Shown here: positions 1 to 64,000 of the stretch, one piece after another | How the letters are laid out: every line of letters begins with the position of its first letter | How positions within the stretch are numbered: the stretch's first letter is position 1 | Assembly (NCBI GenBank): GCA_030841965.1 | Contig: JAUUSJ010000004.1 | Span: 3,006-67,005 of the forward strand | DNA length: 64,000 nt | Source of the DNA: Blautia sp. | GTDB lineage: Bacteria > Bacillota > Clostridia > Lachnospirales > Lachnospiraceae | Direction of reading: 5' to 3' | Notes under the pieces: model-generated | The model's database searches: none | The model's input: only the letters and a program-made list of their open reading frames with translations | What the model was told of the DNA's origin: nothing | Translations under genes and position numbers: made by a program

Positions 1-10
1 TACACCTTTG

Positions 11-39
11 TTGACTTTCCATTTTTTATATGATATTAT
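11..39 (+). promoter_or_regulatory. Sigma-A-type promoter upstream of the cold-shock gene
   Basis: TTGACT (11-16), a 17-nt spacer, and extended -10 TGaTATTAT (31-39), about 50 nt upstream of the ATG at 91. Confidence 0.55.
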
Positions 40-90
40 AGGAACATCGCTAATTTTGGCGGGAATAATATTTATTTTGGAGGTAACATC

Positions 91-291
91 ATGAGCAAAG
101 GTACAGTAAAGTGGTTCAATAATCAAAAGGGATATGGATTTATCTCAGATGAGCAGGGCAAAGACGTTTTTGTACATTATACAGGATTGAATATGGAAGG
201 ATTTAAATCTTTAGAAGAGGGACAAAGCGTTGAGTTCGATGTCGTAGAAGGAGCAAAAGGACCACAGGCAACTAATGTTACTAAGCTATAA
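91..291 (+). CDS. cspA: Cold-shock protein, CspA family
   Basis: 66-aa ORF. KGYGFI and VFVHY are the RNP1/RNP2 motifs of cold-shock domains. GGAGG lies 7 nt upstream of the ATG. Confidence 0.95.
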
Positions 292-334
292 ATTCGTACC
301 TTTTTGAGTATATAAGCCATAAAGACGAACAAAA

Positions 335-405
335 AAGGCTGTTATAGGAGATTTTAATCATATAGTATATATGAGAATAATCTCTTATGACAGCCTTTTC
401 TTTAT
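335..405. terminator. Bidirectional intrinsic terminator between convergent cspA and the DUF4250 gene
   Basis: Long imperfect hairpin (AAGGCTGTTATAGGAGATT ... AATCTCTTATGACAGCCTT) with an A-run on the 5' side and a T-run on the 3' side. Confidence 0.7.
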
Positions 406-419
406 GCCTAAGATATTGT

Positions 420-608
420 CTACACAAATTGATTTTTTTTCTCATCGTATGTGAAGCCAAAATGATTCAGTTCATAATTAATATCCTCTTTAGAAACCTG
501 CATGTCTGAACAGAGATGGTCTAAAGATGGATAGAAGTCTCTGAGGCGAGTATTGATAAAGCTGTATAAAATAAATGGGTCTTTTGGTAAAGTTTCCTTT
601 GAATTCAT
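420..608 (-). CDS. DUF4250-like small protein
   Basis: 62 aa. LPKDPFILYSFINTRLRDFYPSLDHLC ... GFTYDEKKNQF matches my recollection of the DUF4250 family pattern. Confidence 0.7.
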   Translation of the reverse strand: MNSKETLPKDPFILYSFINTRLRDFYPSLDHLCSDMQVSKEDINYELNHFGFTYDEKKNQFV

Positions 609-803
609 CTTAAATTACTCCTTTCTTTTGGATATTTGTCGACTATGTTTTTGCAAAGTCATACGGTTCTTGCTATCTGAAATAATTGCTGATACAATAG
701 AGAAGGATGTTTGTTTAAAAAAACAAAAAATGCAAGAAACATAGCCAATTTATTCATTATTATATAGGATGAATCCTCTAAGGTCAAGGAGAAAAAAAGA
801 AAA

Positions 804-1397
804 ATGGAGATTTATTTTGTCAGACATGGTCAAACCGACTATAATATACTTGGAAAATACTATGGAAAAACGGATATTCCATTAAATAAAATAGGAGAAA
901 AACAGGCGAGAGAGATGGCAAAATTTTTGTCAAGAGTTCCTATTGAGAAAATTATTACAAGTCCGCTAAAGAGAGCCTATGATACAGCGAGGATAATCGC
1001 TGAGGAGAGAGAAATTCCGATAGAAAAAGAAGAGTTGCTCTGTGAACAGGATTTTGGAATATTTGAAGGAAAAAGCTATATAGAACTTCAAAAAGAATAT
1101 CCAGCGGAATTAAGAGCGTGGAATGAGGATTTTTCTAATACAGCGCCAAAAGGCGGAGAGAGTTTTAGGCAGGTCAGAGAGAGAATGGATAGGTTTATAG
1201 AAAAATTAAGGGAGCAAGAAGAAGAGAGAATTTTGCTCGTGGCGCATAAGGGGAGCTTTGGACATTTTTTTGCGTCGATACTAGGGCTTTCGCTTGAGGG
1301 ATTTTGGAATTTTACGTTTGAGCAGGGCTGTTATTCCAAGATTTCAATAGAAGATGGGTATGCGATTATAAGGAAGATAAATGAAAGGATTGGATGA
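804..1397 (+). CDS. Histidine phosphatase family protein (phosphoglycerate mutase / alpha-ribazole phosphatase-like)
   Basis: N-terminal catalytic motif FVRHGQTDYN and a later VAHKGSF histidine motif. 197 aa. Confidence 0.85.
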   Translation: MEIYFVRHGQTDYNILGKYYGKTDIPLNKIGEKQAREMAKFLSRVPIEKIITSPLKRAYDTARIIAEEREIPIEKEELLCEQDFGIFEGKSYIELQKEYPAELRAWNEDFSNTAPKGGESFRQVRERMDRFIEKLREQEEERILLVAHKGSFGHFFASILGLSLEGFWNFTFEQGCYSKISIEDGYAIIRKINERIG

Positions 1398-2727
1398 GAT
1401 GGATTTATTTGATTATATGAGAGAAAAGAAAATGGAACAGGAGGCTCCACTTGCGGGGAGAATGCGGCCAGAGACATTGGAAGAGATTGTGGGACAACAA
1501 CATATTATCGGAAAAGATAAGATGCTCTACCGCGCAATTTTGGCAGATAAATTGAGTTCACTTATCTTCTATGGACCTCCGGGAACGGGAAAGACAAGCT
1601 TAGCGAGAGTCATCGCCAATACGACGAGTGCTGTCTTTACACAGATGAATGCCACGACCTCTGGAAAAAAGGAGATGGAAAAAGCCGTGGAATCTGCCAA
1701 GAATAATTTGGGAATGTACGGGAAAAAGACGATTTTATTCGTGGATGAAATTCACCGATTTAATAAGGCACAGCAAGATTATCTGCTTCCATTTGTGGAG
1801 GATGGAACGATTATTCTGATTGGAGCTACGACAGAGAATCCGTATTTTGAGGTGAATAACGCCCTCTTATCCCGCTCTAATATTTTTGAATTAAAGCCGC
1901 TGGAGAGGGAAGATATTAAAGCGTTGATTCGAAGAGCAGTGTCAGATGAGAAGAAAGGAATGGGAGTTTATAAGGTAAAGATAGAGGAGGATGCTGTAGA
2001 ATTTTTGGCCGATATGGCGGAGGGAGATGCGAGAAGGGCATTGAATGCCGTGGAATTAGGAGTATTGACGACCAAGAGAGCGAAGGACGGTATCATTTAT
2101 TTTACGCTAAAGACTGCGGAGGAATGTATCCAAAAAAGGGTGGTACGGTATGAGAAAAATGGAGATAACCACTATGACGTGATTTCGGCTTTTATAAAGA
2201 GTATGAGGGGCTCAGACCCAGATGCCGCCGTTTTTTATCTCGCAAAGATGCTAAAGGCTGGGGAGAGTGTCTCTTTTATCTCCAGAAGAATTGTCATCTG
2301 TGCTGCGGAGGATGTGGGACTTGCCGACCCGAATGCCTTAGTTGTGGCGAACGCCGCAGCAGATGCCGTGGAGCGTCTTGGTATGCCAGAGGCTAGAATT
2401 CCTCTTGCAGAGGCGGCTATTTATATTGCAACTGCTCCAAAGAGTAATGCCGCCTACATGGCAATTAACCGCGCAATGCAATATGTAGAAAAGCATCATA
2501 CAGATGCCATCCCAGCTTATTTGCAGGAGGCGGGATATAAGGGAGCGAAGAAATTAAATCGAGGGATTGGATACCAGTATGCGCATGACTATAAAAATCA
2601 TTATGTAAAGCAACAATACCTTCCAGATAATGTACAGGGAGAAAAGTTTTATATTCCAGGGGAGCTTGGACAGGAAAAAGATAGGGTGGAATATTTGAAG
2701 AAAATATATGAGGAATCAGATATGTGA
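1381..2727 (+). CDS. rarA: Replication-associated recombination protein A (AAA+ ATPase)
   Basis: Walker A GPPGTGKTS, Walker B LFVDEIHRFNK, and the RGSDPDAAVFYLAKM MgsA C-terminal signature. An alternative start at 1399 is possible. Confidence 0.92.
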   Translation: MKGLDEMDLFDYMREKKMEQEAPLAGRMRPETLEEIVGQQHIIGKDKMLYRAILADKLSSLIFYGPPGTGKTSLARVIANTTSAVFTQMNATTSGKKEMEKAVESAKNNLGMYGKKTILFVDEIHRFNKAQQDYLLPFVEDGTIILIGATTENPYFEVNNALLSRSNIFELKPLEREDIKALIRRAVSDEKKGMGVYKVKIEEDAVEFLADMAEGDARRALNAVELGVLTTKRAKDGIIYFTLKTAEECIQKRVVRYEKNGDNHYDVISAFIKSMRGSDPDAAVFYLAKMLKAGESVSFISRRIVICAAEDVGLADPNALVVANAAADAVERLGMPEARIPLAEAAIYIATAPKSNAAYMAINRAMQYVEKHHTDAIPAYLQEAGYKGAKKLNRGIGYQYAHDYKNHYVKQQYLPDNVQGEKFYIPGELGQEKDRVEYLKKIYEESDM

Positions 2728-2805
2728 TAGATTTTCATGAAAGAATATTGCTTTTTGGAGTAAATACAGTTACAATAGAAAAAAGTAGAAATTGAGGGTA
2801 AGAGT

Positions 2806-3594
2806 ATGAAAATAATAGAAAAACATTGGAAGATTTTACTTATTATTTGTCTTGGAGTGGCAGTTATCCTCGGAATTTGTCTAAAAGTTTTTATTGACCG
2901 AGGGAACGAGAGAGAGAAAACAACCCAAAATTCTCTAAAGAAATTAGAAAGTTTGGCTGCAAATAAAGATAATTTGAGTGAGATTGAGAAGGAAATTCAA
3001 GAAAAAGATGATGCGACTAGGACGACTCGCTCTGTGGAAGAGGTGACATCGACAGATAATATTAATAGTTTAAATACGAGATATATAGGTTCTGTCGTCG
3101 TCGGGGATTCGATTACAGAGGGACTTACTGCATTTAGTATATTAAGTTCGGATAAAGTTGTGTATAAGAGGGGAGTCAGCATAAAAGATACAAAATCCCT
3201 TCTGGATACGGCGGCGGGGCTCAATCCGACGAATCTTTTTTTAGCTTTTGGTATGAATGATATAGAGACATATAAGTCAGATATTGATTCTTTTATCGCC
3301 GCCTATAAGGAGAAGATAGAGTATGTAAGACAGATTATGCCGAATGCCAAGATTTTTGTCAATAGCATACAGCCAGCTACGGCAACGGTGATTGCGAAGA
3401 GAACGGATTTTTCTAGAGTACCGCAGTATGACGAGGCGCTTCAGAAAATGTGTGAGGAACTTTCCATTACATATATTGATAATCAGTATATTTTGGAAGA
3501 GCATCCAGAGTTTTATGCGCAGGATGGAATCCATGTTTCATCTTCCTATTACCCAATCTGGTTAGAAAATATGGCAGAAAAGGCGGGGATTTAA
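2806..3594 (+). CDS. Membrane-anchored SGNH/GDSL hydrolase-acyltransferase family protein
   Basis: N-terminal TM helix. Block I VVVGDSITEG, block III GMND, and block V DGIH. Confidence 0.75.
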   Translation: MKIIEKHWKILLIICLGVAVILGICLKVFIDRGNEREKTTQNSLKKLESLAANKDNLSEIEKEIQEKDDATRTTRSVEEVTSTDNINSLNTRYIGSVVVGDSITEGLTAFSILSSDKVVYKRGVSIKDTKSLLDTAAGLNPTNLFLAFGMNDIETYKSDIDSFIAAYKEKIEYVRQIMPNAKIFVNSIQPATATVIAKRTDFSRVPQYDEALQKMCEELSITYIDNQYILEEHPEFYAQDGIHVSSSYYPIWLENMAEKAGI

Positions 3595-4076
3595 TGATGG
3601 ACCGAACGATGACGATATTAAAAATCTTAATGCTTTGTTTTTTGTTTGGATTTTTATTTTATCTAAATACAAGAGATAGTACAAAAGATATATCCGTGAG
3701 TGAGATTGCAAAGCAACTAAAAGAAGAGGAAAGCATAGCCAATTTAGTAGAGGGAGATGCCAACTCACTAAAACGTTATTATAGTCTAAACGCCAATGAT
3801 TATGATGGATTTGCATTATGGACTTCAGAAAATCCTATGGATGTGGACGAGGTCATTGTCATAAAAGCAAAGTCGGATGAGCAGATGGATGATTTAGAGG
3901 ATAGTATAGAAGATAGAATTAAGACGCAAAAGCAAAACTTCGAGGGATATGGAGCTGAGCAGACGGCTTTACTAGAAGAGAGCATTGTAGTGACAAGAGG
4001 AGATTATATATTTTTTGCTGTCTCTAAGAATGCAGCTTCCTGGGAATCTATATTTTTAGAATGCATAAAACGATGA
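3594..4076 (+). CDS. DUF4358-like membrane-anchored protein
   Basis: 160 aa with an N-terminal TM helix. The start overlaps the upstream stop (ATGATG). The pattern resembles DUF4358 proteins that accompany MBOAT/DHHW genes in Clostridia (from memory). Confidence 0.6.
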   Translation: MMDRTMTILKILMLCFLFGFLFYLNTRDSTKDISVSEIAKQLKEEESIANLVEGDANSLKRYYSLNANDYDGFALWTSENPMDVDEVIVIKAKSDEQMDDLEDSIEDRIKTQKQNFEGYGAEQTALLEESIVVTRGDYIFFAVSKNAASWESIFLECIKR

Positions 4077-4097
4077 GAATGAGATAAGAGGTAGAAC

Positions 4098-5489
4098 ATG
4101 ATATTTAGTAGCATATATTTTATATTTATATTTTTGCCAGTAGTAATCCTTTTGTATTTTCTGGCACCACCGATATTAAAGAATACAGTGCTTTTTATTT
4201 CTAGTATTTTCTTTTATGCCTGGGGAGAGCCCATCTATATTGTGTTGATGCTTTTTAGCATTGTATTTAATTTTATGATGGGAATTGACATAGATAATCA
4301 CAGAGATGATAAGCATTATCAAAAGTTAAATTTAATTTTTACGATTATTGTAGATTTATTTATTTTAGGATTTTTTAAGTATTATGGATTTTTGCTGGAT
4401 ACGATAAATCAGTTATTACATATCAATATCTCATATAAGGCATTGGCGCTTCCGGTAGGTATTTCTTTTTATACGTTCCAGACATTATCGTACGTGATTG
4501 ATGTATACTGGGGCAAGGTAAAAGCGCAGAGGAATATCATCGACTTTGGACTTTATGTCAGTATGTTTCCACAGTTGATTGCAGGACCGATTGTCAAGTA
4601 TATTGATATAGAAAAACAGCTGAAAAATAGAAAGATAACGATTGTGACAATCGGGCAGGGGATGGAGTTTTTTGTGAAGGGATTGGCGAAGAAAGTATTG
4701 CTCGCCAATAATATAGGTGCCCTGGCGACAGAGATATCTGCTCTCTCAGCAGATAAGACATCGACTATCACCGCAATCTTGGGAGTTATCGCCTACAGTA
4801 TGCAGATTTATTTTGATTTTAGTGGATACTCCGATATGGCAATTGGTCTTGGTAAGATGTTTGGTTTTACATTTATGAAAAATTTTGATTATCCGTATAC
4901 GTCAAAGAGTGTCACAGAATTCTGGAGAAGATGGCATATCTCTCTTGGAAGTTGGTTTCGACAGTATGTATATATTCCGCTCGGAGGTAATCGAGTGGGT
5001 ACGATAAAGCATATTCGTAATATTTTTATTGTATGGTTTGCTACAGGACTTTGGCATGGAGCAAGCTGGAATTTTGTCCTATGGGGTGTATTTTTTGGAG
5101 TACTGCTTCTTTTTGAAAAGTATTTTTTCTTACAAAAACTGGAGAAACTTCCTACTATCCTGTCACATATTTATACATTAGTCTGTGTAAATATTAGCTG
5201 GATTTTTTTTGAGAATACATCTTTGAGTAAGATTGGACATGTGTTTAGGATGATTTTGGGAATGGGAAATGGATTTATCGATATCAGAGCTTTATACTAT
5301 ATAAAAACAAATTTTCTCTTGTTTTTCATATGTATTTTATGTTGTAGTCCGTTCTTATATCGAATTTTTAAGAAGTTAACTGTGAAAAATAGGTGTATAG
5401 GCTTGATTATTAATATTGGTCTATTTATAATTAGTATTGCATATCTAGTATATGATACTTATAATCCATTTTTATATTTTCGATTCTAG
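4098..5489 (+). CDS. MBOAT family O-acyltransferase (AlgI/DltB-like)
   Basis: Polytopic membrane protein. The conserved FWRRWHISLGSWFRQYVYIPLGGNR block contains the catalytic His typical of MBOATs. Confidence 0.9.
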   Translation: MIFSSIYFIFIFLPVVILLYFLAPPILKNTVLFISSIFFYAWGEPIYIVLMLFSIVFNFMMGIDIDNHRDDKHYQKLNLIFTIIVDLFILGFFKYYGFLLDTINQLLHINISYKALALPVGISFYTFQTLSYVIDVYWGKVKAQRNIIDFGLYVSMFPQLIAGPIVKYIDIEKQLKNRKITIVTIGQGMEFFVKGLAKKVLLANNIGALATEISALSADKTSTITAILGVIAYSMQIYFDFSGYSDMAIGLGKMFGFTFMKNFDYPYTSKSVTEFWRRWHISLGSWFRQYVYIPLGGNRVGTIKHIRNIFIVWFATGLWHGASWNFVLWGVFFGVLLLFEKYFFLQKLEKLPTILSHIYTLVCVNISWIFFENTSLSKIGHVFRMILGMGNGFIDIRALYYIKTNFLLFFICILCCSPFLYRIFKKLTVKNRCIGLIINIGLFIISIAYLVYDTYNPFLYFRF

Positions 5490-5512
5490 GAAAGAAAGAG
5501 AGGAAAAAGAGA

Positions 5513-6664
5513 ATGAAAAAAAAGAAAAAATCTCTCTTATTTTTCAGAGATATGGCAATTATCTTTATTTTGCTTATTTTTATACTTACAATTTTAAATC
5601 TCTTAAAAAAAGACCAGAGTTTCTCGGAATCGGAGAACCGAATGTTGGCGGAAAAGCCCCAATTTTCGGTGAGTAGATTGGTGCAGGGAAAATATACAGA
5701 TAGTTTTGAAACTTATGTCAATGACCAATTTATTTTTCGAGACTTCTTTGTAAGACTAAAAACTATGACAGATTATCTTCTCGGCAAGAGAGAGGAAAAT
5801 AATGTGTTTTTAGGAAAAAAAGGGTATTTAATTGAGAATTTTACAGAGCCAGATAAAGAAAATGTGGAGGCGAATGAGGAGGCGATTTTATCCTTTTCCA
5901 ATGAGCAGAGTCAGATAAAGCAGTATATGCTCCTTACGCCGACAGCGATTTCTATTTTAGATGATTATTTACCTCTCTTTGCGAGAGGAAATGACCAGAG
6001 AACGGCAATCAGTGATTTTAGGACGGCGCTCGAGGAAAGTCCGATAGAGATGATTGATGTGGAGGAGGCATTGCTTGAGAATAAAGAGAACGATGTCTTT
6101 TATAAGACCGACCATCATTGGACAAGTTTTGGGGCGTACGTGGCATTTGAGGAGGCCGCAAAGGTCATGGGATTACAGACGGAGACGGTATCTTACGAGG
6201 CAAATATAGTGACATATGATTTTCAGGGAACTTTATCTGCCAAGAGTGGATTTCGGACGGACGAGAAGGAAAAGATGGAAGTATATCTTCCAAAGTCCGG
6301 TGGAGTATCCTATGTCGTGAATTATGTGGAGGAGCAGCAAAAGACAACGACTCTATATAATACGGAGAAACTGAAGGAGAGAGATAAGTACGCAATGTTT
6401 CTAGATGGAAATCACTCCCAGGTTAAAATTCAGACAACTGCGGAGAGTGGAGAGCGTCTGCTTATCTTTAAGGATTCGTATGCCAATAGCTTTATTCAGT
6501 TTTTATTGCCCTATTATAGAGAGATAGTAATTGTGGATCCAAGATACTATTATGAAGATATTCGAGGGCTAATTGAGGAAGAACAGATTAGTCAAATTTT
6601 ATATTTATATAATGCCAATACGTTTTTTGAGGATAATACTCTTAGAACCGTGCTTGGAACTTAA
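5513..6664 (+). CDS. DHHW family protein (AlgX/AlgJ-like extracytoplasmic acyl-transfer partner)
   Basis: N-terminal TM helix and the eponymous KTDHHWT motif. It sits directly downstream of the MBOAT gene. Confidence 0.85.
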   Translation: MKKKKKSLLFFRDMAIIFILLIFILTILNLLKKDQSFSESENRMLAEKPQFSVSRLVQGKYTDSFETYVNDQFIFRDFFVRLKTMTDYLLGKREENNVFLGKKGYLIENFTEPDKENVEANEEAILSFSNEQSQIKQYMLLTPTAISILDDYLPLFARGNDQRTAISDFRTALEESPIEMIDVEEALLENKENDVFYKTDHHWTSFGAYVAFEEAAKVMGLQTETVSYEANIVTYDFQGTLSAKSGFRTDEKEKMEVYLPKSGGVSYVVNYVEEQQKTTTLYNTEKLKERDKYAMFLDGNHSQVKIQTTAESGERLLIFKDSYANSFIQFLLPYYREIVIVDPRYYYEDIRGLIEEEQISQILYLYNANTFFEDNTLRTVLGT

Positions 6665-6693
6665 AATATGAGATATAAGGAGACAAAAGAAGG

Positions 6694-7344
6694 ATGAAGA
6701 TAGATAGTATAATATTTGATTTGGATGGAACTTTGTGGAATTCGACGAAGACGGTGGCGGATGCGTGGAATGAAGTATTGGAAGAGTTGGGAATAGAAAA
6801 ACAGATGTCCGAGGAGGACTTACTTGGATTGATGGGGCTTCAATGGCCAGATATTGTCAAAACTCATTTTGAGGAATATGATAAGAAAGTAATGGAATTA
6901 CTAAAAGAAAGACTTGACAAAAAAGAGTTGATTCGTATTAGGGAACACGGAGCGACACCGATGCCAGGGATGCTCTCTACGGTACATTCCCTAAAGAAAA
7001 AATATCGTTTATTTATCGTGAGTAACTGTCAGAAGGGATATGTGGATGTCTTTTTAGATTTATTTGATTTATGGGACGATTTTGAGGGATTTATCTGTGC
7101 GGAAGCTACGGGACTCTCAAAGGGAGAGAATAATAAACTTCTGATAGAAAAATATAATTTAAAGTCTCCCGTTTATATTGGAGATACGAAGGGGGATTTA
7201 GAATCAGCGAGAGTTGCCCAGATTCCTTTTATATATGCGAGCTATGGCTTTGGCAAGATAGAGGAAGAAGAAAAAATGAAAAAAATTACATGCTTAAATG
7301 AGCTAGAAGAGTTGCTGGAATTTATGATGAGCGAGGAAGGATAA
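6694..7344 (+). CDS. HAD-superfamily hydrolase (phosphoglycolate phosphatase-like)
   Basis: Motif I FDLDGTLW, motif II VSN, and motif IV GDTKGD. Confidence 0.8.
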   Translation: MKIDSIIFDLDGTLWNSTKTVADAWNEVLEELGIEKQMSEEDLLGLMGLQWPDIVKTHFEEYDKKVMELLKERLDKKELIRIREHGATPMPGMLSTVHSLKKKYRLFIVSNCQKGYVDVFLDLFDLWDDFEGFICAEATGLSKGENNKLLIEKYNLKSPVYIGDTKGDLESARVAQIPFIYASYGFGKIEEEEKMKKITCLNELEELLEFMMSEEG

Positions 7345-7350
7345 GCAAAC

Positions 7351-10065
7351 ATGAGTAAAGAACCAAATGGAAATTCATCTTGGATGAAAAGACTAATAAA
7401 TTTTTTGGAAGATGACGGGGAAAGTTTGGAAGTTACAGGGGAGAAGGAAGAAAAACAAGAAGAAAAACAAGAAGAAAAAGAGATACAAAGTATCTCAGAT
7501 GAGGGAACGGATAGAAAGCGAAAAAAAGCCAAAAAAAGGTCCAGAGTGAGAAGAGAAGGCTCTAGCAGAAAAAGAAAATCTTCTTCTCCTGGAGATAGAG
7601 TTGGCAGAAAGAAAAAGGCAAAAAAAAGTGAGGGGATTTTTGCGACATTATTTCGTATTCTTGTTGTCGCCATGTTTCTCGGTGTGGTTGGTATCGGAGT
7701 TTCTTTTTTCATTAATCCGAGGGAGAAGCCGGAGGAGACTTTGCAAAGATATGTGGACCACTTGAATAAAAAAGAGTACGAGCAGATGTATGAGATGCTT
7801 GATGATACGACGAAGCAGAGTGTTACGCAGGAGACTTTTGTAAACCGCAATAAAAGAATTTATAAGGGAATTGATGCGACTGATGTGAAAATCGACGTGG
7901 AGGAAGTAAATCGCATGGATAATGGCGAGAGAGTCGTGAAATATAATATGTCGCTCAGTACTCTAGCGGGTGATATTGAGTTTGAGAATACAGTGACTTT
8001 ATTGAAGGGAGAAGAGAGGGATTATAATATTGTCTGGAGCGATAGTATGATTTTTCCAGAATTGACAAGCGAAGATAAAGTGAATGTGGAGACAGACCCA
8101 GCGACAAGAGGAAGGATTTTAGACCGAAATGACGTTGTACTTGCCCATGAAGTGACAAGATATAAGGTTATTTTAGATAAATCCAAATTAGATGAGAATG
8201 ATAAGGATTCTGTCATCTATGAGATTGCCAGTATCACAGGTAAAGAAAGCAGTGAGATAAGACAAAAGATAGACGATGCGAAGGAAGATGCAGAAGTTAC
8301 GATTACAAAATTGAGTGAAGATAGAGTGACGGCGCGAAGTCTTTTGCAGGAAATGTCGTGTATTACAGTGGAAGAGATGACAGAGAGAGTATATCCGTAC
8401 GGAAAGTATACGGCTCATGTCGTCGGATATATACAGACAATTACGTCCGAGGAGCGAGAGAAACATCAAGGTGAGGGATATTCCAGTGAGAGTGTGATAG
8501 GAAAACGTGGAGTAGAGAGACTTTTTGAGTCCAAACTTCGAGCGAAAGACGGACATACGATTCAGATTTTAGATTCCAATGGAAATGTGAAATCACAGGT
8601 CGCAAAGAGTGAGAAACAAGACGGAGAGGATTTAAAGCTTACGATTGATATTTCTACGCAGGTAAATGCATTTTTACAGTTCCAAAATGACAAGAGCTGT
8701 ACGGTTGTGATTAATCCTAATACAGGAGAGGTATTGGCTCTTGCGAGCACGCCGACTTATAATCCAAATAAATTTATTACAGGATTTACGGAGGAAGAGT
8801 GGAAAGAGCTTGACGAGGCGGAGGAGAATCCGCTCTACAGTCGTTACCAGTCCGTTTACTGTCCAGGCTCATCCTTTAAGCCGATTACGGCTGCGATAGG
8901 TCTTGACACGGGAGCTTTTACGGCGGACGAGAATTTTGGATATACAGGTACTTCCTGGCAGAAGGATGCAAGTTGGGGAAAACGTACAATCACAACTTTA
9001 CACGAATATGGTTCGGAAGTAATCCTAAAAAATGCATTGATTTATTCGGATAATATTTATTTTGCCAAAGCTGCTCTAAAAATCGGAGGAGATACATTCC
9101 TGAAAAAATTGAGGGAGATTGGATTTTACGAGGCGTTCGATTTTGACTTTTCTCTCGAAGAGTCTGTCGCAACGGAGGAGGAGAATGGTAATCTTAACTC
9201 AGAGCTTCAGTTGGCGGATACTGGATATGGTCAGGCTCAAGTATTAGTAAATCCTGTTCATATGGCGTCTATTTATAGTGCATTTTTGAATGAGGGAAAT
9301 ATGGTAAAACCATATTTGGAGTATAAAGAGGATAAGACTCCGACTTACGCAGTGAAGAATGCATTTACAGCAAAGACAGCACAGACATTGAAGGAAGACT
9401 TGATTGAGGTCGTAGAAAATGTCAATGGAACTGGTCATGACGCAAAGATATACGGAAAAACGGTTGGCGGAAAGACTGGAACTGCAGAGCTTAAGATGAC
9501 GCAGGAAGATGAGACAGGAACAGAGCTTGGATGGTTTGATGCCTTTTGTATTAATCCTGATGGAGATGGCTCAGATGACATATTGGTTATCTCTATGGTT
9601 GAGGATGTAAAGGGTCGAGGAGGAAGCGGATATGTTGTTCCCCGTGTGAGAAATATTTTGGCGAATTACGGAACGAATGTTGCAAGATATGCCAATATAT
9701 ATGAGAGTGAGGAGGATGATGAGAAGACGGAGTGGGGCTCTGCGGGTTCGACAGTCTATTCTTATAGAACAACAACGACCTCAACAACGGCGACGACAAC
9801 GGCAACGTCTACCACTTCGACAAGGAGCAATACGAGTAGCTCAACAAGCACGACAAGCACAGCAACGAGTACTTCGACGAGCACAAGTACTAGCACAGCG
9901 ATGACTGGCACGAGTGATACGACAACGGCGACGAGTAGTCATCACCAAACGACGGGACAGACGACAAGTACCTATAATTCTACGAGCGACAGCACGAGTG
10001 GACAGGAAAATCACAGTGAAGAATATGTATCAGAAGAACATTATGATGATTATACATTTGAATAA
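7351..10065 (+). CDS. Class B penicillin-binding protein (transpeptidase) with a charged cytoplasmic N-terminus and a Ser/Thr-rich C-terminal tail
   Basis: It has a TM helix. Active-site motifs are SSFK (SxxK), YSDN (SxN) and KTGTAE (KTG). An MecA_N/NTF2-like region follows the TM helix. Confidence 0.9.
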   Translation: MSKEPNGNSSWMKRLINFLEDDGESLEVTGEKEEKQEEKQEEKEIQSISDEGTDRKRKKAKKRSRVRREGSSRKRKSSSPGDRVGRKKKAKKSEGIFATLFRILVVAMFLGVVGIGVSFFINPREKPEETLQRYVDHLNKKEYEQMYEMLDDTTKQSVTQETFVNRNKRIYKGIDATDVKIDVEEVNRMDNGERVVKYNMSLSTLAGDIEFENTVTLLKGEERDYNIVWSDSMIFPELTSEDKVNVETDPATRGRILDRNDVVLAHEVTRYKVILDKSKLDENDKDSVIYEIASITGKESSEIRQKIDDAKEDAEVTITKLSEDRVTARSLLQEMSCITVEEMTERVYPYGKYTAHVVGYIQTITSEEREKHQGEGYSSESVIGKRGVERLFESKLRAKDGHTIQILDSNGNVKSQVAKSEKQDGEDLKLTIDISTQVNAFLQFQNDKSCTVVINPNTGEVLALASTPTYNPNKFITGFTEEEWKELDEAEENPLYSRYQSVYCPGSSFKPITAAIGLDTGAFTADENFGYTGTSWQKDASWGKRTITTLHEYGSEVILKNALIYSDNIYFAKAALKIGGDTFLKKLREIGFYEAFDFDFSLEESVATEEENGNLNSELQLADTGYGQAQVLVNPVHMASIYSAFLNEGNMVKPYLEYKEDKTPTYAVKNAFTAKTAQTLKEDLIEVVENVNGTGHDAKIYGKTVGGKTGTAELKMTQEDETGTELGWFDAFCINPDGDGSDDILVISMVEDVKGRGGSGYVVPRVRNILANYGTNVARYANIYESEEDDEKTEWGSAGSTVYSYRTTTTSTTATTTATSTTSTRSNTSSSTSTTSTATSTSTSTSTSTAMTGTSDTTTATSSHHQTTGQTTSTYNSTSDSTSGQENHSEEYVSEEHYDDYTFE
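9766..10005 (+). repeat. Low-complexity ACN/AGC-rich coding repeat encoding the Ser/Thr tail of the PBP
   Basis: It translates to TTTTSTTATTTATSTTSTRSNTSSSTSTTSTATSTSTSTSTST... It also generates spurious alternate-frame ORFs such as 9677..9904. Confidence 0.8.
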
Positions 10066-10079
10066 TAAATTTTAATATA

Positions 10080-10129
10080 AGAGGCTGCCAGAAAATAGAA
10101 AAACCTATTTTCTGGCAGCCTCTTTTTAT
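10080..10129. terminator. Bidirectional intrinsic terminator
   Basis: Perfect 18-19 bp hairpin GAGGCTGCCAGAAAATAG/CTATTTTCTGGCAGCCTC followed by TTTTTAT. It lies between the convergent PBP and aminopeptidase genes. Confidence 0.85.
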
Positions 10130-10147
10130 GGATATTTATTTGGTTGG

Positions 10148-11533
10148 CTATGCCTGCAAGAAAGCTTGGTATGCTTTTTTTGCCTCGTAGATATCGGCCT
10201 TGCTTGTCACTTCCCAAGGAGCGTGCATACTTAAAACAGCGACACCGCTGTCAATCACGTCCATGCCGTAAAGAGCAGTGATATAGGCGATGGTTCCGCC
10301 GCCCCCTGCGTCGACTTTTCCAAGTTCAGATGTCTGGAAGGCAATCTCATGGCGGTCAAAGATTTCTCGAAGTTTGGCCACATATTCTGCGTTTGCATCA
10401 TTTGAGCCAGATTTTCCTCTCGATCCAGTGTATTTGTTGATAACGATTCCTTTTCCAAAGTATGCGGAATTTTTCTTCTCAAAGACATCGGCGTATTGTG
10501 GGTCATATGCCGCGCTCACATCGGAGGATAGCATACTGGAATTTTTCAGTACTCTTCTTAATTTCAGTTCGGAATATTCTCCCATTGCATCTAATAATTC
10601 CGCAACGGTATTTTCAAAAAATTTGGATTCCATTCCAGTAGCTCCGACGCTTCCAATCTCTTCCTTGTCCACTAAGATGCAGCAGGCTGTCTGCTCTATC
10701 TCACCTACTTCTGCCATGGCGAGAAAAGAGGTATAGGCACATACTCTATCATCTTGTCCGTATCCGACAATCATGCTGCGGTCCAATCCACAATCTCTCG
10801 CTTTTCCGGCTGGGACAACCTCGATTTCGGCTGAGATAAAATCATCTTCATCGATATTGTATTTTTCCTTTAAGAGTTTTAGTATATTAGCCTTTACTCT
10901 TTCTTTTTCGTCCTCTTTTTTGGAGGCAGCAGGGCGGCTTCCGATTAATACGTCCAAAGCTTCTCCCTCGACAACGATATTTGCTCTTTTTTCCATCTGC
11001 TTGGAGGCGAGATGAATTAATAAATCTGTGATATATACAACTGGGTCATCCTCATCCTCTCCGATGGTAATCTTGATAAGAGAGCCGTCTTTTTTAGCCA
11101 CAACACCGTGAAGAGCCAGTGGAAGTGAAACCCACTGATATTTTTTGATTCCTCCGTAATAGTGAGTATCGAGGTATGCTAAATCTGTATTTTCATAGAG
11201 AGGATTTTGTTTTAAATCCAGTCTTGGGGAATCAATATGTGCTCCTAAGATACGCATTCCATCTTCGATTGGTTTTTTGCCAATCTGGAAGAGGGCGATG
11301 CTTTTATTCATACATACTTCATATACTCTATCGCCAGGTTTTAGCGTCTGATTCTTCTCTCTATAGTAAGAAAGAGGATGGTATCCAGCCTCTTTTGCCT
11401 CCTCCACAATGCGGTCGACACATTCTCTCTCTGTTTTTCCGTTGTCCAAAAATTGACGATAGGAAAGGCAGATTCTTTCCAATTCCTTTTCTTGCTTCTC
11501 GTCGTAGTGAAGCCACGCAGTTTCTCTATCCAT
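10148..11533 (-). CDS. M18-family aminopeptidase (aspartyl aminopeptidase-like)
   Basis: 461 aa. Blocks GAHIDSPRLD, DKEEIGS and SMHAP are typical of M18/M42-type metallo-aminopeptidases. Confidence 0.8.
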   Translation of the reverse strand: MDRETAWLHYDEKQEKELERICLSYRQFLDNGKTERECVDRIVEEAKEAGYHPLSYYREKNQTLKPGDRVYEVCMNKSIALFQIGKKPIEDGMRILGAHIDSPRLDLKQNPLYENTDLAYLDTHYYGGIKKYQWVSLPLALHGVVAKKDGSLIKITIGEDEDDPVVYITDLLIHLASKQMEKRANIVVEGEALDVLIGSRPAASKKEDEKERVKANILKLLKEKYNIDEDDFISAEIEVVPAGKARDCGLDRSMIVGYGQDDRVCAYTSFLAMAEVGEIEQTACCILVDKEEIGSVGATGMESKFFENTVAELLDAMGEYSELKLRRVLKNSSMLSSDVSAAYDPQYADVFEKKNSAYFGKGIVINKYTGSRGKSGSNDANAEYVAKLREIFDRHEIAFQTSELGKVDAGGGGTIAYITALYGMDVIDSGVAVLSMHAPWEVTSKADIYEAKKAYQAFLQA

Positions 11534-11903
11534 TTTAAAATCCTCCTTTTATCATATTATCGCAAGGCTCATTATAGCATATTTTCATCGAATAGGCTAG
11601 ATTTTATACTAGATAGATAGAGTAAAATTTTTGCCAGTACACAGCGAAGAGAGTTCCTAGATATGTCCTCTCTTTGCGTCTGCCTCCACTCTCTCCACCC
11701 AAAAAATCACCTAACTCCCAAAAATTTTGCACTATATACTGGATATTTTCTATAAAAGACAAAAAGAACCATTGTCTAAAAATTTGAAAAATAGTATACT
11801 AAATTCAAGAAGAAACGTGAAAATCTGTCCTAGTTTTATTTTTTTGAGAATACGAATTTGGGACGAGAGATTGGATGATTATTTAGAGAAAGGATTTTGT
11901 CTT

Positions 11904-12695
11904 ATGAAACTCAAAAAGATTTATGGCGCTTATTTTAGCCCTACTGGTAATACGAAAAAGGTCGTGCAGGGACTCTTGGAATGTTTTTCTACCTATGCCA
12001 CGCAGGAGATTAATTTGACATTGCCGGAAGTTCGGCGAGAAAAATTTCGTTTTGCGGATAATGATTTATTGATTCTCGGGGTTCCAGCTTATGCGGGAAG
12101 AATGCCAAAGGCAGTTGTGGAGGCGGTGCAGAATTTTAGAAGCACGAATACACCGATTGTCCTTGTTGTGACTTATGGAAACCGGGCAATCGATGATACA
12201 TTGATGGAGCTTAGCAAAGTTACGAGCGAGCAGGGATTTATCTCGGTCGGAGCAGGAGTATTTGTCGCAGAACATAGCTATCTGAAAGAATTGGCTCAAT
12301 TTCGTCCAGATGAGAAAGATATGCAGATAGTGAAGGAATTTGGAATGAAGTTAAAAGAGAGACTTCGCGTTCTTGTTTTATACAATAAAACCTATTTTAA
12401 GATACCTGGCTCTTATCCTTACGAAAAGCCGCCGATGGGAGAGTTTCCATTTTTACCTGAGACGAATGATTCTTGTATCTACTGTATGCTCTGTGCCAAT
12501 TTCTGTCCGATGGAGGCGATTAGTATGAGCAATCCAAAGCAGATTGACAGTAAGAAATGTGTCCGCTGTACAGCCTGCATTCGTGTCTGTCCGACCCAGG
12601 CAAAGTATATGACGCCAGAACCTTTCGCGGCAATCCAACAAAAATTAGCTCCTCTCATTGAAGTGAGACAGGAGCCATGGTATGTTATCTGTTAA
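11904..12695 (+). CDS. Flavodoxin-like domain fused to a 2x[4Fe-4S] ferredoxin domain
   Basis: I chose the start at MKLKKIYGAYFSPTGNTKK because AGAAAGGA lies upstream and the longer track ORF has no SD. The two Cys clusters are CIYCMLCANFCP and CVRCTACIRVCP. Confidence 0.75.
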   Translation: MKLKKIYGAYFSPTGNTKKVVQGLLECFSTYATQEINLTLPEVRREKFRFADNDLLILGVPAYAGRMPKAVVEAVQNFRSTNTPIVLVVTYGNRAIDDTLMELSKVTSEQGFISVGAGVFVAEHSYLKELAQFRPDEKDMQIVKEFGMKLKERLRVLVLYNKTYFKIPGSYPYEKPPMGEFPFLPETNDSCIYCMLCANFCPMEAISMSNPKQIDSKKCVRCTACIRVCPTQAKYMTPEPFAAIQQKLAPLIEVRQEPWYVIC

Positions 12696-12708
12696 TTATA
12701 AATGCGAT

Positions 12709-12742
12709 ACTCCCTCTAAGCTTATTTGGAGGGGGTTTTTTC
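12709..12742 (+). terminator. Intrinsic terminator
   Basis: ACTCCCTC ... GAGGGGGT hairpin followed by TTTTTT. Confidence 0.6.
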
Positions 12743-12927
12743 TATACTGAAATTCTAAAAAAAGTATAAAAATTATGAAATCTTTTTTTAGAGTATTTAC
12801 GACAGAGGAAAAGTATGATATATTACAAGAGCACCAAGATTTACAAAAAAAGGAAAAGGAGGAATAATATGAGAAATTAGAAAGCAGATAGAGAAAAAGA
12901 AAAGGAGTGTGAGGATAAATAGAGAGA

Positions 12928-15900
12928 TTGAGAATTTTAAAAAGGAGTATCATTTGGATATGGATTATCCTATTTGGCGTGATGCTTCTTATACCAGAGA
13001 AGAAGATTAGGGCAGATACCGTACAGGAGACGACCAATTATCTCGTATTGGATAGAGCCTGTAAGAATCAGGGAAGTGTGACGATTCCCTATCTCGATAA
13101 GAGCTCTAGTTTATTTGTCTTTTCGATTTTGCGAGATGGCGAGTGGAAGCAAGTATACTGTGCTGACTTGGGCAAGAGTGCATCATCATACACTGTTATG
13201 ACGAGGGATAACAGTATCTTAAACGGGATATCGGACGATAAGAAGCAGTTATTATCGTATGTTCCAGCCTTTGGTCTTGGAAGTTTGGATTTCCCCACAG
13301 AGGTGATAAAGAACCCAAGAGGGATGAGCGAGTTACAAAAGACATACGGAATCTTGATGCAGGGTTATATATGGTCAGTTCTAAAGGGAGTTATCTCTCT
13401 CGATGCAGACGGAAGTTTAGTCGGCATCTCAAGCTTAAAGTCTGTCCTAAAGAAGATAAACCAGTATACATATAGACAGGAGGAGGGCAGCCAATTTATC
13501 GAAGCGTTTTTAAGTTCAATTAAGGCGAGAGTGAACCAGACAGACGAGTACAGCAAAGTGGAACAATTGCCGAATCTGTTTTTCAAGACGAAAAAACTTG
13601 CCGATAAGAACTCTTACGAGATGCAAAGAAAAGAAGACGGAAGTTTAGAGTACGTCTATACAGATAAGAAAGATATATTGGCAGATGGTCAAATTACTGT
13701 CAGCCATCCACTTCTATCTTGCAAAAGAGAGGGGAAGAATTATATTTTTACCGTGGCCGCAGAGCATGTCGAGGAATTTAGGAATATCTGTGAGACATCG
13801 AGTGATAAACCAGGCATTTATTTGACGAAAACTGCGAAGGCGACGGAGCTTAAGACATTAGAAGGTTGGAGGGTATCCAACAAAGATAAATCACATCAAA
13901 ACTTTATCTATCTCGAGGGAAGACAGACGACGAAGACAGTCAAGTCATATCTCTCCTTCGATGTATCTGAGGAGGAGCTTATACCGATTACGATTCACAA
14001 GAAGGATGGCTCTGACAAATCAATTTCTATATCAGGGGCAGAGTTTGCCCTACAGCGTTACTCGGATGCGCAGAAAAAATATGAGTCAATTATGAATTTT
14101 GACGAGACGCAGACGGGTGTCTATTCTTTAAATATTTCAAAAAAGATTCTTTTAGATGATTCCGATAATTCTTCATTAAAATTTAGGATAAGAGAGACGC
14201 AGGTTCCAGAAGGCTATTCGGGAAAATCTGCGTTTAGCCAGACGGTGACAGGAACAGAGCTCGCAAAGGGAGGGCTTAGTTTTACAGCGTATAATTATAG
14301 GAGAAAGATAAAGTTAGCGATAAGAAAGGTAGATAGCTATCTGCTTGATTATAAGATTGCACAGTTTTTATCTGCCAAGGCGGAGCTTTCGTTTCCCTAT
14401 CAAGACCCGTCTGTCTATGAGCTTAGCTATCAGGGAACAGATGAGGCGGGAGAACCCGTATATCGCTCGGAATATGACCAGTTTGTGGCAAAAGTATTAG
14501 GAGAACAGTATACGGATGAGAATGGTATTTTCAATCAGGACGCCTATACAAGAGAACTTGGAAGGACGTTAATCTTATCCTATCTTGCCAGATTATCTGC
14601 CCGATTTGATGTATATGAGTACAGCAAGAGTCTTGGGGGATATAAGACAGAACCTCTAGTCAGTATAGAGACGAAAGCAGGATTAGGTCAGGAAGCGACC
14701 ACGGATTTCTTGACGGAGACAGAAGAAAATGAGGGAAAGTTGATGATTTGTGAGACAAAGTATCCAGTGGGATATGAAAGTGGCATAGAAAATGTTTTTT
14801 ATATCGAGATGAATGATGGAAATGACCAAAAAACAGTGACACTCTCCAATGAATCGACAGGTCAGTTTGTGACTAATACCATTTCTCCAAAGCGAATTAC
14901 GATTTGCAAAAAAGTAAAACCAGTCTCAATATCTTCCCAAGATGGAGAGATTATATTGGAAGAAATCTCTCCAAAGGGGGCGGTTTTTGCTGTGTATGCC
15001 GAGGAAGATATCGGGCAGGTTGGCGAGAAGGAATACTTATATCGAAAAAATGATTTAATCTGTACCGTGGAAATTGGAGAGGATGGGACGGGAACGACAC
15101 CTTATCTCTATCCAGGAAAGTATAAGATAGTAGAGACGAAAGCCCCTAAAAACTGTTATCTGGAAAAAACAGAACAGATAGTAACAGTTTCTAATCAGGA
15201 TATCGTAGTGGAGAGAGAAAATCGACCGATTACAGAGGAGATTCGGATAAAAAAAAGAGATGGAGAGAATGAGGGATATATAAAAGGAGCCATTCTAGGT
15301 CTCTATGCCAATCAAGATTTTGTGAGTGGGAATACCGTTCTCATCAAAAAGGATACTCTTCTTATGCAAAAAGAAATCACAGAGGATGAGACTGTATTTT
15401 CTAATCTTCCGCTTGGAAATTATTATATAAAAGAATTAAAAGCTTTGCCTGGATATGAATGTATGACGGGAAAACTTGAGTTTGACAAACCGTCTACGCC
15501 GTCAGAAAAAGAAAAGATTCTTTTATATGGTGTATTTTCTAATTTTCAAAAACAGGGAAGAAAGCTCACTGTGAGAAAGGAAATCGCAGTGGATGAGATT
15601 CACTGGGAGCATGGGAATCCGACGTTCTTATTTCGAGTGAGAGGTGAGGACTATAGGGGAGAAGAGCATGTTTTTGAAAAGTCAATTGAATTTCAAAGAG
15701 AAGATGTGAAAGGGGGAGAAAAGACCCTAAGAAAAGAGATTATATTCGACAATCTGATACCAGGTATATACCAGGTAGAGGAAAGTACTGTGGCGAGATA
15801 TCGGTTAAAGGAGATAAAGGATATTGTAAACGGAGCGATGGAGGGGGAGAAGGTGGAGTTTGACCTCGATAAAAACGAGTTTGGAGAGGTGACCTTTGTG

Positions 15901-17040
15901 AATGAAAAATATGAGTGGCAGGGATTTGGCCATAATGATATTGTCATAAATACCTTTCAGTCGTCAAAGCCAGAGCAAAGAGAGAGTAATTTAAGAGGAT
16001 TGGCAGTAACTTGCAGTGATTTTATGAGGACAGAGATGCTTGATATCTCAAAATTTAAAATATATGCACAGTATGTAGATGGAAGTATAAGACAGATTGA
16101 TGTAGCAAAATGTGAGATAAAGCCCGATAAGATGAACCAAATCGATGGCGTTTTTACGAATATTTTTATTTCCTATGAGGAAGATGGAGTTATTGTGAAG
16201 ACAGAAATTCCAGTCTTATACTATGAGGAGAATCTGGACTTAAATCTCTATGAGACGATGAGTCTCAGTGATGGAACTGTCGCAGTTGTCGGCTATAACG
16301 GTGAGGAGACAGAGCTTACAATTCCGGCGATGATAGATGGAAAGATTGTGAGTCGTCTCGGAAAAAACTATGTATCAGGAAAAGATATCTATGTGGAGGA
16401 GGGAAGAGTGGACGAGGAGACCGCACAAAAAAATATACAGTATTATAGAGTCTCTGGTCTTAACTATGTCACGAAATTAAGCTTTCCAAATACCGTAAAG
16501 ACAATCGGATACGCCGCTTTTTATGAGTATCAAAATTTAAGAGAGGTACAATTAAATCAGGTTCAGATAATAAAAGGAAGAGCATTTGGAAAGACGGGGT
16601 TAAGGGGAGAGCTTCTCTTGCCTGATGATGTGATTAGCGTCGGAAATTCAGCATTTCGAGAGACAGAAATCACTTCCCTACAATTAAGCTCTAGTCTGCA
16701 GTCTCTTGGAAGCAGTGCGTTCTATCAATGTAAAAAATTAACAGGTACGCTGAGGATACCAGTATTATTAGAGACGATTCAAAAGGATACTTTCCATGGC
16801 TGTGATTTTCAACAGTTAATCTTCGACGGAGAATTATCTGTCATAGAGACGGCGGCGTTTCGAGAAAATCCAAGATTAACTTCCATTGAATTTATAAATT
16901 GTGCAGTGAATAAGATAGGAGGGAAGGCGTTTGATATTGACAGTGCAGAGCAGGTAGATACAAGAATTCGAGGCGGAAATAATAGGATAAGAGCGTATGA
17001 GTGGAAGGCGGGAGGAAGAAATCCGATTTTTGAATCATAG
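12928..17040 (+). CDS. Giant secreted adhesin: possible thioester-like N-domain, tandem SpaA/CnaB-like domains and C-terminal BspA-type leucine-rich repeats, with no sortase signal
   Basis: TTG start and a signal peptide (MRILKRSIIWIWIILFGVMLLIP...IRA/DT). Repeated G(A)xF(A)(L/V)Y ... ET(K/Q)xPxGY blocks occur, for example GAEFALQRY/RETQVPEGY, GAVFAVYAE/VETKAPKNCY and GAILGLYAN/IKELKALPGYE. The C-terminal repeats have the form xxIGxxAFxxCxxLxxIxLP. Confidence 0.8.
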   Translation: MRILKRSIIWIWIILFGVMLLIPEKKIRADTVQETTNYLVLDRACKNQGSVTIPYLDKSSSLFVFSILRDGEWKQVYCADLGKSASSYTVMTRDNSILNGISDDKKQLLSYVPAFGLGSLDFPTEVIKNPRGMSELQKTYGILMQGYIWSVLKGVISLDADGSLVGISSLKSVLKKINQYTYRQEEGSQFIEAFLSSIKARVNQTDEYSKVEQLPNLFFKTKKLADKNSYEMQRKEDGSLEYVYTDKKDILADGQITVSHPLLSCKREGKNYIFTVAAEHVEEFRNICETSSDKPGIYLTKTAKATELKTLEGWRVSNKDKSHQNFIYLEGRQTTKTVKSYLSFDVSEEELIPITIHKKDGSDKSISISGAEFALQRYSDAQKKYESIMNFDETQTGVYSLNISKKILLDDSDNSSLKFRIRETQVPEGYSGKSAFSQTVTGTELAKGGLSFTAYNYRRKIKLAIRKVDSYLLDYKIAQFLSAKAELSFPYQDPSVYELSYQGTDEAGEPVYRSEYDQFVAKVLGEQYTDENGIFNQDAYTRELGRTLILSYLARLSARFDVYEYSKSLGGYKTEPLVSIETKAGLGQEATTDFLTETEENEGKLMICETKYPVGYESGIENVFYIEMNDGNDQKTVTLSNESTGQFVTNTISPKRITICKKVKPVSISSQDGEIILEEISPKGAVFAVYAEEDIGQVGEKEYLYRKNDLICTVEIGEDGTGTTPYLYPGKYKIVETKAPKNCYLEKTEQIVTVSNQDIVVERENRPITEEIRIKKRDGENEGYIKGAILGLYANQDFVSGNTVLIKKDTLLMQKEITEDETVFSNLPLGNYYIKELKALPGYECMTGKLEFDKPSTPSEKEKILLYGVFSNFQKQGRKLTVRKEIAVDEIHWEHGNPTFLFRVRGEDYRGEEHVFEKSIEFQREDVKGGEKTLRKEIIFDNLIPGIYQVEESTVARYRLKEIKDIVNGAMEGEKVEFDLDKNEFGEVTFVNEKYEWQGFGHNDIVINTFQSSKPEQRESNLRGLAVTCSDFMRTEMLDISKFKIYAQYVDGSIRQIDVAKCEIKPDKMNQIDGVFTNIFISYEEDGVIVKTEIPVLYYEENLDLNLYETMSLSDGTVAVVGYNGEETELTIPAMIDGKIVSRLGKNYVSGKDIYVEEGRVDEETAQKNIQYYRVSGLNYVTKLSFPNTVKTIGYAAFYEYQNLREVQLNQVQIIKGRAFGKTGLRGELLLPDDVISVGNSAFRETEITSLQLSSSLQSLGSSAFYQCKKLTGTLRIPVLLETIQKDTFHGCDFQQLIFDGELSVIETAAFRENPRLTSIEFINCAVNKIGGKAFDIDSAEQVDTRIRGGNNRIRAYEWKAGGRNPIFES

Positions 17041-17074
17041 CTTTAAGGAGAATATCTGTCTAAGAGGAAGCAAA

Positions 17075-17551
17075 ATGAGAAAGATTTCTATTATGATAGA
17101 AATTAGCATTGTTCTTTTATTTATAATGGCAATGCTTTGGATAAGAGATAGAGGAATCTGCCTAAGAATAGTTGCCAGTGGCTCGATGGAGCCAAAACTT
17201 CGGGTCGGAAGCCTCTGTGTGATTGAGAAAAAATATCCGATGGAGGAGATAGAGGTGGGAGATATCATCGCTTTTTCTCTGGATGAGAATACTTGGGTTA
17301 CCCATAGAGTGGTGCAGATTTCATCCGACGGAAAGTTTTTGACAAAGGGAGACGCCAATGAGACGGCGGACCTTGGATGGGTATCGAAGAATCAGTACGA
17401 GGGAAAAACAATTGGCTCTATCAGATATATGGGTATTTTATGCATGGTTTTTTATGAGCAGAGAAAGAAAATACTTTTGGCTATGGCAGGATTATTTTTA
17501 TGGCAGCAGATAGGAAGGAGAAAAGATATTGCAAATAAAGAGAAAACATAA
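17075..17551 (+). CDS. sipW: Signal peptidase I, SipW (archaeal/ER) type
   Basis: The start at MRKISIM has AAGAGGAAG upstream. Motifs SGSMEP (catalytic Ser), VTHRV (His) and KGDAN are typical of the SipW/Sec11 type. Confidence 0.85.
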   Translation: MRKISIMIEISIVLLFIMAMLWIRDRGICLRIVASGSMEPKLRVGSLCVIEKKYPMEEIEVGDIIAFSLDENTWVTHRVVQISSDGKFLTKGDANETADLGWVSKNQYEGKTIGSIRYMGILCMVFYEQRKKILLAMAGLFLWQQIGRRKDIANKEKT

Positions 17552-18296
17552 ATGGATGTTGGCGGTAGGTCTTTGTGTATTGACTACAGTGGGCGGAGGT
17601 TTAATTGGTGCGTATTTTACCGACCATGAGACAAAGACAAATGTATTGACTGTGGGAAAGGTCTCGATTAATTTATATGAGCCAAGCTGGGACGGGGAGG
17701 ATGAGAATGGTCCGGACGTGGAGCAGACCCCAGAAAATCCAGAGCTTGGAGTGAATGAGGGAAAGGATATCTATCCCTTAAAGGAGATTCCAAAAGACCC
17801 CACGATAAAAAATATTGGGATTAATTCCAGCTGGATTTATATGGAAGTGAAGATGCCAAAGGCAGAGGTGATGACAGCCAATATCGATGGAACGAGGAAT
17901 GAGAAGAAGATGACGGAGCTTTTTTCTTATGATATGAATGAGAATTGGGAAGAGATAAAAAAGACAGAGGAGGAAAATTATAATGTCTATACTTATGCCT
18001 ATAAAACTCCTCTAAAGGGTTCTAAAAATTTGGTGGAGGGAAGTGACTCTGTTTATGACGGAGAAAAGACGACACCATTATTCGATAAAATTGTTTTTGC
18101 CAATCTTGTGGAGGGGCAGGGCTTAGAGCAAAAAGAACTCTCCATTCCGATTAGAGCGATGGCAATCCAGTCCGACCATACAGGTTCTTATCTGGAGGCG
18201 TATGAAAAATACATCAATCAAAATGCGGCAATATCCACAGAGACAACGACAAAATCTACAGAAGAAGCGATTGGAGATTTGGCGGATTCGTACTAG
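17529..18296 (+). CDS. TasA/camelysin-like secreted protein with a SipW-cognate signal peptide
   Basis: TTG start 7 nt after GGAAGGAG. The N-terminus KRKHKWMLAVGLCVLTTVGGGLIGAYFTD is followed by TNVLTVGKVSINL, which is the AYF(T/S)D...N.f..G.l.i.l layout of TasA/CalY-type proteins. Confidence 0.75.
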   Translation: MQIKRKHKWMLAVGLCVLTTVGGGLIGAYFTDHETKTNVLTVGKVSINLYEPSWDGEDENGPDVEQTPENPELGVNEGKDIYPLKEIPKDPTIKNIGINSSWIYMEVKMPKAEVMTANIDGTRNEKKMTELFSYDMNENWEEIKKTEEENYNVYTYAYKTPLKGSKNLVEGSDSVYDGEKTTPLFDKIVFANLVEGQGLEQKELSIPIRAMAIQSDHTGSYLEAYEKYINQNAAISTETTTKSTEEAIGDLADSY

Positions 18297-18326
18297 GAGG
18301 GAGTAAAAATTAGCAAGAAATGGATT

Positions 18327-18830
18327 TTGATTTTTCTCACGGTTCTTCTTATTACATTGGCGGAGATTGGCGCTGTATTTGCCTATTTCACTCAGCAAAA
18401 ATTACAGGAAAATAAAGTATTGGTGGGGGAAAATGAGAGTAAAATAGAGGAAGAATTTCCAGAACCAAGTATAAAGGAGGTAAATCTCAAAAAAGTTGAG
18501 ATACATAATAACCAGTCGGTTCCATGCTTTGCCAGAGTGAAGCTTCTTTGGAGTGATTTTTCGGTAAAGCAAAAGTCCACTATCGATATCGATGAGGAGA
18601 ACTGGGAGTATAATAAAGAGGATGAATATTATTATTATAAAAAAGTATTAGCCCCAAATACAGGTGTTGCAAAATTTTTCTCAGTTTTGCGCATGGAAAA
18701 TCCAGAAGAACAGGATGATTTTGAGGTGACTGTCTACGAGGAGACATACCAACAGGGAAACTTTTTAGAAAATCAGTATAAGGAGGCATTTTTAGAATAT
18801 CAAAAAAATAGAGGAGATAATCATGGCTGA
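18327..18830 (+). CDS. Small TasA-like secreted protein with a SipW-type signal (true start probably ATT at 18309)
   Basis: The hydrophobic core ends in AVFAYFTQ. The only SD (AGGAGGGAG, 18295-18303) serves codon ATT at 18309, not the TTG at 18327. Confidence 0.65.
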   Translation: MIFLTVLLITLAEIGAVFAYFTQQKLQENKVLVGENESKIEEEFPEPSIKEVNLKKVEIHNNQSVPCFARVKLLWSDFSVKQKSTIDIDEENWEYNKEDEYYYYKKVLAPNTGVAKFFSVLRMENPEEQDDFEVTVYEETYQQGNFLENQYKEAFLEYQKNRGDNHG

Positions 18831-20181
18831 TGGAAAGAAAAACAGGAAAAGACAGCTGGCATTCTTTTTTCTCAGTTGGATGATGTTTGTCGGGTTTGCC
18901 TTTGCGGCGGCGCAGTCGGCTGTGACATCGGTCATAAATGAGCTGGAGACAGGAATTATTGATATTTCTCTGAAGGAATATCAGCTTAATGAGAACAAAG
19001 AGGAAGTTATCTGGCAAGACCAGGTAAATATTATGCCAGGTGCTACGATTTCTAAAATTCCTAAAATTACAAATGAGGCGATGGATTGTTGGGTTCGAGC
19101 AAAGGTGAAGATTTCTTCCAGATTACAGAAGGTGGATTCTCTCTCACTAGAGCAGATAGAGGGGATTTCCGATGACTGGATAAAGATAGGAGAATATTTT
19201 TATTATAAGAAAATATTAAAGTCAAAGGAGACGGTTACCTTGTTTCAGTCCATTCAGATTCCGACAAACTGGAAGGAAGAACATGAGCAAAATGAGATAA
19301 AAATGATTGTACAGGTTGACGCTGTGCAGGCGAAGCATTTTACGCCAAATTTTAGTGGGGATGCTCCATGGGGAGGACTTACAATAGAAAAATGTATCCA
19401 TGAAGATGGATATGATATAAATACCTTTCAAAGAGAGAAAGAGAGCAGTTTGACTGTCCACTATGAGAAAGATGCGAAGAAATTAATTGCCAAGCCAGAT
19501 GATTTTTTTGCCCAGTTTGGTGTGCTGATGCCAGGTGATGAACAAGAAGGCAGAGTGGAGATAAAAAATAAGGGAAAAAATCCAGTCAATATTTTCTTTA
19601 AGACGGAGGGATTAGAGGAGGCAAATCTTCTTGAGAAGATTACGCTTACGATTAAGAATCGAGCATCTGATTCCGAGGAAGAGAGAGTCTTGTATGAGGG
19701 AAATTTAAGGTCGAAGGAGCTTGAGGAGTATCTTCTTCTTGGCTGTTATGAGCCGTCCTACGAGGGAGAATTTACGTTCGTACTAAAACTCCCAGAAGAG
19801 TTAAATAATACCTATTCTCTCGAGAAGAGAAAAGTAAAATGGTATTTTATGGCGCAGGAGATAGAAGATACTAGTACATCGACGAAGGAGACTCCTGTGA
19901 CAGTCACTTCTACAAGAGTACCTGACTCGACGAAGCTTCCTTCTTCGTATTCATCTACAACGAAAAAATATTCCACAAATTATCCGTCCTCTTCTTATCC
20001 AGATAATTTGAAAGAATCGAACCCATATAAAAATGCGGGAGGAGACGGAAGCATTTCTCAAAAAACACAGCCAAAAACAGGGGATATATCAAAGATAGAA
20101 TTTTTTGTCATTTTTGCCATTTTATCTTTGATAGGAATGATAATAACAGCGAAAAATTTAAAAAAGACCAAAAAGGAATAG
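18823..20181 (+). CDS. Two-domain TasA/camelysin-like protein with a Ser/Thr/Pro stalk and an LPXTG-like sorting signal (QPKTGD)
   Basis: Signal peptide, then INELETGIIDISLKEY and PGATISKIPKITNEA (TasA-like). A second MPGDEQEGRVEIKNKG domain follows. The C-terminus is QPKTGD (20068-20085) plus a hydrophobic helix and a KNLKKTKKE tail. Confidence 0.75.
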   Translation: MADGKKNRKRQLAFFFLSWMMFVGFAFAAAQSAVTSVINELETGIIDISLKEYQLNENKEEVIWQDQVNIMPGATISKIPKITNEAMDCWVRAKVKISSRLQKVDSLSLEQIEGISDDWIKIGEYFYYKKILKSKETVTLFQSIQIPTNWKEEHEQNEIKMIVQVDAVQAKHFTPNFSGDAPWGGLTIEKCIHEDGYDINTFQREKESSLTVHYEKDAKKLIAKPDDFFAQFGVLMPGDEQEGRVEIKNKGKNPVNIFFKTEGLEEANLLEKITLTIKNRASDSEEERVLYEGNLRSKELEEYLLLGCYEPSYEGEFTFVLKLPEELNNTYSLEKRKVKWYFMAQEIEDTSTSTKETPVTVTSTRVPDSTKLPSSYSSTTKKYSTNYPSSSYPDNLKESNPYKNAGGDGSISQKTQPKTGDISKIEFFVIFAILSLIGMIITAKNLKKTKKE

Positions 20182-20188
20182 AAAAAAG

Positions 20189-20227
20189 GCTATCACTTCA
20201 AATTTATCTGAGGTGATAGCTTTTTTG
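20189..20227 (+). terminator. Intrinsic terminator closing the surface operon
   Basis: 12-bp hairpin GCTATCACTTCA/TGAGGTGATAGC followed by TTTTTT. Confidence 0.75.
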
Positions 20228-20348
20228 GCGTGAAAACGAAGAAATTTTATCTAAAATAGGGTAGTGACAACTATAAAAGAATTATGTTAAAATAAAAAGG
20301 TTTGAAAGTTTGCGAAAACAGTTTTATTTTGGAAGGAGAACAGATAGA

Positions 20349-21824
20349 ATGACTGTTATGGATCAGAGATTGGAAGAAATTTTGGATAGTATCGATTTAG
20401 CGAGTCAAGCTCCAAAAGAGGAGCCGATGCGCCAATATTATTTTATAAAAAAATTAAGAGAATGGACAAAAAAGAGAGAACAAGAAATTGGGCATCCACT
20501 TTATCTTTGTACAAAGACATTTGGTTGCCAGATGAATGCGAAGGATTCCGAGAAATTAGAGGGAATTTTGGAGAAAGCCGGGTTAGTAAAATGCGAGGAT
20601 GAAAATACAGCAGATTTTATTATCTATAATACTTGTACTGTCCGAGAAAACGCAAATTTAAAGGTGTATGGAAGGCTTGGACATTTAAAGAAGATGAAGA
20701 AAAAAAATCCGAATCTAATGATAGCGCTCTGTGGATGTATGATGCAGGAGAGCACAGTCGTTGATAAAATTACGAAAAGCTATTCTTTTGTGGATATTAT
20801 TTTTGGAACGCATAATATTTTTAAGCTCGCAGAACTTGTATGCAATCGGATTGAGGCGGGTGGCATGATTGTCGATATCTGGAAGGATACAGACCAGATT
20901 GTGGAGGATTTGCCAAGTGAGAGAAAATATGGCTTTAAATGTGGAATCAATATTATGTACGGTTGCAATAATTTCTGTAGCTACTGTATTGTTCCCTATG
21001 TTCGAGGCAGAGAAAGAAGCAGAAAGCCGGAAGATATTATAAATGAGATAAAAAAGGTCGTCTCAGAGGGTGTTGTGGAGGTAATGCTTCTTGGACAGAA
21101 CGTTAACTCCTACGGAAAAACCTTAGATGAGCCGATGACTTTCGCTGCCCTTTTGCAGGAGATAGAAAAGATTGATGGGCTAAAGAGAATTCGCTTTATG
21201 ACCCCACATCCAAAGGATTTATCCGACGAGCTGATTGAGGTGATGGCAAATTCAAAGAAAATATGCAGACATCTGCATCTTCCACTTCAGTCGGGAAGCA
21301 CAAAGATTTTAAAGGATATGAACCGCCACTATACAAAGGAACAGTATCTTGCGCTTGTCGAAAAGATTAAGAATCGGATGCCAGATATCGCTCTCACGAC
21401 AGATATTATCGTTGGCTTTCCAGGGGAGACGAGAGAGGACTTTTTAGAGACATTGGATGTTGTGAAAAAGGTTCGCTATGACAGTGCATTTACGTTCCAG
21501 TACTCAAAGAGAACGGGGACAAGAGCTGCGCTGATGGAAAATCAGATTCCAAAGGAGGAGGTACAGCGAAATTTTGATGAATTATTAAGTACTGTGTCTG
21601 AAATTTCAAAAGAGCAGATTAAAAAGCTTGAGGGAACTGTCCAGGAAGTTTTGGTTGAGGAGAAGAATGACCATGACGCTAGATTAGTGACAGGAAGATT
21701 ATCCAATAATACATTGGTACATTTTGAGGGAGACGAATCAGATATCGGAAATTTGATACCGGTATATCTAAAGGAGGAAAAGGGATTTTACTATATTGGA
21801 GAGCGAGTTAATAGAGAGAGATAG
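20349..21824 (+). CDS. miaB: tRNA-i6A37 methylthiotransferase
   Basis: The start at MTVMDQ has GGAAGGAG upstream. It has a UPF0004 N-domain with three Cys, a radical-SAM CNNFCSYCIVP motif and a TRAM C-domain. Confidence 0.9.
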   Translation: MTVMDQRLEEILDSIDLASQAPKEEPMRQYYFIKKLREWTKKREQEIGHPLYLCTKTFGCQMNAKDSEKLEGILEKAGLVKCEDENTADFIIYNTCTVRENANLKVYGRLGHLKKMKKKNPNLMIALCGCMMQESTVVDKITKSYSFVDIIFGTHNIFKLAELVCNRIEAGGMIVDIWKDTDQIVEDLPSERKYGFKCGINIMYGCNNFCSYCIVPYVRGRERSRKPEDIINEIKKVVSEGVVEVMLLGQNVNSYGKTLDEPMTFAALLQEIEKIDGLKRIRFMTPHPKDLSDELIEVMANSKKICRHLHLPLQSGSTKILKDMNRHYTKEQYLALVEKIKNRMPDIALTTDIIVGFPGETREDFLETLDVVKKVRYDSAFTFQYSKRTGTRAALMENQIPKEEVQRNFDELLSTVSEISKEQIKKLEGTVQEVLVEEKNDHDARLVTGRLSNNTLVHFEGDESDIGNLIPVYLKEEKGFYYIGERVNRER

Positions 21825-21838
21825 AAAGGGATAAAACG

Positions 21839-24478
21839 ATGGCAAAATTAACGCCGATGATGCAGCAGTATATGAAGACAAAAGAAGAATATAAGGACTG
21901 TATTTTATTTTACCGTCTTGGAGATTTTTATGAGATGTTTTTTGAGGATGCGAAAACTGCGGCGAGAGAGTTGGAAATTACGTTAACTGGAAAAAACTGT
22001 GGATTGGAAGAGAGGGCACCGATGTGCGGAGTTCCCTTTCACGCCTATGAGAATTATTTGAATCGATTAGTGGAGAAGGGATATAAAGTAGCCATCTGTG
22101 AACAGGTTGAAGACCCAAAAACTGCCAAGGGAATTGTAAAGCGGGAGGTTATTCGAGTTGTCACACCGGGAACGAAGTTATCAGGAAGTACGTTGGAGGA
22201 AGAAAAGCATAATTATATTATGTGTGTCTTCTGCGAGAATCCAAGATTTGGAATTGCGGTCTGCGACGTGACGACGGGAGAATTTTTGACGACAGAACTG
22301 GATTCTTTGTCCATGCTCCTTGATGAGATAAATAAATTTATGCCTGCTGAGATTATATGCAATGAGGCGTTTTTTATCTGTGGGGTAGACTTAAATCAGA
22401 TAAAGGACAAGGTTGGAGCTTTGGTCAATCAGATTGCGAGCTATCATTTTCAGGAAGAGGAATGTGAGGATATTTTAAAAAGACAGTATAAACTTCACAA
22501 TATAGAGGGACTTGGAATTAGCGAATATCCGCTCGGAATATTGGCATGTGGAGGACTGCTTTCTTATCTTCATGAGACACAAAAAAATGAGCTTCAACAT
22601 TTATCACTTGTAAAGCCTTACTCTATGAGTGAGTATATGAGGATTGACACCGCCACGAGGAGAAACTTGGAGCTTTGTGAGACAATGAGAGAGAAGAAGA
22701 AAAAGGGCTCTCTCTTATGGGTATTAGATAAGACGAAGACAGCGATGGGAGCGAGACTGCTTCGAACTTATGTGGAGCAGCCTCTCCTTAAAAAAGAAGA
22801 GATTGAAAAGAGACTCTCGGCAGTCGAGACTTTCTATGATGATATTATGCTAAGAGAAGAGATGAGAGAGTATCTAAACTCCATCTATGATTTGGAGAGA
22901 TTGACGACAAAGATTAGTTATGGGACGGCAAATCCGAGGGATTTGATTGCGTTTAAAAATTCGCTGGAACTTTTGCCGACGATAAGACAGTTGCTCTCTG
23001 CTGCCGAGGATTCGCTTCTTAGTGAGTGCTTTGAGGAGCTCGATGAGCTTAGAGATTTGTATGAATTGCTCGACGAGACAATTGTGGAAGACCCTCCGAT
23101 TCAGATTACAGAGGGTGGAATCATAAAGAGTGGATATTCAGAAGAACTCGATATGTTAAAAGCGGCGAAGACGGAGGGAAAAACTTGGCTTGCTGATTTA
23201 GAGGGAAAAGAGAGAGAAAAGACGGGAATTAAGAATTTAAAAATTAAATATAATAAAGTATTTCACTATTATTTTGAGGTGACAAATTCCTATAAAAATC
23301 TTGTCCCAGATTATTTTATCCGAAAACAGACATTGACGAATGCGGAGCGCTATACGACCGAAGAGCTTGAAAAGATTGCCGAGACGATTCTAAACTCGGA
23401 GGATAAGCTATATGGATTAGAGTACGATATTTTTGTAAAGTTGAGAAATGATATCGCTGGTGAGATGGAGCGTATTAAGCGAACTGCGCATGCGGTGGCG
23501 AAAATTGACGTATTTTGTTCTCTCGCCGCGGTCGCATCCAATAATAACTATGTTCGCCCAAAGATGAATACGACGGGTGTCATCTCAATCAAGGATGGAC
23601 GACATCCAGTCGTAGAGAAAATGCTATCAAACGATTCTTTTATCGCCAATGACGTGTATTTGGACCAGAAAAAGCATAAGATTTCTATTATCACAGGTCC
23701 GAATATGGCGGGAAAATCTACTTATATGAGACAGACGGCGCTTATTGTACATATGGCGCAGATGGGCTCATTTGTCCCAGCGTCCGAGGCAAATATCGGC
23801 ATTGTGGACCGAATCTTTACGAGAGTCGGAGCTTCGGATGATTTAAGTTCCGGACAGAGTACGTTTATGGTAGAGATGAATGAGGTGGCAAATATTTTGC
23901 GAAATGCCACAAAGAATAGTCTCTTGATTTTAGATGAGATTGGTCGAGGGACAAGTACCTTTGACGGACTTAGTATTGCGTGGGCTGTTGTGGAGTATAT
24001 TAGTGATAAAAAATTGCTCGGAGCGAAGACCCTTTTTGCGACACATTACCATGAGTTGATGGAGTTAGAGGGAAAAATTCCAGATGTCAATAATTATTGT
24101 ATCTCTGTCAAAGAGCAGGGAGATGATATTGTTTTCCTTAGGAAAATTATTCCGGGAGGGGCAGATAAAAGCTACGGAATCCAGGTTGCGAGATTAGCGG
24201 GGGTTCCCCAGCAGGTGATAGACCGCGCAAAAGAAATTGCAAAGACCTTAAATGAGGAAGATATTGTCGCTAAAGTCCGAAAGCTTCCTGCGGCAGAAAA
24301 TAAGAAAAAGCAAAAGAAAGAAGAAGAGCCAAAGCAGTTGAATTTCTTTGATGAGCTAAAGAAGAATAAAGAGGAATCCGACGTGCTTAAGGAGATGAGA
24401 GAAATTGATTTATCCAATACGACACCGATGCAGGCGATGCAATTTCTCTATACATGGCAGGAAAAATTAAAAAAGTAG
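21839..24478 (+). CDS. mutS: DNA mismatch repair protein MutS
   Basis: N-terminal TPMMQQY...FYRLGDFYEMF mismatch-binding motif and Walker A GPNMAGKSTYMRQ. 879 aa. Confidence 0.97.
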   Translation: MAKLTPMMQQYMKTKEEYKDCILFYRLGDFYEMFFEDAKTAARELEITLTGKNCGLEERAPMCGVPFHAYENYLNRLVEKGYKVAICEQVEDPKTAKGIVKREVIRVVTPGTKLSGSTLEEEKHNYIMCVFCENPRFGIAVCDVTTGEFLTTELDSLSMLLDEINKFMPAEIICNEAFFICGVDLNQIKDKVGALVNQIASYHFQEEECEDILKRQYKLHNIEGLGISEYPLGILACGGLLSYLHETQKNELQHLSLVKPYSMSEYMRIDTATRRNLELCETMREKKKKGSLLWVLDKTKTAMGARLLRTYVEQPLLKKEEIEKRLSAVETFYDDIMLREEMREYLNSIYDLERLTTKISYGTANPRDLIAFKNSLELLPTIRQLLSAAEDSLLSECFEELDELRDLYELLDETIVEDPPIQITEGGIIKSGYSEELDMLKAAKTEGKTWLADLEGKEREKTGIKNLKIKYNKVFHYYFEVTNSYKNLVPDYFIRKQTLTNAERYTTEELEKIAETILNSEDKLYGLEYDIFVKLRNDIAGEMERIKRTAHAVAKIDVFCSLAAVASNNNYVRPKMNTTGVISIKDGRHPVVEKMLSNDSFIANDVYLDQKKHKISIITGPNMAGKSTYMRQTALIVHMAQMGSFVPASEANIGIVDRIFTRVGASDDLSSGQSTFMVEMNEVANILRNATKNSLLILDEIGRGTSTFDGLSIAWAVVEYISDKKLLGAKTLFATHYHELMELEGKIPDVNNYCISVKEQGDDIVFLRKIIPGGADKSYGIQVARLAGVPQQVIDRAKEIAKTLNEEDIVAKVRKLPAAENKKKQKKEEEPKQLNFFDELKKNKEESDVLKEMREIDLSNTTPMQAMQFLYTWQEKLKK

Positions 24479-24496
24479 AGAAGGAAGGAGAGGCAA

Positions 24497-26560
24497 ATGG
24501 CGGAAATTAAATTATTGGACCAAAATACAATTAATCAGATTGCGGCGGGCGAGGTTATTGAGAGACCATCTTCTGTAGTGAAAGAATTGGTGGAAAATGC
24601 GATGGATGCCAAGGCGACGATGATTACTGTCGAGATAAAAGAGGGTGGAATTGACTTTATCCGAATTACAGATAATGGGTTTGGAATCGAAAAAGAACAG
24701 GTAGAGACTGCCTTTTTGCCTCATGCCACGAGCAAAATCCGAAGAATCGAAGACTTACTCGATGTGGCTTCTCTCGGATTTCGAGGGGAGGCACTTGCGA
24801 GTATCGCGAGCGTCGCAAAGGTAGAGCTTATTACAAAGACAGACCAGAGCATGACAGGAGTTCGATATCAGATTGAGGGCGGCAAGGAAGTAGGAAGAGA
24901 AGAGATTGGATGCCCTGTCGGGACAACTTTTGTGGTGAGACATTTATTTTATAATACTCCTGCGAGAAGGAAATTTCTAAAATCTAAAAACAGCGAGGCA
25001 GGCTATATCGAGCAGCTTTTATACCATCTCGCTCTCAGTCATCCGAATATATCTTTTAAATTTATTGTCAATAATAAAAATAAGCTTAATACGAATGGAA
25101 ATGGTAGCCTAAAGGATGTGATTTATCAGATTTATGGAAGAGAGACAGCCTCGAATCTTATCGCAATGAAGGCGGAAAATTCCTTTATGAAAATAGAGGG
25201 ATTTATCGGAAAGCCAGTGCTCTCGAGGGGAAACCGCCAGTCGGAGACTTATTTTATCAATAAGAGATATATTAAGAGTAAACTCATAAATAGAGCGATT
25301 GAGGAGGCGTATAAATCATTTACGATGGTACATAAGTACCCGTTTACGGTTCTTCATATTGAGATAAAGCCAGAGCTTTTGGATGTCAATGTCCATCCAG
25401 CGAAGATGGAAGTGCGAATGAAAAGAGAGGAGGAGGTTTACTCTTTTCTCTATACGACACTTCGGGAGGCATTGAATCGAAGGGAGATGATTCCAGATAT
25501 TTCTCTTGGAGAAGGCAAAAAGGAGAAAGTAAAACCTAAGGAGAGAATCGAGCCGTTTGAGGTAAAGCGAGGAGGCTATCTCTCTCCCTACACGAAGCCG
25601 AAAATATTAAGAGAGAGCGATGATTTCTTTGAAAAGCCAAGGAGTATGACAAAGGCTGAGCAGAGAGAGAAGATAAGACAGGAACTTAAAACTTTAGAGG
25701 AAGTATTAAAACCAAGAGAGGATGGAGAAGAAAAAGAACAGGTTTCTAGCGCAGAGAGCAAGATACAAAGTGACTATACTGGAAATGATGAGATAAATGG
25801 TGTCAGCATAGAAAAATCCGATGAGAAAAAAGTTTTAGAGAGTGAGAAGTTATTAGGGAATGAAAGGTTAGAGGAAGGGCGAGAAGAAGATAGAGAATAC
25901 TTAGGGAAAGAGGAGAAAAGTGATTCAAGAAAACAAGAACAGCTTAGTCTTTTTACGGAGGAGGAAAAAAAGCAACAAAAGAAGAAATATAAAATTATTG
26001 GCTCTCTCTTTGATACTTATTGGCTATTAGAGGGAGAAGATAAATTATTTATGCTCGACCAACATGCGGCTCATGAGAAGGTGATGTTTGAGAAATTGAT
26101 GGAGCAAAAAAAGCAGCAGAAGATATATGAGCAGCAGTTAAATCCTCCGATTGTCGTCTCGCTCACGCTGAATGAACAGGAAATGATACAAAAATATGAG
26201 AGACAGTTTAAGGAACTTGGATTTACGATAGAGGAATTTGGAAGTAATGAGTATTGTATCCGAACAGTTCCCGCCAATTTATATGGTCTGGGGGAGAGAG
26301 AGGTCTTGGTAGAGATGATAGACCAGCTTTGTGAGGATGGAATTTTATTGGAGCCAGATAAGATTTTTTATAAAATTGCGACGATGGCGTGCAAGGCGGC
26401 GGTAAAGGGAAATCAAAAATTATCTCTGCAAGAAGCCCAGGCTTTAGTGGAGCAGTTGATGAGTCTGGAAAATCCGTATACTTGTCCGCATGGACGTCCC
26501 GTATTTATCTCAATGTCCAAGACGGAGATTGAAAAAATGTTTAAGAGGATTCAGTCCTAG
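24497..26560 (+). CDS. mutL: DNA mismatch repair protein MutL
   Basis: GHKL ATPase motifs IAAGEVIERPSSVVKELVENAMDA and DNGFGI, plus the C-terminal endonuclease region CPHGRP. Confidence 0.97.
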   Translation: MAEIKLLDQNTINQIAAGEVIERPSSVVKELVENAMDAKATMITVEIKEGGIDFIRITDNGFGIEKEQVETAFLPHATSKIRRIEDLLDVASLGFRGEALASIASVAKVELITKTDQSMTGVRYQIEGGKEVGREEIGCPVGTTFVVRHLFYNTPARRKFLKSKNSEAGYIEQLLYHLALSHPNISFKFIVNNKNKLNTNGNGSLKDVIYQIYGRETASNLIAMKAENSFMKIEGFIGKPVLSRGNRQSETYFINKRYIKSKLINRAIEEAYKSFTMVHKYPFTVLHIEIKPELLDVNVHPAKMEVRMKREEEVYSFLYTTLREALNRREMIPDISLGEGKKEKVKPKERIEPFEVKRGGYLSPYTKPKILRESDDFFEKPRSMTKAEQREKIRQELKTLEEVLKPREDGEEKEQVSSAESKIQSDYTGNDEINGVSIEKSDEKKVLESEKLLGNERLEEGREEDREYLGKEEKSDSRKQEQLSLFTEEEKKQQKKKYKIIGSLFDTYWLLEGEDKLFMLDQHAAHEKVMFEKLMEQKKQQKIYEQQLNPPIVVSLTLNEQEMIQKYERQFKELGFTIEEFGSNEYCIRTVPANLYGLGEREVLVEMIDQLCEDGILLEPDKIFYKIATMACKAAVKGNQKLSLQEAQALVEQLMSLENPYTCPHGRPVFISMSKTEIEKMFKRIQS

Positions 26561-26576
26561 TAAGGAGATGGGGTTT

Positions 26577-27533
26577 ATGGAGAAAAAATCACTGATTGTT
26601 TTAACTGGCCCTACGGCGGTCGGAAAGACAGAATTATCGATAGAATTGGCGAAAAAGATAAATGGAGAAATTATTAGTGCGGATTCTATGCAGATTTATA
26701 AATATATGGATATTGGAACTGCAAAGATAAAAAAAGAAGAGATGAGGGGTGTGAGACATTATTTGGTGGATGAGCTAGAGCCGACAGATGAGTTTCATAT
26801 CGTTAAATTTCAGGAGATGGCAAAGGCGGCGATGGAGGAAATCTGGAGCAGAGGAAAGATTCCAATTCTAGTCGGAGGAACGGGATTTTATATTCAATCG
26901 ATTGTCTATGATATTGATTTTTCGACTGAGGGGGAAAAAGACGGGTATCGCCAGCAGCTAGAGCAATTGGCAAAAGAAAAAGGTGCTATCTGGCTTCACA
27001 CAGAACTGGAAAAGGTAGACCCCGTCTCAGCTGAAAAAATTCATCCAAATAATATAAAAAAGGTGATTCGAGCTTTGGAATATTATAAGGAAAACCAAGC
27101 TCCAATCTCAGCTCATAATAAGGAGCAGATGCAAAAGGAATCTCCATATCATTTTGCGTATTTTGTTTTAAATCGAGATAGGAAGGTCTTGTATGAGAGA
27201 ATTGATAAGAGGGTAGACCTTATGATACAGGAGGGATTAGTGGAGGAAGTCAGAGGCTTAAAAGAGAGAGGATATACGAAAGAGCTTGTGTCCATGCAGG
27301 GACTTGGATATAAGGAGATTTTAGATTATCTGGACGGAGAATATAGCTTAGAAGACGCCATTTACCGCCTAAAGAGGGATACGAGACATTTCGCAAAGAG
27401 GCAGCTTACCTGGTTCCGAAGAGAGAGGGAGACGATTTTTGTCGAGAAGGAAAAGTTTGCATCTGACGAGGAGATTCTATCTTTTATGATGAAAAAATTA
27501 AGAGAGAAAGAGATAATACCTATAAATAAATAG
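26577..27533 (+). CDS. miaA: tRNA dimethylallyltransferase
   Basis: The start at MEKKSLIVLTGPTAVGKT (P-loop) has AAGGAG 9 nt upstream. The longer track ORF overlaps the mutL end. Confidence 0.93.
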   Translation: MEKKSLIVLTGPTAVGKTELSIELAKKINGEIISADSMQIYKYMDIGTAKIKKEEMRGVRHYLVDELEPTDEFHIVKFQEMAKAAMEEIWSRGKIPILVGGTGFYIQSIVYDIDFSTEGEKDGYRQQLEQLAKEKGAIWLHTELEKVDPVSAEKIHPNNIKKVIRALEYYKENQAPISAHNKEQMQKESPYHFAYFVLNRDRKVLYERIDKRVDLMIQEGLVEEVRGLKERGYTKELVSMQGLGYKEILDYLDGEYSLEDAIYRLKRDTRHFAKRQLTWFRRERETIFVEKEKFASDEEILSFMMKKLREKEIIPINK

Positions 27534-27553
27534 AAAGAACGAGGAAAAAGAAA

Positions 27554-28858
27554 ATGTATGATATAGAAGAACAGTATGAGGCGATGGGAATCTCGAGAGA
27601 GGTATATCAGTTTTGTACAAAAATTGAGAGTGAATTAAGACAAAGATTTCATGTAATCGATGAGATTGCAGAGTATAATCAGTTAAAAGTGATTGGTGCG
27701 ATGCAAAAAAATCGCCTTGCGGAGGAGCATTTTGCGGGGACAACGGGATATGGATATAATGATAGCGGAAGAGAAGTGTTGGAAAAAATTTATGCCGATG
27801 TTTTTCACACCGAGGACGCCCTTGTAAGACCACAGATTACTTGTGGAACTCACGCCCTTGCGTTGGCGCTTTTTTCCAATTTAAGACCAGGAGATATTTT
27901 GCTCTCCCCAGTCGGAAAACCGTATGATACTTTGGAGGAGGTAATCGGAATTCGTGACTCTAAAGGCTCTTTAAAGGAGTATGGAATTGGCTATAGGCAG
28001 ATAGATTTAATCGACGACAGAGAATTTGACTATGAAAATATTGAAAAAGCATTGCAAGATACGAATATTAAGCTTGTCACAATTCAAAGGTCAAAGGGAT
28101 ATGCCACAAGACCTACGTTTTCTGTAGAGCAGATAGGAGAATTGATTCAGTTTATAAAAAAGAGAAGACCAGAAGTTATCTGTATGGTAGATAATTGCTA
28201 TGGAGAGTTTACTGGCAAGCTAGAGCCGACGGATTTGGGGGCAGATATGATTGTCGGTTCTCTTATTAAAAATCCAGGTGGCGGTCTTGCACCGATAGGT
28301 GGATATATTTGTGGAAAGAAAGAATGTGTGGAGAATGCGGCGTACCGTCTCACTTCACCGGGGCTTGGCAAGGAGGTTGGAGCTACGCTTGGAGTGACAA
28401 AGCAGTTTATTCAGGGACTTTTCTTTGCTCCTACTGTGACAGCAAGTGCCCTAAAGGGCGCAATTTTTGCGGCGAATATTTATGAGAAATTAGGTTTTCG
28501 TGTTATTCCAAACGCGGTGGAGGAGAGATATGATATTATTCAGGCAGTAGAATTTGGAAAACCAGAGTATGTCATTGCTTTTTGTGAGGGAATTCAAAAG
28601 GCGGCGCCGGTAGATAGCTATGTTGTGCCTGTTCCATGGGATATGCCAGGCTACGATAGTGAGGTCATTATGGCGGCGGGGGCATTTATGTCAGGCTCCT
28701 CGATTGAGCTCAGTGCGGACGCACCGATTCGACCACCGTATGCAGTATATTTTCAGGGAGGTCTCACCTATCCACATGCCAAGTATGGAATTATGATGTC
28801 TCTTCAGAGAATTTGTGAGAAGACTGGTCTAAAACTTCCACAAGATGAGGAAAGATAA
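27554..28858 (+). CDS. Methionine gamma-lyase-like PLP enzyme (aluminium-resistance / YnbB family)
   Basis: 434 aa. SLIKNPGGGLAP contains the putative PLP lysine. This family commonly follows miaA in Firmicutes (from memory). Confidence 0.75.
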   Translation: MYDIEEQYEAMGISREVYQFCTKIESELRQRFHVIDEIAEYNQLKVIGAMQKNRLAEEHFAGTTGYGYNDSGREVLEKIYADVFHTEDALVRPQITCGTHALALALFSNLRPGDILLSPVGKPYDTLEEVIGIRDSKGSLKEYGIGYRQIDLIDDREFDYENIEKALQDTNIKLVTIQRSKGYATRPTFSVEQIGELIQFIKKRRPEVICMVDNCYGEFTGKLEPTDLGADMIVGSLIKNPGGGLAPIGGYICGKKECVENAAYRLTSPGLGKEVGATLGVTKQFIQGLFFAPTVTASALKGAIFAANIYEKLGFRVIPNAVEERYDIIQAVEFGKPEYVIAFCEGIQKAAPVDSYVVPVPWDMPGYDSEVIMAAGAFMSGSSIELSADAPIRPPYAVYFQGGLTYPHAKYGIMMSLQRICEKTGLKLPQDEER

Positions 28859-28957
28859 TATTTTTTGTGAAATCTTGTGTACAAAAAAAATGAAATATGA
28901 TAACATAAATATGGTTTCTTTTAAAATGATAGGAATGGGAGAATAGATTGGAGGTCT

Positions 28958-29659
28958 ATGGAAGAAAAAATTTACCGAAGAATGAAAGATTTGCCAAAGA
29001 ATGAGAGACCGTATGAGAAATGTCAGATTCATGGGGTGGATTCTCTCACTGACGCGGAATTATTGGCTGTGATTATTCGCACAGGCACGAGAAATTGTCA
29101 GTCAGTGGAGCTGGCAAGGCAAGTACTTTCTATTTCTGGACAGTATGAGGGAATTCTCTCGATTCATCATGTGACAATGGAGAATTTACTAGAATTAAAA
29201 GGAATTGGGCAGGTTAAGGCGACACAGATTTTATGTGTGGCGGAGCTTGCAAAAAGACTCGCAAAGGCCAGCGTGGATACGAGGCAGCAGTTTCACTCTC
29301 CAAAGGAGGTGGCGAATGCCTATATGGAATCTATGAGACATTTGGAGAAAGAAGAAGTAAGACTTCTATTGTTTGATGGAAAGCACCGTCTTATAAAGGA
29401 ATCGACTATCTCTGTGGGAACAGTGAATGCGTCGATTTGCAACTCAAGAGAGATTTTTATTGAGGCGTTGAATGCGAAGGCTGTCCATATGATTTTATTA
29501 CATAATCATCCGTCGGGAGACCCGACTCCGAGCGGAGAAGATTTGAGGATAACAAAAAAGCTTCAAGAGGGAGCCGATATGATAGGGATTTCACTCTCAG
29601 ACCATATTATTATAGGGGAACATTGCTATACTAGTTTTAAGGAAAAAGGATTAATATAA
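28958..29659 (+). CDS. radC: RadC-like JAB/MPN domain protein
   Basis: HhH region LKGIGQVKA and JAMM motif ILLHNHPSGDPTPSGED. Confidence 0.9.
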   Translation: MEEKIYRRMKDLPKNERPYEKCQIHGVDSLTDAELLAVIIRTGTRNCQSVELARQVLSISGQYEGILSIHHVTMENLLELKGIGQVKATQILCVAELAKRLAKASVDTRQQFHSPKEVANAYMESMRHLEKEEVRLLLFDGKHRLIKESTISVGTVNASICNSREIFIEALNAKAVHMILLHNHPSGDPTPSGEDLRITKKLQEGADMIGISLSDHIIIGEHCYTSFKEKGLI

Positions 29660-29673
29660 GGAAGGGAAATATT

Positions 29674-30699
29674 ATGCAAGAAAGGGTTTATGGAGTTGAT
29701 CTTGGCACCAATGTAGTTAAAATCTACTTAAAGGGAAGTCAATCTGTCGTGCAGCAAAAAAATATGATTGCGATGGAAGGCAAAGATAAGATTATTGCGT
29801 ACGGGGAACGTGCGTACGAGATGTACGAGAAAACTCCAAAGAAAATAAACGTAATACAGCCAGTGAAAAATGGAGTTATCGCTGACAGTATTTCGATGGA
29901 AGACATTTTAAATTTGATGATTGCAGAGTACGATAAGAAAGTATCTGCTTTTAGCATGATGAGAAAGGAAGTTTTAATCGCAATTCCGTCTAGTATTTCA
30001 GAGGTGGAAAAGAGAGCTTTTTATGATTTATTGTATAATTGCGGTATAAAGGCCAAGAATATAAAGATGATAGAAAAGCCAGTCGCAGGGGCTGTCGGAG
30101 CCGGTGTCGATATACTAGAGCCAAAGGGAACGATGATTGTGGATGTCGGGGCAGATACAACGGAGATTTCTATTTTATCTCTCGGAGGAATTGTGACGAG
30201 CACGGTTTTAAAAATAGGAGGCAATAAATTTGACGAGGCCATTGTGCAGTATCTCCGAAAAGAAAATCAGCTATTATGTGGGAAAAAAACAGCAGAGAAA
30301 ATTAAGATAGAGCTTGGGAATGCGTTTATGTCTGATGACGAGACGATGATGGATGTAGTCGGAAGGGATGTTATGACAGGGCTTCCAAAGAAGATGACGA
30401 TTTCTTCCCAGACTGTATATAACGCAATTCGTGAGTATTTAAGCACAATTATGGATACGATTAAGTTTATGCTTGAGCAGACACCGCCTGAGTTATCCGC
30501 AGATATTATCAATGACGGTATTTATTTTATCGGTGGAGGCTCAAAGCTTACGAATCTCAATTTGCTGGCACAGCTGGATACAGGGCTTACGATTAATACG
30601 ATGGAAGAGCCGGAGAAAGCGGTGGCGCTCGGACTTGGAAAAATTATGGAAGACGCTAAGTTAAAAGAATTAATTTTGCCGTTTGATGATATAAATTGA
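29674..30699 (+). CDS. mreB: Rod shape-determining actin homologue MreB/Mbl
   Basis: Actin-fold phosphate motifs GVDLGTN and DVGADTTE, plus PVKNGVIAD. It sits upstream of mreC and mreD. Confidence 0.88.
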   Translation: MQERVYGVDLGTNVVKIYLKGSQSVVQQKNMIAMEGKDKIIAYGERAYEMYEKTPKKINVIQPVKNGVIADSISMEDILNLMIAEYDKKVSAFSMMRKEVLIAIPSSISEVEKRAFYDLLYNCGIKAKNIKMIEKPVAGAVGAGVDILEPKGTMIVDVGADTTEISILSLGGIVTSTVLKIGGNKFDEAIVQYLRKENQLLCGKKTAEKIKIELGNAFMSDDETMMDVVGRDVMTGLPKKMTISSQTVYNAIREYLSTIMDTIKFMLEQTPPELSADIINDGIYFIGGGSKLTNLNLLAQLDTGLTINTMEEPEKAVALGLGKIMEDAKLKELILPFDDIN

Positions 30700-30724
30700 T
30701 GAGCTAATATAAGGGAGGCAAAAG

Positions 30725-31741
30725 ATGAATCGAAGAAATCATTTTAAACCATCGAAGAAGCTATGTCTTATTATTGGAACAGTACTTTGTGTTAGTTTAT
30801 TTGCATTAAGTTCAAAATCGGATGGAGCAGTAAAACCGCTGAGAAATTCCGTTTCTTCGACTATGACTCCAGTACAGACTGGTGTGAATCAGATAGGAAA
30901 TTGGTTTATAGACCATATTTCCTTTCTCTCTAATATTGCAAATATAAAAAAAGAGAATGACGAGCTAAGAGAAAAAGTGGAGCAATTGGACGCTAAGGTG
31001 AGTCAGATGGAGAAAGAAGAGACGGAGCTAAAACGTCTTAGAGAGCTTTTGAAGATGAGCGAGGAGTACAGTGAGTATCCATCCGTCGGTGCCAATGTCA
31101 TCGGAAGAGGACCTGGAAACTGGTTTCACACTCTTGTCATTGACAAGGGGGAAGAAGACGGAATAGAGGAGGGAATGAATGTTCTCTCGGGAGATGGTCT
31201 TGTTGGAATTGTTACCGGGGTTCAGAGTAAGAGCGCACAGGTTATGGCAATTATTAATGATGAGAGTAATGTCAGTGCTATGGCGCTAAAGACAGGCGAT
31301 ATTTGTATGGTGAGTGGAAATGAGGAGACAATAGAACAAGGATATATTAGAATTGGAGAACTCGATAAGAATGCAAAGGTAAAAGAGGGAGACAAGATTG
31401 TAACCTCGAATATAAGTTCTAAGTATTTGCCGGGATTGACGATAGGAACCATTAAGGAAATCCAATTAGATGACTCAAAACTGTCTAAGACTGCAAAGCT
31501 TGAGCCAGTTGTAGATTTTAAGAGTTTACAGGAAGTACTGATTATAAAGAAGACAAAATCTGAGTTAAATTCAGAGGGGGGCTCAAAAGAGAGCAGTTCT
31601 AAGACAAGTAGCTCAAAAAGCAGTTCAAAGACAGGGAGCTCGACAAGCAGTTCAAAAGGAAGTAGTTCCACAAAGAGCAGTAGCAGCTCAAACAAAACTG
31701 AGACCCAAAATACGAATACAACAGAGAAAAAGGGAGAGTAA
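30725..31741 (+). CDS. mreC: Rod shape-determining protein MreC with a Ser-rich C-terminal tail
   Basis: TM helix, a coiled coil (ENDELREKVEQLDAKVSQMEKEE), and beta-barrel blocks G..V....GLVG.V. The tail reads SSSKTSSSKSSSKTGSSTSSSKGSSSTKSSSSS. Confidence 0.9.
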   Translation: MNRRNHFKPSKKLCLIIGTVLCVSLFALSSKSDGAVKPLRNSVSSTMTPVQTGVNQIGNWFIDHISFLSNIANIKKENDELREKVEQLDAKVSQMEKEETELKRLRELLKMSEEYSEYPSVGANVIGRGPGNWFHTLVIDKGEEDGIEEGMNVLSGDGLVGIVTGVQSKSAQVMAIINDESNVSAMALKTGDICMVSGNEETIEQGYIRIGELDKNAKVKEGDKIVTSNISSKYLPGLTIGTIKEIQLDDSKLSKTAKLEPVVDFKSLQEVLIIKKTKSELNSEGGSKESSSKTSSSKSSSKTGSSTSSSKGSSSTKSSSSSNKTETQNTNTTEKKGE

Positions 31742-31743
31742 GT

Positions 31744-32283
31744 ATGAAAGATGAGGCAAAAAAGATAGGTATCATAGGAGTATTGATTATTATTAGCTTT
31801 CTGCTTCAGACGTCTATATTTCCGTTTTTTCCTTTCTTTGGAGCGGTTCCCAATATTATTCTTTTATTGGTCGTCTCAATTGCTGTCATAAATGGAAGTA
31901 TACCAGCCATGCTTGCAGGGTTCCTATGTGGACTTCTCATAGACCTTATGTACGGAGGAGCATTGGGAGTCTATGCTTTTTTCTATATGTTTTTGGGATA
32001 TATAAATGGATATTTTCATGTACTATTTTTTGCGGAGGCAAGTTTTTTGCCTCTCATCCTCGTATTTGTGAATGATTGCATTTATCATATTTTGACATAT
32101 TTGATATTTTTCCTGCCGCAAAGAAAATGGAATTTTTTCTTCTATTTAAGAAAAAATATTTTACCAGAATTAATTTATACAGTGATAATTTCACTTATTA
32201 TGTACCAGATAGTTTTTAGAATTTATCAATGGATAACGAGAAAAAAGAAGAAGAGGAGGTCACCGCATGTTTTCAAAGTTTAG
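31744..32283 (+). CDS. mreD: Rod shape-determining protein MreD
   Basis: 179-aa polytopic membrane protein in the canonical position after mreC. Confidence 0.8.
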   Translation: MKDEAKKIGIIGVLIIISFLLQTSIFPFFPFFGAVPNIILLLVVSIAVINGSIPAMLAGFLCGLLIDLMYGGALGVYAFFYMFLGYINGYFHVLFFAEASFLPLILVFVNDCIYHILTYLIFFLPQRKWNFFFYLRKNILPELIYTVIISLIMYQIVFRIYQWITRKKKKRRSPHVFKV

Positions 32284-35158
32284 AAAATCCGTAAGCAATT
32301 TATTAGAAAATAGGATGGCAGTTTTAACTTTTGCATGTGCACTTCTTTTTTTGGCACTTATCTATCGTTTGTTTGTTTTGCAGATTGTAGAGGGGGAATT
32401 TCATGCTTCACAGTTTACGAATAAGACAAAAAAAGAGATTGTAGTAAATGGAACGCGAGGAAGTATATACGACGCTAACGGAAAGACCCTCGCCTATGAT
32501 AAATTATCTTATACGGTGTATTTTGAGAATACCGATAAGTTTGCAGAGTTGGCAGAGCAAAATAATACCTCGGAGAACGAGGAGAAGAATAAGGTCATTT
32601 ATCGCTTGATAAAAAAGTTAGAGAAGAATAAAGACGAGATTATAACAGAACTTCCTATCGAGATGAAGGATGACGGAACACTTAAGTTCACAGTGAGCGG
32701 CTCGAGAAAAAAGCAATTTTTAAAAGAGGTATATGGATTATCGGATTATGAAAGTCTAAGTGGCTCGGATAAAAAGAAGGCAGATAAATTATTAAAGAGC
32801 AGTGCGCAGGATGTATTTCAATTTTTAAGAACTGGGGAGGGAGGATATAATAGTTATTCGGGAATGTTCCAAATTAGCGAAGATTACTCCAAAAAAGAGG
32901 CATTAAAGATTATGAATATTCGCTATATGCTTTATCTAAACCGTTTTTCCCAGTCCAATCCGATAAAGATAGCATCCAATATCAGTGAGGAATCTTTAGT
33001 AGAAATTCAGGAAGATGAGACAAATTTTACAGGAATTAGTATTAAAACGGATTCGATTAGAGTATATAATGATAGTAAGTATTTTTCTCATATTATAGGA
33101 TATACTGGCGCTATCTCTGATTCTGAGCTTGAGGAGGAGAATGAAAAGGAGACAGTCTACGATGCCAATGACACAATCGGAAAGACTGGCTTAGAAAAGT
33201 CTATGGAATCTTATTTAAGAGGAACAAAGGGAAAGCAAGAGGCCTATATTGACAGCATGGGAAAAGTGCTTCAAGTAACACAAAAGACAAAGGCAGAGGC
33301 GGGAAATGATATTTACTTGACGATTGACGCTGATTTACAAAAATACTGTTATGATACGCTAGAGCGCAGATTGGCTGGAATTATACTCGAGAAGTTGACA
33401 GAGAGAACAAGGGCAGATTTAGATGCAAGTGGAGATATTATGATTTCTATTGAGGATGTATATAATGCCTTTTTTGAGAATAATGTACTAGATATCGATG
33501 AGATTTCCTCCAAGAAAGCGTCCAAGACGGAGAAAGAAGTGGCGGCTTTGTTAGAAGATAAGAAATCTCGAGTAATATCCTTTATTACGAACCAGTTGCA
33601 AAATGATAGCACAGTTCAAGGAGAGCTTGAGGGTTCTAAGAAAGAATATATGCAGTATGTATATGATTTCTTGGCGGAAGACGGAATTATCGATAAAACA
33701 TTAATTGATACAGAGGATGAAAATTACAAGAAATGGCGCGAGGAGAGGAAATCTTTACAGTATTTTTTGAAATATGCGATTAATAAAGAGTGGATTGATA
33801 TCTCCGCTTTGGATTTAGATGGCAATTATTATAGTACAAATGAGATATATGAGGCGTTAGTAGATTATATAAGAGAAGAATTAAAAGATAGGACAGACTT
33901 TGACAAACTTTTATATAAGGCTATGATACAATCAAGTGAGTTATCAGGGAGAAAAATCTGTTCCTTGCTATTGGAGCAGGGAGTTGTAGAGAGAGATAGT
34001 GATTATGAGGATTTAGAGTCAGGCTCTATCGGGGCGTACAGCTATATCTCAGAGAAGATTAAAAAAATGGAGATAAAGCCAGACCAGCTTGCCTTAGACC
34101 CATGTTCGGGTTCTGTCGTAGTGACAGATACAGATACTGGAAATGTACTGGCATTGGTAACATATCCAAGTTATAATAATAATAAGCTGGCAAACCATAT
34201 TGATTCAAAATATTATGAATCTTTACTTGAAAATCAGACAAAACCATTGTATAATAGAGCAACTCAAGAGAAAAAAGCACCTGGCTCTACGTTTAAGCTG
34301 CTCACTAGTATCGCAGCGCTGCAAGAGAATATCATTAACGGGAAGACAAAGTTTGAGACGAAGGGTATTTTTAAGAAAGTAACTCCGTACTCAAAATGCT
34401 GGATTTATCCAGAAAATCACGGGACAATCAATGTCTCTAAGGCAATCGGAGTTTCCTGTAACTATTTCTTTTATAATGTAGGCTATAAAATGTCTACACA
34501 AGATGGAAAGTATCAGCCGAAAAAGGGAGTAAATTTACTTCACAAATATGCGGCGATGTTTGGATTTGATGAAAACTCAGGAATAGAAATTCCAGAGGCG
34601 ACTCCAAATATAGCGACTGAAGACCCAATTCGTGCGGCCATTGGACAAAGTAATAATGCCTTTACAGCGACACAGATTTCTAGATATGTGACAGCTGTCG
34701 CCAATAAAGGTGATTTATATAGTCTGACCTTGATAGATAAGATAAAGGATAATAAAGGCGAGACTATTCAGAAAAATAACAAAGAGGAGAGAAAGACAGA
34801 ATTAGATATTAAAGATTCAGCTTGGAATTTAGTTCACAATGGCATGTATCAAGTGACACATTCAGAGGATAGCTCCGTTCATAATTTATATGGAAATTTC
34901 AAGATAAAGGTATCGGGAAAAACTGGTACGGCACAGGAGGATAAAAAGAGAGCAAATCACTCACTCTTTGTGTCTTTTGCTCCATCGAATAAGCCGGAAG
35001 TATCGATTACAACAGTGATACCATACGGTTATACATCTTCTTATGCGGCAGAGACAACAAAAGACTTTTATAAATATTATTTTAATTTGCTTACTTCAAA
35101 AGAAAAGAAGAGTAAAAATGCGTTATCACCAACGAGCGGCACGATATCTGCCGATTAA
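32267..35158 (+). CDS. mrdA: Penicillin-binding protein 2 (elongasome transpeptidase) with a large internal insertion
   Basis: TM helix, with motifs STFK (SxxK), SCN (SxN) and KTGTAQ (KTG). 963 aa, in the mreBCD-mrdA context. Confidence 0.9.
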   Translation: MFSKFRKSVSNLLENRMAVLTFACALLFLALIYRLFVLQIVEGEFHASQFTNKTKKEIVVNGTRGSIYDANGKTLAYDKLSYTVYFENTDKFAELAEQNNTSENEEKNKVIYRLIKKLEKNKDEIITELPIEMKDDGTLKFTVSGSRKKQFLKEVYGLSDYESLSGSDKKKADKLLKSSAQDVFQFLRTGEGGYNSYSGMFQISEDYSKKEALKIMNIRYMLYLNRFSQSNPIKIASNISEESLVEIQEDETNFTGISIKTDSIRVYNDSKYFSHIIGYTGAISDSELEEENEKETVYDANDTIGKTGLEKSMESYLRGTKGKQEAYIDSMGKVLQVTQKTKAEAGNDIYLTIDADLQKYCYDTLERRLAGIILEKLTERTRADLDASGDIMISIEDVYNAFFENNVLDIDEISSKKASKTEKEVAALLEDKKSRVISFITNQLQNDSTVQGELEGSKKEYMQYVYDFLAEDGIIDKTLIDTEDENYKKWREERKSLQYFLKYAINKEWIDISALDLDGNYYSTNEIYEALVDYIREELKDRTDFDKLLYKAMIQSSELSGRKICSLLLEQGVVERDSDYEDLESGSIGAYSYISEKIKKMEIKPDQLALDPCSGSVVVTDTDTGNVLALVTYPSYNNNKLANHIDSKYYESLLENQTKPLYNRATQEKKAPGSTFKLLTSIAALQENIINGKTKFETKGIFKKVTPYSKCWIYPENHGTINVSKAIGVSCNYFFYNVGYKMSTQDGKYQPKKGVNLLHKYAAMFGFDENSGIEIPEATPNIATEDPIRAAIGQSNNAFTATQISRYVTAVANKGDLYSLTLIDKIKDNKGETIQKNNKEERKTELDIKDSAWNLVHNGMYQVTHSEDSSVHNLYGNFKIKVSGKTGTAQEDKKRANHSLFVSFAPSNKPEVSITTVIPYGYTSSYAAETTKDFYKYYFNLLTSKEKKSKNALSPTSGTISAD

Positions 35159-35193
35159 GACTCAAAAATTTCATAGTAGTAAGAGGTGAAGTC

Positions 35194-35898
35194 ATGGGTA
35201 GTCCGGTTATTATTAAGGGGAACAAATATGGATTTGTACTTGTACTGGATGAACAATTAGATTTTATTTTACTAAGAAGAGAAATTGCGGCAAAGTTCAG
35301 AGAGTCCAATCGATTTTTTAACGCAAGTAGTCAGGTTACGATTCAATTTGAGGGTCGGAAACTATCGAATGAGGAAAAAGGGTTAGTCATAGAGACAATA
35401 AAGGAGACGACGAATCTAAATATCTCCTATATTGTGGAGGATGAAAAAAAACAGGAGACCTATTTGAGTACTCAGATAAAAGAGACAAAAAAAGAAATAC
35501 AAAAAGTATCTTCTATGGAATTGCCTGCCTGGAAGAACCATTTTTATCGGGGCAATTTGACGGCAGGACAATCCATAGAGGTGAAGGGGAATATCACCTT
35601 ATTAGGGGATATCAAAAAGGGGGCATCTGTGAGCGCAAGGGGGAATATTCTTGTTATTGGACAAGTAGAGGGGGTAGTCTTTGCGGGCTATCCAAATCAT
35701 AGTCAATGTTTTGTTATGGCGCTTAATTTAAATCCCTCGCAGCTTCGCATAGGGAAGATACATTTATATGAAAAAAAGAGAAAAATTCCGAAGAAGGCAC
35801 CAAGCGATGACAATCAAATAAAACCACAATTTGCTTTTGTAGAGAAAGGCTCTATTCGCATGGAGTTATTAGAAAAGACATCCAGATATCATATATAA
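35194..35898 (+). CDS. minC: Septum site-determining protein MinC
   Basis: 234 aa. The C-terminal beta-helix repeats (GNITLLGDIKKGASVSARGNILVIGQVEG) are typical of MinC. It lies upstream of minD. Confidence 0.85.
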   Translation: MGSPVIIKGNKYGFVLVLDEQLDFILLRREIAAKFRESNRFFNASSQVTIQFEGRKLSNEEKGLVIETIKETTNLNISYIVEDEKKQETYLSTQIKETKKEIQKVSSMELPAWKNHFYRGNLTAGQSIEVKGNITLLGDIKKGASVSARGNILVIGQVEGVVFAGYPNHSQCFVMALNLNPSQLRIGKIHLYEKKRKIPKKAPSDDNQIKPQFAFVEKGSIRMELLEKTSRYHI

Positions 35899-35998
35899 GA
35901 GAGGACAAAGTTATTTCTTATAAGTTTATGAGCGAGGAAGAGTTGCAAATCGTAAAATAAGAATTTTATAGTAGAAAGGCAGTATTGGAGGAATAAAA

Positions 35999-36790
35999 AT
36001 GAGTGAGGTCATTGTAATTACATCTGGTAAGGGTGGCGTTGGAAAGACAACTACTACAGCCAATATAGGGGCTGGACTTGCAAAAATGGGAAAAAAGGTT
36101 GTTTTAGTCGATACAGATATCGGGCTTCGCAATTTGGATGTAGTCATGGGATTGGAAAATCGCATCGTCTATAATTTGGTAGATGTCGTGGAGAGCAATT
36201 GCCGTATGAGACAGGCGCTGATAAAGGATAAGAGATATCCAAATCTCTCCCTCATGCCGTCTGCTCAGACGAGGGATAAGACCGCAGTTACCCCGGAGCA
36301 GATGAAGAAATTAATCGAGGAGCTGAAAGAGGAATTTGAATATATTATACTGGATTGTCCAGCGGGAATCGAGAGAGGATTTCAAAATGCGATCGCTGGA
36401 GCCACATCCGCCATTATCGTCACGACACCGGAAGTTTCGGCCATCCGAGATGCGGACCGAATTATCGGCCTGTTGGAGGCAAGTGAGATAAAGGATATAT
36501 CCCTTATTGTAAATAAAATTCGAGTGAATATGGTAAAAAGAGGAGATATGATGTCGGTGGAGGATGTTCTTGATATTTTGGCGATAGATTTATTGGGAAT
36601 TGTTCCAGATGACGAGAATATTGTAGTTGCGTCCAACGAAGGTGAGCCGCTAGTTGGTTCCTACTCAAAGGCTGGGACAGCCTATATGAATATATGTGGA
36701 AGAATTTTAGGAGAGGATATTCCATTTCTGGATTTAGAGAGGGAAAATCTTTTGTACCGAGTGAGAAGACTTTTCAAAAAAGAGTATTAG
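35999..36790 (+). CDS. minD: Septum site-determining ATPase MinD
   Basis: Deviant Walker A SGKGGVGKTT and a C-terminal amphipathic helix RVRRLFKK. Confidence 0.95.
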   Translation: MSEVIVITSGKGGVGKTTTTANIGAGLAKMGKKVVLVDTDIGLRNLDVVMGLENRIVYNLVDVVESNCRMRQALIKDKRYPNLSLMPSAQTRDKTAVTPEQMKKLIEELKEEFEYIILDCPAGIERGFQNAIAGATSAIIVTTPEVSAIRDADRIIGLLEASEIKDISLIVNKIRVNMVKRGDMMSVEDVLDILAIDLLGIVPDDENIVVASNEGEPLVGSYSKAGTAYMNICGRILGEDIPFLDLERENLLYRVRRLFKKEY

Positions 36791-36804
36791 AAGGACATTG
36801 CGAT

Positions 36805-37956
36805 ATGAGGAAAAATAATAGTAAAATCCAAAAGAATTTAAGAAGATATATCGATGTCAAAAGATATAATTGGGAAAATTATAATTTGTTTTTAGCCATC
36901 ATTGTATTTGCCATATGTTGTTTTGGGGTGATATGTATTCACTGTGCAGACAGCAGCTTTACCGGAAAGCAGATTTTAGGATTAATTGTGGGAACGATTT
37001 TGATGATTATCCTTTCTTTTATCGATTACCATAAAATATGTGACTGGTACTGGGCAATCTACGGATTATTAAATCTTTTATTAGTGATGGTATTGATCAT
37101 TGGAAAGGAAGTAAATGGCTCCAAGAGATGGATAGATTTAAAGGTGATTACCTTTCAGCCGTCTGAGTTTGCCAAAATATTAATTATTTTATTCGTGGCG
37201 TCTTATATAGATGCCCACCGAAGAGAGATTGGCGAGCTATCTATGTGGATAAAATTATTTTTGTTTTGCGCTGTCCCAATCATACTTATTGTGACAGAAC
37301 CAGATTTGTCCACAACGATTGATATTGTTTGTATTTTGACGGCTATGATATTTGTGGGAGGAATTAGTCTGAAGTTTATTCGCAATACATTGCTTATTAT
37401 TATTCCAGTTATGGGAGCGGCCTTTTGGTATATACAAACTCCAGGGCAGAAATTATTAAAGCCGTATCAGCTGACGAGGGTGATGACATTTTTACATCCG
37501 CAAAATTATGTAGATAGCTCTGGTTATCAGCAAAATAATTCGATTATGGCGATTGGTTCTGGAAGATTATTTGGAAAAGGTTTATTTGGCAGCTCTGATA
37601 TAAAGGGAAGCAGTACCGGGTTGATTTCCGAGCAGCAGACAGATTTTATTTTCTCAGTGGTGGGAGAATCCGTAGGTTTTATTGGCAGTGTTATTGTTAT
37701 TGCATTTTTAGCCTTAATAGTGTTACAATGTATAGTAGTGGCAAGAAGAGCGAGAGATATCTCTGGGAAATTGATTGCGACAGGGATGGCTGCGCTTGTA
37801 TGTTTTCAGTCGTTTATTAATATCGGTGTTGCCACTGCGTTATTGCCAAATACGGGGCTGCCGTTGCCGTTTTTGAGCTACGGGTTGACCTCGTTAATCA
37901 GTAACATGATGGGGATAGGTGTAGTGTTAAATATTAGTTTGCAAAGAAGACGTTAG
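36805..37956 (+). CDS. rodA: SEDS-family peptidoglycan polymerase (RodA/FtsW)
   Basis: I chose the start at MRKNNSK (AGAAGGA upstream). It is a roughly 10-TM protein with SEFAK and TDFIFS SEDS blocks. Confidence 0.88.
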   Translation: MRKNNSKIQKNLRRYIDVKRYNWENYNLFLAIIVFAICCFGVICIHCADSSFTGKQILGLIVGTILMIILSFIDYHKICDWYWAIYGLLNLLLVMVLIIGKEVNGSKRWIDLKVITFQPSEFAKILIILFVASYIDAHRREIGELSMWIKLFLFCAVPIILIVTEPDLSTTIDIVCILTAMIFVGGISLKFIRNTLLIIIPVMGAAFWYIQTPGQKLLKPYQLTRVMTFLHPQNYVDSSGYQQNNSIMAIGSGRLFGKGLFGSSDIKGSSTGLISEQQTDFIFSVVGESVGFIGSVIVIAFLALIVLQCIVVARRARDISGKLIATGMAALVCFQSFINIGVATALLPNTGLPLPFLSYGLTSLISNMMGIGVVLNISLQRRR

Positions 37957-37966
37957 GAGGAAGAAA

Positions 37967-38362
37967 ATGACAATAGGTTTAATCGCACACGATGCAAAGA
38001 AGAAATTAATGCAAAATTTTTGTATTGCGTACAGGGGTATTTTGAATAAGCACACACTTTGTGCTACTGCAACGACAGGAAGATTAATTGAGGAAGTAAC
38101 CAATTTAGATGTACATAAATACTTGGCTGGTCATCTAGGTGGACAGCAGCAGCTTGCATCTGAAATTGAAAATAACTTGATTGATATGGTAATTTTCTTA
38201 AGAGACCCTCAGAAACCAAAAAAACATGAGCCAGATATTTTTAATATTCTTCGTCTATGTGATGTTCACAATATTCCAGTTGCGACAAACTTAGCAACAG
38301 CGGAGCTACTTGTGAAGGCGTTAGATAGAGGAGATTTGGGCTGGAGAGAGATGTATAAATAA
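37967..38362 (+). CDS. mgsA: Methylglyoxal synthase
   Basis: 131 aa. IALIAHDAKK-like N-terminus (IGLIAHDAKKK) and ATGTTG-like ATATTG. Confidence 0.93.
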   Translation: MTIGLIAHDAKKKLMQNFCIAYRGILNKHTLCATATTGRLIEEVTNLDVHKYLAGHLGGQQQLASEIENNLIDMVIFLRDPQKPKKHEPDIFNILRLCDVHNIPVATNLATAELLVKALDRGDLGWREMYK

Positions 38363-38373
38363 GGAATTTTAAC

Positions 38374-39375
38374 ATGAAGAAAAAGATAGTATATTTAATG
38401 ATGGGAGTATTATTATCCTCGTTTTCTCTGACGGGATGTGATTCCTCTTTATCGTCTTTATCCTCAGTGACCTCTTTTTTTACGTATGATGATGCGTATG
38501 AGACTGTGTATGAGGAAGATGATTCATTACAATACGGAAGTAAAGTAAACGGTATGGCGAAGGACTTAGTCGTAATATCGAAGGACGAGCAGACAGATAA
38601 AAAATACAAAAGAAAAGACTTGCACGGAGCCCTCTGTATCGATTTAGATACAGAGGAGGTCTTGCAAAAATATAAAGCATTTAAAAAGGTATATCCAGCA
38701 AGTATTACAAAAGTCATGACAGCGATAGTCGTCTTAGAGAATGCAGATTTGGACGATGTCGTGACCGTAGATGAGAATATTTCATTTAAGGAAGATGACG
38801 CGGTAAAGCTTGGATTAAAGAAGGGGTATAAGGCGACGGTGGACCAATTGCTTAACGCTTTGTTGGTACACTCGACCAATGATGCGGCGATTGTTTTGGC
38901 AAAACATGTGGCGGGCTCCGAGGAGGCGTTTGTCGATATGATGAATGAGGAGGCAAAAAAGCTTGGGGCGACAGGGACACATTTTTCTAATTCTCATGGT
39001 TTACATGAAAAAGACCATTATACAACCCCGTATGACCTTTATCTGATTTTTAGAAAGGCATGTACTTATGATAAGTTTATAGAGGTAGTCAGTCAATCGG
39101 AATGTGAGTTTGTCTATGAGGATGCAGACGGAGACGAGAGGGTATTGGATATGGAAAGCTCCAATCAATATCTGACGGGAGAGAGAGAGCTTCCAGAAGG
39201 AGTTAAGATGATTGGAGGAAAGACAGGTACGACAGATGCGGCAGGCTCTTGTCTTATTGTCCTCACGAAGAATGAAGATGAGGATGAACTGATAACTGTC
39301 GTGCTCGGTGCAGACGATAAAGATGACCTATACCGTGATATGTCAGAATTAATATCAAAAACGAGCAAAAAATAG
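38374..39375 (+). CDS. Serine-type D-Ala-D-Ala carboxypeptidase (S11 family) lipoprotein
   Basis: Lipobox LTGC, and active-site motifs ASITK, SxN (HSTND) and KTGTT. Confidence 0.88.
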   Translation: MKKKIVYLMMGVLLSSFSLTGCDSSLSSLSSVTSFFTYDDAYETVYEEDDSLQYGSKVNGMAKDLVVISKDEQTDKKYKRKDLHGALCIDLDTEEVLQKYKAFKKVYPASITKVMTAIVVLENADLDDVVTVDENISFKEDDAVKLGLKKGYKATVDQLLNALLVHSTNDAAIVLAKHVAGSEEAFVDMMNEEAKKLGATGTHFSNSHGLHEKDHYTTPYDLYLIFRKACTYDKFIEVVSQSECEFVYEDADGDERVLDMESSNQYLTGERELPEGVKMIGGKTGTTDAAGSCLIVLTKNEDEDELITVVLGADDKDDLYRDMSELISKTSKK

Positions 39376-39404
39376 TTGTTATTTTAGTCAAAATACACTA
39401 TAAT
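39376..39404 (+). promoter_or_regulatory. Sigma-A-type promoter preceding a ~130-nt structured leader
   Basis: TTGTTA (39376-81), a 17-nt spacer, and TATAAT (39399-404). Confidence 0.5.
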
Positions 39405-39540
39405 AATAAAGTAAGAGGTGACCTCTCAGATAGCGAGGAGGATGGCTCCTTGAAGCTAAGAGGAGAACTGGAAATCCCCGTTTTTACCTGGGGATGTCAA
39501 GACCGATATGACATATGAGAACAATAAGGAGGACAACTGT

Positions 39541-39957
39541 ATGGTAGAGATTATTTCAGGAGTAAAAGGAAAGGGAAAAACAAAAATTTTAATTCAGAAG
39601 GTAAACGATGATATTAAGTTGACACATGGTACAATCGTTTATCTTGATAAAAACAATAAGCATATGTATGAATTGAGTAATCGTATTCGTCTTATTGTTG
39701 TTCCAGATTATAAGATTTCAAATTGTGATATGTTCCTCGGATTCATAGCAGGAATTGTATCTCAGGATCACGATTTAGATAAGATTTATTTAGATAGTTT
39801 CCTGACGATTGCTAAGATTGACGGTAATTTAGAGCCAACAATCAAGAAATTACAGGAAATTTCTGAGGAGTTCCAAGTAGATTTTGTTATCAGTGCATCC
39901 ATTGATAAAGAAGATTTGCCAGAGGATCTTCAATCTCTCGTATCAGTTTCTTTATAG
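39541..39957 (+). CDS. Small P-loop-like protein of unknown function
   Basis: The start at MVEIISGVKGKGKTK is preceded by AAGGAGG. The in-frame ATG at 39508 has no SD. I could not assign a family. Confidence 0.55.
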   Translation: MVEIISGVKGKGKTKILIQKVNDDIKLTHGTIVYLDKNNKHMYELSNRIRLIVVPDYKISNCDMFLGFIAGIVSQDHDLDKIYLDSFLTIAKIDGNLEPTIKKLQEISEEFQVDFVISASIDKEDLPEDLQSLVSVSL

Positions 39958-40028
39958 TTAAGAATAGCGGTATGTGAAGTTGCGTTTTTGTACAGAACGC
40001 TTTTCGGACAAATGAATAGAAAAAGAAA

Positions 40029-40075
40029 AAGACTGTTTCAAAAGAGGAGAACTTTTGAGACAGTCTTTTCCTTTT
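40029..40075 (+). terminator. Intrinsic terminator
   Basis: 16-bp hairpin AAGACTGTTTCAAAAG/CTTTTGAGACAGTCTT followed by TTCCTTTT. Confidence 0.8.
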
Positions 40076-40174
40076 CACAGAACTTACACAGTTTATTCTT
40101 GAAAAATTTTGAAATTCCCTATACAATAGAATGCGATATGATTAGGAAAGGGGATTTCAGTCTAGGAGAGAGAA

Positions 40175-41140
40175 ATGAGTGAATTATATAGGACTTACTC
40201 AAGCTATTTGAGAGAGAAATACGGAGAAAAAGTATATAAACTACCAGTTAAGATACCAGTCAGCTGTCCAAATAGAGTGGATGGGAGGGGCTGTAGCTTT
40301 TGCTCGGAGGTTGGAACCGGATTTGAGGGAGTTTCCAGTGAGACCTCTGTCAGGGAGCAGCTAAGCCAGACGAGAGAGAAGATAGAGAAAAAATATCACG
40401 CCAAAAAGTTTATCGCCTATTTTCAAAATTTTACGAATACATTTTTGCCCTTGGAGCAGTTTAAAAAATACGTGGAGGAAGCGGCGAGATTTGAGGATAT
40501 TGTGGAGATTAGCATATCGACTAGACCAGATTGTATTCAAAAAGATTATCTGGAAGTTTTAAAAAAAATACAACAGCAGTATGGAATTTGTATTACAATA
40601 GAGCTTGGATTGCAGACAGTCAATTATCACAGCTTGGAGAAGATAAATCGGGGACATGGGCTGGCAGAGTTTATCGATGCCGTGCTTTTTATTTCTTCTT
40701 ATCAGTTTCCAGTCTGTGTACATATGATTTTGAATCTTCCGTGGGATACGATGGAGGATGCGAGGGAGGGAGCAAAGATTTTATCGGCTCTCCCGATTCA
40801 TATTGTAAAATTACACTCTCTTTATATTCCGAAAAAAACAGTATTGTACGAACAATATGAAAATGGTACAATAACTTTATGTAGTAAGGAGGAATACATA
40901 GATAGAGTCATACAATTTTTGACCTTACTGCGTCCAGATATTGTTGTTGAGAGATTATTTAGCAGAGTGCCGAGTGAGTATGCAGTATTTTCAAACTGGG
41001 ATACAAGCTGGTGGAAGTTGAGAGAGCAACTAGAACAAAAAATGCGAGAAGAGGATTTATATCAGGGGAAAGAGTTTCATTATTTATATGGCGCAGCATT
41101 AAAAAAACTGGAGGATGGTAAAAATGCCAGGGAAATCTAA
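40175..41140 (+). CDS. Radical SAM protein, TIGR01212/YtqA-like family
   Basis: CPNRVDGRGCSFCSE cluster near the N-terminus and a TIM-barrel-length body of 321 aa. Confidence 0.8.
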   Translation: MSELYRTYSSYLREKYGEKVYKLPVKIPVSCPNRVDGRGCSFCSEVGTGFEGVSSETSVREQLSQTREKIEKKYHAKKFIAYFQNFTNTFLPLEQFKKYVEEAARFEDIVEISISTRPDCIQKDYLEVLKKIQQQYGICITIELGLQTVNYHSLEKINRGHGLAEFIDAVLFISSYQFPVCVHMILNLPWDTMEDAREGAKILSALPIHIVKLHSLYIPKKTVLYEQYENGTITLCSKEEYIDRVIQFLTLLRPDIVVERLFSRVPSEYAVFSNWDTSWWKLREQLEQKMREEDLYQGKEFHYLYGAALKKLEDGKNAREI

Positions 41141-42509
41141 GATAATTAAGTTGAAATCAAGGAGAAAATTCTCTGTTAATATCGGAGTGATTATATTTCT
41201 CATGATTTTTATCTACGTAGTGGCAAATGTTTTTATTTATTTGAGAAAAGATACGCTGACGATATATAGAGTTCCTGAAAGTGAAATCAGTGAGAAGTTT
41301 TCGGGAAAGGCAATCGCAATTCGAGAGGAGAGCTTGGTAGAGTCAGAGTATGATGGATATATCAGTTATTATGTGGGAGCAGGAGAGAGAATAAAAAGCG
41401 GAGGTCTTGTGTACAGTGCCGACGAGACTGGAAAAGTAAATGAATATGTAAAAGAAATGGTAGATGAGGAAGATGCGCTTAACCAGCTGGAGTATTCTAA
41501 GATGGAAGATGAGATTTATCAGTATAAAAAAGAAGCGACGGATACGACGTTCGATGATATTTATCTTCTAAAATACGATTTGGAAAACACAGCGAGTGAG
41601 ATTGGAAGCAGTATTTTAAAGGAGAATATGGATGAGCTCCAGCAAAAACTTGGAGCGAAATGTTTCCAGAAGGGGTATAGTAAGTCGAGTGGCATAGTAA
41701 CTTTTATAAGAGATGGATATGAGTATATGACAGCAAAGCTGATTAATGAAAAAAGCTTTGACCTTGGTGAGTATGAACAGACAGAGTTAAAGACAGACAA
41801 GAAGGTAAAGAAAGGGGATTATATCTATCGAATTGTAAAGAATAATGAGTGGCAGCTTGTACTTCCGCTCTCCACAGAAAACTATGAGAAGATGAAAGAG
41901 AATAAGACGTTTAATTTATTGATTAAGAAGGATAATTTACTGATTCCGTCTCAGAAAACGAGTTTTATGGAGAAAAATGGAAAGGCATATCTTGTTATTT
42001 CTTTAAGCTCGTATATGGTGCGCTATGTCAATGACCGATTTTTAGATGTAGAGATACAATTAAATTCGCAGGAGGGACTAAAGATTCCAAATACTGCATT
42101 AGTGGAGAAAGAATATTATCGAGTTCCTCTTAAGTATAAACAGAGCACGAGTACAAGCTCCTCAAAGTTTTTAGCTAATTCAGCGGATGGAAAGTCAAAG
42201 AAGCAGGAGATTACGTTAAGTATAGGAACAGAGGATGAGGATTACTGCTATATTCCAGCGGATGAAGTAAAACAAGGCACGATTTTGGCGCTTGCAGATG
42301 GGGATGATACGTATCTGTTAGAGAAGAAGACGAAGTTAAAGGGAGTATACTGTGTCAATAGGGGCTATGCTAATTTTAAGCCTGTCACAATTAAGAAAGA
42401 AAATACAGAATACTGTATTGTGGACAATAATATGACAGGAAGCATCTCGGCTTATGACCGTATTGTTTTAAATTCAGATACAATCGAGGAAAATCAGCTT
42501 ATTTATTAA
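41124..42509 (+). CDS. Membrane-anchored protein of unknown function (often annotated as HlyD/membrane-fusion-like)
   Basis: The start at MPGKSK lies 9 nt after GGAGG. It has a single N-terminal TM helix and a long extracytoplasmic region. The family call is weak. Confidence 0.55.
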   Translation: MPGKSKIIKLKSRRKFSVNIGVIIFLMIFIYVVANVFIYLRKDTLTIYRVPESEISEKFSGKAIAIREESLVESEYDGYISYYVGAGERIKSGGLVYSADETGKVNEYVKEMVDEEDALNQLEYSKMEDEIYQYKKEATDTTFDDIYLLKYDLENTASEIGSSILKENMDELQQKLGAKCFQKGYSKSSGIVTFIRDGYEYMTAKLINEKSFDLGEYEQTELKTDKKVKKGDYIYRIVKNNEWQLVLPLSTENYEKMKENKTFNLLIKKDNLLIPSQKTSFMEKNGKAYLVISLSSYMVRYVNDRFLDVEIQLNSQEGLKIPNTALVEKEYYRVPLKYKQSTSTSSSKFLANSADGKSKKQEITLSIGTEDEDYCYIPADEVKQGTILALADGDDTYLLEKKTKLKGVYCVNRGYANFKPVTIKKENTEYCIVDNNMTGSISAYDRIVLNSDTIEENQLIY

Positions 42510-42522
42510 GGAGGCAATATGC

Positions 42523-43215
42523 ATGTTAAAAGAAAATTTAAAAAAAGTAGAGGAGAATATACAAAAAGCCTGTGATAGAGCGGGGAGAAAGAGAGAAGAG
42601 GTGACTTTAATTGCTGTGAGCAAGACAAAGCCTATTGAAGATATCGAAGAAATTTTGGAAGAAAATGTCATTGATTTTGGAGAAAATAAGGTTCAAGAGC
42701 TCTGTGATAAGTACGAAAAAATTTCTCGCCCAGTAAATTGGCATTTGATTGGACATTTGCAGACAAATAAGGTAAAATATGTGGTGGATAAAGTCGCCTT
42801 AATTCACTCTGTGGATTCCTATAAGCTAGCTGAGCAAATTAATAAAGAGGCAAAAAAGAAAAATACAGTAGTTCCAATTTTATTGCAGGTTAATATAGCG
42901 AGAGAAGATACGAAATTTGGACTCGAAAAAGAAGAAGTACTTCCATTGATAGAAAAGATAAAGGATATGGAAGGAATTCAGATAAGAGGTCTTATGACAA
43001 TAGCACCTTTTGTGACAAATCCAGAGGAAAATAGAGTACATTTTAAAAATTTATACCAATTATATGTTGACATAAAGCAAAAAAGCATTAATAATGTAAT
43101 TATGGACACTTTATCAATGGGAATGACGGGAGATTATCAAGTAGCCATTGAGGAGGGTGCGACGATGATTCGTGTTGGAACAGGAATTTTTGGCGAGAGA
43201 AATTATAAGATTTAG
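42523..43215 (+). CDS. yggS: YggS/YlmE-family pyridoxal-phosphate homeostasis protein
   Basis: VSKTKP (PLP Lys), HLIGHLQTNKVK and SMGMTGDY blocks. Confidence 0.93.
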   Translation: MLKENLKKVEENIQKACDRAGRKREEVTLIAVSKTKPIEDIEEILEENVIDFGENKVQELCDKYEKISRPVNWHLIGHLQTNKVKYVVDKVALIHSVDSYKLAEQINKEAKKKNTVVPILLQVNIAREDTKFGLEKEEVLPLIEKIKDMEGIQIRGLMTIAPFVTNPEENRVHFKNLYQLYVDIKQKSINNVIMDTLSMGMTGDYQVAIEEGATMIRVGTGIFGERNYKI

Positions 43216-43227
43216 CGGAGGATAGAT

Positions 43228-43812
43228 ATGAGTAAAGTAACAGATAAGCTACTAAATTTTATGAAGCTTAATGATGAAGAAGAGTATGAAGAAGAGTTTT
43301 TTGACGGCGAGGAAGAAGAGGAGGAAGAACCTGATGTGACAGAGGAGGAACCTGACACAGAGGAGGAACCGAAGATGAGAAACTTCTTTGCAAGAAGAGC
43401 AGAGGAAAAGCAAGTACAAGAGGAAGAGGAAGAGGAGAAAGCCGTGCCGGTTCGGGAGACAGTGAGAAGAACGAATATCACTTCTTATAAAACGAATCGT
43501 GATGTGCCTTCCGTAGATAGAGGTGGCGAGATGGTAAAAGTAGTTAGAGCACAGGAATTTGAAGAAGTAAGAGCGATGATTGATTTATTAAAGGAGAATA
43601 AAATCGTAGTCGTGAATTTAGAGGGATTGAATGTGGACGTTGCGCAGAGAATTATAGACTGCATCAGTGGTGCAAGCTATGCGCTCGACGGCAAATTAGA
43701 AGGTGTGAACGATAATATTTTCATTTTAGCTCCAAAGGATGTCGAGATTACAGGCGATTTGAAAAATAGATTGGCAAACGGCAGTATCTCCCCAAAGTTT
43801 GATAGATATTAA
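43228..43812 (+). CDS. sepF: Cell division protein SepF with an acidic linker
   Basis: The C-terminal domain VVRAQEFEEVRAMIDLLKENKIVVVNLEGL...IFILAP is the conserved SepF core. The N-terminal linker is very E/D-rich. Confidence 0.85.
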   Translation: MSKVTDKLLNFMKLNDEEEYEEEFFDGEEEEEEEPDVTEEEPDTEEEPKMRNFFARRAEEKQVQEEEEEEKAVPVRETVRRTNITSYKTNRDVPSVDRGGEMVKVVRAQEFEEVRAMIDLLKENKIVVVNLEGLNVDVAQRIIDCISGASYALDGKLEGVNDNIFILAPKDVEITGDLKNRLANGSISPKFDRY

Positions 43813-44567
43813 TGATGAAATCAAAAGAGAATTTTTTAAGTCATATAAAAGAACTGGCTATAAAATCCTATGAAGAAAATCGATATATGTTTACATATTT
43901 TCTTGATTTAGAAGAGCAGGATATTTTGGAACAAAACATGCCTGCTCTTAGTTTTATAGACAAGAAATTATGGGGAGGATATGCTTTTGCTGAGAGAAAG
44001 ATAGCGATTTTTGGTTCGGAAGAACAGTTTGGCTATAAAGTATCGCCTCCGATTGTTTTACTTCGGATTGAGCCGCTAAACCTAAAATTTGCCGAAAAAC
44101 TTAGCCATAGGGATTTCTTGGGTTCTCTGCTCGGGCTTGGAATAGAGCGAAAGATAATAGGGGATATCTTAGTTGAGGAAAATACCGCCTATGTGTATGT
44201 GCATGAGTCGATGGCCTCATTTATCGAGCAGGAACTGTATCAGGTAAAACATACGAATATCAGCGTCCATTTGGAGGAGGATGAGATAGAGAGAAAACCC
44301 TCATTTCTCGATGTCAGTGGTTTTGTGTCCTCTTTCCGGCTGGACGCATTATTGAGTTTGGCTTTCCGAATGTCCAGAAAAGAGAGCAGTGACTATATTA
44401 AAATGAAAAAAGTATATAAAAATAGTAAGCTTTGTATCAGTCCTGCGACCGTTCTTTGTGAGGGCGATATCATATCCGTTCGCGGTTATGGAAAGTTTAT
44501 TTTTTTTGAGAGGGGAAATACTTCTAAAAAGGGAAGACATTATGTTTTGTTGAAGAAATATAATTAA
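43812..44567 (+). CDS. ylmH: YlmH-like S4-domain RNA-binding protein
   Basis: C-terminal S4 motif (FRLDALLSLAFRMSRKESSDYIKMKKVYKN) in the canonical position after sepF. Confidence 0.8.
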   Translation: MMKSKENFLSHIKELAIKSYEENRYMFTYFLDLEEQDILEQNMPALSFIDKKLWGGYAFAERKIAIFGSEEQFGYKVSPPIVLLRIEPLNLKFAEKLSHRDFLGSLLGLGIERKIIGDILVEENTAYVYVHESMASFIEQELYQVKHTNISVHLEEDEIERKPSFLDVSGFVSSFRLDALLSLAFRMSRKESSDYIKMKKVYKNSKLCISPATVLCEGDIISVRGYGKFIFFERGNTSKKGRHYVLLKKYN

Positions 44568-44585
44568 CGATTAAAGGAATGGTAG

Positions 44586-45689
44586 ATGATTATGATAGAG
44601 AAGAAATTAATTGTTCATGAGAATGGGAATCCGATTTATCCTATTATTTTGACCAATTCATTTGATGGATTGGAGCTGGCATTAAGAGATTTTCATCTGG
44701 AAGATAGAAGAGTTTGCATCGTATCTGAGACGAGGGTGGCAGTGCATTATGAGCCTATTTTGAGGGATAAATTTGAAAAATTAGCGAAAGAGACTCACTC
44801 CTTTGTCTTTGAGGCAGGAGAGCAGAGTAAAAATTTAAGCACAGTAAATAAACTGTATGAGTTTTTGATTGTCCATAAGTTTGACAGGAAGGATTTGCTT
44901 ATTGCACTCGGAGGAGGCGTTGTCGGGGATCTGACAGGATTTGCGGCGGCAACTTATCTAAGAGGGATTGAGTTTATTCAGGTTCCGACTAGTTTATTAT
45001 CTCAGGTAGACAGCAGTATCGGTGGAAAGACTGGAGTCGACTATCTCTCCTACAAAAATATGGTCGGGGCTTTTCATCAACCAAAACTTGTCTATATTAA
45101 TATCAAGACATTAAATACATTATCAAAGAGAGAGTATTATTCTGGTCTTGGAGAGATTATTAAGCATGGATTGATTAAAGATGAGTCGTACTATCGATGG
45201 TTACTCACAAAAAAAGAAGAGATTAAGGCGTTAGATGAACAGACATTGATTGATATGATTTATCGAAGCTGCGATATTAAGAGAGGCGTCGTGGAGAGAG
45301 ACCCAAAAGAGCACGGAGAGAGAGCATTATTGAATTTTGGACATACGATAGGACATGCGGTGGAGAAATTAATGAATTTTTCTTATCTTCACGGAGAATG
45401 TGTCGGACTTGGTATATTAGTTGCCTGCAATATATCACTGCAAAGAAAGAATATGACAAAAGAGCAGTATGATGAGCTAAAAGAGTGGTTAGATTATTTT
45501 GAATTTCCAGCCTTTCCAAGAGAGTTCTCAGCGAAGGAGATTATTGACACGACAAAACTAGATAAAAAGATGGAACACGGCATTATTAAATTCATTTTAC
45601 TCAATAAAATAGGAGAGGCATGCATCAAAAAAGATGTGACAGAAGAGGAAATGGAAAATGCAATTTTGATGCAGCAAAAAGAGATATGA
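44586..45689 (+). CDS. aroB: 3-dehydroquinate synthase
   Basis: GGGVVGDLTGFAAATYLRGI NAD-binding block and HTIGHAVE metal-binding motif. Confidence 0.92.
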   Translation: MIMIEKKLIVHENGNPIYPIILTNSFDGLELALRDFHLEDRRVCIVSETRVAVHYEPILRDKFEKLAKETHSFVFEAGEQSKNLSTVNKLYEFLIVHKFDRKDLLIALGGGVVGDLTGFAAATYLRGIEFIQVPTSLLSQVDSSIGGKTGVDYLSYKNMVGAFHQPKLVYINIKTLNTLSKREYYSGLGEIIKHGLIKDESYYRWLLTKKEEIKALDEQTLIDMIYRSCDIKRGVVERDPKEHGERALLNFGHTIGHAVEKLMNFSYLHGECVGLGILVACNISLQRKNMTKEQYDELKEWLDYFEFPAFPREFSAKEIIDTTKLDKKMEHGIIKFILLNKIGEACIKKDVTEEEMENAILMQQKEI

Positions 45690-46171
45690 AAAAATATCGA
45701 ATCATTTCCATGCTCAGTTTTTTTCTCCTTGTAATCTTTGACCAATGGACAAAGCATCTTGCGAGCTTATACCTAAAAGGTAAGGAGCCCTTTGTTCTCA
45801 TCGAAGATGTGTTTGAACTTCACTATCTTGAAAACCGCGGGGCGGCATTTGGAATGTTGCAGGGAAGACAGATATTTTTACTTTTGCTCACGATTGTATT
45901 TTTGATTATTATATGTTATATATTTTATAAAATGCCGAGTGAGAAAAAGTATATTCCTCTTTATATCGTCGGCGTGATGATATGCTCAGGCGCAATTGGA
46001 AATATGATTGACAGAGTGAGACAGCAGTATGTGGTAGATTTTTTATATTTTAAATGGATTAACTTTCCTATTTTTAATGTGGCAGACTGCTATGTGACCA
46101 TTGCAGCTTTTTTGCTTTTCTTTCTCGTTTTATTTTATTATAAAGATGAGGATTTTGAGTTTTTGCGATGA
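45686..46171 (+). CDS. lspA: Lipoprotein signal peptidase II
   Basis: The start at MKKYRI overlaps the aroB stop (ATGA). DQWTKH, NRGAAFG and FNVAD motifs are present. Confidence 0.9.
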   Translation: MKKYRIISMLSFFLLVIFDQWTKHLASLYLKGKEPFVLIEDVFELHYLENRGAAFGMLQGRQIFLLLLTIVFLIIICYIFYKMPSEKKYIPLYIVGVMICSGAIGNMIDRVRQQYVVDFLYFKWINFPIFNVADCYVTIAAFLLFFLVLFYYKDEDFEFLR

Positions 46172-46184
46172 AAGTGAGGAAGTT

Positions 46185-47096
46185 ATGATACCATATCAGT
46201 TTGTATTCGAGGATGAGGAGAGTATAAGAGTAGATAAGTTTTTATCGGAGGAGATGTCTGATTTATCTCGCTCTTATATCCAAAAGCTAATAAAAGAAGG
46301 AAATGCCTTTGTAAATAAAAGACAAGTAAAAGCGAATTATAAGCTGTCGGCGGGAGAGGAGGTTGTATTTTGGCTTCCTCCGCTAAAGGAGCTTGAGATA
46401 AAGCCAGAGAAGATGGAGCTTGATATTTTGTACGAGGATGAGGATATCATTTTGGTTAATAAGCCCAAAGATATGGTGGTACATCCTTGCGCTGGACGCT
46501 ATGAGCATACTTTGGTCAATGGACTTTTGTACCACTGCAAAGACCAGCTCTCTGGTATTAACGGTGTGATGCGTCCTGGGATTGTGCATCGAATAGACAA
46601 AGACACAACAGGAGTACTAGTCGTCTGTAAGAATGACAGGGCACATCGCTCCTTAGCTGAGCAGCTAAAAGAGCATAGTATTACGAGAAAATATCGGGCG
46701 ATTGTGATGGGAAACTTGAAGGAGGATGGCGTCGTCGATAAGCCGATTGGGAGAAGTAAGAAGGATAGAAAAAAGATGGCTATAGTCCAAGATGGGAAGC
46801 GGGCAGTGACATATTATCATATTTTGGAGCAATTGAAAAAGCAGATGACATATATAGAATGCCAGCTTGAGACGGGAAGAACACATCAGATACGTGTGCA
46901 TATGGCGAGTATCCATCATCCGCTTCTTGGAGATAAGATTTACGGTCCAAGTTCCCAGCCGTACTCTCTTGAGGGACAATGCCTACATGCGGGGGTACTA
47001 GGATTTATTCATCCGACAAAGAAGGAGTATATGGAATTTGAGGCTCCGCTTCCGGAATATTTTTCAGATTTATTGGAGAAGTTAAAGTTAGCGTGA
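46185..47096 (+). CDS. rluD: 23S rRNA pseudouridine synthase, RluD family
   Basis: The start at MIPYQF has GTGAGGAAG upstream. It has an S4 N-domain and catalytic HRIDKDTTG. Confidence 0.92.
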   Translation: MIPYQFVFEDEESIRVDKFLSEEMSDLSRSYIQKLIKEGNAFVNKRQVKANYKLSAGEEVVFWLPPLKELEIKPEKMELDILYEDEDIILVNKPKDMVVHPCAGRYEHTLVNGLLYHCKDQLSGINGVMRPGIVHRIDKDTTGVLVVCKNDRAHRSLAEQLKEHSITRKYRAIVMGNLKEDGVVDKPIGRSKKDRKKMAIVQDGKRAVTYYHILEQLKKQMTYIECQLETGRTHQIRVHMASIHHPLLGDKIYGPSSQPYSLEGQCLHAGVLGFIHPTKKEYMEFEAPLPEYFSDLLEKLKLA

Positions 47097-47114
47097 AAAT
47101 GGTAAAATTTATTC

Positions 47115-47143
47115 TTTACATTTAAATGGGAGTATGCTATACT
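47115..47143 (+). promoter_or_regulatory. rpsO promoter followed by a ~105-nt leader
   Basis: TTTACA, a 17-nt spacer, and TATACT. The long leader is consistent with S15 autoregulatory leaders, but I did not establish its structure. Confidence 0.55.
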
Positions 47144-47255
47144 CAAGAACAGTGAGTAAAAAACCATCACCAAGAGAGTGGAAACTCCAACCTATTTCCT
47201 AGTGATTGGAAAGCTCAGCTATTTTGATTTTAATTATTAATTAGGAGGAAAAGAC

Positions 47256-47522
47256 ATGATTTCAGCAGAACAAAAAGTAGAGATTATGAAAGAATACGGT
47301 AGAACAGAGGGAGATACAGGTTCACCGGAGGTTCAGATTGCATTATTGACAGCTAGAATTAGAGACCTTCAGGATCATTTCCAGATGCATCCAAAGGATT
47401 ACCATTCAAGAAGAGGTCTTTTAAAGATGGTTGGTCAAAGAAGAAGATTACTTGCTTACTTAAAGAAGATTGACATTACAAGATACAGAGCATTAATCGA
47501 GAAATTAGGATTAAGAAAATAA
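47256..47522 (+). CDS. rpsO: 30S ribosomal protein S15
   Basis: 88 aa. [14 protein letters not shown]...[26 protein letters not shown] is the S15 signature. Confidence 0.97.
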
Positions 47523-47572
47523 TAAAAGGTCTTGCGGATAGGAAGCGGTATCTGAAAAGATAGAAGAGATAG

Positions 47573-47610
47573 AGGGTCTAAAACGATTGTTTTAGGCTCT
47601 TTCTTTTTTT
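47573..47610 (+). terminator. Intrinsic terminator after rpsO
   Basis: Hairpin (AGGGTCTAAAAC/GTTTTAGGCTCT with G-U pairs) followed by a T-run. Confidence 0.65.
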
Positions 47611-47706
47611 CATAGTTTATGATACACTGATTAAAAGTCGATTGCTATAGTTTGGTATCTTTGCAATCGTCATCTGCATAAAAGATAAAGTTTAGGAGGA
47701 AAGAAA

Positions 47707-48981
47707 ATGAGTCAGTATAAAATTAATACAAAATGCATTCAGTCAGGTTATGACCCAAAGAACGGCGAGCCTAGAGTCGTGCCAATTGCGCAGAGTACAA
47801 CATATCGATATACATCTGGCGAGCAGGTTGGAAAATTATTTGACCTTGAGGAGGAAGGTTTTTTTTATACAAGATTAGCTAATCCGACGGTAGATGCAGT
47901 CGAGAAGAAAATCGCAGACTTAGAGGGAGGCGTGGGAGCATTATGTACCTCCGCTGGACAGGCGGCATCGATGCTTGCTGTCTTGAATATATGTGAGAGC
48001 GGTGACCATATCGTTGTAAGTAATGCCATCTACGGAGGAACGGTGAATTTATTTGCCGTCACATTTAAAAAGCTCGGTATCGAGGTTACTTTTGTCCCTA
48101 CAGATATCAAGAGAGATGAGCTTGACAAGAAGTTTCAAGAGAATACAAGAGCTGTATTTATCGAGAGTTTATCGAATCCGGCTTTGGAGATTCCAGATAT
48201 CGAGATGTATGCGGACGCTGCCCATGCGCACGGTGTTCCATTGATTGTCGATAATACTTTTGCAACTCCAATCAATTGTCGTCCGTTTGAGCATGGAGCG
48301 AATATTGTCGTGCATTCCACATCAAAATATATGGATGGACATGCGGTTGCTCTTGGCGGTGTTATCGTGGATGGCGGAAATTTTGACTGGAATAATGGAA
48401 AGTTCCCGGGACTTAGCACACCAGATGAATCCTATCACGGAATTATCTACACAGAGACATTTGGAGCGGCTGCCTATATTACAAAGGCGAGAGTTCAGCT
48501 TATGAGAGATATGGGAACAACTCCAAGTCCGAATAATGCATTTTTATTAAATTTAGGCTTAGAGACTCTCGCTCTTCGTATGGAGCGTCACTGCGAGAAT
48601 GCGACAAAGGTGGCTGAGTACTTAAAACAGAATGACAAAATCACTTGGGTAAATTATCCATCGATGGAGGGCAATAAATATTACGAGATGGCGAAGAAAT
48701 ATATGCCAAATGGAACATGTGGAGTCATTTCTTTCGGTGTGAAGGGCGGCAGAGAGGCTGCTATGAAGTTTATGGATAATTTAAAATTAGCTGCCATTGT
48801 TGTCCATGTCGCAGATGCAAGAACAGGAGTTCTCCATCCAGCTAGCACAACGCATAGACAGCTGACGGATGAGCAGCTTGTCGAGGCAGGAATTGGACCA
48901 GAATTAATCCGTTTCAGTGTCGGTTTGGAGGATGTGGATGATATTATCGCAGATATCGATCAGGCGTTAGAGGCATTATAA
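47707..48981 (+). CDS. metY: O-acetylhomoserine aminocarboxypropyltransferase/sulfhydrylase (Cys/Met PLP family)
   Basis: 424 aa. [10 protein letters not shown] contains the PLP lysine, and the N-terminus has the QSTTY pattern. Confidence 0.9.
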
Positions 48982-48982
48982 G

Positions 48983-49447
48983 ATGAGAGTTGTAATTCAA
49001 AGAGTAATAAGAGGCTCTGTGACTATCGAGGGAGAAACGGTGGGAGCAATCAAGAAGGGCTATGTCATTTTACTCGGAGTTTGTGACGAGGACGACGAGG
49101 CGGAAGTAGAACGCTTCGTCGATAAGGTATTTGGACTTCGCATCTTTGAAGATGAGAACGGCAAGACGAATAAATCGATAGAAGATATCGACGGAGAGGT
49201 TTTAGTTGTGTCTCAGTTTACCCTTTATGCGGATTGCAGAAAGGGAAGAAGACCAAGCTTTACAAAGGCTGGAGCTCCAGAACATGCGAAGGCTCTCTAT
49301 GAGTATTTTCTTGAAAAATGCCAAGAGAGAGCCAAAAAAGTGGCGCACGGCGAGTTTGGAGCAGATATGAAGGTGGAGATTATCAACGACGGACCTTTTA
49401 CGATTGTTCTAGATAGCAGTGATTTTTCACAGGGATTAAAAAAATAA
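48983..49447 (+). CDS. dtd: D-aminoacyl-tRNA deacylase
   Basis: MRVVIQRV N-terminus, SQFTLYAD, and [15 protein letters not shown] blocks. Confidence 0.95.
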
Positions 49448-49494
49448 AGCTGGGACATACTATAGAGAGAATGCTAGAAAAGGAGTCCTATAGT

Positions 49495-50169
49495 ATGTCA
49501 AATAATTTGGAAAAACAAGAAATACAGGGAGAACAGATAAAAGAATATGGCCAGGCGTTGCTTGAGGGCAGGAGACGGATTCAGTTAATGACAGTTATCG
49601 GCGAGATTGAGGGACATGAAAATCTCTCATCTAACAGCAAGACGACAAAGTATGAGCATCTTTTGCCAAAGCTCGCCCTGATTGAGAATGATACCAATAT
49701 AGATGGTCTATTATTAATTGTCAATTCAATCGGCGGAGATTGTTCTGCTGGATTGGCTCTCGCAGAGATGATAGCTTCTCTTAGTAAACCGACGGTCTCT
49801 CTCGTTATCGGAGATAGCCACTCGATTGCTCTGCCACTCGCTGTCTCGACCGATTATTCTTATATTGTTCCGACTGCGACTGTAATTATTCATCCGGTTC
49901 GCATGAATGGGATGGTAATTGGGGCACAACCGACATATAATTATTTTAAGATGATTCAAGATAGAATTGTCGGTTTTTTATCTGACCATGCGGTCAATAT
50001 TAATGCTGTGAGAATCGAGGAGCTTATGATGGAGACGGGGATGCTCACAAGAGATGTGGGAACCGTTCTCGTAGGCGAGGAGGCTGTCAGAGCAGGAATT
50101 TTGAATGAAGTCGGCGGAATAAAGGAGGCGCTTCATAAGCTTTATGAGTTGATAGGGTCAGAGGAATAA
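49495..50169 (+). CDS. ClpP-fold serine protease family protein (TepA/SDH-like)
   Basis: The start at MSNNLEK lies 9 nt after AGGAG; the track start at 49471 is an alternative. It shows ClpP-like blocks NSIGGD and a GDSHS serine region. Confidence 0.7.
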
Positions 50170-50287
50170 GAAAAACGAAAGAAGATGGGTATGCGAATGC
50201 CTGTCTTTTTTTCATAAAAATTTAGGTTGCATGTCGAGAGTAACTTATAGTACAATAAAAACAGTATGTTTAAAAAGGAGTAATGCT

Positions 50288-52840
50288 ATGGCTACAACAA
50301 CGAGAAAAAAAACAACGAGAAATACTCGAAGTACTCGAAAAACTCCTCCAAAGACGACAAAAAGTCGAGAAGAGAATCCGCTGACGGCAGAAATTAAGTT
50401 TATTATCTGTGTCGGAGTATTTATTATTTTAATGCTTAGTAATTTTCATCTCGGCGGTAGGCTTGGAGAGTGGGTTAGTTCTTTTTTCTTTGGAATTTTT
50501 GGAGCTGTCCAATATTTTGTGCCAGTTCTTGGAATTGCAATATCAGGACTTTTAATTTCAAATAGATGTAGTGCGATTTCTATTCGCAAATCCGTATCTT
50601 TATTTGTCTTATTTTCCATGCTTGCGACATTGGCACAGATTTGCGTGGATGCCGATGAGAAGTTGGAACTTGGAATTTTAGGGTATTATCGATATGCCTC
50701 CGAGAATCACTCGGGTGGAGGTTTAATTGGAGGGCTGATATCGTACTGTCTCGTAAATTCAGTCGGTAAGATTGTCGCTGTAATTATTGTTATTTTAGTT
50801 ATCTTGATTTGTATTATTTTTATTACAGAGCGCTCTCTTCTACAGGGAGTTCAGATGCTAAAAGAGGAGTTTTCTATGGCAGATATAGAAGTGAGAGAGC
50901 CAGTTAAGAGAAAAACAGAGAAAAAGAAAACAAAGACGACAAAAAAAGTGGCAGCAGAGGAAAAGGAAAATACCAAAAAGGAGAGTGCTCTTGTTCAAAA
51001 GACAAATGAGTTGAAAAACTTTTTACTGTATGGAAAAGACGGGGAGAGAGAAAAAGAAGAAAATTCTGATAATTCCATCTTTCCAATGAAAGGAAAAGGT
51101 GATATAGTAGAAAAACAAGACCCTGTTTTTCATTTTCATACTGATTTAAATTCAGACTATGAGCAGCTGAATTTTGATTTTGATGAGATGATGGCAAATA
51201 GTCTTGGAACGAAAAAAGAGATAGAAGAAGAGATAAGACCAGAAAATGCAAAGAAAAAAACCGCATCCAAAAGGAGAAAGAAAACGGAGGAGACAGAAAC
51301 TGTGGAGGATGTCTCAAAGGAGATACAAGATAGGGAAGAGGAAGAGAAAAAGACTTATGTATTTCCACCGATTTCTCTTCTGGATGGGGGTAAAAAAAGA
51401 GGTGTTAAGAAAACAGAAAAAGAACAAAGAGAGACGGCTGCAAAGCTCCAGCAGACATTGGAGGATTTCGGGGTTAATGTCACGATGACCGATGTGAGCT
51501 GTGGACCAGCTGTCACCAGGTATGAGATGCAGCCTGAGACCGGAGTGAAGGTGAGCAAGATTTTAGGGTTGACAGACGATATTAAGCTGAATCTTGCAGC
51601 GTCAGATATCCGAATTGAGGCGCCAATTCCAGGAAAGGCGGCGATTGGAATTGAAGTCCCAAATAAAGAAAATACAGTGGTAAAATGCAGAGATATTATT
51701 GAGAGCGAGGCTTTTGTAAAGTTTCCATCCAAACTTGCCTTTGCAGTGGGAAAGGATATCTCAGGAAAACCTGTTATTGCGGATATCGCAAAGATGCCAC
51801 ATTTGCTTATCGCTGGAGCGACAGGCTCAGGAAAGTCTGTCTGTATCAATACGCTGATTATCAGTTTATTGTATAAAGCCACGCCAGATGAGGTGAAGTT
51901 GATTATGATTGACCCGAAGGTGGTGGAGCTTAGTACTTATAACGGGATTCCTCATTTGCTCATTCCAGTTGTCACAGACCCAAAGAAGGCGTCGAGTGCG
52001 TTAAATTGGGCGGTTATGGAGATGACGGACCGATATAAAAAGTTCGCAGAATATGGAGTGAGAAATCTAGAAGGCTATAACCAAAAAGTAGAAGAGATAG
52101 AAAAGCAGAGCAAGGAAAAGGCAAAAGATTTAGAAAAAATGGCGCAGATTGTCATTATTATCGACGAGTTGGCGGATTTAATGATGGTAGCTCCGGGAGA
52201 GGTTGAGGATGCGATTGTCCGATTATCTCAGCTTGCGAGAGCGGCGGGAATTCACCTTGTCATTGCGACGCAGAGACCGTCGGTTAATGTCATCACGGGA
52301 TTAATTAAGGCAAATGTGCCGTCTAGAATTGCATTTGCAGTATCATCAGGAGTGGATTCGAGAACGATTATTGATATGAATGGTGCCGAGAAGCTTCTTG
52401 GAAAGGGTGATATGCTCTTTTATCCGTCGGGATATCAAAAACCAGCCAGAGTGCAGGGAGCTATGGTATCTGACGAGGAAGTCAATGAGGTTGTAGAGTT
52501 TTTGAAAAATCAGCTCGAGCAAAAAGAAAAAGAGTCTGAGAATAATGAGATATTGGAACAGATAGAAAAATCGGCCAATATGGCAAAGGAGAATGAGGAC
52601 AGGGATGAGTATTTCATAGATGCGGCCAAGTTTATTGTAGAGAAGGATAAGGCGTCGATTGGAATGCTGCAAAGAATGTTCAAAATCGGCTTTAACCGGG
52701 CGGCGAGAATTATGGACCAGCTTGCACAAGCTGGCGTTGTCGGACCAGAGGAGGGGACAAAGCCGAGAAAGGTATTAATGTCGCAAGAGGAACTAGAAAA
52801 ATACATAGAAAATCATAATGAAAAGGAGAGAAGCATATGA
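50288..52840 (+). CDS. ftsK: DNA translocase FtsK/SpoIIIE
   Basis: The start at MATTTRKK lies 7 nt after AGGAG. It has N-terminal TM helices, a K/E-rich linker, Walker [10 protein letters not shown], and the gamma wHTH domain [20 protein letters not shown]. Confidence 0.93.
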
Positions 52841-54507
52841 AATCTGATATTCAAATCGCACAGGAAGCACCAAAACGTCCAATTACAGAAGTTGCAGCTT
52901 CAATTGGAATCAAAGAAGATGATTTAGAGCTTTATGGAAAATATAAGGCAAAATTATCGGACGAGTTTTTAAAATCCATTGAGGATAAGAAGGATGGAAA
53001 GCTTGTGCTTGTGACAGCGATTAATCCAACTCCTGCGGGAGAGGGCAAGACAACGACTAGTATTGGACTTGCACAGGCTTTAAATAAGCTAGATAAGAAG
53101 ACAATTGTCACACTCCGAGAGCCATCACTTGGACCTTGTTTTGGTATTAAGGGAGGAGCAGCAGGAGGAGGATATGCGCAGGTTGTCCCTATGGAGGATT
53201 TGAATCTTCATTTTACAGGAGATTTCCACGCGATTACTTCCGCCAATAACCTTTTGGCTGCCCTGCTCGATAATCATATTCAGCAGGGAAATGAGCTTGG
53301 CATTGATACGAGACAGATTGTCTGGAAGCGCTGTCTTGATATGAATGACAGAGTTCTTCGCCAGATTGTAGTTGGACTTGGCGGCAAGATGGACGGAGTG
53401 ACAAGACAAGATAGTTTTGTCATCACGGTTGCGTCTGAGATTATGGCAATCCTATGCCTTGCATCTGATATGACAGATTTAAAAGAGAGACTTGGAAGAA
53501 TTGTCGTCGCTTATACTTACGACGGAAAGCCAGTAACAGCAAAGGACTTAAAAGCAGTCGGTTCTATGGCGGCTCTCTTAAAGGATGCTCTAAAGCCAAA
53601 CTTAATTCAGACATTAGAGCATACACCAGCGTTTGTCCACGGTGGACCATTTGCCAATATTGCACATGGATGTAATAGTGTGAGAGCGACAAAGGCATCC
53701 CTAAAGCTCGCCGATATTGTTGTTACAGAGGCAGGTTTTGGCGCAGACTTGGGAGCAGAGAAGTTTTTAGATATCAAATGTCGTATGGCGGGGTTAAAGC
53801 CAGATGCAGTTGTGCTCGTGGCGACTGTGCGTGCCCTAAAATATAACGGCGGTGTAAAAAAAGCAGATTTGGGCGAGGAAAATATCGACGCACTGAGCAA
53901 GGGTATCGAGAATCTGGAAAAACATATCGAGAACCTCAAAAAATATAAAGTGCCAGTTGTTGTGACATTAAACCGCTTTGTGAGCGATACGGATGCTGAG
54001 CTTGAGTTTGTAAGACATTTCTGCGAGGACAGAGAATGTGAGTTTGCGCTCTCAGAAGTATGGGAAAAAGGCGGAGAGGGCGGAATTGACCTCGCCAACG
54101 CTGTTATCCGTACTTTGGAGACAAAAGAAAGTAATTTTGAAGTCTTATATGACGAGAATGACTCGATTGAGAATAAGATTCACACAATTGCGACAGAGAT
54201 TTACGGCGCAGACGGTGTAAATTATACGGCATTGGCAAAGAAGCAGATGAAGCAGCTCACAGACTTAGGATTTGATAAGCTTCCAATCTGTATGGCGAAG
54301 AATCAGTATTCTTTATCTGACGATGCCACAAAGCTTGGAAGACCAAGAGATTTTGAGATTACTATCCGAGAGATGTACGTATCTGCCGGCGCTGGATTTA
54401 TTGTGGCGCTCACAGGAAGCATTATGACAATGCCTGGACTTCCAAAACAGCCAGCCGCATTTAATATTGATGTGGATGAGAATGGAGTTATTACAGGATT
54501 ATTTTAG
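52837..54507 (+). CDS. fhs: Formate-tetrahydrofolate ligase
   Basis: 556 aa. [11 protein letters not shown]-loop. The ATG overlaps the ftsK stop (ATGA). Confidence 0.97.
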
Positions 54508-54579
54508 AAAACAGTGATTTGTTTGCAGTTGGCTACTTGATATGAAGTAGCCAACTAAGTACTAGATAAAGGAGTAAAA

Positions 54580-55446
54580 ATGGCGACTTTAATAGATGGA
54601 AAGAAAGTTTCTGCCACCTTAAAAGAGGAATTAAAAGAGCAGGTGGCGAAGTTAAAAGAACAGGGAATTACGGTAACCTTGGCAGTCATTCAAGTAGGGG
54701 AGGATAAGGCATCCTCTGTGTATGTAGGAAATAAGAAAAAGGCATGTGCCTATATTGGAATTGAGTCCCTATCTTATCATCTGCCTGAGACAGTGAAGGA
54801 GGAGGAATTACTCGACCTGATTCAAAAATTAAATGAGGATGAGGCAGTCAATGGAATTTTAGTACAGCTTCCTCTTCCAAAGCATATCGATGAGGATAAG
54901 ATAATTAAGGCGATTTCACCAAAAAAAGATGTGGATGGATTTCATCCTCAGAGTGTCGGAGCTTTGAGTATCGGACAAGAGGGATTTGTATCTTGCACTC
55001 CAGCTGGAATCATCGAATTACTAAAGAGATATGAGATTGAGATTTCTGGAAAGGAATGTGTTGTAATCGGAAGAAGCAATATTGTCGGAAAGCCGATGGC
55101 ACTTTTATTGCTTCGAGAGAATGGAACGGTTACAGTTTGTCACTCAAAGACAAAGGATTTAAGAGAAGTGGCAAAGAGAGCCGATATTTTAATAGTGGCA
55201 ATCGGAAAACCAAAATTTATTGATAGCTCCTATATCAAAGACGGGGCTGTTGTCATCGATGTCGGAATTCACAGAAATGAAAAGAATAAGCTCTGTGGAG
55301 ATGTAGATTTTGAGTCGGCAAAGGAGAAGGCTTCCTATATCACTCCAGTGCCAGGCGGTGTCGGACCGATGACAATCGCAATGCTGATGAATAATTGTGT
55401 TCAGGCAGCCTTGATGGAGCAGAGGGAGAAAAATAAATGTCTATGA
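54580..55446 (+). CDS. folD: Bifunctional methylenetetrahydrofolate dehydrogenase/cyclohydrolase
   Basis: SxxYVxxK (SSVYVGNKKK), GRSNIVGKPMA and PVPGGVGPMT motifs. Confidence 0.96.
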   Translation: MATLIDGKKVSATLKEELKEQVAKLKEQGITVTLAVIQVGEDKASSVYVGNKKKACAYIGIESLSYHLPETVKEEELLDLIQKLNEDEAVNGILVQLPLPKHIDEDKIIKAISPKKDVDGFHPQSVGALSIGQEGFVSCTPAGIIELLKRYEIEISGKECVVIGRSNIVGKPMALLLLRENGTVTVCHSKTKDLREVAKRADILIVAIGKPKFIDSSYIKDGAVVIDVGIHRNEKNKLCGDVDFESAKEKASYITPVPGGVGPMTIAMLMNNCVQAALMEQREKNKCL

Positions 55447-56789
55447 AACTATCGTTTATTTCCCTTGGCTGTGACAAAAACCTCGTAGACAGTGAGAAAA
55501 TGCTCACATTAGTGAGCAATGCTGGATATGAGGTTGTGGCTGAGGGGGAGGATGCAGATATTATTGTCATTAATACATGCTGTTTTATCCATGATGCGAA
55601 GGAAGAGAGTATTGAGACAATCTTGGAAGTGGCAGAGCGAAAGAAAGAGGGCTCTATTCAGGGAATTATCGTGACTGGATGTCTGGCCGAGCGCTATAAA
55701 GAGGAGATTCAAGAAGAGATAGAAGAGGTGGACAGTGTCCTTGGAACGGCAAGCTACGCAGAGATTGTGAGGGCGATAACGGCGATTGAGCAGAAGAAAA
55801 AATACAATAAATTCACGGATTTGAAAGCTCCTCTCGAGAGAGAGAGCCTAAAGAGAATCTCGACATCGGGCAGTTACTTGGCTTATCTTAAGATAGCCGA
55901 GGGATGCAATAAGGGATGCTCTTACTGTATTATTCCAAAAGTCCGAGGACCGTTTCGTAGTTTTACGATGGAGCAGCTTTTGGAGGAGGCAAATGATTTG
56001 GCTTCTCAGGGAGCGAAGGAGTTAATTCTTGTAGCTCAGGAGACAACTCTCTACGGTGTGGACCTGTACGGAGAAAAAAAGCTCCCAGAATTGCTCAGAC
56101 GACTCTGCAAGGTGGAGGGAATCGAGTGGATTCGTCTCTTATATGCGTATCCAGAGGAGATTACCGAGGAGTTAATTCAAGTGATGAAGGAAGAGGAAAA
56201 GATTTGTTCTTATATTGATATGCCGATTCAACATGCGAGTGACGCTGTACTTAAGAGAATGGGTAGAAGGACGAGTCAGGAGGAGCTTCGAGAAAAGATA
56301 GCTCTTCTTCGCAGGGAGATTCCAGATATTGCAATTCGGACAACTTTAATTTCTGGATTTCCGGGAGAGACAGAGGAAGACCAGGAAATTCAGCTTAATT
56401 TTGTAAATGAGATGGAGTTTGACCGTCTGGGCGTCTTCCCTTACTCGAGAGAAGAGGGAACGAGAGCCGATAAGATGGATGGTCAGGTGGACGAGGAGAC
56501 AAAATTAAGAAGACGAGATGAGATTATGGCATTGCAGCAGGAGATTTCTTACGAGAAAAATGAGTCCCTCGTCGGAAAAACGATAAAAGTATTAGTAGAA
56601 GGTTACTTATACGAGGAAGAAATTTACGTAGGAAGAAGTGAGAAGGACGCTCCGAAGGTGGATGGATGTGTATTTTTCACTTCAGAGAAGGAAGTAATCT
56701 CGGGGGATTTTGTCTTTGTAAAAATTACAGAATCCAACGAGTATGATTTGATAGGAGATGTTGTATATGGAGATGAACTTACCAAATAA
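55437..56789 (+). CDS. rimO: Ribosomal protein S12 methylthiotransferase
   Basis: UPF0004 domain (SLGCDKN...NTCCF), radical-SAM CNKGCSYCIIP and a TRAM domain. Confidence 0.9.
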   Translation: MSMKLSFISLGCDKNLVDSEKMLTLVSNAGYEVVAEGEDADIIVINTCCFIHDAKEESIETILEVAERKKEGSIQGIIVTGCLAERYKEEIQEEIEEVDSVLGTASYAEIVRAITAIEQKKKYNKFTDLKAPLERESLKRISTSGSYLAYLKIAEGCNKGCSYCIIPKVRGPFRSFTMEQLLEEANDLASQGAKELILVAQETTLYGVDLYGEKKLPELLRRLCKVEGIEWIRLLYAYPEEITEELIQVMKEEEKICSYIDMPIQHASDAVLKRMGRRTSQEELREKIALLRREIPDIAIRTTLISGFPGETEEDQEIQLNFVNEMEFDRLGVFPYSREEGTRADKMDGQVDEETKLRRRDEIMALQQEISYEKNESLVGKTIKVLVEGYLYEEEIYVGRSEKDAPKVDGCVFFTSEKEVISGDFVFVKITESNEYDLIGDVVYGDELTK

Positions 56790-57321
56790 ATTGACGATAC
56801 TAAGAGTATTGATGATTCCATTTTTTGTATTTTTTATGTTAATTGAGCCAGGTACAGTGCCACATTCAAACTGGATTGCTTTAGTTCTTTTTGCATTGGC
56901 GAGTTTTACGGATTATCTGGACGGTCATATTGCGAGAAAGCATAATCTTGTTACGAATTTTGGAAAATTCATGGACCCTTTGGCTGATAAGCTGCTCGTA
57001 TGTTCTGCGTTTATCTGTCTTGTAGACCAGGGACGTCTGGAAGCTTGGATTGCGATTATTATTATTGCGCGAGAGTTTATTATCAGTGGTTTTCGGCTTG
57101 TCGCTTCCGATAACGGAATTGTCATCGCTGCAAGCTACTGGGGAAAGGCAAAGACGGTTTCTCAGATGTTTATGATTATGCTCTTGATTTTACAACTACC
57201 TGGAACAGTAGTGCCAATTTTAGAAAATATTTTAAAATATGTAGCATTGATTTTGACGATTGTATCGCTTGTTGATTATATCGCTAAAAATATCAATGTC
57301 CTAAAGGAAAGTGGAAGATAA
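56767..57321 (+). CDS. pgsA: CDP-diacylglycerol-glycerol-3-phosphate 3-phosphatidyltransferase
   Basis: CDP-alcohol phosphotransferase motif DYLDGHIARKHNLVTNFGKFMDPLADK. I chose the start at MEMNLPNK (9 nt after GGAG); 56758 or 56773 are also possible. Confidence 0.9.
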   Translation: MEMNLPNKLTILRVLMIPFFVFFMLIEPGTVPHSNWIALVLFALASFTDYLDGHIARKHNLVTNFGKFMDPLADKLLVCSAFICLVDQGRLEAWIAIIIIAREFIISGFRLVASDNGIVIAASYWGKAKTVSQMFMIMLLILQLPGTVVPILENILKYVALILTIVSLVDYIAKNINVLKESGR

Positions 57322-57411
57322 GAAGTAAAAAACAGGGAAAGGAATAAGAGAAATATCGACCGTACGGTTTATATTTTCACCAGAATATGATTTCTGGTTT
57401 AGGACGAAAAG

Positions 57412-58650
57412 ATGAATGTAGAGCTTATTTCTGTTGGAACAGAGTTTTTGATTGGTAAGTCAATTAATACAAATACATTTTATTTGGCGGAGCGTCTTTC
57501 TTCACTTGGATATCAGGTGAATGAGCAGATTGTAGTGGGAGATGAGATTAGTCAGATTCAGCGAGCTCTAAAGGGTTCTATCGAGCGCTCCGATATTGTT
57601 TTTGTCATGGGTGGTCTTGGTGCGATGAAAGACGATGTCACGAAAAAGGCAGTTGTCGAGGCTCTAGATATTCCACTTGTAGAAAATCCAATAGTAAAAA
57701 ATCAGATTAAAAATCGATTTGAGGATATATCGAAAGTTTCTCAAAATATTTGGAGACAGGCGATGACTCCAAAGGGAGCAGTACTTTTAGAGAATAAGCA
57801 AGATATTATCCCTGGTTTTATTATATCTTTTGAGGGAAAAAAGATTATCTTGCTTCCAGGAAATCCAAAACAGTTAAAACAGATAGTGGACCAAAAAGTA
57901 ATGCTCTATCTAAAGGATTGGCAGCCTAGCATTATCTGCTCTGAGATTATAAAAATTATGGGAGTGACCGAACAAGATGTCATGGAGAAGCTTGGGAACT
58001 TGATGGAGAGTGAGAACCCTAAAATTACAACCTACTCTCACACGGGGGAAGTTCATCTTCGTATTATCGCTAAGACCGATTCAAAGAAAGACGGGAAAAA
58101 GCTTGTCGCTCCGATTTTGGAGGAGATAAAAAACTGTTTTGGAAATCTAGTCTACTCGACAAAGGAAGAGGAGACACTTGAGGAGAATGTCGTATCTCTC
58201 TTAAAGAAATATAATATTACTGTATCTACGGCTGAGTCTTGTACCGGCGGATGTCTGGCAGGAAGGCTTGTAAATATATCTGGTGTATCCAATGTCTTTG
58301 GACAGGGCTTCATTACTTACTCGAATAAGGCGAAGAAAAAACTAATCGGAGTAAGCAAAAATACATTGAAAAAGCACGGCGCTGTATCCAAACAGACTGC
58401 GAAGGAGATGGCAGAGGGAGTCTCTGTCACGACAGGTTCCGATGTGGGAATCGGTATTACAGGCATTGCAGGTCCGGAGGGCGGCACAGACGAGAAGCCA
58501 GTGGGTCTTGTCTATATTGGATGCTATGTGAAAGAGAAGGCAATTGCGAGAGAGTATCATTTTGTTGGAGATAGAAACGATATCAGAGAACAGTCTGTTA
58601 TGGCGGCACTCGCACTTCTTAGGACAACGATTTTGGATAATTATAAATAG
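57412..58650 (+). CDS. cinA: Competence/damage-inducible protein CinA (MoCF-binding domain plus PncC-type NMN deamidase domain)
   Basis: MNVELISVGTE...N-terminal CinA pattern and C-terminal TAESCTGG. Confidence 0.92.
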   Translation: MNVELISVGTEFLIGKSINTNTFYLAERLSSLGYQVNEQIVVGDEISQIQRALKGSIERSDIVFVMGGLGAMKDDVTKKAVVEALDIPLVENPIVKNQIKNRFEDISKVSQNIWRQAMTPKGAVLLENKQDIIPGFIISFEGKKIILLPGNPKQLKQIVDQKVMLYLKDWQPSIICSEIIKIMGVTEQDVMEKLGNLMESENPKITTYSHTGEVHLRIIAKTDSKKDGKKLVAPILEEIKNCFGNLVYSTKEEETLEENVVSLLKKYNITVSTAESCTGGCLAGRLVNISGVSNVFGQGFITYSNKAKKKLIGVSKNTLKKHGAVSKQTAKEMAEGVSVTTGSDVGIGITGIAGPEGGTDEKPVGLVYIGCYVKEKAIAREYHFVGDRNDIREQSVMAALALLRTTILDNYK

Positions 58651-58659
58651 GTTTAAAAG

Positions 58660-58700
58660 AGTCATTATCTTCGAGAATAAGAAGATAGTGACTTTTTTTA
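58660..58700 (+). terminator. Intrinsic terminator of cinA, and the last clearly chromosomal feature
   Basis: 13-bp hairpin AGTCATTATCTTC/GAAGATAGTGACT followed by TTTTTTT. Confidence 0.85.
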
Positions 58701-58885
58701 TGAAATTATACTAGGGTCAAAAGGTTGGAAATTCGATACAAGCTTGTTTGTGAGAATATTTAGAAAATAGACATAGAATTATAAACATTTTTTCAAGAAA
58801 CCGCATGAACACTTGATTTCAGAGCTTAAAAAATCTAAAAATCAAAGATTTTACGACAGATTTACGACAAAATTTTCAAAAACAT

Positions 58886-58939
58886 AAAAAGACAGGGTGG
58901 AAAGTCCAAAATATAGATTCTCTATCCCTGTCTTTTTTG
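58886..58939. terminator. Bidirectional terminator (serves the minus-strand DUF1492 gene)
   Basis: GACAGGG ... CCCTGTC closes a branched loop, with AAAAA on the left and TTTTTT on the right. Confidence 0.6.
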
Positions 58940-59025
58940 TTTGCTATTTCATATATGTCAGCAAAGGCATGTTCCCATTTTGGGAATCTGCTATATCAAT
59001 TATTTGCTATCTAACATTTGCTCGG

Positions 59026-59445
59026 TCAAGATGCATCCCTATTTTGGGACTCCATTATGTTTGCTCGGTCAAGTACTTTTTGAAATTCTTTTAGGGCTTG
59101 TTTATGCAAAGCAATGGTATAGTGGCAACAATATCCTATTTCACTCCCTATCATCTCATAAGCCTTATGTTCTATGTATCGCTTATAGAGGATAGCAGAG
59201 AGCCTTTTGTCTGGCATCTTTTTGAGCTGGTCTATCACTTCTAATTTTAGTTTTCCAGTCTCTTCTATCTCTTCATCTATCTTTCTCTCTTTTTCCTTTA
59301 TGCGCTCGGATAAGGTATCAAGAGCTTTTCCAGTGCCACCAGAGGTATTATGTAGTATCTCTTCTAGGTATTCCTTGCAGGCTGTTAGGTTGTGGATGGT
59401 GGCGTCTTTACTTTTTACTTGCTGTAAATATTCTTTGGCTGTCAC
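59026..59445 (-). CDS. DUF1492-like phage transcriptional regulator (sigma-70 region-4-like HTH)
   Basis: GTG start 8 nt after AGGAGGG. The N-terminus MTAKEYLQQ and C-terminal LYKRYIEHKAYEMIGSEIGYCCHYTIALHKQALKEF match the phage DUF1492 / late-activator pattern as I remember it. Confidence 0.7.
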   Translation of the reverse strand: MTAKEYLQQVKSKDATIHNLTACKEYLEEILHNTSGGTGKALDTLSERIKEKERKIDEEIEETGKLKLEVIDQLKKMPDKRLSAILYKRYIEHKAYEMIGSEIGYCCHYTIALHKQALKEFQKVLDRANIMESQNRDAS

Positions 59446-59551
59446 GGCTTTTACCCTCCTAGATATGGTTTTGTTTGGAGATTAGTATACATGATTTTGG
59501 GAGTGTTGGGAACAGCCTTATTTGAAACTTGTATGACATCCTTTCTTTTAA

Positions 59552-59586
59552 CGAACTGGTATTCACAACACTAGTTCGATTTTTTA
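59552..59586 (+). terminator. Intrinsic terminator (repeat family T, copy 1)
   Basis: CGAACTGG/CTAGTTCG hairpin followed by ATTTTTT. It is homologous to 61039-61069. Confidence 0.5.
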
Positions 59587-59912
59587 GTTTCTTGTGAAAT
59601 ACTAAGTTTTACTAACCTCTAGTTTTTCAATTTCTTCAATTTCTTCTCAAATGTTGGATTTTGTAAGGTTCTCACATCCCTATTCTCAAGTACCGAAATG
59701 GTAGCAGGACAAAAAGAAGAGGAAGAGGACAAGGGGGTAACGAATTGTTATCGAGTTTGGGACAGCTAAGTTTCTGCTGCCAAATTAAGATATCTGTAGA
59801 GTTCTGTATAAGCTTTATATTTGCTCTTATTTGGCTTTTAGGTGGTGAATGGAGTATTCCAGCCGTTACAAGAAAAAGCAATCTAAAGGCAAATTTAGGG
59901 TGTCTGAGAACA

Positions 59913-59954
59913 ACAAAAAAGAGTACCAAAACAGGGGGATAACGTTTGGTACTC
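59913..59954 (-). terminator. Intrinsic terminator on the minus strand
   Basis: Read on the minus strand: GAGTACCAAAC ... GTTTTGGTACTC followed by TTTTTTGTTGTT. Confidence 0.6.
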
Positions 59955-60177
59955 TAATGATATATTGACATATGGGGAAGTGTTGAATCACTTTCTTTAT
60001 TATCTCACATTTGTTTGGAAAAAGCAAGGAAAAATGAACACCAGTTCTTTAAAAATATGCTATTCTATCATTTCAAGTGTACTAAATATGTCAAAATGTG
60101 ACATGTTTATGCCATATGAAATAATGCTCTATGGTGAATGGTACGGAATGATAAAGAATGATAAAGCATTTTCCCTC

Positions 60178-60206
60178 TTGCAATACTTGGCTTAATGTGC
60201 TATAGT
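60178..60206 (+). promoter_or_regulatory. Promoter of antisense RNA 1
   Basis: TTGCAA, a 17-nt spacer ending CTTAATGTGC, and TATAGT. It is nearly identical to the promoter at 60563-60591. Confidence 0.6.
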
Positions 60207-60212
60207 AGGGGT

Positions 60213-60360
60213 ATAAAAATAACCGCCGCTATGTGGTAGATAGTGACGGTTAAAGGAAAACCAGAAGATAGATGAAGCCTATCCGCTCTGGTATTAAGTT
60301 AACAGTTACAAAATGCAAGCTGCCTACTCGAGCCAAGAGACAAGGCGGCTTGCTTATTTT
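60213..60360 (+). ncRNA. Candidate antitoxin sRNA 1 (SR4-like), convergent with toxin 1
   Basis: It runs from the promoter above to the hairpin GCAAGCTGCC...GGCGGCTTGC plus TTATTTT (60315-60360), which overlaps the toxin-1 stop codon. A 5' hairpin at 60222-60250 carries the conserved loop ATGTGGTAG. Confidence 0.4.
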
Positions 60361-60431
60361 CTATAATTCAAAATTGCTACAATGAGCAAAGCTACGCTCA
60401 CAATTAAGCTTAACTCTTCGTATGTAGTCAT
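60354..60431 (-). CDS. Candidate type I toxin peptide, BsrG / Hol-Tox-like (25 aa)
   Basis: MTTYEELSLIVSVALLIVAILNYRK. It has a purine-rich SD (AAAGGGTGAGG) and its own promoter, and it is a single hydrophobic helix with a basic tail. It is below the size cutoff of the ORF track. Confidence 0.55.
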   Translation of the reverse strand: MTTYEELSLIVSVALLIVAILNYRK

Positions 60432-60494
60432 AAGCCTCACCCTTTCTACGGAATAGAACGGATGACTGCACGCCTTTCTGATTTTCCTGTGTAA

Positions 60495-60523
60495 AGTATA
60501 GCATAATGAAACTCTATGAGCAA
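60495..60523 (-). promoter_or_regulatory. Promoter of the toxin-1 mRNA
   Basis: Minus strand: TTGCTC, a 17-nt spacer, and TATACT. This gives a leader of about 57 nt. Confidence 0.55.
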
Positions 60524-60562
60524 CCATAAAACATGATAAAGTATCATGAGTGAATTTTTTGG

Positions 60563-60591
60563 TTGCAATATTTATCTTAATGTGCTATATT
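60563..60591 (+). promoter_or_regulatory. Promoter of antisense RNA 2
   Basis: TTGCAA, a 17-nt spacer ending CTTAATGTGC, and TATATT. Confidence 0.6.
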
Positions 60592-60597
60592 AAAGAC

Positions 60598-60697
60598 AGA
60601 AAAAGGGAAAGCCAAAGCGACTTACCCTTATAAATAATAAGTGACTATTTTTTTATATAGTCGCCATTATGTGGTAGTGATGGCGACTACTTTTTCC
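60598..60697 (+). ncRNA. Candidate antitoxin sRNA 2 (SR4-like), convergent with toxin 2
   Basis: It has a 5' hairpin GGGAAAG...CTTACCC. Its 3' terminator hairpin TAGTCGCCATTA/TGATGGCGACTA (loop contains ATGTGGTAG) plus CTTTTT overlaps the toxin-2 stop codon. Confidence 0.45.
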
Positions 60698-60776
60698 CCT
60701 TGAATATCTGATAACACAGACCTACAAGGGAAATAAGAACTATGGTAAATTCAAACAAATCTGAATATGTAACCAT
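60687..60776 (-). CDS. Candidate type I toxin peptide, BsrG / Hol-Tox-like (29 aa)
   Basis: MVTYSDLFEFTIVLISLVGLCYQIFKGKK. AGGAGGGG lies 7 nt upstream of the ATG, and the structured ~85-nt leader contains an anti-SD. Confidence 0.6.
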   Translation of the reverse strand: MVTYSDLFEFTIVLISLVGLCYQIFKGKK

Positions 60777-60868
60777 AAGAACCCCTCCTTTCGTAAGATT
60801 GGAGGGATTTTTCTTTCTCCCTCCGTAAAAAGAGGGCAAGTCGCCTTGGCTTGGCTTTCCCAAATACC

Positions 60869-60877
60869 ATTATACCA
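60869..60877 (-). promoter_or_regulatory. Extended -10 promoter of the toxin-2 mRNA
   Basis: Minus strand TGgTATAAT. The -35 is weak (CTGAAA). Confidence 0.5.
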
Positions 60878-61038
60878 CAAGTTTTCACTAGTTTCAGCTT
60901 ATTTTTCAATACGCAAAATATTCCCTATTTTCTTTGTATATCGCCGTGAATGAGTGTACTAACACAAGAATCTACGCAATATTTTACTTGTTTTGGTAGC
61001 AGAAGACAAAAAAACTGTATAACAACGAACACTTTAAC

Positions 61039-61069
61039 GAACTGGTATTCGGAACATCAGTTCTTTTTG
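61039..61069 (+). terminator. Intrinsic terminator (repeat family T, copy 2)
   Basis: GAACTGGT/ATCAGTTC hairpin followed by TTTTT. The flank CTTTAACGAACTGGTATTC is shared with copy 1. Confidence 0.5.
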
Positions 61070-61461
61070 CGTTCTTAAATTTTTCATTTTCTTGAAAACC
61101 ATAACATTTGATAACAAATCTAGTATTTTCTAGTAGTTTTCATTTGGCAGCAGGAGAAATAATTTTTTCTGAAACTGAGGTTTTCTGAGGTTTTTAAGTT
61201 CTTGCGCTGGCGCAATCTTGAGTATTCTTGAGTGAAGAAAAAGGGTATGCGCATTATTCACCCCCTTACTAATTTCCTCTGAAACTGGAGTATTCTGGAG
61301 CAATACAGCCGTTACAGATAAAAAGTTATATTTTCTCATTTTATCATCCGAAAAAATCTCATTTTTCTACTTTTTGCGAAAAATACCAGCCCCTCAACAG
61401 TTCCCCATTGATTCCGTTTATTGATAAGGTGGGGGGAGTAGTGTTCCCTGCTGCCATTTAG

Positions 61462-61497
61462 ACAAAAAAGAAAAGCCCTCTAAGCAAATAGAGGACT
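61462..61497 (-). terminator. Intrinsic terminator on the minus strand
   Basis: Minus strand: AGTCCTCT ... AGAGGGCT followed by TTTCTTTTTTG. Confidence 0.55.
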
Positions 61498-61563
61498 CTT
61501 CATGGTAGAAAAATATTATTTGAAAATCGCAAAAGAAAAAAAGACGAAAAAATTTTCATCTTG

Positions 61564-61592
61564 ATAATACCATATGGAAAAGGAATTTGCAA
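61564..61592 (-). promoter_or_regulatory. Minus-strand promoter driving a ~90-nt transcript
   Basis: Minus strand TTGCAA, a 17-nt spacer, and TGgTATTAT. The terminator at 61462-61497 lies downstream. Confidence 0.45.
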
Positions 61593-61671
61593 TATTTTCC
61601 TTGTTTTTATCTTATATAGCCGTGGATGAGGGTACAAAGAAAAGAAAAAGCGCAAAATTTTCCTTATTTTC

Positions 61672-61700
61672 TTGCAAAACTTAGGAAAATATGATATAGT
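61672..61700 (+). promoter_or_regulatory. Promoter of orphan sRNA 3
   Basis: TTGCAA, a 17-nt spacer, and TATAGT. Confidence 0.55.
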
Positions 61701-61706
61701 GATGAA

Positions 61707-61778
61707 GATAAAAGATACGATTTCCAAATCAAAAAGAGAGCTAACAACTTGTATTGGTTGTGTAGGCTCTCTTTTTTG
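61707..61778 (+). ncRNA. Candidate ~70-nt sRNA (promoter plus terminator, no ORF)
   Basis: The transcript ends in hairpin AGAGAGC...ACAAC/GGTTGT...GCTCTCT followed by TTTTTTG. It has no start codon with an SD. Confidence 0.35.
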
Positions 61779-62008
61779 TGTGTAATATTAAATAGTTACT
61801 AAGTTCACAGTACTTTTATGCCTGTGTTAAATTTTCATTTTTGCCTTTCATTAAGGCTTTTCATTTGCTAGTAGTTTATATATTTACTACCCTAAAAAGC
61901 GAAAACAAATTTTAATGTATGTATGTATTTGGTAAGCCAAATTCACTTTTACAATATTTTTATCTTGGATAATATAAAATTATGTTCATTTATTGTCGTT
62001 TTTTTTAA

Positions 62009-62037
62009 TTGCAAAAGTAGGCTTGTTATGATATACT
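62009..62037 (+). promoter_or_regulatory. Promoter of the 31-codon ORF
   Basis: TTGCAA, a 17-nt spacer, and TATACT. Confidence 0.55.
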
Positions 62038-62066
62038 CTATAAAAATTGAATAAGGAGGTAATACT

Positions 62067-62162
62067 ATGATAGATTATAAAAAAAGTATAATCAAACTGC
62101 TTGATAGATTGAATGAAACGCAGTTAAAAAGATTTTATAAGCTTCTAAAATCTTCATTGTAG
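62067..62162 (+). CDS. 31-aa helical mini-protein of unknown function
   Basis: MIDYKKSIIKLLDRLNETQLKRFYKLLKSSL. AAGGAGG lies 7 nt upstream, and it has a dedicated promoter and terminator. It is below the ORF-track cutoff. Confidence 0.45.
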   Translation: MIDYKKSIIKLLDRLNETQLKRFYKLLKSSL

Positions 62163-62182
62163 CACTTACATAAATTAGTGCA

Positions 62183-62218
62183 AAACCGTTACTGTTGCCG
62201 CAGTAGCGGTTTTTTTTG
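62183..62218 (+). terminator. Intrinsic terminator
   Basis: 11-bp hairpin AACCGTTACTG/CAGTAGCGGTT followed by TTTTTTT. Confidence 0.75.
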
Positions 62219-62250
62219 TTTGGTGTATATATCCTTATTATTATAAAAGT

Positions 62251-62280
62251 TTATCATTATTTATCATTGCTTATCGCTTT
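62251..62280. repeat. Three helically phased 10-bp direct repeats (TTATCATTAT / TTATCATTGC / TTATCGCTTT)
   Basis: Read directly from the sequence. Related ATCAT words occur at 62286 and 62302. Confidence 0.6.
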
Positions 62281-62425
62281 TCACAATCATAACAAATAAA
62301 TATCATTTTGTCTAGTCATAAAATATATAAAATATTGCTAATGTTTAGTGAAAAAAGTGTTGTTATAGTGACATATAGCGAAAAAAATATTAAACATATG
62401 GAAAATATTTATATTATCTTTAATT

Positions 62426-62770
62426 TTAGTTCAGCAATAAATCTAGTGCTTTCCATTGTTCCAGTGTTAAATTTGATAATTTTTGGAGCACTCTTTTCTG
62501 TGGTGTGTTTTCTTCTTTCATTGCATAACTAACTAACAAAATCAATTTGTCATCATCCGATAGTTTAGTGAACATTTCACCTTCACCAGTCCGAAGCCAC
62601 ATTTCATTTACATTAAACTCTTTGCACATTAAAATTAAAGTAGATTCGCTAGGAGTTATTTTCCCAACTTCATATGATGCTATAGTTTGACGTTTTACTC
62701 TTAGCCTATCTGCAAAATTTTGTTGCGTTAATCCTAATTCTTTTCTTAGTTGTTTTATTCTCTTATTCAT
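62426..62770 (-). CDS. XRE-family (Cro/CI-type) HTH repressor
   Basis: The start at MNKRIKQLRKELGLTQQNFADRLRVKRQTIASYEVGK has GAAAGGTGGTG upstream. The hydrophobic N-terminal extension in the track ORF runs through the promoter region. Confidence 0.85.
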   Translation of the reverse strand: MNKRIKQLRKELGLTQQNFADRLRVKRQTIASYEVGKITPSESTLILMCKEFNVNEMWLRTGEGEMFTKLSDDDKLILLVSYAMKEENTPQKRVLQKLSNLTLEQWKALDLLLN

Positions 62771-62792
62771 TAATTCACCACCTTTCAATATT

Positions 62793-62860
62793 ATGCTAAC
62801 AAAAAAAAGCAATTTAGTCAACAAAAAACTATTGACAAAAGCAATTAAAATGCTTATAAT
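62793..62860. promoter_or_regulatory. Divergent switch region: rightward consensus promoter, leftward promoter, and repeated operator-like words
   Basis: Rightward: TTGACA (62832-37), 17 nt, TATAAT (62855-60). Leftward: TTGACT, 17 nt, TAGCAT. AAAGCAATT is repeated at 62806 and 62838, 32 bp apart. Confidence 0.6.
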
Positions 62861-62910
62861 AGCAATATAATCAACAACAAACAATGACAACATAGAAAGG
62901 AAAATAAATA

Positions 62911-63111
62911 ATGCGAAAGAGTTTAATAACAAAAGTAAATCCTAATAATACAGTACTGATTACATATTCACAGGCAATAGAAAGGTATAACTTAGGCAGG
63001 AATAAAGTTTATGACCTTGCAAAAGAAGCAGATGCAATCATTAAGATTGGCAAGTCTGCAAGAATTGATATGAAGAAAATGGACGAATTCGTTTTGTCCT
63101 TTAAGGGGTGA
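62911..63111 (+). CDS. Excisionase-family / MerR-like HTH DNA-binding protein
   Basis: 66 aa. ITYSQAIERYNLGRNKVYDLAKEADAIIKIGKSARI fits the HTH_17 excisionase-type pattern. Confidence 0.7.
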   Translation: MRKSLITKVNPNNTVLITYSQAIERYNLGRNKVYDLAKEADAIIKIGKSARIDMKKMDEFVLSFKG

Positions 63112-64000
63112 TGGCTGTGACATATGATGAAGTGTTAGCGAGATTTCAAGATGTGAAAAGAAGAGGAGACACGGCAAAAGCCAAATGCCCTTGTCATGCG
63201 GATGAGAAAGCATCTCTTTCTATCACAAAAGAAAACAATAAAATATTGCTTCATTGCCACGCTGGTTGTGAAACTGCTGCCATTGTGGAAGCGGTAGGGC
63301 TTTCCATGCAAGACTTATATTCAGAGCCATTACAGACATCCAAGCCTGCATGGGTGAGACATGTAGAAAGGGTTAAAAATTCCACTCTTGAAGCTAGATA
63401 TGACTACATAGATAGTAAGGGCGAATATAGCTACTCGAAACTTCGCTTTCGTGGGAAATTACTTTGCTATGGTACATATGACTTTACAGCTGAAAGAATG
63501 TATTTAAGAGCCACAAAAAAGAAAGCAGACACGCTTTATTTTGGTAATGGCTCAGTAAAAAGTCTAAAACAGGCGATTGAGGAAGGAAAGACAATTTATA
63601 TTACAGAGGGGGAAAAAGATACCCTCTCATGTCAAAAGAACGGCTTAATTGCTGTCACATACGGAGGGGCTTCAGATTGGAAAAGAGAAAAAGCAATATT
63701 TTTTACAGATGCCATTGTAGTAATTCTAAGAGACAACGACACAGCAGGCAAGGAAACGGCATTAAAGATTTACAAGGATTTAAAAGACGTAACCAAAAAA
63801 ATCAGTATCAAGAATCCTATGCCAACCAAAGCAAAGGGGGATATTTCAGATTTCTTTGCTGAGGGTGGAACCGTTGATAAGTTGGAATTTCTTCCAGAAG
63901 AAGAACAACCAAAAGAGGAGATAGAAAAAGCTTTACTATTGGAGAGATTCCATAGAATGAATGATAGAACAGGAAAACCAATAGAAATCATAGACATGTA
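63111..64000 (+). CDS. Phage/plasmid-type DNA primase (CHC2 zinc finger plus TOPRIM), 3'-truncated by the window end
   Basis: This ORF is not in the track because it is open at the window end. The ATG overlaps the upstream stop (TGATG). Translation: MAVTYDEVLARF...CPCHADEKASLSI...LLHCHAGC (CHC2), IYITEGEKD and RDNDTAGKE (TOPRIM E and DxD). Confidence 0.8.
   Translation, partial: MAVTYDEVLARFQDVKRRGDTAKAKCPCHADEKASLSITKENNKILLHCHAGCETAAIVEAVGLSMQDLYSEPLQTSKPAWVRHVERVKNSTLEARYDYIDSKGEYSYSKLRFRGKLLCYGTYDFTAERMYLRATKKKADTLYFGNGSVKSLKQAIEEGKTIYITEGEKDTLSCQKNGLIAVTYGGASDWKREKAIFFTDAIVVILRDNDTAGKETALKIYKDLKDVTKKISIKNPMPTKAKGDISDFFAEGGTVDKLEFLPEEEQPKEEIEKALLLERFHRMNDRTGKPIEIIDM

Follow-up and report, generated by a model that had tools for sequence, protein, structure and literature searches.

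Two probable tandem type I toxin-antitoxin modules on a phage-like element

In the window, i.e., the whole stretch of 64,000 nucleotides analysed here, a phage-like element is inserted between the cinA and recA genes of an uncultured member of the Lachnospiraceae. It most probably carries two neighbouring type I toxin-antitoxin modules, each transcribed on its own and of the TxpA/BsrG (Pfam Hol_Tox) kind, a reading to which we assign a probability of about 0.85. Each module encodes a single-helix membrane peptide of 25-29 aa with a basic tail. The predicted toxin mRNA of ~270 nt has its 5' and 3' ends joined in a long helix, and its Shine-Dalgarno sequence (SD) is paired locally in an anti-SD hairpin. 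Just downstream of each toxin, a convergent promoter would yield an antisense RNA of 100-150 nt, fully complementary to the toxin 3' UTR, and the predicted terminator hairpins of these antisense RNAs adjoin the toxin stop codons, with U-tracts templated by toxin lysine codons. We found the complete layout again in more than 50 independent loci, and it is therefore not a product of chance. Judged by their sequences, both modules are new members of the already known TxpA/BsrG type I family.

An earlier note on this DNA had proposed a tandem pair of BsrG/SR4-like type I modules. The predicted elements of such modules were all found in both units and are kept in relatives, in support of that proposal; the two minus-strand mini-ORFs, their SDs, two near-identical plus-strand promoters and the hairpins lie where the earlier note had placed them. 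Transcription starts and RNA ends of both modules were assigned from consensus motifs only; with the promoters so placed, the toxin leaders would measure ~57 and ~86 nt, in agreement with the earlier figures.

Architecture of the modules

In module 1, the toxin ORF (60354-60431, minus strand) encodes the 25-aa peptide MTTYEELSLIVSVALLIVAILNYRK and is preceded by the SD AGAAAGGGTGAGG, 5-8 nt before the ATG. The toxin-1 promoter (60495-60523, minus strand) consists of a -35 element TTGCTC (60523-60518), a 17-nt spacer and a TGn-extended -10 element TATACT (60500-60495), placing the putative start at ~60488. This promoter was read by eye; its -35 element is weak and matches the consensus at only 3/6 positions, which explains why the consensus scanner remained silent. 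Its location aligns with the -10 element TATAAT of related modules. The predicted toxin-1 mRNA (60213-60488, minus strand, ~276 nt) comprises the long helix, the anti-SD/SD hairpin and the ORF, which is followed by a post-stop hairpin and by a terminator. In the predicted fold (MFE -90.4 kcal/mol, z -5.05) the ends are paired, the 5' strand 60488-60471 with the 3' strand at ~60267-60253, and the SD is sequestered in the anti-SD/SD hairpin (60465-60438). The terminator hairpin (60221-60251, minus strand; dG -13.8 kcal/mol, z -3.85) with the loop CUACCAC precedes AUUUUUAU (60220-60213). The sRNA-1 promoter on the plus strand (60178-60206) reads TTGCAA-17-TGnTATAGT. The predicted antitoxin sRNA-1 (60213-60362, plus strand, ~150 nt; fold z -5.09) would be complementary throughout to the 3' UTR and the final codons of toxin 1, and would end at a terminator hairpin (60315-60353, plus strand; dG -23.2 kcal/mol, z -4.2) followed by UUAUUUUCU.

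Module 2 encodes the 29-aa peptide MVTYSDLFEFTIVLISLVGLCYQIFKGKK (60687-60776, minus strand), with the SD AAAGGAGGGG 5-8 nt before the ATG. ORF1 and ORF2 are the 3' portions of longer ORFs of 57/58 aa. The toxin-2 promoter (60869-60897, minus strand), CTGAAA-17-TGnTATAAT with a putative start at ~60862, keeps its place in relatives. For the predicted toxin-2 mRNA (60598-60862, minus strand, ~265 nt) we calculated an MFE of -106.8 kcal/mol (z -9.5), with the long helix formed by 60861-60834 and 60630-60605 and followed by the anti-SD/SD hairpin (~60808-60783), the ORF, the post-stop hairpin and a terminal UUUUU (60604-60600). The sRNA-2 promoter (60563-60591, plus strand), TTGCAA-17-TGnTATATT, shares 87% identity across 30 nt with that of sRNA-1, and both contain a TGn-extended -10 element. 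The predicted antitoxin sRNA-2 (60598-60698, plus strand, ~100 nt; fold z -3.63) would be complementary throughout to the 3' UTR of toxin 2, the 3' strand of the long helix included. Its terminator hairpin (60658-60695, plus strand; stem-loop 60658-60689, loop GUGGUA, then CUUUUU; dG -19.6 kcal/mol, z -5.9) overlaps the toxin-2 stop and lysine codons, and the minus strand of this hairpin is the post-stop hairpin of the toxin-2 mRNA with the loop UACCAC.

The earlier claim that the antisense RNAs are fully complementary to the toxin 3' UTRs thus holds at the level of the sequence, with candidate promoters at 60178-60206 and 60563-60591 and predicted terminators at the stop codons. The distance of 150-190 nt given between ORF and antisense promoter had to be corrected for module 2, where the promoter lies 96-124 nt from the stop codon. 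The toxin mRNAs had also been expected to end at terminators that sit on the sRNA starts. This applies to module 1, in which the plus strand of the terminator hairpin forms the sRNA-1 5' hairpin with the loop GUGGUAG, but not to the toxin-2 mRNA, which has no separate terminator hairpin: its 3' end consists of the UUUUU at 60604-60600 and, before it, the 3' strand of the long helix.

Relation of the peptides to the Hol_Tox family

A profile search against PF16935 (Hol_Tox), the check proposed earlier, matched both peptides at scores under the gathering cut-off of 23.3 bits: 21.1 bits (E = 2.9e-4) for peptide 1 and 15.6 bits (E = 0.015) for peptide 2. These scores are limited by the shortness of the peptides, which align to no more than 23-31 of the 34 positions in the profile. 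As controls, BsrG (a query 100% identical to the SPbeta ORF) and TxpA scored 34.5 and 31.3 bits, respectively. Close relatives of the peptides provided the connection to the family. A relative 79% identical to peptide 2 (P0004) reached 25.7 bits and the consensus of the module-1 family 23.2 bits; 45 of 50 relatives matched PF16935 at E <= 0.001, P0180 with 29.7 bits. For P0015, P0016 and P0028 a PF16935 match had been precomputed, and the first of these carries the name 'putative holin-like toxin [Blautia sp.]'. By transitivity via such relatives, sequence comparison places both peptides in PF16935.

Homologues were searched with the two peptides concatenated as query, and the toxin-family profile retrieved 655 cluster representatives (50% identity) at E <= 0.001. 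The predicted head M-x-T-Y-(E/S)-(E/D)-L, the single hydrophobic helix and the basic C-terminus were seen in both peptides. Both subfamilies keep M1, T3, Y4 and L7 without exception, the tails read YRK and KGKK, and the toxin-1 relatives follow the pattern MSTYEELSLIVSVALLIVAILN[YL][TK][HN]KK. Peptide 1 also matched phrog_9488 (E = 1.5e-5). In the protein collection searched, the exact 29-aa peptide 2 has been called as a gene on a contig from NCBI; the exact 25-aa peptide 1 was not found there. NCBIfam and PADLOC gave no match to the modules, and tblastn of both peptides against phages returned nothing or only insignificant Streptococcus matches.

Conservation of the coding sequence and of the RNA structures

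Relatives were gathered from metagenomes and viral contigs (module 2, n = 26 unique; module 1, n = 30). In the module-2 family the ORF showed a pN/pS of 0.36, and variable sites were distributed over the codon positions as 15/5/20, a pattern which indicates that the toxin ORF is under purifying selection. Disruption of the mini-ORFs in conserved copies had been named as an observation that would speak against the toxin reading; the ORF was intact in 25 of the 26 module-2 relatives. The SD is invariant at its correct spacing throughout the alignment and is held in an anti-SD hairpin in the relatives. These data bear on the idea that the loci are non-coding, i.e., that the mini-ORFs are untranslated and the conserved, convergent structured RNAs have another role. 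Such a role would agree with the strong conservation of the RNA structure and with one relative (L049) that keeps the RNA features despite a stop at codon 9. Against it stand the variation that follows codon position, the invariant and correctly spaced SD, the intact ORFs and the homology of the peptide to BsrG and TxpA, which are experimentally toxic (PMC2887945, PMC3834814). We thus consider non-coding loci extremely improbable.

The long helix of module 2 was assessed by RNAalifold and pair counts in 15 relatives. Of its cells 95.5% were paired, and 15 pairs had changed on both sides, compared with 5.4 ± 1.5 in shuffled alignments and 2-6 in slid controls. For module 1 (17 relatives), 96% of the cells were paired and 18 pairs had changed on both sides, compared with 8.9 ± 1.5 in shuffles. 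None of 500 shuffles reached the observed numbers, and the slid controls gave 2-7 across both modules; the shuffles ignore kinship among the sequences, for which the slid controls and the pair-count measures allow. Wobble pairs further pointed to the strand favoured by each structure. In the long 5'-3' helix, G.U pairs outnumbered C.A cells by 40:12 and 47:4 in the two families, indicating that this helix is selected on the toxin strand. For the post-stop hairpin, the ratio of G.U to C.A on the toxin strand was 0:16 in the module-2 family and 1:8 in the other, so that this hairpin pairs better in the antisense RNA.

The latter result is relevant for the question whether the toxin is controlled only in cis, by folding or processing of its mRNA, with no functional antisense RNA and with promoter-like sites as by-products of an AT-rich sequence. 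A closed 5'-3' fold together with the SD hairpin could alone silence translation; full-length hok mRNA is translationally silenced by its own fold. Moreover, this AT-rich stretch contains many promoter-like hexamers (28 found, 18.4 expected). Control in cis alone would not, however, account for the features kept on the antisense strand. Of 24 complete module-2 relatives, 22 have a sigma-70 antisense promoter at 78-95 nt from the stop codon, and module-1 relatives carry TTGACA-16/17-TGnTATAAT at the same place. This place is fixed while the sequence diverges across three subfamilies, and GC-rich relatives have perfect TTGACA/TATAAT elements. A U-run follows the post-stop hairpin only on the antisense strand, where alone the C.A mismatches of the hairpin become G.U pairs. 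Purely cis-acting control is therefore quite improbable, and we retain the type I reading with an antisense RNA.

At gathering thresholds, Rfam gave no matches in the whole window, and a local Rfam scan only sub-threshold ones (rli28, 27.7 bits vs 45; fstAT, 17.4 bits vs 72). An Rfam match to MIR169_2 (E = 1.8e-5) was rejected as a plant microRNA, since it merely picks up the long 5'-3' helix.

Genomic context

Both modules reside in a phage-like insertion (58660-64000) between cinA and recA, the right end of which lies beyond the window. In related Lachnospiraceae MAGs, cinA directly adjoins recA-recX-rny. Pfam and PHROGs matches identified an HTH repressor (62426-62773, minus strand), an excisionase-like DUF6462 gene (62911-63111, plus strand) and a Toprim primase (63117 onward, plus strand) in the insertion. 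No integrase remnant was detected by tblastn between the toxins and cinA, and a search for a larger duplication in 58.6-62.4 kb revealed only short repeats. Blastn of 59900-61200 against plasmid and phage collections gave no match. When the shared antisense-promoter pattern was used for scanning, genome contigs yielded one unrelated Acutalibacteraceae promoter and viral contigs none.

The surroundings also raise the question whether the peptides serve the inserted element as phage holins or in the timing of lysis, with convergent promoters that are incidental. The Pfam family name 'putative holin-like toxin' points in this direction, as do weak matches to phrog_3488 'holin' (E = 0.038 for peptide 2 and E = 0.002 for a relative) and the presence of module-1 relatives on 21 viral contigs. 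However, the annotation 'holin-like toxin' has already been equated with the TxpA family, whose members often carry it (Fozo 2010, PMC2887945). In temperate phages, the module relatives form part of the lysogeny module, where they are flanked by a CI-like repressor and an integrase and do not lie beside an endolysin, and two copies (L001 and L003) lie away from any phage genes. Each toxin gene comes with a separate promoter, and its predicted mRNA is closed, with the SD sequestered; relatives keep both the antisense promoter and the terminator with its antisense bias. A holin function is thus very improbable, and we return to the assignment as type I toxins.

A hairpin motif shared by the two modules

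The earlier note had described a hairpin loop with ATGTGGTAG in both units as a plausible kissing-loop site. Hairpins were indeed present in both modules, but only GUGGUAG or GUGGUA lies in the loop, the AU being part of the stem. Nor are the two hairpins equivalent: that of module 1 (60221-60251) is the toxin mRNA terminator and sRNA 5' hairpin, and that of module 2 (60658-60689) the sRNA terminator after the stop. A kissing-loop role fits module 2, in which the loop of the sRNA terminator lies opposite the post-stop loop, in the manner of SR4 L4 and bsrG L3; module 1 is not built alike. The GUGGUAG loop motif is not conserved among relatives, and the module-2 relatives mostly lack the loop sequence.

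The 10-nt sequence UAUGUGGUAG is displayed in a hairpin of each sRNA (the 5' hairpin of sRNA-1 and the terminator of sRNA-2). It occurs three times in the window, where 0.16 occurrences were expected, with flanks identical at 17 of 21 positions. Module 1 looks chimeric: its toxin and 5'-3' helix are of the module-1 type, its 3' hairpin and antisense promoter of the module-2 type. The shared hairpin motif of each sRNA is complementary to a loop in the toxin mRNA of the other module, so that cross-kissing between the modules could occur: sRNA-1 could kiss the post-stop recognition loop of the toxin-2 mRNA, and sRNA-2 the terminator loop of the toxin-1 mRNA. That the two heterologous modules are wired together, and not merely adjacent, is a speculative idea which we rate as unlikely. 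If true, cross-kissing would result in cross-repression or a hierarchy between two different toxins. RNA duplexfold output for cross-pairing of full-length sRNAs and toxin mRNAs was dominated by huge loops.

Comparison with known systems and proposed mechanism

The closest known system is bsrG/SR4 of the B. subtilis prophage SPbeta, for which the mRNA structure and the SR4 binding pathway were probed experimentally (Jahn & Brantl 2013, PMC3834814). A control fold of the SPbeta bsrG mRNA gave the same topology as the toxin mRNAs of the window. The peptides belong to the same Pfam family and share the head M-x-(T/V)-Y-E-x-L, a single hydrophobic helix and a tail rich in lysine. The mRNAs measure ~270-296 nt and pair their 5' ~30 nt with the 3' UTR (helix P1), the SD lies in a short hairpin, and a further hairpin directly follows the stop codon. 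In module 1, as in bsrG, the terminator comes directly after P1. The convergent sRNA terminator adjoins the toxin stop, with a U-tract from lysine codons, both sRNA promoters have a TTGCAA -35 element, and a prophage or phage-like element is the carrier in both cases. The differences concern mainly size and ends. The window peptides comprise 25 and 29 aa (BsrG 38), and the predicted sRNAs ~100-150 nt (SR4 183). The latter would start at the toxin mRNA 3' end and thus lack the ~50-nt non-complementary 5' part of SR4. The missing separate terminator hairpin of module 2 is a further difference. There is no detectable nucleotide similarity, the host belongs to the Clostridia (Lachnospiraceae) and not to Bacillus, and the modules of the window are predicted from their sequence.

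Toxins of the same family are also encoded by txpA/RatA of the B. subtilis skin element and by the EF3263/RatA-like system of Enterococcus faecalis. In the TxpA family the antisense RNA (~110 nt in E. faecalis) overlaps the toxin 3' end (PMC2887945). TxpA differs in its 59 aa with a long C-terminal extension, and RatA in its 222 nt. TxpA-like sequences had been noted in silico in Clostridiales, namely C. bolteae (PMC2887945); our literature search found no characterised family member from Lachnospiraceae. The Clostridioides difficile modules (CD0977.1-RCd11 etc.) are likewise clostridial type I systems on prophages, often several per element, and were proposed to stabilise mobile elements, but their toxins (34-59 aa) belong to another family, reported to be without sequence similarity to TxpA/BsrG (PMC7699646, PMC6563280).

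In analogy to bsrG/SR4, the closed toxin mRNA would be poorly translated. First contact may occur between the sRNA terminator loop and the loop of the post-stop hairpin on the toxin mRNA, after which the duplex would spread along the 3' UTR and displace the 5' strand of the long helix. The resulting duplex of 100-150 bp could be cleaved by RNase III, and the freed 5' region of the toxin mRNA might refold into a tighter anti-SD helix that blocks translation. Once the sRNA supply stops, owing to element loss or stress, the more stable toxin mRNA would be translated, and the peptide would arrest or kill the cell. If this mechanism is true, the modules would stabilise the mobile element or abort infection.

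The finding opens no new question, and specialists would expect such modules on Firmicutes prophages. Annotation pipelines could gain the antisense RNAs and the ORFs of 25-29 aa, given that Rfam has no model for these RNAs, and the modules mark the boundaries of lysogeny modules or integrative elements in gut metagenomes. Tests of the SR4-type mechanism could draw on the natural variants in the comparative set, which covary in the 5'-3' helix and in the recognition hairpin. The TxpA/BsrG architecture, worked out in Bacillus, appears to be kept nearly element by element in uncultured Lachnospiraceae of the gut and in the temperate phages of these bacteria.

Putative toxin genes and their predicted transcripts

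The two minus-strand mini-ORFs from which the earlier note had postulated a pair of BsrG/SR4-like modules were found exactly where it had placed them, ORF1 at 60431..60354 (encoding the 25-aa peptide 1, MTTYEELSLIVSVALLIVAILNYRK) and ORF2 at 60776..60687 (encoding the 29-aa peptide 2, MVTYSDLFEFTIVLISLVGLCYQIFKGKK). Each represents the 3' part of a longer ORF, of 57 and 58 aa, respectively, in a mechanical ORF list. The Shine-Dalgarno (SD) sequences claimed ahead of the ATG codons were likewise present (AGAAAGGGTGAGG for ORF1, AAAGGAGGGG for ORF2), and a consensus scan recovered the near-identical plus-strand antisense promoters, TTGCAA-17-TATAGT at 60178-60206 in module 1 and TTGCAA-17-TATATT at 60563-60591 in module 2, both with a TGn extended -10 element and sharing 87% identity across 30 nt. 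On the minus strand, the scan yielded the module-2 toxin promoter (CTGAAA-17-TATAAT, 60897-60869), while the module-1 toxin promoter (TTGCTC-17-TGnTATACT, 60523-60495) was read by eye, because the scanner misses its weak -35 element. The predicted plus-strand terminator of sRNA-2 (60658-60689, consensus scan) adjoins the ORF2 stop codon; that of sRNA-1 (60315-60353) is a branched hairpin followed by UUAUUUUCU.

A shared loop hairpin had also been put forward as a kissing-loop initiation site. Both hairpins are real, and their motif ATGTGGTAG occurs three times in the window versus 0.16 expected, but only GUGGUAG or GUGGUA lies in the loop and the positions are not equivalent (toxin terminator in module 1, sRNA terminator in module 2). 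Most module-2 relatives carry other loop sequences, and the motif is therefore no conserved feature of the family. Cross-talk of the two window modules by way of this motif is conceivable, but speculative.

Assignment to the toxin family

As the earlier note had suggested, we searched the peptides against Pfam. PF16935 (Hol_Tox) was the sole meaningful match for both, although the scores of 21.1 bits (E=2.9e-4) for peptide 1 and 15.6 bits (E=0.015) for peptide 2 fell below the 23.3-bit cut-off. The controls BsrG (query sequence 100% identical to an ORF of phage SPBc2, SPbeta) and TxpA reached 34.5 and 31.3 bits, the peptide-1 family consensus 23.2 bits, and P0004, a protein 79% identical to peptide 2, 25.7 bits. 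A two-subfamily profile retrieved 655 cluster representatives at E<=0.001 from 1.84 billion searched, and 45 of 50 of these profile-found representatives matched PF16935 at E<=0.001. The best match of the toxin profile, P0176 (1765 aa; 15 separate stretches, E=2.2e-36), is presumably a repetitive hydrophobic protein and not a relative. One peptide-1 relative, WP_442870253.1, is named 'putative holin-like toxin [Blautia sp.]' at NCBI, and further ones in Caudoviricetes MAGs bear the name 'putative holin-like toxin'. TxpA family members are sometimes annotated as holin-like toxins, and TxpA-like sequences have been reported in Clostridiales (Fozo et al. 2010, PMC2887945); a later review names C. 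bolteae as a carrier.

Conservation and RNA structure

A degenerate DNA pattern retrieved 30 metagenome loci related to module 2, which together with L001-L004 gave 26 unique modules. Disruption of the mini-ORFs in relatives, named earlier as an observation that would speak against the proposal, was confined to one of these: the toxin ORF was intact in 25 of 26, the exception being L049 (toxin at 1194), which has a TAG at codon 9 and retains all RNA features. Variable sites per codon position numbered 15/5/20, with a pN/pS of 0.36. Two loci, L038 and L044, retain ORF and SD in unrelated flanks that lack both the 5'-3' helix and the antisense promoter. Exact-protein look-ups and 21 IMG/VR viral contigs gave 30 unique relatives of module 1, with which the window module is alignable end to end. 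Tandem pairs also occur in four loci (L020, L022, L024, L025), each with two distinct module-1-type toxins (MSTYEELQLIVSIALLIVAILTYTHRK followed by MSTYEELSLIVSVALLIVAILNYTHKK), whose start codons are 353-355 nt apart, resembling the 345 nt in the window.

The predicted toxin mRNAs fold well beyond shuffles (z -5.05 for module 1, -9.5 for module 2). In both, the 3' UTR is paired with the 5' end and the SD lies inside an anti-SD hairpin, and RNAalifold recovered the same structure from 15 module-2-type and 17 module-1-type sequences. In the module-2-type alignment 95.5% of cells were paired and 15 pairs had changed on both sides (shuffles 5.4+-1.5; slid controls 2-6); the module-1-type alignment gave 96.0% and 18 pairs (shuffles 8.9+-1.5; slid controls 2-7). 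None of 500 shuffles reached the observed value in either case; the shuffles take no account of kinship among the sequences, a weakness shared neither by the slid controls nor by the pair-count measure.

Of 24 complete module-2-type loci, 22 have a sigma-70 promoter on the antisense strand whose end lies 78-95 nt from the stop codon. Most of these promoters are TGn-extended, and those of a GC-rich subgroup have perfect TTGACA/TATAAT hexamers; module-1-type loci have TTGACA-16/17-TGnTATAAT in the equivalent place. Read on the toxin strand, the long 5'-3' helix showed G.U versus C.A cells of 40:12 and 47:4 in the two alignments, and the post-stop hairpin 0:16 and 1:8. The C.A excess implies that the latter forms a better helix in the predicted antisense RNA, in which a U-run comes after it. 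Promoter position and strand asymmetry thus support a predicted antisense RNA. The C-terminal Lys codons (AAA/AAG) of the toxin template the antisense terminator U-tract, in the window (60687-60698) and in SPbeta (L083:545-567), so that basic tail and sRNA terminator are encoded by the same bases.

Comparison with bsrG/SR4

Probing of bsrG mRNA had shown nt 1-35 paired with nt 232-262 (helix P1), the SD inside a 4-bp helix, the stop codon within the 5' part of SL3, and the terminator SL4 directly after P1. SR4 first contacts bsrG loop L3 through its terminator loop L4; binding frees the 5' 33 nt of bsrG and lengthens the SD helix to 8 bp, and the duplex is then degraded by RNase III (Jahn & Brantl 2013, PMC3834814). 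Our control fold of SPbeta bsrG mRNA contained P1, the SD hairpin, SL3 and SL4, and its topology equals that of the predicted module 1 mRNA. The SR4 promoter (TTGCAA-18-TATAAT) shares its -35 with the window antisense promoters. In contrast to bsrG/SR4, the window peptides and predicted sRNAs are shorter, these sRNAs would begin at the toxin mRNA 3' end, and module 2 has no separate SL4. The bsrG terminator loop CUACCAA (L083:656-680) resembles the loop common to the window toxin mRNAs (CUACCAC at 60221-60251 and UACCAC), which may be coincidence.

Genomic setting

Up to cinA (57412-58650) the window is chromosomal (mutS, mutL, penicillin-binding proteins, ftsK, fhs, folD). It derives from an uncultured member of the Lachnospiraceae, whose FTHFS shares 98% identity with a 'MAG: Lachnospiraceae bacterium' sequence and 80% with those of Agathobacter and Lachnobacterium. 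Two related Lachnospiraceae MAGs have recA-recX-rny directly after cinA, and homology to the window ends right past cinA, which places both modules within an insertion (58660-64000, its right end beyond the window). Some 3.7 kb of it is nearly gene-free. Genes for an HTH repressor (62426-62773, minus), an excisionase-like DUF6462 protein (62911-63111) and, from 63117 onward, a Toprim primase are also present in the insertion. No integrase remnant was found on the module side within the window. In small integrative elements and in viral contigs, module-1 relatives are flanked by a CI-like repressor on one side and a tyrosine integrase on the other. A 139-aa ORF (59026-59445, minus), free of Pfam matches, matches phrog_36 'transcriptional regulator' from profile position 54 on (E=1.7e-11) and may be an N-terminally truncated regulator.

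Two sRNA-like units lie nearby, a plus-strand promoter TTGCAA-17-TGnTATAGT (61672-61700) followed by a hairpin (61722-61785), and a minus-strand promoter with a TTGCAA -35 (61592-61564), downstream of which lies a strong terminator (61501-61470). Neither unit (61462-61785) is faced by an evident hydrophobic mini-ORF. Further on lies a 31-aa ORF (62067-62162, MIDYKKSIIKLLDRLNETQLKRFYKLLKSSL), non-hydrophobic and without a PHROGs match, which has the promoter TTGCAA-17-TATACT (62009-62037) and a strong SD ahead of it and a 14-bp terminator (62182-62213) behind it. A plus-strand terminator-like hairpin (AACGAACTGGTATTC...) occurs at 59547-59584 and 61033-61068 (84% identity over 38 nt), and shorter repeats at 59850-59878/61296-61325 and 61160-61187/61270-61297.

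The metagenome samples of the window's cinA contig (ERZ28640479, SRR24622432) also contain a third complete module, that of P0004, flanked by a lactate permease and an acetyltransferase (L001:2030-2560, L002:1-420). The organism probably has at least three module copies. The ENA contig break falls inside module 1.

In the literature searched we found no characterisation of TxpA/BsrG-type modules from this lineage and element type. Toxin family, conserved layout and the match to bsrG/SR4 support the type I interpretation, and, judged from sequence, the pair in the window represents well-formed putative members of the known TxpA/BsrG kind of type I toxin-antitoxin system.
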